NCBI GenBank assembly: GCA_031431875.1
Contig: JANPEF010000116.1
Coordinates: forward strand, 1 to 37,697
From: Candidatus Eiseniibacteriota bacterium
GTDB taxonomy: Bacteria; Eisenbacteria; RBG-16-71-46; DASYSL01
Direction of reading: 5' to 3'
DNA: 37,697 bases
In this document: positions 1 through 37,697 of the stretch, one piece after another
Layout: each line of letters begins with the position of its first letter
How positions within the stretch are numbered: position 1 is the stretch's first letter
Program-made: the position numbers and the translations under genes
Notes under the pieces: generated by a model
What the model saw: the letters and a program-made list of their open reading frames with translations, nothing else
Told to the model about the DNA's origin: nothing
Database searches by the model: none

Positions 1-321
1 ATCGAACCCGTTGACGAAGTAGTCGAAGCTGCCGTTGTTGTCCGGATCCTCGCGCGTCGCGCAGGAGGGATAGGTCGGATCGGCGACCGCGATGTCGTTG
101 CGCGGATCCTCGCGGTTGATGGCACAACCGCTCCCCGTGAACGCATCCGCGAAGCTGACCATGTCGTTGCCGTTGCCGTCGATGATAGGTGGCGTCTGCG
201 CGAGTGCCGGCGTTGCCCCGGACGACAGGAGCATCGCGGTACACATCGCGAGGAAGCCACGCGTGATTCGGCTGCTACACAACCCGACGGCGTCGCGCAG
301 TGCCTCAAGCGTGTGAGTCAT
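1..321 (-). CDS. Secreted protein, N-terminal part only (runs off the left edge)
   Basis: Not in the ORF track. Manual translation from ATG at 321 gives MTHTLEALRDAVGLCSSRITRGFLAMCTAMLLSSGATPALA|QTPPIIDGNGNDMVSFADAF..., open to base 1. GGAGG SD at 332-336 and an ALA-Q signal peptidase site. Confidence 0.8.
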   Translation of the reverse strand, partial: MTHTLEALRDAVGLCSSRITRGFLAMCTAMLLSSGATPALAQTPPIIDGNGNDMVSFADAFTGSGCAINREDPRNDIAVADPTYPSCATREDPDNNGSFDYFVNGFD

Positions 322-584
322 GGGAACAGAACCTCCGGTCTTCGGAACACGGATGCAACTGGAGCACACGACGGGACGGGCGGCCCGACGCATTCGGGAG
401 CGACCGCGCGCGTGGAGCGCGGTGAAACAAGGCAAATCTCGACGCGCGCGGCCGGGCGGCGACACGGGCGTCGTGACTGGAGCGTGAATCGTGTGTCTCG
501 TGACGCGCCCGTCCCTGGGAGCACCCTCACCGGGGTCATGCCGCCGTCAAGATTGCGACATGCAGAATGCACGGGACCGGTGAC

Positions 585-624
585 TGGCGATGTGCACAAT
601 ATTCCTCTTATCGCACATCGTCAA
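585..624 (-). promoter_or_regulatory. Sigma70-type promoter overlapped by an 11-bp inverted repeat
   Basis: Minus strand TTGACG (624-619)-N17-TATTGT (601-596). Inverted repeat TGGCGATGTGC (585-595) / GCACATCGTCA (613-623), one mismatch. Confidence 0.55.
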
Positions 625-849
625 GCCCTTCCGCCCTTCAGTCTGCACGCCGTCTGGGGCCTAGTTCCTTGTCTCACAATGAAATACTCGCCCCGACTCG
701 TCTGGGTCAAACAGCCCATCCCTCCCAGGACCGTTCCCCCGACCAGGGGACAGCCTGTGTCGTTTTGACGCATCCATCAAGGCGCTCCGACGGGATCTGG
801 GCCGAATGACCCGATGCGAGGGGACCGGCGGATTCGGTAGTCTCGAGGT

Positions 850-1383
850 GTGCGCTCTCCCTCTTCGATCGTGCTCGTGGGCTTTATGGGCAGCGGCAAG
901 TCGACGGTCGGACCGGCGCTCGCGTCCCGCCTCGCAGTGGGCTTCATCGACCTCGACGCCGCGCTCGAAGCCTCCTCCGGGCGAACGATCCAGGCCTGGT
1001 TCGAGACCCGGGGCGAGCCGGCGTTTCGCGACGCCGAGCGCGCCGAACTGGCCAACACGCTCGAACAGGCGCGCGGCGGAGCCGTGATCGCGCTCGGCGG
1101 CGGAGCCTTCGCCGAGCCGGCGACGCGGGCGCTCCTCGCGGGACGGACGCGCACGGTCTGGCTCGACGTCCCGCTGGCCGCAATCCGCTCGCGCATCACC
1201 GCGGACGGCGGACGTCCGCTCTACAACGATCCCGCAGCCGTGGCGCGCCTGTTCGCCGCCCGGCAGGCCGCGTACGCGGGCGCCGACATCCGCATTGACG
1301 GTGAAGCGGCGGCCGAGGTCGTCGTCGAGCGCATTGTCGCCGAACTCGCGGCCCGCTTCGGATCGGATGCTGGCGAGGCGTGA
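850..1383 (+). CDS. aroK: Shikimate kinase
   Basis: VLVGFMGSGKST Walker A, FIDLD, GEPAFRDAE, ALGGGA and RPL motifs. Confidence 0.95.
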   Translation: MRSPSSIVLVGFMGSGKSTVGPALASRLAVGFIDLDAALEASSGRTIQAWFETRGEPAFRDAERAELANTLEQARGGAVIALGGGAFAEPATRALLAGRTRTVWLDVPLAAIRSRITADGGRPLYNDPAAVARLFAARQAAYAGADIRIDGEAAAEVVVERIVAELAARFGSDAGEA

Positions 1384-1435
1384 CGGCCCCGCCTATACTT
1401 CCGCCGGTCGCCGTTCCCCCCGGCCGGAGGGCTAC

Positions 1436-2431
1436 ATGCGCATTGTCAGGACGCTGACGCGGCTCGCTACCCGCGCTCCCTCACCGTGGCCGGTCCTCTC
1501 GGTCTACGTGAACACGCGCCCGGTCGGCCCCCTGATGACGACCTACCGGACGTTTCTCAAGAAGCGCATGGCCGAGGAGCTGGCGCCGTTCCCGCAGCGT
1601 TCACCCGAGCGCGAGAGCCTGGTCGTCGACTTCGCCCGTGTGCAGCACTATCTCGACTACGACCTGCGCCCCGAGACCCGCGCCGCCGCGGTCTTCTCGA
1701 GCTACGCCGCCGACGACACGTTCGATGCCGTCCAGCTCCCGCTCGAGTTCCCCGAGCCGCTGGTCGTCGTCGGCCCCCAGCCCACGCTCTACCCGCTGCT
1801 CGTGGTGATGGACCGCGAGCGCCGCGCCGTCGCGCTCGTCGCTGACGGCCGCACGGCGCGCCTGTTCGTGGTGTCGCTCGGCGCCGTCGTCACACGCCGC
1901 GAGGTGCGCGCCGCCGGAACCGAGATCACCACCGCCGGGCAGACCGCCCCCCGCTTCGCCACCGACGCCGCACAGGCGCTCGCCGACCTGGCGACCCAGG
2001 AAACCGCGTCGCACGTCCTGCTGGGCGGAGATCCCACGGTGGTCGCCGCCATCCGTGCGGTGTTGCCGGCGCCATGGGGGGGTCGGGTGCTGCCGGCCGG
2101 CGACTGGGATCCGCGCATCGCCGAGGAGCCCCTCGCCGCCGACGTCTTCGCGCGCCTGGAGGCCCGCCGGGCCGAGGAGCGCGCCGTGGATGCCCAGGGC
2201 CTGGTCGCTGCCGCTTCGGCCGGAGCTGCCGCCCTGGGCGTCGAGAAGACGCGCGCCGCTCTGCTCGACCGGACCGCCGACCGGCTCCTCCTCGGCGCCG
2301 GGTTCGCCGACGTCGCCGCCCGCGAGGAGCTGGGCGGGCTCGCGCTCTCGCGGGGCGCGCTGGTGCTGCTCGTTCCGGTCGACGTTGTGCCGGCGTTCGA
2401 TGCGGTCGGCGTCGGCGCGATGCGCGGCTGA
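1436..2431 (+). CDS. eRF1-like bacterial release-factor-family protein (baeRF10-like)
   Basis: ATG 1436 follows GGAGGG. Motifs PVLSVYVNT, SPERESL..DFARV..YL, P.LYPL, VAD...ARLF, LLGGD and C-terminal GVGA resemble baeRF/eRF1 domains 1-3. Confidence 0.7.
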   Translation: MRIVRTLTRLATRAPSPWPVLSVYVNTRPVGPLMTTYRTFLKKRMAEELAPFPQRSPERESLVVDFARVQHYLDYDLRPETRAAAVFSSYAADDTFDAVQLPLEFPEPLVVVGPQPTLYPLLVVMDRERRAVALVADGRTARLFVVSLGAVVTRREVRAAGTEITTAGQTAPRFATDAAQALADLATQETASHVLLGGDPTVVAAIRAVLPAPWGGRVLPAGDWDPRIAEEPLAADVFARLEARRAEERAVDAQGLVAAASAGAAALGVEKTRAALLDRTADRLLLGAGFADVAAREELGGLALSRGALVLLVPVDVVPAFDAVGVGAMRG

Positions 2432-2439
2432 CGCGCGGC

Positions 2440-3075
2440 GTGAACCTCGATCCGGCGACCCTTTCGGCCTCGCACCGTTACCGCTGGTTGATCAGCCTGA
2501 TCGTGCCCCGGCCGATCGCGTTCGTCTCGACGCGGGCGCCCGACGGGACGCTCAATCTGGCGCCTTTCTCGTTCTTTACCGGGGTGTCGTCGGATCCGTT
2601 CCTGGTCGCCATCTCGGTGTCCCAGCGCGAGGGCCGGCCCAAGGACACGGCGCACAACATTGCCGCCAGCGGCGAGTTCGTGGTCAACGCCGCGGGGGAG
2701 GCGCACGCGGCAGCGATCAACCGGGCGAGCGGCGACTGGGATCCGGACGTCGACGAGTTCGCGCTCGCCGGCCTCACCGCCGCACCCTCGGTCAAGGTCG
2801 CCCCACCGCGGGTCGCCGAGGCCGCCTATGCGCTCGAGTGCCGGCTCGAGCGCACGATCGTGCTCGGAGCGCCGCCGCGCCAGACCAGCCTCATTCTCGG
2901 GGAAGTGGTGTGGATGCACGTCCAGGACGCGGTGCTCGAGGACGCGCGCGAGGGCGAGCCGCAGCTCGCCGACCCGGAGCGCCTGCGCCCGCTCGCCCGC
3001 CTCGGACGAAACCTCTACACGACGCTCGGCGCACTGCTCGCCATCGATCGTCCGCGCGGGCGCCGACCGGACTAG
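2440..3075 (+). CDS. Flavin reductase family protein (DIM6/NTAB)
   Basis: GTG start. IVPRPIAFVST, NLAPFSFF, KDTAHNI, GEFVVN and ARLG..Y motifs. Confidence 0.9.
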   Translation: MNLDPATLSASHRYRWLISLIVPRPIAFVSTRAPDGTLNLAPFSFFTGVSSDPFLVAISVSQREGRPKDTAHNIAASGEFVVNAAGEAHAAAINRASGDWDPDVDEFALAGLTAAPSVKVAPPRVAEAAYALECRLERTIVLGAPPRQTSLILGEVVWMHVQDAVLEDAREGEPQLADPERLRPLARLGRNLYTTLGALLAIDRPRGRRPD

Positions 3076-3088
3076 GTCGGCCGGAGTC

Positions 3089-4480
3089 CTAAGCCGCCTT
3101 TGCCGGCTCCCCCTCCGGGCCGGGTGGCCGCGACGAAGACTCGGCGTGACGTTGTGGCAGCCGCGCCGACAGCAGGAACGCCGCACCCGCCGCCACCAGC
3201 GCCGCCGCGAAGACGACCAGCGGCCCCGTCCAGTCCGCCAGCACGCCCGCCAGCGCCGGCAGCAACATGAACGGTCCCAGGAACGAGTTCATGAGCCCGA
3301 CGTACGATGGCCGGCGCGCCGCCGGCGCGATGGCCAGCAGCAGGCTCTGGTAACCGATATTGGTGCCGCTGACCGCGGCGCCCACCCCGGCGAAAGCCGC
3401 GAGCAACAGTGCCGGCCGCGCCTCGGGCGGCGCGATCGGCGTGACCAGCGCGAGCCCGGGCGCGACCGCCGCCGCGAGCGCAACCGCGCGCATCAGGCTC
3501 CGGTGGCCCCGGTGCGTGGCGATCCGTTGCCACCACAGGTTCGAGGCGACGAATCCCGCGATGCGCGCCGTCACGAACCCGCCGACCACCGCAGGGGCGA
3601 GGGCGAGCGGCCCCAACGCGTAAAGCACCAGGAAAGGCACCGCGGCGAACGACCCGGCCAGCGCGACGCGCGTGCCGAAGAGCGCGCGGAACGCCGGATC
3701 GCGCCAGGCCACCTTGAGGTTCTCGCGCAGGTGCACACCCATGTGCAGCGCCTTGCGGCTGATCTCGACCGGCGGCTCGTGCGCCGCCGTGAAGGCGAAC
3801 GCTCCGGCGCCGATGAACAGCGTCGCCATGCCGAACAGGATGCCGTAGCGCAGCGAGAAGCCGGGCAGGGTCAGGATGGACTGGATGAGGAAGCCACACC
3901 CCACCGCCAGCAGGCCGCCGAAGAACAGGCGATAGGCCCACATGCGAGCATGCCATTCCATCGGGATCGTGCGCCCCACGACGTCGTAGAACGATACCGC
4001 CGAGAATCCGCCGGCGAAGGCGAAGCACGAGAACGTGGCGAAGAAGATCGCCAGCGTGACCCCGGGCGCTCGATCACCGACGAACCAGATCGCGAGCGTC
4101 GTGACGACCAGGCCCGCCACGCGCACGTAAACCATCGCCCGATACAGCGGCAGGCGGCGACGGCGACTCTCGACGAAGGCGATGGTCAGGATCTGCGGCA
4201 GGTACCAGCCGGCTTCCACCAGTGAAACGGCCAGCCCGACGATGCCGCTGCTGTGGGTCAGCCCGCTGACGAACAGGGCGAGGATCGTCGCCGCCTCGAT
4301 GAACGTCTCGCCGACATTGAACAACACGCCGTTCCAGACGGTCAGCCGGAAGTTGCGGCGCGCCGCGGCCGCGGAGTCGAACGGCGGTGCGGCCGGCGGC
4401 GGCCCGGGCGGCGGAGGTTCGACCCCAAACGAGGAACCCCCGGCCGACGGGCCGGGGGTCTCGGACTGCGTCGACCGCAA
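3089..4480 (-). CDS. MFS transporter
   Basis: About 12 hydrophobic segments with RRNF..., YLPQI and RRPSYVGL. The start is probably TTG 4480, just after the upstream stop; the track start at 4618 overlaps the upstream gene. Confidence 0.85.
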   Translation of the reverse strand: MRSTQSETPGPSAGGSSFGVEPPPPGPPPAAPPFDSAAAARRNFRLTVWNGVLFNVGETFIEAATILALFVSGLTHSSGIVGLAVSLVEAGWYLPQILTIAFVESRRRRLPLYRAMVYVRVAGLVVTTLAIWFVGDRAPGVTLAIFFATFSCFAFAGGFSAVSFYDVVGRTIPMEWHARMWAYRLFFGGLLAVGCGFLIQSILTLPGFSLRYGILFGMATLFIGAGAFAFTAAHEPPVEISRKALHMGVHLRENLKVAWRDPAFRALFGTRVALAGSFAAVPFLVLYALGPLALAPAVVGGFVTARIAGFVASNLWWQRIATHRGHRSLMRAVALAAAVAPGLALVTPIAPPEARPALLLAAFAGVGAAVSGTNIGYQSLLLAIAPAARRPSYVGLMNSFLGPFMLLPALAGVLADWTGPLVVFAAALVAAGAAFLLSARLPQRHAESSSRPPGPEGEPAKAA

Positions 4481-4487
4481 GGTTCGA

Positions 4488-5240
4488 CTACCGGTACTCG
4501 CCCTTGATGCGGCCCCACGTCGAGGTCTCCGCGGGGGTCGGGCAATCGATGTCGATCTTGCCGTCGAAATGAGCGCTGTAGCCGGCCGGGAAGCTGCCGG
4601 CCCGGGCGAGCCAGCCACCCGTGACGCGGAACGGACAGGGCTGACCGCTCGGGCTCACCAGACCGAGCCGGTCGCCGGCCACCCAGACGCCGTTGGCCAC
4701 CGAGGGCTGGCCGGAATCGGCGTTGCCCGAGAGGACCACCTGGTCGCTGTTGCGGCGGATGAACGTCACGGTCAGCGACTGGAAGTTGCCCGCCAGCACG
4801 AGCGAACCGTCCGCGAACGTTCCCGGAACCGTCGCATTCGGCGGATTCGTGCCGAAGCTGGCGTTCGTCGCACCGGTCCAGATCGCGATGGTCCACGCGT
4901 TCGGACCCCTGTTGTAGATGGTCCGGTAGGTGTTGGCGAACCCGCCCGGCGTGATCACGGTGCCGGCCGAGACGAGATTGTTCATGTGGTACGTGTACTC
5001 GGTGCCAGGCGGAATCGGCTCGAGGGGCGAGAGCGGCCCCGCGAAGTCGTCGATGATGCCGACGGCACTGAGCTGGCTGCCAGCATTGGAGATGTAGGTC
5101 GCAGCGTTGTAGTTCGTCTCCCAGGCGTAGCTGTTCGGACCCCAGTCGGCGATGGTGCCGGTCTGGGCGAACGCAGCGGCGGGAGCGAGGACCACGAACA
5201 GCGCGGCCATCAGCGCGAGTCTGTTTCCTCTTCGGGTCAT
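4488..5240 (-). CDS. Secreted beta-rich hypothetical protein with C-terminal TWGRIKGEYR tag
   Basis: AAGGAGGA SD before ATG 5240 and signal peptide ending AFA-Q. Paralog of 5308-5994. Confidence 0.85.
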   Translation of the reverse strand: MTRRGNRLALMAALFVVLAPAAAFAQTGTIADWGPNSYAWETNYNAATYISNAGSQLSAVGIIDDFAGPLSPLEPIPPGTEYTYHMNNLVSAGTVITPGGFANTYRTIYNRGPNAWTIAIWTGATNASFGTNPPNATVPGTFADGSLVLAGNFQSLTVTFIRRNSDQVVLSGNADSGQPSVANGVWVAGDRLGLVSPSGQPCPFRVTGGWLARAGSFPAGYSAHFDGKIDIDCPTPAETSTWGRIKGEYR

Positions 5241-5307
5241 TGCCGTCCTCCTTCGGTCGAGCGGTTGTGCCATGCACATGGGGGCGCGCTCGACTCTCCT
5301 ATGAATG

Positions 5308-5994
5308 CTAGCGCCGATACGTCGACTTGACCTGGCCCCACGACTTCGTCACTGCTGGCACGACGTCGGGAACGCGAATTTCGCCGTCCACCTGGTGCTG
5401 GTAACCCGCCGGAGCGCCGGTGCCACCGCCGCTGGTCAGACCTGCGAAGGTCCAACCACCGAGCTGGGCTGCCGGAATCGAACCGCTCTGCGAACCACGG
5501 TTGAAGGCGATGTCGCCGTTGAACGAGCCGGTCCCGGACGACAGATCGATCGTCAGGACGAAGTTGGTGACGGTCCCGCCGAGGATGTTCGTGCCATCGA
5601 TGAAGGTCGACGGCGCAGTCGCATTCCCGGGATTGGTGCCGTAGTCGGCCGCCGTGCCGAACGCGCGCGAGTCTTCGAAGATGTCGAAGTCACCCGCCGT
5701 GTAGAACACGAAGAGAAACGGTGCAGCGGTCTCCGTCGACACGGCCGACAGGTTGTTGAAGCGGTACGTGTACTCGTTGCTGACGTTGTTGATGGTCAGC
5801 AGCGAGGGATTCACCGACACCACCAGGCCGAGCGAGTTGTAGCCGTCGCCGACGTTGCCGAAGCCTGGCGTCGTGTTCGGATCCTCGTAGTCGAATCCGC
5901 GGAAATCCGCGAGGAACTGATCGGCCTGCGCCCCAGTGGGAAGCGCGAGCGCGGCCAGCGTCGCGAACAAAGCGAAGTGGTTTCTAGTTCTCAT
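5308..5994 (-). CDS. Secreted beta-rich hypothetical protein with C-terminal SWGQVKSTYRR tag
   Basis: GGAGGTG SD and signal peptide ending AQA-D. Shares the GTNP.NAT.P.TF.DG block with 4488-5240. Confidence 0.88.
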   Translation of the reverse strand: MRTRNHFALFATLAALALPTGAQADQFLADFRGFDYEDPNTTPGFGNVGDGYNSLGLVVSVNPSLLTINNVSNEYTYRFNNLSAVSTETAAPFLFVFYTAGDFDIFEDSRAFGTAADYGTNPGNATAPSTFIDGTNILGGTVTNFVLTIDLSSGTGSFNGDIAFNRGSQSGSIPAAQLGGWTFAGLTSGGGTGAPAGYQHQVDGEIRVPDVVPAVTKSWGQVKSTYRR

Positions 5995-6393
5995 CGGTCA
6001 CCTCCTCGAAGCTGCCCGATCCAGAGGGCAAGCCCCGAGTCGTGGGCTAGCGCCTGGGCGGTCTGGAACAAAACGACGAGCACAACGGACGGAACGGACG
6101 CACACCATGCTGCGTGCGGCAGCCGCTCGATTCGTCCATCACCTCCTTGGATTGACAGGCACAGAGGAGAGCCTGGCGCGTGATGCGCGGTGCTTCCATC
6201 CAGACGCGTCGCTCGCGGGGGGGGCACGAACGCCGTGAATGTGATCGCTGTTCCGAAATGCGTGGGCGGTGGCCCGACCGCGGTTTCGTCCTGATCGACT
6301 CCGGAAGCGTCGTCCGCGATGGGTTGTGCACGCGGGGTGGTCCTGTGGGACGACTTCCTTCAATTCAACCGGAGAAGGCTGACAAGCGACGGA

Positions 6394-6423
6394 AAGTTAG
6401 CATTGCGAAACGCCCGCAGTCAA
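6394..6423 (-). promoter_or_regulatory. Putative sigma70 promoter for the secreted-protein pair
   Basis: Minus strand TTGACT-N18-(TGn)TAACTT, about 400 nt upstream of ATG 5994. Confidence 0.4.
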
Positions 6424-6483
6424 GCAAAAGCTGATTGGGGGCAACGCTTTAGTGGAATCGTGCCCGAGATATCTTTGCCCGGA

Positions 6484-7482
6484 TCAGGCCCCGCGGCCGG
6501 GAGGCTCGATCTCATCCGCCAGGGCCAGCAGTGCCGCGTGGGCACCCACCGCCCCGGGACCGGCCGCGGCCAGCGCGCGCAGGCGGGCTGCCCAGGGGCC
6601 GGACCGCTCGGGGTCCGGCTCGGCGCGGGGCCGGTTGCGGTCCCCCAGGTCCCGGGCGATCCCCATGAGCCCGGTCGGGCGCTGCCCCTGCCACAGCGGC
6701 ACGGTGACGACATGCATGGGCAGGACGCGGCCGTCGGCGCCCAGGAAGTCGAGCTCGAGGGTGCGCCGCTGGCCGCTCAGGGCCTGCTGCACGGACTCGC
6801 GGGCCCGCGCCCGGTGCGACGCGGTGACCAGCGGCTCGAAGGGCCGGCCGATCAGTTCGGTCGTGTGGTACCCCAGCATCTCGAGCACGCGGCGGTTGAC
6901 CAGGCTGACGTTTCCCTCGGGATCGAGCGTGAAGATCACGTCCGAGGCCACGTCGAAAAGCTCGTGATAGCGCCGCTCCGACTCGGCCAGCTCCCGGTAC
7001 GAGCGCTCGAGCGCCAGCATGCGGTCCTCGAGCTTGCGCACCAGGCGCTCGTTGTATTCGCGCAGGTAGGTGCGCTCCTCGAGTTGCGCGCGGGGCGCGG
7101 CCGCGAGGCCGTTGCTGCGCTCCTCGACGGCGGCTTCGAGCTCGCGCAGAAGTTCCTCGGCCTCGGTCGGCTTCTCGAGGTAACGGTCGGCGCCCACGGA
7201 CAGGCCGAACTCGCGGTCCTTGGGATCGGTGTAGGTCGCCGAGTAGAGCAGGACCGGCACGTTGGCGAGCGTCGCGTGGTCGCGCACGGCGCGGCACAGC
7301 GCGAAGCCGTCGAGCCGCGGCATGAGGATGTCGGTGATGATCGCATCGGGGGTGCGCTTGCCGGCAACGGCCAGAGCCTCGGCCCCGTCTCCCGCCGGCC
7401 ACACTTCGTGCCCGGCGTGCTCGAGCTGAGTCCGCAGCAGGTGGAGACTCTGGTCGTTGTCGTCGACGATGAGAACCTTCAT
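6484..7482 (-). CDS. Response regulator receiver + PAS domain protein
   Basis: KVLIVDDN...TDILMPRLDGF...YLEKP receiver, a coiled coil, then PAS (ASDVIFTLDPEG...VN, GIARD). No output domain. Confidence 0.9.
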   Translation of the reverse strand: MKVLIVDDNDQSLHLLRTQLEHAGHEVWPAGDGAEALAVAGKRTPDAIITDILMPRLDGFALCRAVRDHATLANVPVLLYSATYTDPKDREFGLSVGADRYLEKPTEAEELLRELEAAVEERSNGLAAAPRAQLEERTYLREYNERLVRKLEDRMLALERSYRELAESERRYHELFDVASDVIFTLDPEGNVSLVNRRVLEMLGYHTTELIGRPFEPLVTASHRARARESVQQALSGQRRTLELDFLGADGRVLPMHVVTVPLWQGQRPTGLMGIARDLGDRNRPRAEPDPERSGPWAARLRALAAAGPGAVGAHAALLALADEIEPPGRGA

Positions 7483-7537
7483 CCGGGCTCCTTCCGGAGT
7501 GCGGAGACGTGCGGGGGGTGGGCGAAGGGTAAGGGAC

Positions 7538-8386
7538 TCACGCGTCCGGCCGCAAGGGTGCGGCGTGAGAACCGGGTGCGCCGGGCGAACGGACGGCGCG
7601 GATCGCCGAAAGAGCGGGTCCGCCGGGGGGACAGGTCTCGCGGGTGGCGAGGACCGTCAGGCCGGCCGCCTCGCCAAGGGCGGCCAGCTCGCCCGGGGCC
7701 AGCAGGTATGCCGGCCGTCGCGGGTGGCCGAACTGCGCCTGGGCCTGGTCAAACGTCTCCCACCAGAGTTCGCCTCCCGGCGCGAGCAGGTCGACCAGGG
7801 CCGGAAAGAGGGCCCGGTCGAGATAGCGAAAGCCGGTGACCAGTGCCAGTGAGCCGGCCCGGAACGGCAGCCGCCGCTCCGCATCGGCGACCACGAACGA
7901 GCCGGCAACCCCGGCCGCGGCGGCGAGGCGGCGGGCGCGCGCCAGTGCATCCGGCAGGAGATCGAGTCCCGTTGCGGCGAAGCCGCGCGCGGCCAGCGCG
8001 GCGACGACGCGCCCGCTGCCGCAGGCGACGTCGAGCGTCGACGCCCCGGCCGGCAGGGCGGCAACGGCCAGGCACGTGGTCAGCCACTCGGGCGCGCGCC
8101 ACGCCACCCGGCGCGGCGGACCGATCTCCGTGCGATCATCCGCGAGGTCGGGCGGAGCGGCACTGGCGCCCGCCGAGCCGCGGGCGTGCAGGCGGGCGAC
8201 CGCGGCTGCCGTGGCAGCCGCGTTGCCGGCCACGACGAAGAACGCGTCCTCGCGGGGCGGCAACTCGGCGGCCCGCAGGTTCCACTCGTCGACCGGAAGG
8301 TGCGCCGCGCCCGGGGCGTGCCCGCGCAGGAAGTCGGCTTGCGGACGTCCGTCGAGGACGAGCCCCTCGCCTACTCCGCGTCCCAG
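7538..8386 (-). CDS. Rhodanese-like + class I SAM-dependent methyltransferase fusion
   Basis: LDVACGSGR motif I and FRYLDR. The in-frame extension upstream of the track start (8263) reads LVLDGRPQADFLRGHAPGAAHLP, a rhodanese N-terminus. Start uncertain; CTG 8386 proposed. Confidence 0.75.
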   Translation of the reverse strand: MGRGVGEGLVLDGRPQADFLRGHAPGAAHLPVDEWNLRAAELPPREDAFFVVAGNAAATAAAVARLHARGSAGASAAPPDLADDRTEIGPPRRVAWRAPEWLTTCLAVAALPAGASTLDVACGSGRVVAALAARGFAATGLDLLPDALARARRLAAAAGVAGSFVVADAERRLPFRAGSLALVTGFRYLDRALFPALVDLLAPGGELWWETFDQAQAQFGHPRRPAYLLAPGELAALGEAAGLTVLATRETCPPGGPALSAIRAVRSPGAPGSHAAPLRPDA

Positions 8387-8973
8387 AGGATCTCCAGGTC
8401 GAGACTGCCGTTGGGCGCGCCCCGCTTGATGTTCGGCTTGCCGACGCGGCGCAGCTCACGCGGCGCGATCAGGTCGATGGTGACGTTGCCCTTCACCTTC
8501 TCGGCATCGCGCATGAGCAGCGCGCCGTGGGCCACCACCTCGAGCTTGTCTTCCTTCGCACCGCCGATGGCGAGCTGTCCGCTGGCCGCCGCCTCCTTGA
8601 ACGCGGCGCGGAGCAGGCCCGGCATGTCGCCGCCGAGCTGCATGCCTGCCGCGCCGGTGACGCTGCCGGCGAGGCGTCGCAGGAAGCTCACCAGGCTGTT
8701 GCGATCGTCGCGATCGGTGACCACCACCTGCAGATCGGTCGGGCCCTGGATGGTTTCCTTCAGAAACAGCATCGGCGGGTTGAAGCGCACGTGCTTGTCG
8801 TCCTCGATGCCCGCAATCAGTCCGGTCGTGGCGAAGACCTCGGCCTGTCCGGGCTGCGGGTAGATGAGCAATCCGTTGATCGTGTTCTGGGCCGCGGGGA
8901 CCTTCCGATCGCCGGTCTCGAACAGGGTGATGGAGCGGATGAGGACCGTGAGGATGCGGCGGGGGACGGACAT
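8371..8973 (-). CDS. Hypothetical protein
   Basis: GGAGG SD before ATG 8973 and strongly GC3-biased codons. No recognisable family. Confidence 0.75.
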   Translation of the reverse strand: MSVPRRILTVLIRSITLFETGDRKVPAAQNTINGLLIYPQPGQAEVFATTGLIAGIEDDKHVRFNPPMLFLKETIQGPTDLQVVVTDRDDRNSLVSFLRRLAGSVTGAAGMQLGGDMPGLLRAAFKEAAASGQLAIGGAKEDKLEVVAHGALLMRDAEKVKGNVTIDLIAPRELRRVGKPNIKRGAPNGSLDLEILWDAE

Positions 8974-9170
8974 CGAACCTCCGAGGGGGACGCGCAAGGC
9001 GGAGCGGCGCGATGCTGTGCTAGAGTGCTGCGGATTCGGACGAGTCGAGGGTGCTCGCAGGCTAACACGGGCCCCGGCACCGGCCAAGCGCGGGCCCTTT
9101 CCAAACGCGGCCGCGGGGGGTAGCCTCGTCTGCGTGTCCGCGCCCCGCGGGCACCGCGACGGAGGAGCGC

Positions 9171-9749
9171 ATGTCGGACGAACGCCAGGACGATCAACAG
9201 GACTTCCCGCTCGAGCCGCCGCAGAAGGACTGGCCCCGCGCGCGCGGCAAGGAGTGCGTCGTCATCGCCGAGGACTCCGAGCCGCTGCGCGATCTCATGC
9301 TCGCCATGCTCTCCGGCCTCGGTTACGAGGTGCTCACCGCCGGCGGTGGCCACGAAGCGCTGCGCCAGATCGAGCGCCACCACGGCGTCGATCTCGTGAT
9401 CACCGACGCGATCATGCCGCGTGGCGGCGGCTTCCAGATCATCGACAAGATGCGCGGCAGCTATCCCGGGACGCCGATCGTGATCACCAGCGGCTTCACC
9501 GAGGAGATCGAGGCCGGACTGCGCGAGCGCACGGGCGTCGGGCTCGAGCCCGTCGCCGAGACCGCGTCCGAGACGGCGGATGACGCCTCGCTCGAGACGA
9601 CCGAGACCACCGAGACGGCGGTCACCGCGGGCCCGCCGCAGCCGCTCATCGAGTTCCTGCCCAAGCCGTTCCGCCCCGAGCAACTGGCGCGCCTGGTGCG
9701 CGACGTGCTCGACCGCTCGCGCAGCGACGCCCCGAGGAAGCGCGGTTGA
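9171..9749 (+). CDS. Stand-alone response regulator (receiver domain) with acidic/Thr-rich insertion
   Basis: VIAEDS...ITDAIMP...TSGF...FLPKPF, with a GGAGGAG SD. Confidence 0.9.
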   Translation: MSDERQDDQQDFPLEPPQKDWPRARGKECVVIAEDSEPLRDLMLAMLSGLGYEVLTAGGGHEALRQIERHHGVDLVITDAIMPRGGGFQIIDKMRGSYPGTPIVITSGFTEEIEAGLRERTGVGLEPVAETASETADDASLETTETTETAVTAGPPQPLIEFLPKPFRPEQLARLVRDVLDRSRSDAPRKRG

Positions 9750-10774
9750 GGGCGGTCGTCTTCACGCAGCACGGCGGTCCCGAAGTGCTCGAGCTGCGCG
9801 CCGACATCGCCGTGCCCGAGCCCGCCGCGGGCCAGGTTCGCGTCGCCGTCCGCGCCTGCTCGGTGAACCACCTCGACGTGTGGACCCGCCGCGGCCTGCC
9901 CTACACCATCGAGATGCCCCACATCCTGGGCAACGACATCGCCGGCGTGATCGACGCCGTCGCCCCCGACGTCACGCACGTGAAGGTCGGCGACGAGGTC
10001 ATGCTCGCCCCCGGCGCCGGCTGCACGCACTGCCGCGCCTGCCTCGACGGCGACGACAACCTGTGCCTGCGCTACGACCTGTTCGGCCTGCGCAAGCAAG
10101 GCGGCTACGCCGAATTCGTCGTCGCTCCCGCACGCAATTGCTTTGCCAAGCCGGCGCACCTCACGTTCGAGCAGGCGGGCTCGATGCCGCTGGTCTTCCT
10201 CACCGCCTGGCACATGCTGGTCGGCCGCGTGCAGCTGCGCCCCGGCGAGACGGTGCTGGTGCTCGCCGCCGGCAGCGGCGTGGGCATCGCCGCCGTCCAG
10301 ATCGCGAAGCTGCTGGGCGCCAACGTGATCGCCACCGCGTCGACCGACGCCAAGCTCGAGCGCGCGCGGGAACTGGGCGCCGATCACGTCATCAACTACG
10401 AGCGCGACGACTTCGCGGCGGAGACGCGGCGGATCACCGGCAAGCGCGGCGTCGACGTGGTCTTCGAGCACACCGGGCAGGCGACGTGGGAGAAGTCGAT
10501 CGCCTCGCTGGCCCGCGGCGGACGCCTCGTGACGTGCGGCGCGACCTCGGGCCACGAGGCCCGCACCGACCTGCGCGCGCTGTTCGCCAAGAACCTGTCG
10601 ATCCACGGCAGCTACATGGGCCGCCTCGCCGAGTTCGACGAGGTGCTGCGTCACATCGCGGCGGGGCGCCTGCGCCCGGTCATTGATCGCACGCTGCCGC
10701 TGGGCGAGGCCCGCGCCGCGCACGAGGCGATGGAACGGCGCGAGCAGTTCGGGAAGATCGTCCTCGTTCCCTAG
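9746..10774 (+). CDS. Zinc-binding MDR dehydrogenase / NADPH:quinone oxidoreductase family
   Basis: GGPEVL, NHLD, CxxCxxC...C structural Zn site, AAGSGVG, GRLVTCGATSG and FGKIVL. The TTG start overlaps the upstream TGA. Confidence 0.92.
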   Translation: MRAVVFTQHGGPEVLELRADIAVPEPAAGQVRVAVRACSVNHLDVWTRRGLPYTIEMPHILGNDIAGVIDAVAPDVTHVKVGDEVMLAPGAGCTHCRACLDGDDNLCLRYDLFGLRKQGGYAEFVVAPARNCFAKPAHLTFEQAGSMPLVFLTAWHMLVGRVQLRPGETVLVLAAGSGVGIAAVQIAKLLGANVIATASTDAKLERARELGADHVINYERDDFAAETRRITGKRGVDVVFEHTGQATWEKSIASLARGGRLVTCGATSGHEARTDLRALFAKNLSIHGSYMGRLAEFDEVLRHIAAGRLRPVIDRTLPLGEARAAHEAMERREQFGKIVLVP

Positions 10775-10800
10775 GCTCGCCCGAGCCCGGAGATCCCACC

Positions 10801-11346
10801 ATGGCGTACGAAGCGAAGACCACGAAGACGAAGGCGAGCGTGACCGAGTTCATCGCGCAGCAGCCGCGCGAGGAGACCCGTCGCGACTGCGCGACGCTGG
10901 TGAAGATGATGAAGCGGATCACCGGCGAACCCGCGGCGATGTGGGGCCCGAGCATCGTCGGCTTCGGGACGTACTCGTACGTCTACGCCAGCGGGCACAG
11001 CGGCGACTGGCCGCTGGCCGCGTTCTCGCCGCGCAAGCAGGACCTCACGATCTACGTCCTGCAGGGCTTCGCGGGCGCCCCGGCGCTGGTGAAGAAGCTG
11101 GGGAAGATCAGGACGGGCAAGGTCTGCCTCTACCTGAAATCGCTCGCCGACGTCGACCAGGTGGCGCTCGAGGAACTGATCACGCGGTCGGTCGAATACG
11201 TGCGTGAGCGTTATCCCGTGGTGAAGGCGGTGAAGGCGGTGAAGGCGAAGAAGGCGGCGAAGGCGGCGCCGATCAAGAAGGCCGCGAAGAAGCGCGCCGT
11301 CAGGAAGGTCGCGAAGTCGGCCGCGCCTCGAGCTGGGAAACGCTGA
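10801..11346 (+). CDS. DUF1801 domain protein with Lys/Ala-rich tail
   Basis: MWGPSIVGFG.Y.Y.Y.SG..G.W, FSPRK and GK.CLY.K.L.DVD motifs. Confidence 0.88.
   Translation: MAYEAKTTKTKASVTEFIAQQPREETRRDCATLVKMMKRITGEPAAMWGPSIVGFGTYSYVYASGHSGDWPLAAFSPRKQDLTIYVLQGFAGAPALVKKLGKIRTGKVCLYLKSLADVDQVALEELITRSVEYVRERYPVVKAVKAVKAKKAAKAAPIKKAAKKRAVRKVAKSAAPRAGKR
11221..11247 (+). repeat. 9-bp tandem repeat (GTGAAGGCG)x3
   Basis: Read directly; encodes VKA x3 at the start of the basic tail. Confidence 0.85.
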
Positions 11347-12433
11347 GCGAGGCGCTGTCGAGCCGACGCTTGAGCCCGTTGAATCTGGAGAACGGGACTC
11401 GCCGCTCGTGCTGCAATCGACCCACGACAATGCCGCGCCCGATCTCCTGAGAATCCGAAAACACTTCGATCGACTTCTCGCTGTGGGGCCCTGAGTCGAG
11501 GAACCGCAACCAGTCGGTCATTGGAACGAGAAAGTCCCGGGCCCAGTCGTTTGCCTCCTGCTCCTGACTGGAGTCTCCTCCTGCCTCCTTGCCTTCGACG
11601 AAGACAGTCCCCCGCGGATGAAGCACGAGATGCGCCGCCTCGTGAAACAACGTGAACCAGAGGTGGTCGTCGCTGCCGTACCGCAGACTGAGCTGAAGGA
11701 CGGCGCGCCGGGACCCCACCCAATGTGTGGCTCCGCTGACCCGGCACCCTGGTAGTTCCGGAACGATCGCGAGCACGACACCCGCGCTCGCAAACAGGTC
11801 CGAGACCATCGGAATCGCCTGCGCAGGATCGAGACGCGTGCACGCCCTGACTTCCTGCAGAACCTGGCGAAACCTGGGCGCGTCGAACTCTTCCACGTGG
11901 CGCCGGTCACACACCATTCGACCCGCCTGCAACCAGGTCATGAGCGCGAACTCGTCGATCTCGAAGGCCCGATGCGCCCGGTACGCAGCCTGATAGTCGC
12001 GCGTACACTCGCCCCACTGCTTTGGCGAGGCGACGGAAAAGTAGGTCAGGATCTCCCTGACTTGATCGCCTGGGTCCGGGCCTGGATCAATCCAACCCCG
12101 CTTCCGCATTTCTTTCAGCGGGAACTTGCGCGCCCATTTCGCATGCCGGCTGAAGACCCGATTAGCCTCCGCCCGCGCGAGAAACGCGCGATAGTTCGCC
12201 TCGCGCGCCACCCAGAACTGTGCGGGCACGTTGAAGACGCTCTCGAGTTGGAGCGCGGTCTCGGGAGTGATTGCGGCCTTTCCATGAATGATCTCGCTGA
12301 TCGTCTTCTCGGGGCGCCCCATTCTCCGTGCGAGCTCGACCTGCGACATTCCCCTCTCTTCGAGGAGGTCGGTCAGTGTCGCCCCCGGAGGCGTGACCGA
12401 AGTCGGTTGGTAAGCCGATGTGCTTCTAGCCAT
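11300..12433 (-). CDS. higA: HigA-family antitoxin: XRE HTH fused to ImmA/IrrE (M78) metallopeptidase
   Basis: PPG.TL...MSQ.ELARRMG...ISEII.GK..IT.ETA.LE HTH domain, LSLRY..DD.LWFTLFHEAAH (HExxH) and QEQEAN.WA. Confidence 0.9.
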   Translation of the reverse strand: MARSTSAYQPTSVTPPGATLTDLLEERGMSQVELARRMGRPEKTISEIIHGKAAITPETALQLESVFNVPAQFWVAREANYRAFLARAEANRVFSRHAKWARKFPLKEMRKRGWIDPGPDPGDQVREILTYFSVASPKQWGECTRDYQAAYRAHRAFEIDEFALMTWLQAGRMVCDRRHVEEFDAPRFRQVLQEVRACTRLDPAQAIPMVSDLFASAGVVLAIVPELPGCRVSGATHWVGSRRAVLQLSLRYGSDDHLWFTLFHEAAHLVLHPRGTVFVEGKEAGGDSSQEQEANDWARDFLVPMTDWLRFLDSGPHSEKSIEVFSDSQEIGRGIVVGRLQHERRVPFSRFNGLKRRLDSASLSVSQLEARPTSRPS

Positions 12434-12761
12434 GGTAGTCGACGACCTCCAGCATCCGGATTCGTGTCACCCGCAACCAGTCGATTCCGCCATCCAGCTT
12501 GAAAGGAACGGGCTCGTTCGCCGGTACGAAGATCAGGCGGTAGTTCTTGTCGAGCCGAACCGAGAAGCTGCCGCTCCGATCTCCACGGAGTTCTTCGCAT
12601 CGGCCAGTCAGGTTGCGCATGTGTTCGAGGGTCGGGGCGGCGAACAGATCGTCGAGCCGCTTTCGTAACGCGAAGGCACGGTCGGCGCCCCAGGTCTTAC
12701 TCGCGCGCCGATCGTCCTGCATGTCCCGCGCCAGGCGGTCGTTGGCGAACTCGAGCTCCAA
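12426..12761 (-). CDS. higB: HigB/RelE-like plasmid-maintenance killer toxin
   Basis: GRCEELRGDRSGSFSVRL...YRLIF.P and C-terminal EVVDYH. Lies upstream of and overlaps higA. Confidence 0.88.
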   Translation of the reverse strand: MELEFANDRLARDMQDDRRASKTWGADRAFALRKRLDDLFAAPTLEHMRNLTGRCEELRGDRSGSFSVRLDKNYRLIFVPANEPVPFKLDGGIDWLRVTRIRMLEVVDYHG

Positions 12762-12805
12762 GTCTTCGCCTCAGCTTGCGGGGGCCTGTTCCTGCTTTCG
12801 GAAGA

Positions 12806-12850
12806 TTAACCTATGGGGTTAACCATATCGAGCGAGGTCCCGGACTTCAA
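12806..12850 (-). promoter_or_regulatory. higBA promoter with palindromic operator
   Basis: Minus strand TTGAAG (12850-12845)-N17-TATGGT (12827-12822). Perfect inverted repeat TTAACC-N5-GGTTAA at 12806-12822. Confidence 0.75.
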
Positions 12851-12884
12851 GACCTACTTTTTCATGTCTCGACGAAACCCGCCC

Positions 12885-13859
12885 TCAGGAAGTAAGCCCG
12901 CTCGAGCGCAGCCGGAACTGCAGCTCGCCGTTACCCGCGCCGAGACCGTTCGGCCCCCAAGTCGCAAGCGGCCGCTCATAGCTGGCGACCGGCCCGACGC
13001 CCGGCGCGAAGGCGATGCTGCCGTAGCCCACCGAGTGCGAGTAGCCCAGCGGGTTGCCGCTCTCGTCCGTCGCCTGGCTCTCACCGTAGTCGATCACGTA
13101 GAAGACCTCGATCGCCCTCAAGTAAACACCGGACGGCGTCTCGACCCGAATCGGACCGAGCACGCGGGCGCGCAGGTAGACGTCACTCGCCAGATCCGGA
13201 ACGAGCTGGAGCACGAACTCGTGGCCCGTCGAGAGGTCGCTGTCGAGATACTTCCACGCCAGCTGCTGGTTGAGATCCCCGTAGCCTCCGATCCAGTCGG
13301 CTGTCTTCTCCCACGCGCCTCCGTGCAGGATGAGCGACTGGACGCCCCCCGCGAGGGAGGGCCCGGAACCCGTCCGTGCGGCGATGCGCGAGCGCAGGTC
13401 GGGCCGGGCGATCGCCAGCTGGCGCAGGAACGTCGAGCCGGTCTGCGACGCGGTCGCGAGCACGGCCGGATCAAACGTCAGAGACTCGACCAGGTTCTGA
13501 CGCCGCACGCCCGAGCCCGTCGTGAGCGAGTCGGTGAACTGGAGCCGAAACGTCCCCGTGCTCACCGTCGCCGGTTCCGGGTACTCGCGCTCGGCGGCGA
13601 GTGCGGCGAGCTCGCTGAGCGAGGGCAACGGTATCGATACGGGGCTGAAGTCCGTCTCGAAGCCTGTACCCCACTGGCGAACCGTGGCATCGAAACTCCA
13701 GAATCGTCCGTCCTCGTTCAGCCACATGCTGGCGAGAACGGGCTTCTCCTGTGGCTTGGTCGGTTCGTCGTCCTTGCAACCGGCGGGCATCAACAGCACG
13801 GCGATCGTTGCAGGCAGGGCGAGAAGGGCGAGCGGGGCGAGTCGGCGGGAGAGTTTCAT
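12885..13859 (-). CDS. Hypothetical lipoprotein
   Basis: GGAGG SD, hydrophobic signal ending PAG-C, and a VETPSG...FAPGVG.V beta-sheet motif typical of DUF3108-like/LolA-like secreted proteins. Confidence 0.8.
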   Translation of the reverse strand: MKLSRRLAPLALLALPATIAVLLMPAGCKDDEPTKPQEKPVLASMWLNEDGRFWSFDATVRQWGTGFETDFSPVSIPLPSLSELAALAAEREYPEPATVSTGTFRLQFTDSLTTGSGVRRQNLVESLTFDPAVLATASQTGSTFLRQLAIARPDLRSRIAARTGSGPSLAGGVQSLILHGGAWEKTADWIGGYGDLNQQLAWKYLDSDLSTGHEFVLQLVPDLASDVYLRARVLGPIRVETPSGVYLRAIEVFYVIDYGESQATDESGNPLGYSHSVGYGSIAFAPGVGPVASYERPLATWGPNGLGAGNGELQFRLRSSGLTS

Positions 13860-13895
13860 CGGACCATTCCTCCGGGACCGGGGATGGAGCCGGGC

Positions 13896-14294
13896 TCAGG
13901 CTCCTGCGAGCGACGCCGTGATGCGCATGTCGCCACGCTGCCGGATGAGATTGCGCGCCCGACACTGCGGGCACGTCATGGCGTCGACATCGGGGGGAAG
14001 GTCGAGAATCACACCGCAGTGAAGGCAGACGGTCGCGAGCAGGCGGTCGCGATCGATGCGGTCGATCCACTCGCGCGGCACGTAGTCCTTCGCGGCGTGG
14101 TACCAGCGTGCCACCTCGACCCGGCCGAAGTCGAGGGCGAAGAATCCCGCGTGGCAGGCGGCGCACAGGACCGCCGGGCGGGCGCCCAGGCGGCCCTTCT
14201 CTTCCTCTTCCCAGATCGCCACGCGCAGCGTGCCGTCGGCCGGCGCGCCGCAGCGCAGGCAGGCGTCGGCGGCGAGCACGTGCGGCTTCGCCAC
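13896..14294 (-). CDS. Small zinc-finger protein with four CxxC motifs
   Basis: C-terminal part of track ORF 13896-15782, containing CLRC, CAAC, CLHC and CPQC. Probable GTG start at 14294, just after the luxC stop. Confidence 0.7.
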   Translation of the reverse strand: MAKPHVLAADACLRCGAPADGTLRVAIWEEEEKGRLGARPAVLCAACHAGFFALDFGRVEVARWYHAAKDYVPREWIDRIDRDRLLATVCLHCGVILDLPPDVDAMTCPQCRARNLIRQRGDMRITASLAGA

Positions 14295-14314
14295 GGCCGG
14301 AAGCGCCGCGGCGC

Positions 14315-15655
14315 TCAGGCCAGCTCCCAGTCGCGGATCGCGATCAGGTCGGCCAGCTCGGCGCGGCCGTCGTGGAAGCGGTCGAGCGAGGGGTCCTGCA
14401 TGGTGTGCAGCGGGCACACGCGCGTCGCGCCGGTGCCGCTGACGATCGTCGTCAGCTCGGCGTCGCGCGCCTTCCAGCCCGAGACGCCAATGGTGGACAG
14501 GCCGTCGCCCCAGGCAGTGAGGCGCGAGCGCAGGTCGTCGAAGTCGGTGAACTGGTGCAGCCACAGGAAGCGACCGGGCACCGGCGCCGGCGGTGGGTCG
14601 CGCCGATCGAGCGCGACCGTCCACGCCGGATCGGCCGAGGCCCACACCTGGCCGCCGGCCATCTCGCACGCCCCGCGCTGCTGGTGGGTGAGCGAGGCCT
14701 GCGCGTCGTCGGCGCGGCGCACCGGCCAACGCTCGGCCCAGCGCGCCTGGGCGCGCGCGCAACGCTCGGCAAAGTCCTCGGGGCGGATCGCGCCCGAAGC
14801 CTCGAGGTAGGCAACCGTCGGCGACAGGCAGCCCGCGCGATCGTACAGCGCGGCCTCGCGCACCAGCGCGTCGGCGATGGGATCGGTCACGCCGGGGGCG
14901 AGCGAGCCGCGACCGATGATGGCGACCGACATGCGATGTCCGTGCTCGATGACCCGCGGCGGACGCAGGCGCTCCTGCGCCAGCGCGCGCCACGTGCGCA
15001 CGGTCGGGTCGTCGCCGTAGACGATGACCGCCTCGGGGTGCGCGATCGCGGCACGGTGCGTGGCGACGTCGTCCGACGGCCAGTACACCGCGGCGGCGGT
15101 GCGCGCCAGCGGCGGATACTCCTCGGCCAGCGCCTCGAGGAACAGCGGCACGGTCGTCGGCTCGCCGGCCGACACGCGCACGAGGCAGGTGGAGCGCGCC
15201 AGCAGCGCCCAGGTCAGCGATTCGATGCCCGCCCACGGGATGGTGGACGACAGCACCAGCAGCGTGCCATGCGGCGCGACGGCACGACGCGGGCCGCGCC
15301 GATCGAGCGTCTCGAGACCGCCGACGGCGCGGACGATCGCGGCGCGCAGCGCGTTCTCGGTGTAAGCGCGGGCGAAGCGCGACAGGCCCTCCTCGATCGC
15401 GCCGGTCGCCCACCCGCTGGAGCGGCCCAGGCCGTCGAGCAGGCGCGCGCGATACGGACCGTTGGGCGCGGTGAGGCGACGCATCGCGCCGACCAACGCA
15501 GGGAGCAGGTCGGCGGCGAGGCGATGATCGAGCGCGGCGCGCTCGTCGGACAGCGCGCGCCAGCGTTCGGTCACGCCGGCCGCGTCGAGCGCCGGTGGCA
15601 GCGGGGCACCGACGGCGGGCGTGGGCGAGGGCGACGTCTCGTGCAATGCGCTCAT
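14315..15655 (-). CDS. LuxC-family acyl-CoA reductase
   Basis: ATG overlaps the luxE-like stop (ATGA). ALDH-like motifs VIVYGDD.TV, HGHRMS, YDRAGCLSP (catalytic Cys) and RVCPL..MQ.P...HDG. Confidence 0.85.
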   Translation of the reverse strand: MSALHETSPSPTPAVGAPLPPALDAAGVTERWRALSDERAALDHRLAADLLPALVGAMRRLTAPNGPYRARLLDGLGRSSGWATGAIEEGLSRFARAYTENALRAAIVRAVGGLETLDRRGPRRAVAPHGTLLVLSSTIPWAGIESLTWALLARSTCLVRVSAGEPTTVPLFLEALAEEYPPLARTAAAVYWPSDDVATHRAAIAHPEAVIVYGDDPTVRTWRALAQERLRPPRVIEHGHRMSVAIIGRGSLAPGVTDPIADALVREAALYDRAGCLSPTVAYLEASGAIRPEDFAERCARAQARWAERWPVRRADDAQASLTHQQRGACEMAGGQVWASADPAWTVALDRRDPPPAPVPGRFLWLHQFTDFDDLRSRLTAWGDGLSTIGVSGWKARDAELTTIVSGTGATRVCPLHTMQDPSLDRFHDGRAELADLIAIRDWELA

Positions 15656-16905
15656 GACGTGGCCCCGTTCCCGGCGACAACGGCATCCTCGGCGTCGAGC
15701 GAACAGCCGCGCGGCTCGCTGCCCTGCGCCCGGCCCAACAAGCGGAAGGGCAGCGCGCGGGGACGAGTCGCGGCGGCGGCATCGGGCGCGCCGTCGCCTG
15801 CGGCGACGATCATCTCGGCAATCGCGAAGTCCTCGGTGAGGATCGCAACGACGGAACCGCGGTTTGCCAGGTCGACGATGCGCAGCAATCCGGGTTGACC
15901 CGGCGGCAACGGCTCGAGCGTCTGCGCGTCGACGACCAGCGCGCGGACCCACGGCGGCCCGTACTTGAGGCGTGGCGGCGCCTCGGCGAACAACCCTGCA
16001 CCCCGGTGCCCCGGGCGGAGCGTCGCGTCGTAGAACTGCGAGGTCAGCTCGGTCATCCCGTACTCGTTCACGCAGTGCGCCGCCGGCACGCCGAGCGTGC
16101 GCTCGACGCGGGCGTACAGCGCGGCCGGATCGATCGCCCGCCGCAGGCCCTTGGCGCCACCGGTGTGCATGACGCGCGAACCGGCGGGCAGCCGCACCGA
16201 CCATCCGCTGCGCTCGACCACGCCGAGGAAGCGATCGAGCGCCAGGTCGGCGCCGAACAGGCATACGCCGCGCCCGGCCTCGGTCGCGGCCTCGCAGGCG
16301 CGGGCCAGGCCCTCGGCATCGAGCGCCGCGGCGTCGGGGCCCGCAGGCGGGCCGGGTGCCAGGTAGTGGCGGGGCTCCTCGGCGAACAGCTCGGCCCCGA
16401 GGACCTCGACCATGTGCCACAACGAGGAGTGGGGCGCGTCGTCGGCGGACGGGCCGAGGACCAGCGGCACCAGGTCGGTGGTCCGCCCGGGCGCGAGTTC
16501 GGGCAGCACGAAGGCGCGGAACGTGGGCAGGAGCGACGCATGGTAGAGTGCCAGCGCGTCGGCGGAGAGCGCATGCTCGCCCTGGCGCCGCCCGCCGGTC
16601 GTGGTGCCCGACGTGCGGAAAGTGCGCGCCGGCTCGGGCGTGCGTCCGTCCTCGTCGCAGATCAGCCGGGCATCCTTGAAGGCCTGCACGGGGACGGCTG
16701 GAATCTCGCTCCAGGTGCGCAGCCGCTGCGGCAGCGCGCCACGGCGCTGGCAGTAGGCGCGATACGGGGCGAGCGCCTCGTACTGCCAGGCGAAGACACG
16801 CAGGGCCAGTCGGTCGAATGCGGCTTCATCCGCGGGCGCGTCGATTCCACGGGCGAAGAACGCGGCGAGATCACGATCGAGTTCGGCGGGAGAAGGCGCG
16901 GACAT
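15652..16905 (-). CDS. LuxE-family acyl-protein synthetase
   Basis: IPAVPV.AFK, FRTSGTT, TGG.KG, NEYGMTEL.SQ.Y, DLAN.GSV..I.TED and terminal GR...EPRGCS. Confidence 0.9.
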   Translation of the reverse strand: MSAPSPAELDRDLAAFFARGIDAPADEAAFDRLALRVFAWQYEALAPYRAYCQRRGALPQRLRTWSEIPAVPVQAFKDARLICDEDGRTPEPARTFRTSGTTTGGRRQGEHALSADALALYHASLLPTFRAFVLPELAPGRTTDLVPLVLGPSADDAPHSSLWHMVEVLGAELFAEEPRHYLAPGPPAGPDAAALDAEGLARACEAATEAGRGVCLFGADLALDRFLGVVERSGWSVRLPAGSRVMHTGGAKGLRRAIDPAALYARVERTLGVPAAHCVNEYGMTELTSQFYDATLRPGHRGAGLFAEAPPRLKYGPPWVRALVVDAQTLEPLPPGQPGLLRIVDLANRGSVVAILTEDFAIAEMIVAAGDGAPDAAAATRPRALPFRLLGRAQGSEPRGCSLDAEDAVVAGNGATS

Positions 16906-16935
16906 GCGGTCATCCTAGCGCAAGGACGGTGACGC

Positions 16936-18345
16936 TTGGAACGAGACTTGGGCGACTACGAACTGCAGTTCCTCGGCGCGGCGCGGACCGTGACCGGCTC
17001 GAAATACCTGATCCGCGCGGGCGGCACGACGGTCCTCGTCGACTGCGGCCTCTTCCAGGGCTTCAAGGAACTGCGGCTGCGCAACTGGGACGCGCTTCCC
17101 ATCGATCCGGCCACCATCGACCACGTGGTCCTCACCCACGCGCACATCGACCACACCGGGTCCCTGCCGCGCCTCGTCGCCCAGGGTTTCGCCGGCACGG
17201 TGTGGACGACGGCGGCGACCCAGGAACTGTGCGACCTCATGCTCAAGGACAGCGCGCACCTGCAGGAGGAAGAGGCCGAGTACGCGAACCGGCGCGGCTA
17301 CTCCCGGCACAAGCCGGCGCTGCCGCTGTACCGCATGGTCGATGCCGAGAAGGCGCTCGAGTTGTTCCACGCCGTCGCGTACGGCGTTCGCACCCGCCTG
17401 TCGGACACCGTCGAGATCGTGTTCCATCCCGCCGGCCACATCCTGGGATCGGCGATCGTCGAGGTCGTGCTCAAGAAGGGCGATGTGACCCGAACCATCG
17501 TGTTCTCCGGCGACCTCGGGCGCTATGACGCGGTGTTGATGAAAGACCCGGTCGCGATTCCGCCTTCGGCGGATTATCTCGTCGTCGAGTCGACCTATGG
17601 CAACCGCGAGCACGAGGACAAGGACCCGCGTCCGCACTTCAAGGCGCTGATCGAGCGCATCGTTCGCGACAAGGGCGTGCTGCTGGTGCCGGCGTTCGCG
17701 GTCGGGCGCACGCAGGACATCCTGCTGCTGCTCAAGGAGGGGATGGCGCACGGCGACTTCCCGATCGTCCCGGTGCACCTCGACAGTCCCATGGCGATCG
17801 ACGCGACCGAGATCTACTGCCGTCACGCCGACGAGCAGCGCGTCCAGCACGTCCACAGCGGCGACAAGGGCTGCGCCCAGTACTTCGGCGAGCTGAAGAT
17901 CTCGCGCACGGTCGAGGACTCGAAGGCGCTCAACAAGATGCCCGGCCCGCGCGTGATCATCTCGGCCAGCGGCATGGCCACCGGTGGCCGCATCCTCCAC
18001 CACCTCAAGCAGCGCCTGCCCGAGGCGAAGAACGCTGTGCTGTTCGTCGGCTTCCAGGCCGCCGGGACGCGCGGGCGCAAGCTGGTCGACGGCGAGCCCG
18101 AGATCAAGATGCTGGGCGAACTCGTCCCGGTGCGGGCGCACATCGACCGCATCGACGCATTGTCGGCACACGCCGATCGCTCCGAGCTGGTGCGCTGGAC
18201 GAACACCATGGCGAAGCCGCCGCGGCGCGTGTTCGTCACGCACGGTGAGCCCGAGGCGGCCGAGTCTATCGCCGCGCTGTATCGCAGCACCCATGGCTGG
18301 GACGTGCGGGTGCCGGACCAGCTGGAGGTGGCGCCGCTGTTCTAG
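16936..18345 (+). CDS. MBL-fold beta-CASP ribonuclease (Ysh1/CPSF73-like bacterial exonuclease)
   Basis: GAA.TVTGS, DCGLFQG, THAHIDH, AGHILGS, FSGDLG, ESTYG, SASGM.TGGRI.HH, SAHAD and THGE motifs. Confidence 0.95.
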   Translation: MERDLGDYELQFLGAARTVTGSKYLIRAGGTTVLVDCGLFQGFKELRLRNWDALPIDPATIDHVVLTHAHIDHTGSLPRLVAQGFAGTVWTTAATQELCDLMLKDSAHLQEEEAEYANRRGYSRHKPALPLYRMVDAEKALELFHAVAYGVRTRLSDTVEIVFHPAGHILGSAIVEVVLKKGDVTRTIVFSGDLGRYDAVLMKDPVAIPPSADYLVVESTYGNREHEDKDPRPHFKALIERIVRDKGVLLVPAFAVGRTQDILLLLKEGMAHGDFPIVPVHLDSPMAIDATEIYCRHADEQRVQHVHSGDKGCAQYFGELKISRTVEDSKALNKMPGPRVIISASGMATGGRILHHLKQRLPEAKNAVLFVGFQAAGTRGRKLVDGEPEIKMLGELVPVRAHIDRIDALSAHADRSELVRWTNTMAKPPRRVFVTHGEPEAAESIAALYRSTHGWDVRVPDQLEVAPLF

Positions 18346-18378
18346 TTCTAGGTCGGGGCGACGCGTCGAGGCGCAGGG

Positions 18379-18420
18379 AAAAACACGACGGGCCGCCGGC
18401 ATCCTGCCCGACGGCCCGTT
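18379..18420 (-). terminator. Intrinsic terminator (minus strand)
   Basis: Minus RNA ACGGGCCGUCGG-GCAGGAUG-CCGGCGGCCCGU followed by CGUGUUUUU. Confidence 0.75.
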
Positions 18421-18613
18421 CGGTTGCGTTACGATGTTCCACGGTCTGACCGGGAAGACGACCGTGCCGGATCCTTGAGGGACCGGCCCGAGGCCCGTCT
18501 CCGGAACGGGACGGGACTCGAGCCGACCAGCCTGACCCCGCGATCGCTTTGATCACGGAGCCCCCGCTCACCCGCCAAGGTCTTGCATGGCTCGAAGGTC
18601 AGGCGGCCGACGC
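18379..18613 (-). ncRNA. Candidate structured non-coding RNA, about 235 nt, family not recognised
   Basis: Bounded by a sigma54 motif and a terminator. At least six complementary stem pairs and no credible ORF. Confidence 0.5.
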
Positions 18614-18623
18614 AGCAGGGTAT

Positions 18624-18639
18624 TGCGAGCACCGTGCCA
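18624..18639 (-). promoter_or_regulatory. Sigma54 (-24/-12) promoter
   Basis: Minus strand TGGCACGGTGCTCGCA against consensus TGGCACG-N4-TTGC. GG-N10-GC spacing is exact. Confidence 0.65.
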
Positions 18640-18806
18640 TCCCGCCCGGACGGGGCGCACGGCTGACGAACGCTTGACGTATACGGGGGTGGGCATTGAA
18701 TCAGCGTGAGTTACGGGCGTGGCTACGACTCGAGGATGTCACGGCGGCGTCCGGGTCGAAGCCCGCGCCGCGCCGGAACGCGGCTCCCGGGCACAAGGTG
18801 TGGCAA

Positions 18807-20078
18807 GTGCGCGTCACCGCGCACACCCGCGGCCTCGTCGCGATGCTCCTCGCCTCCGCGCTCCTCGGGGGTTGCAGCGACGCCGAGACGATCTTCGTGC
18901 CGACGGTGTACGTGGTCGCGGGTCGCGTCGCCGACCCGACGCAGAGCCCGATCGCGGGCGTGCCGGGCGCGCGGCTCACCGTCGAGACCGCGCCCGACGT
19001 CGCCGACGTGACGAGCGACGTCAACGGCGACTTCATCCTGCAGGGCGTGCCGCCCGGCACGCACCGCGTGCGCGCCGACCTCGCCGGCCACGTGAGCACG
19101 ATCACCTACGACTTCACCGTCGCCGCGAACGTGATCGATGCGTTCGTGCCGATCTTCACTCCGGCGCAGGTCGACTCGGTGCTCATCGCGCGCGGCGCGC
19201 CGGCGTGGGATCGACAGCAGGGGCTGTTCGGGCTGTTCGCGCTCAAGAGCACGGGCGTGCCGCTGGGCGACGCGGTCGCCTCGTTCACCCCGCTGCCCGG
19301 CGGCGCTCTCGTCCAGACCGGCGAGGGGGCCGACCCGATCGTGGTGGTCAACGGTGCGACGGGTGACTACCAGCTCTCGATCGCGCGGAGCGGCTACCTG
19401 TGGGACGGACCGTACGGCGTGACGCTGCGGCCGAACGTGCTCACCTTCGCGGCGCCGCGCTCGCGGCCCAACTTCAACGGCTTCGTGTTCGCCCACCTGC
19501 CGAGCGGGCCGCCGGTGGAGGGCGCTTTCGTCGCGGCCTTGCCCGCTTCCGGTGACCCCGCGGCGGGAGCGGCGACCACGAACTTCATCGGGCAGTTCTC
19601 GATCGTGGGGCTGCCGCGCGCGACGTACACGGCGCGCGTCACCGCGCCGGGCTTCCTGCCCATGCTCAGCTTCCCGCAACCGCTCGACCAGGACACGACG
19701 CTCGCGGCGATCGCGTTCACCGCCGATTCGCTCGCGGCGTGGGCCGCAGCCGGCGGCGTGGCGCCACCGACGCCCGGGCTCGGCACGATCGTGATCGACG
19801 TGCGGGATGCGGTGAGCGGTGCGCCGATCCCGGGCGCGACGGTGGAACGGGTCGGGGGCGGGGGGCGGAGCGTCGCGCAGACCGACCGTGCTCTGGCGCT
19901 GCGGCTCGACCTGCCGGTCGGCCTCCACGCCGTGTTCGCGCGCGCGCCGGGCTACACCGAATCAGCGCCGCAGGCGCAGTCACGCGTCGAGGCCGATGCC
20001 GTCACGTTCGGATCGGTGTCGCTGGAGGCGCTGCCGACGGCGCGCGGCGGCACGCGGACGAAGCCTCAGCGCCGGTAG
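18807..20078 (+). CDS. Lipoprotein with carboxypeptidase-regulatory-like (CarboxypepD_reg) repeats
   Basis: Lipobox LLGG-C. Repeated G.V.D...P+.GA.+...T+..G.F.L.G+P.G.. units. Start probably GTG 18807 rather than 18696. Confidence 0.8.
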   Translation: MRVTAHTRGLVAMLLASALLGGCSDAETIFVPTVYVVAGRVADPTQSPIAGVPGARLTVETAPDVADVTSDVNGDFILQGVPPGTHRVRADLAGHVSTITYDFTVAANVIDAFVPIFTPAQVDSVLIARGAPAWDRQQGLFGLFALKSTGVPLGDAVASFTPLPGGALVQTGEGADPIVVVNGATGDYQLSIARSGYLWDGPYGVTLRPNVLTFAAPRSRPNFNGFVFAHLPSGPPVEGAFVAALPASGDPAAGAATTNFIGQFSIVGLPRATYTARVTAPGFLPMLSFPQPLDQDTTLAAIAFTADSLAAWAAAGGVAPPTPGLGTIVIDVRDAVSGAPIPGATVERVGGGGRSVAQTDRALALRLDLPVGLHAVFARAPGYTESAPQAQSRVEADAVTFGSVSLEALPTARGGTRTKPQRR

Positions 20079-21145
20079 GTATCCTTCACCCGGCCCCACG
20101 ACGTGGGCGCCACGGGCGTCGAGTACTCGGCGCGGAACAGCCCGTTCGCGCGCGTGCCGGCGAACACCATGGCCGAGTCCGCTGCGGCCGCGCCGACGGT
20201 GCACAACACGGCGCGCACGTCGTTGTCGCCCGCCAGGTCAGGGCCGAACTTCCGCCAGTTGGCGCCGCCGTTGACGCTCTCCCACACGCCCTGTCCGCGG
20301 GTGCCGGCGTACAGCACGGGCAGCCCGTCGGTGCGCCGCGCGATGTCGTTGATCGGCAGCGCCGGCAGACCCGTCGAGGACGGGAACCACGACAGGCCCT
20401 GGTTCGTGCTGCGGTAGACACCGCCCTCGGTCGCGGCGTAGACCAGGTTCGAGTCGCTCGCCGCGATGACGATCGCGTTGGCGATCACGCCCGGCGCGAC
20501 CGACGACCACGCGCCGTTCGCCCAGCGCTCGATCCCGCCGTCGGTGCCGGCGACGAGGAACGTGCCGCCGCGCACGCGGGCCAGCGCGCGCACCCGCAGG
20601 TCGGTGAGGCCGGCATTCATCGCCGCCCAGCGGATCGTGTCGTTGAGCGCCGCCTTCGGGCCACCGACGAACACGCCGGCGCCGTAAAGCGCGCAGAACA
20701 CCGACTCGGGCTTCGCCACGTGCAGGATCACGGCGCGGGCATCGCGGCCGATGGTCGGTAGCCCGTCGTTGATCGGGTACCAATTGGTGCCGGTGTCGAT
20801 CGTCTTCGTCATGCCCAGCGTGCCGGCCGCGACGTAACCGACATTCTCGTTCTGCGCCGTCACGTCGTGGGCCGAAGGCAGGAACAACCGCGCGTACTGG
20901 TCACCGCAATCGGTCGACACGCCGAGGCCGCCGTTGTTGAGCCCGGTCCACGCCACGACACAGGCGTTGCCCGGGGGCGAGACAAGCGTCGTGAACTCAT
21001 ACCCGGCGAAACCGAGCGGTGCCCAGCTGAGCGCGGTCGAGGCCGAGCGGGCGGTGACGGCGGCCGCGGCAAGCCCCGCGATGGCCAGGCCGGCGGCGAG
21101 CGCGGCGCCGCGACGGAGTCGGTGCGAAGGCTGGATACGGCTCAT
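20066..21145 (-). CDS. Secreted BNR/Asp-box beta-propeller protein with C-terminal SWGRVKDTYRR tag
   Basis: Signal peptide, Asp-box repeats (STDCG, TIDTG.NW, STNQG.SW, SVNGG.NW) and YAGT.G.GV motifs. Confidence 0.88.
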   Translation of the reverse strand: MSRIQPSHRLRRGAALAAGLAIAGLAAAAVTARSASTALSWAPLGFAGYEFTTLVSPPGNACVVAWTGLNNGGLGVSTDCGDQYARLFLPSAHDVTAQNENVGYVAAGTLGMTKTIDTGTNWYPINDGLPTIGRDARAVILHVAKPESVFCALYGAGVFVGGPKAALNDTIRWAAMNAGLTDLRVRALARVRGGTFLVAGTDGGIERWANGAWSSVAPGVIANAIVIAASDSNLVYAATEGGVYRSTNQGLSWFPSSTGLPALPINDIARRTDGLPVLYAGTRGQGVWESVNGGANWRKFGPDLAGDNDVRAVLCTVGAAAADSAMVFAGTRANGLFRAEYSTPVAPTSWGRVKDTYRR

Positions 21146-21214
21146 GCGGCGGCTCCCGGAAACGACGGTGCGACGATCAGGCGGCGAATGGGGCGGACGA
21201 AGGGACGCCCTCCA

Positions 21215-22645
21215 TTATAGCCGCGCCGACGGCAAGCGGACCAGCCGTCCTGCGGCGGTCGTCGCGCCCGCCGTGACCCGCACCGCGTAGACGCCGGGGG
21301 CCACCGGGCGACCCGCCTCGTCGCGACCGTCCCACGGTAGCGTCGCCTCTCCGGCCCCGGCTCCGCCGGAGCTCTCGAGCGCGCGCACGCGTCGGCCGGC
21401 GGCGTCGAGGATCGTGGCGCGGATCGGGGTCGCCGCGCTCGGGCTGGCGCCGAGACGGACGCGGATCAGGACGTCGTCGCGGGAGGGATTCGGCCATGCC
21501 TGGGCGAACGCGAGTGCTCCCCCTCCACCTGCTTCGCCGATGGAGGTAACTGCGCTGCCGTCGAACTCGAGGTCCTGCGGCGGGAGCCCCGTCCACGTCG
21601 GGCCGGCCAGCGGCGCGAGCGTGGCGACGTCGAACACGCGGATGCCCGGGCTCGCCGGCGTGCGATCGCACAGCCACAGCTCGCCGCGATCGTTGGCCTC
21701 GGCATCGGCCAGGTTGAAGCCGGCGGTCGCGTAGACGGCCGTGCCCACCGTGCCGGTCGCGCGGTCGTACGGCTTGCACACGGTGTTGAACGACGCATCG
21801 CTCAGCACGACGAAGCCGCGCCCGGCGCTCGCGGGCACGACGTCGGCGACGTCGCCGCCCAGGGCGACCTCGGTCGTCTCGATCGCGTCGACCGCGAGCG
21901 CCAGCGGATCGATGCGCACCACCCCGCCGTCGTTGGCGCCGTAGAAGCCGGTGCACCCCACGACCAGGCGGCCGCTCGGATCGACCACCAGCTCGGTCGT
22001 CGGGTTCTGGAACGGCAGCAGGATGCCCTGCACGCCCGGCGCGGCGGCGTCGCAATCGACCAGCATGTCGGTCACGGGGTCGATGACGACGACGGCGCTC
22101 GAATCGGTCGGCGAGAAGAACGCGTCGCGATCGTTGCGCTGCACGGTGACGAACACGCGCCCGCCGACCAGCGCCATGCGGTTCATCTCGGGGATATCGT
22201 CTGCGTCGGCAAAGGCCGCCAGCGAGATCGCCCCGACGAAGGCGCCGGTCGAGGGATTCACGATCCAGAGATCCGGCGAGTCGTAGCGCGTCACGTAGGC
22301 CTTCGTCGGCGAGACGACGACGATGTCGTTCGGGTTCGACCCGTTGCCGACCGAGAACTGGCGCACGAGCTGGAAGCCGTTCGCCGGGTCGAGGACGCGC
22401 ACGTTGTCGCAGCCGAAGCGCTCGATCACGTAGAGCAGTCCCTGGTGGTGGCGCAGCACGGCGTCGGAGCACACCGTCGCCACGTTCGGCGTGGCGACCG
22501 GCGGAGCGCCGAAGGCGACGCTTGCGAGGTTTCCCGAGGCGAAGTCGGTGGCATAGACGAAGCCGCGCAACTGCGCGGCTTCGGAGGTGTGTACGCCGAA
22601 GGCGAGAGCTGTTGCGATTGCTGTGAACACGAGTCGACGAATCAC
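21215..22645 (-). CDS. BtuG/YncE-like beta-propeller with C-terminal FlgD-Ig (T9SS-CTD-like) domain
   Basis: SVG.GSNP.DI, KAYVTRY and VVVIDP blades. C-terminus PNP...ILDAAGRRVR.L...WDGRD..GRPVAPGVY.VRV. The GTG start overlaps the btuB stop. Confidence 0.8.
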   Translation of the reverse strand: MIRRLVFTAIATALAFGVHTSEAAQLRGFVYATDFASGNLASVAFGAPPVATPNVATVCSDAVLRHHQGLLYVIERFGCDNVRVLDPANGFQLVRQFSVGNGSNPNDIVVVSPTKAYVTRYDSPDLWIVNPSTGAFVGAISLAAFADADDIPEMNRMALVGGRVFVTVQRNDRDAFFSPTDSSAVVVIDPVTDMLVDCDAAAPGVQGILLPFQNPTTELVVDPSGRLVVGCTGFYGANDGGVVRIDPLALAVDAIETTEVALGGDVADVVPASAGRGFVVLSDASFNTVCKPYDRATGTVGTAVYATAGFNLADAEANDRGELWLCDRTPASPGIRVFDVATLAPLAGPTWTGLPPQDLEFDGSAVTSIGEAGGGGALAFAQAWPNPSRDDVLIRVRLGASPSAATPIRATILDAAGRRVRALESSGGAGAGEATLPWDGRDEAGRPVAPGVYAVRVTAGATTAAGRLVRLPSARL

Positions 22646-24732
22646 GGGTGTCCATCCTTTCCATCGAAGCGATAGCGCAGGCCGGCGAACAACGAGCGAC
22701 CCGGCAGGGGATAGCCGCCGAAATCAAAGACCCGGCGGTCGGTCAGGTTGGTGCACTCCATCGTCAGTTCGAGCGGCGCCCACGCGGGCGCCACGGTCGC
22801 GCCCAGGTCGATCAGCGCGCGCGCATCGATCGGCTGCAGGTTCGCGCGGTCCAGGGAATGCGCGCCGACCACGTGCAGCTCGGCAAACGGCCGGAACGGC
22901 GCGTGCGCCGCGGCATGCGCCAGGCGCAACGACGCCTCGTGCCCGGGGCGGCCGGGGAGTTCGTTGCCGCGCCAGTAGGCGACGTCACTCTCGTCGCGCG
23001 TCCACTGCCGTGTGTACGACAGGTCGACCGACAGGCCCCGGGTCCACGCCGTGCGGGCGGCGACCTCGACACCTTCGATCCGCGCCGCCGACACGTTCTG
23101 CGCCACCGAGGTCTGCGCCGAGTTCTGGATCCAGACCAGCAGGTCGGTCGCGTCCGTGCGGAACGCGACCACCTGCAGCTCGACCCAGCGCGGGCCGCCG
23201 CCGTCGCGTGCGCCCGCGAGGTCGAGCCCGAGACCTGCGTCCCGCGTGGACAACTGTTCGGGGCGTGCGTCGGGATTGCCATGGACGCCGCCGCGATGGC
23301 CGAACAGCTCCTCGAGCGTGGGCATGCGGCCCAGGCGCGAGGCGCTCGCGCGCAGTGCCAGCGTGCCGAACGCGCCACGCAGCACGTCGGCCCGCGCGCC
23401 CAGAGTGCCGCGCGTGAAGCGCTCCGTGCGCGAGACCGCGGGCCGTGGCAGCGCGCCCGGGTAGGGCGACCCGGCGGGGAACGCGTCGAACGTGTTCTCG
23501 CTGCGGACCTGCGCGGTGAGACCGATGCGGCCGTCGGACGGCGACCAGCGATCCTCCGCGCCGAAGACGAGGAACTCGCGCGTGCGCGTCGGGCCCGCGC
23601 TGGGAGCGGGGATCTCGGTCCCGGGGACGTAGCGCTCGCGCCGCGCCTCGGCCACGAGTTCGAGCGCGTTGGCGGCGGGCAGCGCGACTCTCGTGAGCAG
23701 GCGTGCGCCGTCGCGTGAGGTCTGGTCGTCGGTCGCCATGCGCGAACCGGTCAGCTCGCGGGCTGGATCGTTGAAGCGGTCCCGATTGCGAACGGAATAG
23801 AAGAGCAGCGACGGGACGATCGACGGCGGTGGAGCGGCGGCGACGGAGGCATTCCGCCGCTCGAGGCGCAGCCCCGTGACCGCGCGTTCGGTGCGCAGGT
23901 TCGCGTACAGCGCGGTATTGCTGCCGGTGCCGGGCGTGCCCTGCGTCTTGTCGAGGCGGTCGTGCGTGAGCGACATCGCGACGGGGCCTGCGGCCGTGGC
24001 CAGGCGGCCGGTCCATGCCCGCGAGACGAACGCGTTGTTGGCGCGCACGGCGTCGACGTCGTCGCCGGGCTCGGCATCGGTCCCGTTGTCGTCGCGGTAC
24101 GGGAAGTCGCCCTCGCTCTCCAGGTACTGCCCGACGACGGTGAGTCGCGTCGCGCCACGCGTCGCGCCGAACGCTCCGTCGGTCTTCCGCGTGTCGAACG
24201 ATCCCGCGCCGACCGCCGCGCGCGCCCACAGTCGTCCGTCGTCGCGGGTGACCAGCTCGACCACGCCGCCGCCGGGCGCGTCGAACGCGAGCGGCGCGCC
24301 GCCGCGGTAGACGTCGATGCGGCCCAGCGCCTCGATCGGCAGGTCCGCGGCGTTGACCACGCCGTACTGCGCCTGGTTCAGCGGCACGCCGTCGAGATAG
24401 AACGCGACCTGCGACGAACTACTGCCGCGAATCGACACCGCACCGAACGAGCCCAGCCCGCCGAAGCGCCGCACGTGCACGCCGACCCCCGTGGACAACA
24501 GGTCGGCGGTCGTGCGCAGGCGGCCGTGTGCCTGCGAGACGTCGTACGACCGCGCAAATCCGACAGCGGCCCGCAGCGCAGGGTCGTCGGGGCGCGCACG
24601 CCCATCCACGACCTGCTGGACAGGCAGCGTGTAGACGGTGTCGCGATCGGCGCGCAGTGAATCAGACGCGACGGCGGCCGCAGGGGAAGCGGCGAGGACC
24701 GCGGCCAGGGCCGCGGCGAGGAACTGCGACAT
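22642..24732 (-). CDS. btuB: TonB-dependent cobalamin receptor
   Basis: Plug motifs GV.VR..GG.G...SIRGS...QV.FYLDGVP and RIDVYRG, C-terminal NLTD...YPLPGR...GLRYRF. Lies downstream of a cobalamin riboswitch. Confidence 0.85.
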   Translation of the reverse strand: MSQFLAAALAAVLAASPAAAVASDSLRADRDTVYTLPVQQVVDGRARPDDPALRAAVGFARSYDVSQAHGRLRTTADLLSTGVGVHVRRFGGLGSFGAVSIRGSSSSQVAFYLDGVPLNQAQYGVVNAADLPIEALGRIDVYRGGAPLAFDAPGGGVVELVTRDDGRLWARAAVGAGSFDTRKTDGAFGATRGATRLTVVGQYLESEGDFPYRDDNGTDAEPGDDVDAVRANNAFVSRAWTGRLATAAGPVAMSLTHDRLDKTQGTPGTGSNTALYANLRTERAVTGLRLERRNASVAAAPPPSIVPSLLFYSVRNRDRFNDPARELTGSRMATDDQTSRDGARLLTRVALPAANALELVAEARRERYVPGTEIPAPSAGPTRTREFLVFGAEDRWSPSDGRIGLTAQVRSENTFDAFPAGSPYPGALPRPAVSRTERFTRGTLGARADVLRGAFGTLALRASASRLGRMPTLEELFGHRGGVHGNPDARPEQLSTRDAGLGLDLAGARDGGGPRWVELQVVAFRTDATDLLVWIQNSAQTSVAQNVSAARIEGVEVAARTAWTRGLSVDLSYTRQWTRDESDVAYWRGNELPGRPGHEASLRLAHAAAHAPFRPFAELHVVGAHSLDRANLQPIDARALIDLGATVAPAWAPLELTMECTNLTDRRVFDFGGYPLPGRSLFAGLRYRFDGKDGHP

Positions 24733-24816
24733 GCGGAGGTCTCCCGCCTCACGGTGTCCGACGAGGTGACGCCTCGCGACGGGAGGGGGAGGCCATGGCC
24801 GGGAGAGGGCGCAACG

Positions 24817-24848
24817 AAAAACGCCCTCCCGGACTCACGGGGAAGGCG
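24817..24848 (-). terminator. Riboswitch expression-platform terminator
   Basis: Minus RNA CGCCUUCCC-CGUGAGUCC-GGGAGGGCG-UUUUU, between the aptamer and the btuB start. Confidence 0.7.
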
Positions 24849-24892
24849 CGTACAGCCCAGCCTCTCTCTCGCGAAGAGTCACGGGAACGCGA

Positions 24893-25055
24893 CCGGGCAG
24901 GTCTCCTGACTGAGGGCTCAACGCCGGTTCCGCCTTCCCGACCTTGCGGTCAGTGGCATCGTGGAATCGCGGCTCGCCCATCACAGTGACGGGATCGTGG
25001 GGGAATCACACCCCCTTCCCTTTTCACCCCTTGCGGGGCACCCGAATCGGATGTG
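24893..25055 (-). promoter_or_regulatory. Cobalamin riboswitch
   Basis: Minus strand carries AAAAGGGAAGGGGGTGTGATTCCCCCAC, CCCGTCACTGTGA, GCCACTG, GGGAAGGC and the B12 box AGTCAGGAGACCTGCC in canonical order. Confidence 0.95.
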
Positions 25056-25060
25056 AAGCG

Positions 25061-25089
25061 ACCGTAGTCTCGACGCGAGGCGCGGTCAA
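25061..25089 (-). promoter_or_regulatory. Sigma70 promoter of the riboswitch-btuB transcript
   Basis: TTGACC-N17-TACGGT, placing the predicted TSS at the riboswitch 5' end. Confidence 0.6.
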
Positions 25090-25223
25090 TCGCTGATTCC
25101 CGGTCGGTGAAGCGACGACCCGGAGGGAACTGAAACGGATGCGCCAGGCCTGGATTCGACGCCCCCCCACGGGTTTCGATCCCTGCGCCGACGCATCCGA
25201 GTCGTTTGACCGAATGGTGCTGG

Positions 25224-25709
25224 CTACAGCTTCTCGGCGCCCGCCGCTTCGAGAATGCGCTTGGCGCTGTTCGCGCGATCGCCCTCGGCGGTCACGCCGA
25301 CGAGCACGCCGCCGCTGCCCATCTTCTGGTCGTACATCTTCGCTTCGTGCTCAGGGACGCCCAGGCCGATCAGGCCGCCGGTGAGACCACCGGCCGCCGC
25401 GCCCGCGCCCAGGCCCGTGAGGGCCGCGACGATGGGGCCGGCCGCGACGAACGCCATGCCGGGGATCGCAACCGTCGCGATCGCGGCGAGACCCATCGCG
25501 ACCGCGCCGACCGCGCCGCCGATGGCAGCGCCAGTGGCGACGCCCTCGGGCGCCTTGTTTCCCTTCTCGACGTTGAACTCATGGCCGTCCTTGCCCTTCG
25601 ACATGAGGACGCTGATGTCTTCCGTGCGGAACCCGTCGTCCATCAGGTCCTGAACGGCACGATCCGCGCTGGTGCGCGCCGGGAAGATTCCCGAGATGAG
25701 CTTGGACAT
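25224..25709 (-). CDS. General stress protein / glycine-zipper membrane protein (YflT/DUF3341-like)
   Basis: G+F...A..AV..L...GF...DISVL, GA.IGG.VG, IPG...AAGP, GGL.G.LIGLG+PE.EAK.Y. GGAG SD. Confidence 0.85.
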   Translation of the reverse strand: MSKLISGIFPARTSADRAVQDLMDDGFRTEDISVLMSKGKDGHEFNVEKGNKAPEGVATGAAIGGAVGAVAMGLAAIATVAIPGMAFVAAGPIVAALTGLGAGAAAGGLTGGLIGLGVPEHEAKMYDQKMGSGGVLVGVTAEGDRANSAKRILEAAGAEKL

Positions 25710-25794
25710 GGGTGACTCCTTCGGAGGGGTGAAGCGAAATGGAGGTCCGGGTCCGCCACGCGGAGCCGGGGGGTCTGATTACTCCTTCCAGGGA

Positions 25795-25809
25795 GCAGGT
25801 TCCATGCCG
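25795..25809 (-). promoter_or_regulatory. Sigma54 promoter of the stress-protein gene
   Basis: Minus strand CGGCATGGAACCTGC (GG-N10-GC). A near-palindrome TGTAGATTCGACA at 25882-25894 may be an enhancer-binding-protein site. Confidence 0.55.
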
Positions 25810-26057
25810 CACGCCAAGTCGTTGCGGCACAACGAGGGAGGTGCGGCGGCAAGTCGATTGGAGTCGAGCGGAGGAGCGGATTGTAGATTCGACATCGCGG
25901 GGTCGGAGCGCCGGAGCCTGACCGGACGGCGGGTGGAGCGAGGCGGTGGGCCAGGTGGGTCCGATGGGCCCATCCATCCCGTTGCAATCGGCAACGACCC
26001 CGCGATTCCCCGCTTCAGGCGCGGCCGGGAGCGGCCGATACCTCGTGCGGAGGGCGC

Positions 26058-27962
26058 ATGTCCGACGATCGCAAGAAGCCGCTCAAGCTGCCGAACACGC
26101 CGATCAACGGCTTCGGCGCGCCGCTGGAGGATTCCTCCGGCGACGCCGATGCCACGCCGCGCGCGGGCGGCACGGTCGCGGGCACGCCGCTGTCCGGCGG
26201 CGGCGGCGGCTTCGACCTGTTCGCCGAGGAGCAGCGCGAGCAGCAGAACCTGACGCGCCTGCGCGACCTCATGCGCGTGCTCGTGCGCGCGCTCAAGGCC
26301 AAGCGCATGTATCCCGCGAACAATCCGCTCCTCCAGCGGATCCTCGGCGAGGCCACGCTCGCCATGACCGAGACGCTCGAGGCGCTCGGCGACATCAACC
26401 TCCAGGTGCAGCAGTACGACCTCCTCTTCCTCGGGCAGAGCATCTACAGCAATCCGAGCAAGAAGGAGTCGATCGCATTTCGTTTTTCCAAGGACGGCAT
26501 CACCGAGCTGGTCTTCCAGGAGGGCCTGCCGCCCGACGAGCTCGAGGACTTCCTCACCGTGATGGGCACGGCGCTCGAGTCCTCCGCGCTCGACGACGAC
26601 CTGGTGACGCTGCTCTGGGAGCAGGAGTTCGCGCACATCTCCTACGCCTACCTGGCGATCGACGACCTGCACGAGAGCGGCGCCGCGCTCGCCGCCGATC
26701 CGTCGCTCGGAACGAGCTGGCCCGAGGCTTCGGTCGACGAGGACCTGTCGCGCGACGAAGTCACCGGCGTGCCGTGGACCGAACACCACGGCTGGACCGA
26801 GGGCGACGGCGGTTCCGGCCACCGCGCCGACGACTGGAACGAGCTCGTGCCGGTGGCGCGGGTCGAGGAACGCTGCTCGAATGACTTCCTCCACCTCACG
26901 TCGCAGGAGATCGAGGCGCTGGCCGAGGAGATTCATCGCGAACACTCGCGCTCGCTGCACGACGTCGTGCTCGAGATCCTGACCGAGGTCGCCGAGGACG
27001 AGCCCACGCCCGAGGCGTTCGCCGACCTCGCGCGCGCCTTCGCCGACCTGCTCGTCGTCGTCGTGCAGGAGGCCGACCTGCGCCACGCGGTCGAGATCGC
27101 GGCCACCCTGAAGACGCTGTCAGCCAGCCGCGGCCACGATCCCACGGCGTTCCTGCCCGATCCGCGCGACCTCATGGCACAGGCGGTGAGTGCGATCGGT
27201 CGCCATCCCGAGGCGGACACGAGCCTGCTGCCCGAGTTCCTCGTCCATCTCGGGCCGCGGGCGATCGACCCGGTGTGCGACCTCCTCGTCGACGTCGACC
27301 TGCACGCGCTGCACGGAGCGCTGCAGAAGGCGCTGGTCGAGCTGGCCAAGCAGGACCTGCGGGCGGTGTGCGCGCGAGTCGAGCTCGCGCCGCCGCATGC
27401 GGCGCGCGCGCTGGTGCAGGTGCTGTCCCAGGTCGGCGGGCCCGACGCCGAGCAGGCGCTGGGGCAGGCCACCGCGCACCCCGAGGCGCGCGTGCGCAAG
27501 GAGGCGATCGCCGCCCTGGCGCAGACGACCCGCGGCGCGACGCGACCCTACCTGCTGCGCGCACTCGACGACGACGATCCCCAGGTGCGCGCCGCTGCGT
27601 TGTTCGGTGTCCGGGAGTCCTTCGGCCAGGTCGACGAGAACCAGGCGCTCGCCGAGCGGCTGCTCGCCGTGCTCGGCGGCCCGCGCTTCGCCGACCAGTC
27701 GACGGTCGAGCGCGGCGCCTACTTCGATGCGCTGGTCGCGCTCGGCGGACCGACGGTCATCGCCACGCTCGAAGCGTGGCTCGGCCTGTGGAGCCTGGGC
27801 GGCGGCAGCGACCTCAAGGCGCGGCGCGAACTTGCGGCGGGCGCGCTGTCGCGCATCGACGATTCCGCCGCGCAAGCGGCGCTCAGGAAGGCAGCGAACA
27901 GCCTGATCCCCGGCGTGCGCGGCGCGGGCCGGCGGGCGCTCAACACCGAGAGGGCCGCATGA
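26058..27962 (+). CDS. HEAT-repeat domain protein
   Basis: HPEARVRKEAIAAL and DDDPQVRAAAL repeats, with a GGAGG SD. Confidence 0.88.
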   Translation: MSDDRKKPLKLPNTPINGFGAPLEDSSGDADATPRAGGTVAGTPLSGGGGGFDLFAEEQREQQNLTRLRDLMRVLVRALKAKRMYPANNPLLQRILGEATLAMTETLEALGDINLQVQQYDLLFLGQSIYSNPSKKESIAFRFSKDGITELVFQEGLPPDELEDFLTVMGTALESSALDDDLVTLLWEQEFAHISYAYLAIDDLHESGAALAADPSLGTSWPEASVDEDLSRDEVTGVPWTEHHGWTEGDGGSGHRADDWNELVPVARVEERCSNDFLHLTSQEIEALAEEIHREHSRSLHDVVLEILTEVAEDEPTPEAFADLARAFADLLVVVVQEADLRHAVEIAATLKTLSASRGHDPTAFLPDPRDLMAQAVSAIGRHPEADTSLLPEFLVHLGPRAIDPVCDLLVDVDLHALHGALQKALVELAKQDLRAVCARVELAPPHAARALVQVLSQVGGPDAEQALGQATAHPEARVRKEAIAALAQTTRGATRPYLLRALDDDDPQVRAAALFGVRESFGQVDENQALAERLLAVLGGPRFADQSTVERGAYFDALVALGGPTVIATLEAWLGLWSLGGGSDLKARRELAAGALSRIDDSAAQAALRKAANSLIPGVRGAGRRALNTERAA

Positions 27963-29446
27963 TCCCCGGATTCGAAGGCAACGCTTCGCGTGATCTGTCG
28001 CGCGACACCAACGACGACGCCTACGCCTCGCGCGTGACCGTGGCCGGCCGCGCGCTGGCCGCCAACCTGTCGGTGTTCTGGAAGACGGCGCGCCTGTACG
28101 ACGCACGCAATGTCGCCTACAGCCAGTCGCTGCAGAACCTGCAGGATTCGCTGCAGCAGTTGCTGTCGCTGGGCTCGGACTTCGTGCTGCAGGTGGTCGG
28201 AGACTGCCTGTACATCAACGACCAGCGCCTGCGCGTCGACGTCGTCGGCTACGCGTCGCACCAGTTCATCGTCGACGAACTCGCTCGCCGCAAGGTGGGC
28301 GGTCTGCGGTTTTCAGGTGGGGTCGAGCGCAGCGAGCTGCAGGCGTTCACGCGTGTGTTCCTCGGCGAGTCGGCACAGAACCCGCCCGACTTCGACAGCA
28401 TCGTCGAGCAGTGCGAGACGCAGGGCATCAGCAAGATCCAGCCGGTGCGCGAACTCATCCTGCCGCCGACCGATCCGAGCGAGACCGAGACGCAGGGCCG
28501 GCGCATGGTGGCGAAGAAGACCTTCTTCCGCGCCATCCAGTCGACCAAGAACGTGATGCTGTCGGCGCGGCGCGGCAAGGCCGTCGACCTGCGCCAGGCC
28601 AAGCGCGCGGTGCAGTCGATCGTCGACCTGATCCTGTCGCAGGAGCTGTCGCTCATGGGCATGACGACGCTCAAGGACTACGACGAGTACACCTACCAGC
28701 ACTGCGTCAACGTCGCCATCCTGTCGATCGCCGTGGGCCACCGCCTGGGCCTGACCAAGCAGCAGTTGTCGCAGCTCGGCGTGTCGGGCCTGTTCCACGA
28801 CATCGGCAAGGTCGTCATCCCGAACGAGATCCTGGCCAAGCCCGGCCGGCTCTCGCCCGAGGAGTGGGCGAAGATGCAGAGCCACCCGATCGAGGGTGTG
28901 AAGATCATCACCCGGTTGCACGGCCTGTCGCCGCTGGCCATGCGCGCGATCGCTGTCGCCTACGAGCACCACATGAACATCGACCTGTCGGGCTACCCGC
29001 AGGTCAAGCGCCCGCGCGTGCAGAACCTGATGAGCCGCATCGTTGCCATCTGCGACTGCTTCGACGCCATGACCGCGCACCGCTCGTACCAGAAGCACCC
29101 GTTCACGCCGTACGAGGCGCTGCACTACATGACGACGAAGATCCCCGAGCGCTTCGACTCGACGCTGCTCAAGGTGTTCATCCAGACGGTGGGCATCTAT
29201 CCGCCGGGCACGCTGGTGCGGCTCTCGGGCGGCGAGCTGGCGTTGTCGGTCTACCCCAACGCCGAGGACGTGACCGCGCCCGTGGTCAAGGTCCTGCGCG
29301 AGGCGTCGGGCATGCCGTGCCTCGACGGCCGCCGCATCGACCTGGCCAACCAGGGCGTCAATCGCGGCCAGCAGGGCTTCGTCACGATCACCGAGGCCGT
29401 GCACCCCGAGAACGTGGATGTGCGGCCGGAGGAGCTGGTGGAGTAG
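27959..29446 (+). CDS. HD-GYP domain protein (putative cyclic-dinucleotide phosphodiesterase)
   Basis: ATG overlaps the HEAT stop (ATGA). YDEYTYQHCVNV, FHDIGK, HP..G, EHH..DLSGYP, D.FDAMT..RSY and YPPGT.VRL motifs. Confidence 0.92.
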   Translation: MIPGFEGNASRDLSRDTNDDAYASRVTVAGRALAANLSVFWKTARLYDARNVAYSQSLQNLQDSLQQLLSLGSDFVLQVVGDCLYINDQRLRVDVVGYASHQFIVDELARRKVGGLRFSGGVERSELQAFTRVFLGESAQNPPDFDSIVEQCETQGISKIQPVRELILPPTDPSETETQGRRMVAKKTFFRAIQSTKNVMLSARRGKAVDLRQAKRAVQSIVDLILSQELSLMGMTTLKDYDEYTYQHCVNVAILSIAVGHRLGLTKQQLSQLGVSGLFHDIGKVVIPNEILAKPGRLSPEEWAKMQSHPIEGVKIITRLHGLSPLAMRAIAVAYEHHMNIDLSGYPQVKRPRVQNLMSRIVAICDCFDAMTAHRSYQKHPFTPYEALHYMTTKIPERFDSTLLKVFIQTVGIYPPGTLVRLSGGELALSVYPNAEDVTAPVVKVLREASGMPCLDGRRIDLANQGVNRGQQGFVTITEAVHPENVDVRPEELVE

Positions 29447-29611
29447 GGAGGCCCCCCCGCCTCAGGGCCCGAAGCTGCGCCGCAGCTCCGCGAACGCCGC
29501 GATCGTCCGGTCGAGGTGGATGAGCCCACTGCGCGCGTGCGCCGGGTCGGTGTGACGGGGTCGCTCGGGCAAACGGCCGCAAAGACCCGGCAGGGTGTCC
29601 GGCCGAGGTTA

Positions 29612-29648
29612 GATCACGTTCATAACCTGTACAAGATCTGTTCATTAC
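29612..29648. promoter_or_regulatory. Three tandem 11-bp direct repeats, CarH/LitR-like operator
   Basis: GTTCA (29618), GTACA (29629) and GTTCA (29640) at exact 11-bp spacing. Minus strand reads gtaaTGAACAg/atctTGTACAg/gttaTGAACGt. Confidence 0.55.
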
Positions 29649-29724
29649 CAGAAAAGCCTGTCATCCTCCGGGGGTCGGACGCAAGCCGCGCCCGCACGAC
29701 CGACTCGATCTTCCGGGAGGAATC

Positions 29725-30423
29725 ATGCGCAACTCAATCCGCACCCTGACCGCCGTCGCCCTGGTGGCGACGCTTGGCTTCGCCACCGGCTGCAGCGACG
29801 ACGACGACAATGCGGTCGCCCCCACGCCGACCGGCCGCATCATGGCGGTGCACGCCTCGCCCGATGCGCCGGCGGTGAACCTGCTGGTCGACAACACCGT
29901 CGCCGGAACCGGCCTCACCTATCCGAACAACACGGCTTACCTCACCGTCAACGCCGGCACGCGCAACATCAAGGTGAACCCGACCGCGAACCCCACCGTC
30001 TCGGTGATCGACGCCGACGTGGCCGTTGCCGCGGGCGCGAGCTACACCGTGTGGGCTGTGAACTTCCTGGCGGCCATCGAGCCGGTCGTCACCACCGACG
30101 ACCTGACGACGCCGGCGACGGGCAAGGCGCACGTGCGCTTCGTCCACCTGTCGCCCAACGCCCCGGCTGTCGACGTCGCCCTGGACGGCGGCGGCGTCGT
30201 CTTCGGCGACTACACGTTCAAGGAAGCCTCGGCGTTCACGCCGCTCGACGCCGGCACGTACGACCTCGAGGTTCGCCTGGCGGGCACGTCGACGGTCGCG
30301 CTCGACCTGGACCCGATCACCCTGCAGGCCGGGAAGATCTACACCGTGTGGGCGAAGGGTTCCGCGGCGGCGTCACCGCCCGTCGGCCAGGAGCTGGGTG
30401 CGGGAATCATCGTCAACAACTGA
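29725..30423 (+). CDS. DUF4397 domain lipoprotein
   Basis: Lipobox FATG-C and two repeats of VH(A/L)SP(D/N)APAV(N/D). GGAGG SD. Confidence 0.93.
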   Translation: MRNSIRTLTAVALVATLGFATGCSDDDDNAVAPTPTGRIMAVHASPDAPAVNLLVDNTVAGTGLTYPNNTAYLTVNAGTRNIKVNPTANPTVSVIDADVAVAAGASYTVWAVNFLAAIEPVVTTDDLTTPATGKAHVRFVHLSPNAPAVDVALDGGGVVFGDYTFKEASAFTPLDAGTYDLEVRLAGTSTVALDLDPITLQAGKIYTVWAKGSAAASPPVGQELGAGIIVNN

Positions 30424-30451
30424 CACCGCCGTGGCCCCCCGCACGGTGGAG

Positions 30452-30488
30452 CGACGCCGCCGTCGACTTCGGTCGGCGGCGGCGTTCG
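30452..30488. terminator. GC-rich hairpin between convergent genes
   Basis: ACGCCGCCGTCGAC-TTCG-GTCGGCGGCGGCGT. No U-tract. Confidence 0.5.
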
Positions 30489-30500
30489 TGCCTGGTCGCC

Positions 30501-31283
30501 TCAGCGCGGCGCCATCATCTTCACCAGGTCCTCGACCATCCACTTCGCGTCGTCGATGCGGATGAGCCCGACCATGGGCCGCTCGAGATCGCGGATCAGG
30601 AACGACATCACGGCGAGCAGGAGCGCCATCCCGTAGATATGCAGCCGGCTGGGCCGCTTGAGCTCGGCGATCGCCTCCCCGGTGAACAGCGCCGCCAGGA
30701 GCATGAGCGCGACGAGCACGCCCTCGATCGCCATCGGCGGGTGCTGCAGCATCGCGACCTGCGCGACCGTCTGCTCATCAATCATCTCGTTGAGCGCCGG
30801 CAGGAGGAGCTGGCTTGCGGGTGTAGCCGTCCCGCCGTTCGTCGCGGCGATGGCGAGCGCCCAGATGCGTTCCTGCGCGGCCGCCGCCTCCGCCAGGTGC
30901 ATGCGCACGCGCGGGATGTCGGGGATGGCCTGCACCGCCTGGCGCCGCAACGCGAGATAGCGGCGGAACTGCTCGCGGATCTCGGGCTGCGCCGCGGCCG
31001 GGAGCACGTCGATCCGCAGGTACGCCGTCCCGATGACGTTCAGCTCGTTGCCGATCTGGGCCCGCCGGGCCAGGAAGCGCTCGCCCGCCCCGTTGAAGGA
31101 GAACGCCAGCACGAGACCGAGCAGCGCGTAGACCACGCCCTCGATCACGCCCAGCCCGGTGCGGTGCGCCGCGGCATCTACGGCGATCCGGCGGGAACCG
31201 GTCCAGCGGCCGAGCCGGACGAAGAGCAGGATCGCGACGAAGATCGCGACCGACACGAGGGCGTTGAGCAGGATGAAGTTCAA
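30501..31283 (-). CDS. DUF4239 bestrophin-like membrane protein
   Basis: ALLGLVLAFSF.GA..RF..RR, E.N.IGTAYLR.D.LP, LPALNEMID and DLERP..GLI motifs. Confidence 0.85.
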   Translation of the reverse strand: MNFILLNALVSVAIFVAILLFVRLGRWTGSRRIAVDAAAHRTGLGVIEGVVYALLGLVLAFSFNGAGERFLARRAQIGNELNVIGTAYLRIDVLPAAAQPEIREQFRRYLALRRQAVQAIPDIPRVRMHLAEAAAAQERIWALAIAATNGGTATPASQLLLPALNEMIDEQTVAQVAMLQHPPMAIEGVLVALMLLAALFTGEAIAELKRPSRLHIYGMALLLAVMSFLIRDLERPMVGLIRIDDAKWMVEDLVKMMAPR

Positions 31284-31299
31284 GGGCGGGTCTCCCGGG

Positions 31300-31857
31300 T
31301 CAGATCGACGGCGGTGTCAGTCCCATCAGGCGCAGGTACAGGTTGAGCTGCGCGCGGTGATGGATCTCGTGCTCCTGAACGTGATCGAGGATCCAGTGCA
31401 CGGTCATCGTGCGCTCGACACCCTGCGGGGTCGTGCGCGTGCGCGTCTTCGCCAGCTCGCTCGCGGGCAGCCCGAACCAGCGCTGCGTGTGACGATGGGC
31501 CTCCTCGAGCCGGAACAGGAGCGCGTTGTGATCGGGCGCGTCGTACACCGTGACCCAGCCCTGCGCCGGGTCGGCGTGCGCCTCGACGTCATCGGGCAAC
31601 GCGGGCTCGCCGTCGAGGATGGTGCGCACCCACCACTGTTCGGCCTCGGCGATGTGCAGGATGTGCTGCCGCGCGGTCAGCATCGAGGGCTGCGGCTTGT
31701 ACTCGAACTGCGTGTGCGGCAGCAGGCGCACCGCATCGAGCAGGTACGGACGATACTGCGCGTCCCAGAACGGATAGAACGCCTTGATCGTGCCTTCATA
31801 GCTCGCGGCCGAAAGGCCGCGGGAGTTTTCCAAGAGTGCATCGGCAGGAGTCGGCAT
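31300..31857 (-). CDS. DinB family protein
   Basis: ILHIAEAE.WW and WILDHVQEHEIHHRAQL..YLRLMG..PP motifs. Confidence 0.9.
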   Translation of the reverse strand: MPTPADALLENSRGLSAASYEGTIKAFYPFWDAQYRPYLLDAVRLLPHTQFEYKPQPSMLTARQHILHIAEAEQWWVRTILDGEPALPDDVEAHADPAQGWVTVYDAPDHNALLFRLEEAHRHTQRWFGLPASELAKTRTRTTPQGVERTMTVHWILDHVQEHEIHHRAQLNLYLRLMGLTPPSI

Positions 31858-31890
31858 GCGCGGGATGTTCGCCGATTTCGGCGTGGCGCG

Positions 31891-34053
31891 CTAGGGGCGA
31901 GCCAGCAATCGCCCGACCACCTGGTCCACATCGGCCCACGACGGGTGGGCCGCGAGCGAGGCTGGATCGACCGCCGCCCGCGCCGCCTGCGCCCCGGCGC
32001 GATCCCCGCGCAGCGCCAGCACCAGCGCCCGGTGGATGCGCGCGCCGTCGTCGCGCCAGCCGGCGGCCTCGCCCGCGACCAGTGCCGACTCCGCGGCGGC
32101 GACCCGCCCGGCCTGTGCCTCGAGCCGCACCCGCGCACCCCACGCGTCGCCCATCGCCGGATCGATCCGCGTCGCCTCGGCGAACCGCGCGCGCGCCTCG
32201 TCCACGCGGCCGGCCTGTGCGGCGATCTGGCCGCGCCCCAGCGCGCCGGCGGCGGCGCCCTGAACCTGTCCGCCCATGGCGGCGTACTGCCTCTGTGCCT
32301 CGTCCGTGCGACCCTGGCGCGTGCGCAGCCCGGCCAGGCCCTGCATCACCTGCGCGTTGTCCGGCGCCTCGGTGAGGGCCTTCTCGTAGAAGTTCCCGGC
32401 CTCGTCGAGACGCCCCGCGCGCTCGAGTGCGATCGCGTAGTTGTGGTAGAGCGCGGCGCGTTCGAGGGCGCGCGTGGAGCCGCTACCCCGGGGGAGCGCG
32501 CCGCTGTTTTCGATCGCGAGCGCACGTTCGAACTCGGCCAGCGCCGTGGGCACGTCGCCGCGCGCGAGATAACGAAAGCCGAGGTCCGACGCGATCCCCC
32601 ATTCGAGCTTCGCCGCGCTGAGGCCCGGGGCGGGCAGGTGGACGAGCACCGCGGCGACACCGAGGCCCGCGGTCAGCGGCAGGAGCTTGCGCTTCACGCG
32701 ATAGACCGCGACCAGCGCCGTCAGCGCCAATGCCGCCAGCACGAACGCCGCTGGCAGCAGCTGATGTCGATAGCGATCGGTGACGAAGAACGGGAGGATC
32801 GCCACGGTCATGGCGATCGCGTACAGCGCGGCGAACCGCGCGGCGCGGCTGGACGTCCGCCACCGCGCAAGCACGACGCCCAGACCCAGCAGGGCGAACG
32901 GACCGAGCAATGCAAACGAGCCGGCCCACGGCAAGCCCAGCGGCCCCGCGACGCGACGGAACTCGGCCACGTTCTCGACCTGCGGCATCTCGACGCGATT
33001 CCACAGCAGGAGCAGGCGCCGCCCGGTCAGCTCGAGCGCCCGGCCCGGGTTCGCGCCGATCCACGCTCGCGCGGCGGCCGCCCAGTACGCCGAGCTCGCC
33101 GCCGGCGACAGGTCCTTGCCGGTGGTCAGGCGCAGGTACTCGCGGCCGTCGATGGTGACGCCCTCGGGCTCCTGCTGCCCGGTGACGACCTGCGTCCGGG
33201 TGACGTGGACGAACGTGCCGTTGGCCTCGGGACCGTTGCCGACTGCGAAGTTGAGGCCGCCGTTGTAGGTGAACGGGATCCACTCGCTGCCGATCGCGTA
33301 GTTGCGCACGGCAATAGGCGCGGCGATCAGCGCGAAGCCAGCCGCCAGCCAGGCCACACCGCGCCACCCCGGCGCGAGGACGAGCCCGAGAACGGGCAGG
33401 AGAACGAGCGAACTGGCGCGCCCCGCGGCGATCAACCCGACCAGCAGGCCGAGCCCCAGCAGCGCCCGCGCACCAAGGCGCCGGGCGCCCAGGGCGGCGA
33501 CCGCCCAGACGAGCAGCGCCTCCAGGAGAAAGAGCTGCGACTCCATGAGGACGAGCCCATCGAAGAACACCGCCATCTCGTAGACCGCCGCCCATAGGCC
33601 GATGACGAGCCCGATCGCCCGCGAGCCGGTGATGCGACGCGCCGCGTCCGCCAGCAGGACGACCGCGGCCGCCCCCCAGGCCGCCTGCAGGCCGAGGATG
33701 GTCGGAATCGCCTCGGTGCCGGGATCGCCGAGCGCCCCCCGGATGGCTGCGATCGTGTACGGGTAGAGCGGTCCCATGAAGAACGGGTGTTTGCCCCACC
33801 ACGTGTGCTCGAGCAGCCAGGTCGCCCAACCCCAGTAGATCTCCGAGTCGGCGACGAGACTTCCGGCCAGAACGCTGCCCCCGAGTCGGGAGAGATACCC
33901 GAGCCGCCAGGCGAGGGCCGCGAGGAAGAGGCCGCCCAGAAACCAGCGCCAGCCCCGGGGGGCTCTTGCAGAATCCACACCAGCGCGCTTCGCTTTGTCC
34001 CCTGGCGCCTTTAAATGAGAGGGTGCCGCCCCCCGACCCTTCGTCTCTGCCAT
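31891..34053 (-). CDS. GT-C fold membrane glycosyltransferase (PMT/ArnT-like) with C-terminal TPR repeats
   Basis: DSEIY..WA, FFMGPLYPY, VRNY...GG.NF..GN.P.ANG and FFVTDRYR motifs, multiple TM segments, then TPR helices. Start taken as ATG 34053. Confidence 0.85.
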   Translation of the reverse strand: MAETKGRGAAPSHLKAPGDKAKRAGVDSARAPRGWRWFLGGLFLAALAWRLGYLSRLGGSVLAGSLVADSEIYWGWATWLLEHTWWGKHPFFMGPLYPYTIAAIRGALGDPGTEAIPTILGLQAAWGAAAVVLLADAARRITGSRAIGLVIGLWAAVYEMAVFFDGLVLMESQLFLLEALLVWAVAALGARRLGARALLGLGLLVGLIAAGRASSLVLLPVLGLVLAPGWRGVAWLAAGFALIAAPIAVRNYAIGSEWIPFTYNGGLNFAVGNGPEANGTFVHVTRTQVVTGQQEPEGVTIDGREYLRLTTGKDLSPAASSAYWAAAARAWIGANPGRALELTGRRLLLLWNRVEMPQVENVAEFRRVAGPLGLPWAGSFALLGPFALLGLGVVLARWRTSSRAARFAALYAIAMTVAILPFFVTDRYRHQLLPAAFVLAALALTALVAVYRVKRKLLPLTAGLGVAAVLVHLPAPGLSAAKLEWGIASDLGFRYLARGDVPTALAEFERALAIENSGALPRGSGSTRALERAALYHNYAIALERAGRLDEAGNFYEKALTEAPDNAQVMQGLAGLRTRQGRTDEAQRQYAAMGGQVQGAAAGALGRGQIAAQAGRVDEARARFAEATRIDPAMGDAWGARVRLEAQAGRVAAAESALVAGEAAGWRDDGARIHRALVLALRGDRAGAQAARAAVDPASLAAHPSWADVDQVVGRLLARP

Positions 34054-34075
34054 GGCGCGCATTCTGGCCCGGCGC

Positions 34076-34104
34076 TTGACTAACCGCAAGATTCACCGTA
34101 CCTT
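34076..34104 (+). promoter_or_regulatory. Sigma70 promoter of the rpmH operon
   Basis: TTGACT-N17-TACCTT. Confidence 0.65.
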
Positions 34105-34147
34105 CCGGGTCTTGACTTGAACCGCCCGCACGGGCCTGGAGGTCGTC

Positions 34148-34291
34148 TTGAAGCGCACGTTCCAACCCCATAACCGTCGCCGCAGGAAGGTGCACGGTTT
34201 CCGCGCCCGCATGAAGACGGCGAATGGCCGCAAGGTCCTCGCCCGTCGGCGCGCGCAGGGGCGCAAGCGTCTGACTGTCAGCTCTCCGTAG
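34148..34291 (+). CDS. rpmH: 50S ribosomal protein L34
   Basis: Not in the track. TTG start after GGAGG gives [47 protein letters not shown]. Confidence 0.98.
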
Positions 34292-34332
34292 TCGCGACGC
34301 TCGCCGAGTCCCTCACCATTCCGGTCGAACGA

Positions 34333-34743
34333 ATGATGGAACGCCCCGCCGATCTTCCCGGCACGCCGGGCGGGCCGATCGATTCGTTGCGCCCGGCGCG
34401 CTTCAGCCGGACCAATCGGCTGTCGCGCACGTGGCAGTACCAGCGCGCCTACCGTGACGGACGCTCGACGCGCGGCAAGTTGGTCGTGCTCTACGCACAC
34501 GCCGTGCCCGGGGAGCCGTCGCGCCTCGGCATCGTCGCCAGCAAGAAGGTGGGCGGCGCCGTCGTGCGCAATCGCACCAAGCGTCGTCTTCGCGAGGTGG
34601 GCCGCGCCCTGTGGCCGCGGGTCCATCCCGATGGCCGGCAACTGGTGATCATCGCCCTGGCATCCGCGGCCCTCGCCGAGTTCACGGACCTGGCCGCCGA
34701 CGTCGAGTCGCTGTTCGCCTCGATGGGAGCCTTCGAGTCATGA
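34333..34743 (+). CDS. rnpA: Ribonuclease P protein component
   Basis: [25 protein letters not shown] (RNR motif) and conserved gene order. Confidence 0.97.
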
Positions 34744-35000
34744 GCCGGATCCTCGTGGCCCTGGTCCGGTTCTACCGCCGGTTCGTCTCGCCACTCCTGC
34801 CGCCGTCGTGTCGCTTCACCCCCTCGTGCTCGGTCTATGCCGAGGAGGCGCTCGTCGCCCACGGCAGCATGCGTGGTCTCGGGCTCGTCGTTCGCCGTCT
34901 TGCCCGATGCCACCCCTGGGGGGGCGAGGGCTTCGATCCCGTGCCCGTGTCGCGCCCGCGCCCCGAAGCGCCCGCCCGCCCGGTCCGCAAGGAGGCCTGA
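34740..35000 (+). CDS. yidD: Membrane protein insertion efficiency factor
   Basis: [22 protein letters not shown]...HG...RCHPWGG.G.DPVP. Confidence 0.97.
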
Positions 35001-35003
35001 TCC

Positions 35004-36713
35004 GTGCTCGATCGCCGCACGATTCTCGCGGTCGCGTTGTCGTTCCTCGTGTTGTTCGGTTCCCAGTGGCTGGCCGTGCAGATGGGCTGGATCAAGCCAG
35101 CTCCGACGGAGTCAACTCTGCCGAAGGCACAGTCGGAGCTCGGGAAGCCGGGGGCGGGTCACACGGCCCCCGGTGCGACCACGCTCGACGCCCCAAGTGC
35201 CGGCGTCACCCCGCCGGGATCCATCGCTACCGGCTTCGCCGCCAGGACGGCGATATCTGGCTGGGCAGCCGCGCCGGACTCGATCGTCACCGTTGATCAT
35301 GCGCTGTACACGGCACGCTTCCGCACGCGCGGGGCGCGACTGCTCTCGGTCACGCTCAAGGAGTTCGCCGCGGTCGACACGAACCGCGTGGCGCTCGCCG
35401 CCGATCCCGCGTTCGCGGTCGACCTCGGGGACCCGCAGGCACCGCGCTCGCTCGCCGAGGTGCCGTTCGCCGTTGCCGAGAGCCTTGATGTAACGGGACG
35501 CGTAGCGTCCCTGACGTTCACCGCGCGCGACACCAGCGGCATGACGATCGTCGAGACCTTCCGCCTTGCGCCCGACGAGTACAAGATGACCGTCACGGTC
35601 GCGATGCAGAACCTGCCGATCAGCGACGACTTCCGCCGCTACGCGATCACCCTGCGCTCGTGGCCGCTCCTCAACGAGGAGAATCGCGACGAGGACCGCA
35701 ACAACCTGGGCGTCACCGCGAAGGTCGGCAAGGACAACAAGCGCGAGCTCGCCGGCGGCCTCAAGAACGCCGACAAGACACACGAGGGCGGCGTGCGCTG
35801 GATCGCCATCCATGCCAAGTACTTCTTGTTGGGATTGGTCGCGAACAATGTCGAGGGGCTAGAAAGCCGTGCCGGGCTCGCTCCGGGCGTCCTTCCGGAC
35901 GCCCATGATCAGGTCGAGGGCACGATCGCCCTGCCGCTGCCGGCGCTGGGTCGCGCCCACGAGTTCACGCTCTACGCGGGCCCGCTCGATTACTGGCGCG
36001 TCGGGCAAATCGGCATGGACCTCGAGCCCCCCCATGCGATGGGCTTCAATTGGTTCAAACCCTTTTCTGCGCTGCTCGTGACGCTCATGAAGTGGTTCCA
36101 TGCAGTCATTCATAATTGGGGCGTGGCGATCATTCTCGTGGCGACGCTCGCCAAGCTGGTGACACATCCACTTCAGGCCTCCGGCATGAAGTCCATGCGT
36201 TCGATGCAGAAGATCCAGCCCGAGGTCGAACGCCTGCGCAACAAGTACAAGGGTCCCGAGAAAGCGCAGCAGCTCAACACGGCGATCATGGGGTTGTACA
36301 AGGAGAACAAGGTGAATCCGCTCGGCGGGTGCCTGCCCATGATCCTGCAGATGCCGTTCTTCCTCGCGCTGTACCATGTGCTGGGCTATGCGATCGACCT
36401 GCGGCAGGCCGGCTTCGTGGGCTGGATCACCGACCTGTCCTCGCCCGATCTCCTGTTCCAGCTCGGGCCGCTGCCGGTGCGGGTGCTGCCGCTGCTCATG
36501 CTCGGCTCGATGTTCCTGCAGATGAAGATGACCCCGTCGGGCGACAAGCAGCAGCAGATGACCATGCAACTGGTCAACGTGGTCTTCCTGTTCCTGTTCT
36601 ACAACCTGCCCTCCGGGCTGGTACTCTACTGGACCGTGATCAACTTGTTGACCGCCCTGCAGGCGTGGCATATCGCCCAGGGCGACACCAAGCCGCTCGT
36701 GCGAGCGGCCTAA
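35004..36713 (+). CDS. yidC: Membrane protein insertase YidC
   Basis: NWGVAII, LYKENKVNPLGGCLP..LQMP, WITDLS.PD and PSGLVLYW motifs. Confidence 0.98.
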   Translation: MLDRRTILAVALSFLVLFGSQWLAVQMGWIKPAPTESTLPKAQSELGKPGAGHTAPGATTLDAPSAGVTPPGSIATGFAARTAISGWAAAPDSIVTVDHALYTARFRTRGARLLSVTLKEFAAVDTNRVALAADPAFAVDLGDPQAPRSLAEVPFAVAESLDVTGRVASLTFTARDTSGMTIVETFRLAPDEYKMTVTVAMQNLPISDDFRRYAITLRSWPLLNEENRDEDRNNLGVTAKVGKDNKRELAGGLKNADKTHEGGVRWIAIHAKYFLLGLVANNVEGLESRAGLAPGVLPDAHDQVEGTIALPLPALGRAHEFTLYAGPLDYWRVGQIGMDLEPPHAMGFNWFKPFSALLVTLMKWFHAVIHNWGVAIILVATLAKLVTHPLQASGMKSMRSMQKIQPEVERLRNKYKGPEKAQQLNTAIMGLYKENKVNPLGGCLPMILQMPFFLALYHVLGYAIDLRQAGFVGWITDLSSPDLLFQLGPLPVRVLPLLMLGSMFLQMKMTPSGDKQQQMTMQLVNVVFLFLFYNLPSGLVLYWTVINLLTALQAWHIAQGDTKPLVRAA

Positions 36714-36752
36714 GCCCCCGAGGGGCCCACGCAGGGGAGGCGCGAGAACGCC

Positions 36753-37697
36753 GTGCAAACCGCCGTCGGATCCGGAGCAACGCTCGAAGATGCCGTGAAG
36801 GATGCGCTCACCCACCTCGGTGCAGCGCCGGAGCAAGTCGTGTTGCGCAAGGTCGAAGAAGGCTCGGCGGGCCTGATGGGCGCCGCTCCCCGTCCCTACC
36901 GCGTGCGCGCTACGTGGAAACCAGAGTTTGCTCCGCCGGTCGAGGCGCCACCCGAGAAGAAGGTTTATGGGATGGCCCCTGAACGCCCCGCGTTCGACGG
37001 CGACACCGGCGGCAGCGGCGAAGACCGCGGCCCGCGCAGCCGGGATCGCGGCGACCGGGGTGGTCGCGAGCGCGGCGGGGATCGCGGTGGTCGGGGCGGT
37101 TCTGGCGGTGGCGGCGGTGAACGCGGCGGCCGCGGTGGACGCGACCGCGCAGCCTGGATCGATCCCGAGGAGGGGAAGGCCGAACGCCTCTCCCGCCCCG
37201 CCCGCAAGGCGGCACCGATGTCGGACGAAGGCCGCTTCGTCGTCGACGAAGCATTCCTCGCGCTAACCCGCGAGATGGCCACGTCGCTGGTCCGGCAAAT
37301 GGGATTCGAGGATGCTGTCGTGAACGTCACGGGCTCGGGCGACGAGGTGTTGATCGCGTTCGACGCGCCCGCGGACGAGGACCTCTTGTCCGGTCGTCGC
37401 GGTGAGACGCGCATGGCGCTGCAGACCGTGCTCTCGCGTCTGGTCAACCCCAAGCGCGGCGCCTCGGCCAACGTGATGGTCGACGTCAACGGCTACTGGC
37501 AGAACCGTCGCGATGCGCTGCTGGCGCAGGCGAAGGACCTCGCCGACCAGGCCGTCACCAGCGGCGAGGAAATGGTCACCGGGCCGCTCGCGGCCGAGGA
37601 GCGCCGCCTCGTGCACCGCATGCTGGCCGACGATCCGCGCGTCGCCACCGAGTCGTTCGGCGAAGGCGCCACCAAACGCATGTCGATCCGGGCGCTC
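36753..37697 (+). CDS. jag: Jag/KhpB (EloR) RNA-binding protein, 3' end truncated by the window
   Basis: Not in the track because there is no stop codon. From GTG 36753: Jag_N (GATLEDAVKDAL..LG), an RGG linker, KH (LSGRRGET..ALQ) and R3H (ERRLVH). Confidence 0.93.
   Translation, partial: MQTAVGSGATLEDAVKDALTHLGAAPEQVVLRKVEEGSAGLMGAAPRPYRVRATWKPEFAPPVEAPPEKKVYGMAPERPAFDGDTGGSGEDRGPRSRDRGDRGGRERGGDRGGRGGSGGGGGERGGRGGRDRAAWIDPEEGKAERLSRPARKAAPMSDEGRFVVDEAFLALTREMATSLVRQMGFEDAVVNVTGSGDEVLIAFDAPADEDLLSGRRGETRMALQTVLSRLVNPKRGASANVMVDVNGYWQNRRDALLAQAKDLADQAVTSGEEMVTGPLAAEERRLVHRMLADDPRVATESFGEGATKRMSIRAL

Follow-up and report, generated by a model that had tools for sequence, protein, structure and literature searches.

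We report a new RNA family, without a match in Rfam and known from one family of uncultured Eisenbacteria, found in a window of 37,697 nt (the whole stretch of DNA analysed; Candidatus Eiseniibacteriota bacterium, GCA_031431875.1, contig JANPEF010000116.1) from a genome that is 98% complete and is labelled G000 here. That it is the product of a stand-alone gene of the sigma-54 type outside Rfam is supported by the absence of an Rfam family over the locus, the presence of rpoN in the genome, a promoter pattern in 31 of 31 loci, compensatory changes in its helices and contigs in RNA libraries. The promoter pattern, the fold, the covariation, the independence from neighbouring genes and the presence in RNA libraries were all observed. 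As to its function, the RNA is most likely a decoy, and we tentatively favour, from its sequence, a compact 6S-like decoy of RNA polymerase that lacks the -35 arm. We prefer this reading because the core of the RNA contains, in unchanged order, three blocks known from the central bubble of 6S, a likeness tested post hoc; it is the best single mechanism that we can offer, and it is far from settled.

The RNA gene, its promoter and its neighbours

The initial annotation of this locus had placed a near-consensus sigma54 site at 18639-18624 on the minus strand, and a transcription start near 18613. The site is indeed there, reading TGGCACGGTGCTCGCA, and the same +1 is predicted here. Sites of this type number one in the window, against a mean of 0.04 in shuffled sequence, and nine genome-wide, at least two of which lie within genes. 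The -24/-12 pattern, whose recognition by sigma54 is confirmed in the accessible part of PMC7057263, recurs at one spacing in all 31 full loci (30 distinct), with a search pattern that required GGCA(C/T)G and a downstream G and permitted two spacings. A C at -16 is found in 30 of the 30 distinct loci, although the search pattern did not require it. Among the same loci, C and T each occupy the -12 position in 13 cases and A does so in 4, so that this position (18624-18627 in the window, and its counterparts in the homologs) departs from the consensus C in 17 of 30. The gene rpoN, whose absence was named beforehand as an argument against the proposal, is present in the genome, together with 26 matches to sigma-54 activators, 19 of them above 190 bits; a conserved site at fixed spacing, rpoN and activators are what characterises a sigma-54-dependent sRNA gene. 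No dedicated activator gene adjoins the RNA gene at the examined loci.

A direct repeat is found 30-40 bp upstream of the promoter (Table 1), in one orientation in 20 of the loci in which it is matched and in the other in 4, and has eight exact copies in the genome. A sigma-54-like site adjoins only 2 of 60 genome copies of the repeat, one of which is this locus, and thus no regulon could be drawn from it. A similar direct repeat precedes a second sigma-54 site at G000:C113:34629. Further upstream of the repeat, several loci seem to carry what we take to be an IHF-like box.

Both flanking genes lie on the plus strand, as had been annotated, and encode a beta-CASP RNase and a carboxypeptidase-regulatory-domain protein; for the latter the coordinates in Table 1 are those of the longest ORF, and the true start is probably later. 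The beta-CASP gene is adjacent in 13 of the 29 loci tested and the carboxypeptidase-domain gene in 14 of 29, so the convergence on the RNase gene that had been remarked upon holds at this locus but not as a general rule. Other neighbours include a cation/proton antiporter, an ABC ATPase, an epimerase, a sorting-domain protein, an outer-membrane barrel and a GAF protein, and at least six kinds of gene neighbourhood surround the RNA. No partner gene travelling with it was seen among the loci compared for neighbours. Since the neighbours vary, the RNA would act in trans.

The same comparison bears on a cis-acting element, which could be a leader, a riboswitch, an RNA antisense to the beta-CASP gene, or the terminators of the flanking genes. 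The convergence on the beta-CASP gene in 13 of 29 loci would fit such an element, as would a same-strand ORF that follows the RNA in three loci (G008, L036 and L047) and the contig that crosses the promoter in two of eight RNA-library runs. Nevertheless, we consider it very unlikely, given the diversity of neighbourhoods, the RNA's own promoter pattern in 31 of 31 loci, the lack of overlap with the beta-CASP reading frame in the window, and bubble lengths (7, 9, 10 and 12 nt) that disrupt any reading frame. A riboswitch or leader in particular was rejected, the downstream gene being convergent in the long form and unrelated genes standing at the other loci.

Elsewhere in the window, a cobalamin riboswitch (24879-25060, minus strand, 114.3 bits) lies upstream of a TonB-dependent receptor gene (22642-24732, minus strand), and a HigB-like toxin gene followed by an HTH/IrrE-type gene (11300-12761, minus strand) forms a probable toxin-antitoxin pair. 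A LuxE/AMP-binding-like gene (15652-16905, minus strand) is divergent from the beta-CASP gene, and a 94-nt tRNA-Arg(TCG) predicted by ARAGORN at 3155-3248 (minus strand) overlaps ORFs and is probably spurious.

Table 1. Coordinates in the window of the RNA gene, its parts and its neighbours
Feature	Position	Strand	Remarks
Convergent neighbour, metallo-beta-lactamase/beta-CASP RNase	16936..18345	+	PF10996, E 4.6e-34; outside RNA gene
Predicted RNA, long form, about 235 nt	18379..18613	-	ends predicted from promoter and terminator
Intrinsic terminator-like hairpin and U-run	18379..18419	-	12 pairs
Single-stranded linker, sequence conserved within long form	18420..18439	-	unpaired in 15-homolog consensus
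Optional 3' stems P4-P6, long form only	18440..18524	-	full set in 18/31 loci
Conserved domain: P1 (closing stem), P2 and P3, joined in a three-way junction	18522..18611	-	all 31 full loci
P3 hairpin, 7 bp, 5-nt loop, abuts P2 without linker	18539..18557	-	pair types vary freely
Near-invariant 25-nt core: 4-bp hairpin (loop UGGC), 3' bubble strand of 7 nt, 3' strand of P2	18557..18581	-	
Bubble 5' strand, variable, A/C-rich in short forms	18582..18588	-	7-12 nt
P2 5' strand, GAGCC (GAACC in one homolog)	18589..18593	-	paired in 26/26 distinct sequences
Sigma-54-type -24/-12 promoter	18624..18639	-	single site in window; predicts +1 at 18613
Direct repeat, 11-bp period, candidate regulator site or promoter element of divergent gene	18663..18678	.	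matched in 24/31 loci
Divergent neighbour, carboxypeptidase-regulatory-like domain protein	18696..20078	+	PF13620, E 3.3e-25; longest ORF

A conserved three-way junction with optional 3' stems

The stretch 18379-18615 (minus strand) folds at -131.4 kcal/mol with a z-score of -4.34, and none of 200 shuffled sequences folds as well, in agreement with the structured RNA that had been proposed; the homologs folded give z-scores of -2.1 to -5.1 in nine of nine cases. Among the stems drawn in the initial annotation, P2, P3, P4, the inner P4 helix and the helix 18460-18466/18440-18446 pair fully, but P1 consists of two segments (18605-18611/18522-18528 and 18596-18604/18530-18538) separated by a bulge at 18529. 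In addition, P4 overlaps P1 by 3 nt and the hairpin at 18467-18486 by 2 nt, so that these elements compete. The 12-bp terminator with a U-tract was recovered as a 12-pair hairpin at 18419-18388 with a U-run behind it; all 15 aligned long forms retain the hairpin, but a clear U-run comes after it in only five of them. The stretch that precedes it, described as unpaired, is unpaired in the consensus of 15 homologs but partly paired in the single-sequence fold, and no complementary site near a start codon was found among its five matches.

The 31 loci comprise 18 long forms, 10 short forms of about 135 nt, one form with P4 alone and two that run into the neighbour's stop codon. The 3' stems are thus wholly missing in 12 of 31 loci, and one further locus retains only one of them; nine of the ten short forms have a terminator hairpin directly after P1, and in the tenth the contig ends there. 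The proposal of a stand-alone sRNA of about 235 nt therefore stands as regards the stand-alone gene, but the conserved unit is a three-way junction of about 90 nt. When this domain was aligned over 10 distinct sequences, 93.9% of the cells pair and five pairs show two-sided change, against 33-46% of cells pairing in slid registers. The 3' region also covaries, 13 of the 34 pairs of its consensus fold (15 long forms, final hairpin included) showing two-sided change. The start of P4 (18510-18524) resembles a tRNA T-loop in several long forms, a look-alike that we dismissed, as the stem that contains it covaries and the motif is altered in the copy described here.

Variation is distributed very unevenly within the conserved domain. 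In the 26 distinct sequences P3 exchanges its pairs freely (A-U 14 and G-C 12; U-A 13 and C-G 13; C-G 14 and G-C 9), and the bubble's 5' strand measures 7 nt in 18 sequences, 9 in one, 10 in four and 12 in three. P2, the 5-bp helix that closes the bubble, shows one compensated change from G-C to A-U. The 25-nt core (18581-18557) has no mismatch in the six genomes with a full gene and is identical in 25 of the 26 distinct sequences, 20 of its 25 nt having been preset by the search pattern for the metagenome loci. The most conserved part is a hairpin (18581-18570) inside the two-sided bubble, which was absent from the initial annotation. A small ORF or tmRNA-like tag was rejected, the 6-codon frame of the long form being broken by bubble lengths of 7, 9, 10 and 12 nt.

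A core of this kind could also be a self-contained two-state switch, flipping between P2 and two hairpins, or a ligand or tRNA binder whose UGGC loop would pair with tRNA 3' ends. In the predicted folds the two states lie within about 3 kcal/mol of each other in eight of nine distinct domains taken alone, and a double pairing would account for the lack of variation. On the other hand, homolog L034 loses the alternative fold (-2.9 against -9.4), the long form lacks a downstream gene that it could control, and the short forms end in a terminator hairpin; we regard this explanation as unlikely.

Distribution of the RNA

The RNA is present in 7 of the 10 genomes of the window's family. Besides the host genome, which has one copy, the carriers identified by a DNA search of 61 genomes are G001, G002, G004, G007 and G008, together with G003, whose copy is truncated where its contig ends; the other family members, G005, G006 and G009 (81, 90 and 76% complete), gave no match. 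The exact 20-nt pattern matched seven genome records (four Candidatus Eisenbacteria/Eiseniibacteriota, one uncultured bacterium and two chance matches). In metagenomes it matched 27 loci, and model R1 gives 25 of these a score of 45.6-102.4 bits. Four loci, L025, L026, L027 and L043 (two genome-contig and two metagenome pattern matches), were set aside as chance matches. Relatives thus carry homologs with compensatory changes, a check that the initial annotation had suggested.

No credible homolog was found in 196 other genomes of the phylum by DNA, model, core and pattern searches, in which the genome model searches scored the best 28-150 of thousands of first-look candidates, so that diverged copies can be missed. 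Model R1 gave, on 141 genomes, six strong matches within the family and one in G095 at 29.6 bits, which was rejected as several of its helices are broken and it has no promoter. Model R2 gave, on 102 genomes, 15 weak matches (E 0.13-0.46), none with a promoter, and nothing credible in G005, G006, G009, G010 or G012. The sole extra match to the 25-nt core with three mismatches in 206 genomes, in G127, scores just 9.2 bits and was likewise discarded, and neither a promoter-plus-motif pattern nor a short-form DNA query brought any gain beyond chance. Viral contigs contain no exact core match, and with a looser pattern none of the 80 viral loci tested (of 120) matches R2; plasmids and phages gave no match to the RNA. 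The unpublished genome G007 enters this work as one genome in the counts, one alignment row, a single member of the set of 39 6S RNAs and one of four genomes lacking the metK site (see below), and no claim depends on it alone.

Presence in RNA libraries

Part of the stretch 18200-18900 is contained in 18 runs, 11 of them recorded as RNA, and eight of these, from six studies, were examined. The runs were picked for containing this stretch, without a DNA control run, and consist of assembled contigs without strand or end information. Within these bounds, strandless assembled contigs cover the RNA locus in eight of eight RNA-library runs, among them contigs spanning 18413-18603, 18407-18577 and 18432-18603. 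The first of these, a 191-nt contig of run X1, matches the window without a difference; an abundant, stable RNA would fit, as this is the sole contig at 99% identity or more over 3 kb and it lies wholly inside the RNA. The contigs of X2 and X3 are also wholly within the RNA, that of X4 ends at 18591, and those of X14 and X5 end at 18604 and 18596. Altogether the contigs end at 18577-18604, short of the predicted start, in six of the eight runs (four studies), and extend through the promoter in two (X7 and X9). Contig cover is absent from 18616-18817 in four runs, which we did not count as evidence. The cover in RNA libraries is a hint of an abundant discrete RNA.

Comparison with known RNA classes and with protein decoys

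No Rfam family reaches its gathering score over the RNA, a comparison on which its novelty had been made to depend, and weak matches appear only when E is allowed up to 10, the best at E 0.071. SRP RNA, RNase P RNA and tmRNA have no match here, and their canonical genes are found elsewhere in the genome (SRP at 69.9 bits, RNase P motifs, tmRNA). A bacterial Y RNA was rejected, since TROVE (Ro60) was not found in the genome and ARAGORN finds nothing at the locus. In the literature searched, Eisenbacteria together with noncoding RNA led to one paper, on soil co-assembly (PMC10434106), and no mention of Eisenbacteria was found among papers on the broader topic.

The RNA resembles the CsrA sponges CsrB and RsmZ in being a multi-stem RNA in a host with CsrA genes, of which the genome has two. 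Unlike in these sponges, the conserved domain of this copy is devoid of GGA; its four GGA motifs all lie in the optional 3' stems and are not kept across the alignment of 15 long forms, and a sponge of this type was rejected. As a stand-alone promoter-terminator unit with a sigma-54 site, the RNA resembles GlmY and other sRNAs driven by sigma-54, among them Qrr, CrcZ and Pxr. It differs from GlmY and these other sRNAs in having no Rfam match and no dedicated activator gene alongside, and in a host in whose 98% complete genome Hfq was not found.

An alternative is a decoy for another RNA-binding protein, in which sigma-54 would raise the level of the RNA and the fixed bubble-hairpin would titrate one protein, in the manner of GlmY and RapZ; we hold it to be possible, if somewhat doubtful. 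GlmY is described as a decoy sRNA in the accessible parts of PMC7073468 and PMC4152352. Such a decoy explains the fixed core equally as well as the 6S-like reading does: the fixed 25-nt motif sits on a freely varying stem, Hfq was not found in the genome, and no conserved mRNA target was detected in the target scans described below. It leaves the 6S-like blocks unexplained, however, and no partner gene accompanies the RNA across loci. Among known partners, CsrA is unlikely, as all four GGA motifs lie in the optional 3' part, Ro60 was not found in the genome, and no rapZ turned up in a scan of 12 genes of the rpoN region and the 6 genes downstream.

Search for base-pairing targets

An Hfq-independent base-pairing sRNA, whose core would open and pair over ribosome-binding sites, with metK as one target in this clade, is a doubtful explanation. 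In G000, the genome covered by the whole-genome target scans, the metK leader (G000:C106:44809-44835; L156:4810-4836) is the best of 2943 crude start regions, with 25 of 28 positions complementary, 15 of them consecutive, and the complementarity extends into the Shine-Dalgarno sequence; 8 of 300 start-region shuffles score as well. Moreover, metK shares a gene run with rpoN (lptC-lptB-rpoN-hpf-hprK-PTS-metK-ahcY), and the site is also found in G001 and G002, with 10 nt of it in G005.

In contrast, among the 40 metK leaders read, the site is absent from the RNA carriers G003, G004, G007 and G008, so that it is present in 3 of the 7 RNA-bearing genomes, and the leaders of these three (G000-G002) are nearly identical and thus count as one case. 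The energy of the metK duplex is within the shuffle range, and genome-wide 3 of 18 shuffles reach the metK score. The net co-folding gain is -10.5 kcal/mol, compared with a mean of -4.9 (sd 3.1) over 2193 leaders, at least 15 of which do better, and the other sites with two mismatches (in G001 and G008) fall within reading frames. Exact complements of the core of at least 12 nt occur at 19 sites, the longest of 13 nt, with no excess over shuffles. The pairing with metK offers a lead in a single clade, but a core shared across the whole family cannot be explained by it.

Resemblance to the central bubble of 6S RNA

The RNA is not a member of RF00013 but may work like 6S. The RF00013 gathering score is not reached, with no 6S match at E up to 10 on 18340-18720 and no match at E up to 5 on six short-form loci, and in the reverse direction model R2 on 30 of the 39 6S loci gave a best E of 0.25, which does not indicate homology. 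The long apical (-35-like) arm of 6S is replaced by a 4-bp hairpin in 26 of 26 distinct sequences. In the 39 6S RNAs of Eisenbacteria, the bubble starts with GA(A/G)CC and a short strand rich in A and C, continues beyond the apical arm with ACC-UGG, and ends in GG(U/G)(C/U)UC. The core has these three blocks in this order, the first made up of the P2 5' strand and the beginning of the bubble and the last of the P2 3' strand, but without an arm separating them, which favours the polymerase decoy: here too a GA(G/A)CC helix closes a two-sided bubble whose 3' side starts with ACC..UGG, a likeness assessed by the post-hoc block score.

This score uses profiles of the 39 6S RNAs with free gaps, passing over the apical arm, and its figures overstate the likeness, since the blocks were chosen after it had been noticed. 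So read, the score of this copy is equalled by 131 of 7.5 million genome positions (1.7e-5), and across eight loci the fraction runs from 7.3e-5 to 2.7e-7, L029 and L033 being matched by 2 positions and the weakest locus by 547; none of 400 random block sets from the same 6S alignment was as good on five homologs. Also in favour of the polymerase decoy, the sole change seen in P2, from GAGCC to GAACC, is also the variant met most often among 6S RNAs of this lineage. Three further observations were counted on the same side: Hfq was not found in the genome, the X1 contig fits an abundant, stable RNA, and the neighbours vary. With the 5' strand blocked, the remainder refolds in nine of nine distinct domains as a single hairpin incorporating the P2 3' strand (-8.7 to -11.1 kcal/mol), a support that is weak because the G-rich core refolds whenever one strand is blocked.

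Several features count against the polymerase decoy. There are the 131 genome positions that score as well as this copy; only 5 bp separate the three-way junction from the bubble, whose 3' strand, 7 nt long and G-rich, is unlike an open promoter. The 6S bubble varies across the lineage, whereas the core is almost fixed, and a specific protein or RNA partner fits such a nearly fixed core at least as well. Finally, the RNA coexists with a 6S of canonical type in the same genome, found in the usual place after pheT-zapB-zapA (the last two being what we take these genes to be) and scoring 31.1 bits, below the cut-off. No link was seen between carrying this RNA and having a weak canonical 6S.

As regards canonical 6S in these bacteria, a match at E 0.1 is found in none of 18 genomes of genus g9, compared with 74 of 102 genomes of the order, and the 6S RNAs of the window's genus score lowest, at 26.6-36.5 bits. 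Genome G012 has two 6S RNAs above the cut-off (L126:1038-1219 and L127:1049-1225), one after a zapA-like gene and the other free-standing; inspection of the DNA upstream of the second 6S showed no sigma-54 site.

In overall architecture, the RNA shares with 6S the closing rod and the predicted refolding when the 5' strand is occupied, and differs from it in the position of the junction, the core of about 90 nt and the sigma-54-type promoter. That an arm-less RNA could act in this way has a precedent in B. subtilis 6S-1, which, when reduced to its bubble flanked by two short arms and deprived of the -35 region (variants 6S78/6S82cp), still binds in vitro, with binding about tenfold weaker, templates a product RNA and is released, the refolding of the freed P2 3' strand aiding release (PMC8876501, accessible part). 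Ms1 (PMC9130861) and CoRP (PMC11077062), as described in the accessible parts of these papers, would in turn be a precedent for lineage-restricted, structured polymerase-binding RNAs that do not score as 6S; CoRP is 516 nt and Ms1 about 300 nt long, and for the RNA reported here no Rfam family reached the cut-off. The accessible part of the CoRP paper makes no mention of sigma54 or RpoN.

Proposed mechanism and implications

Under the tentative polymerase-decoy reading, an activator would fire the sigma-54 promoter, and polymerase would bind the resulting RNA at the two-sided bubble, which, capped by the 4-bp hairpin where 6S has its long -35 arm, could be mistaken for an open promoter, with P2 stacked on P3 standing in for downstream DNA. 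The enzyme would then synthesise a short product RNA from a point 2-3 nt inside the bubble. P2 would open in the process, and refolding of its freed 3' strand would set the enzyme free. Transcription by the bound holoenzyme, whichever it may be, would thus be damped in response to a signal.

A narrower claim is that the RNA is a natural miniature 6S, that is, the 6S central bubble minus the -35 arm, brought under a sigma-54 promoter and made switchable by an enhancer-binding protein, which we consider rather improbable. Without the contact to sigma70 region 4, a miniature 6S could bind the sigma54 holoenzyme or core polymerase, and this could, if true, provide a feedback brake on sigma-54 transcription. 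Neither a natural 6S that is sigma-54-driven or arm-less, nor an RNA decoy against or under the control of sigma-54, is apparent in the titles and abstract openings of the papers searched on this subject.

As it stands, the finding brings an RNA family that is well supported in its fold, conserved in its promoter and unusually fixed in its core to a lineage whose regulation is barely described, and the short forms of about 135 nt are testable with purified polymerase, with no need for culturing. If the 6S-like reading holds, the RNA would be a natural case of a -35-less 6S, so far seen as an engineered construct (PMC8876501, accessible part), and it would, if true, offer a direct test of whether bacteria use RNA decoys against the sigma-54 system, or controlled by it.
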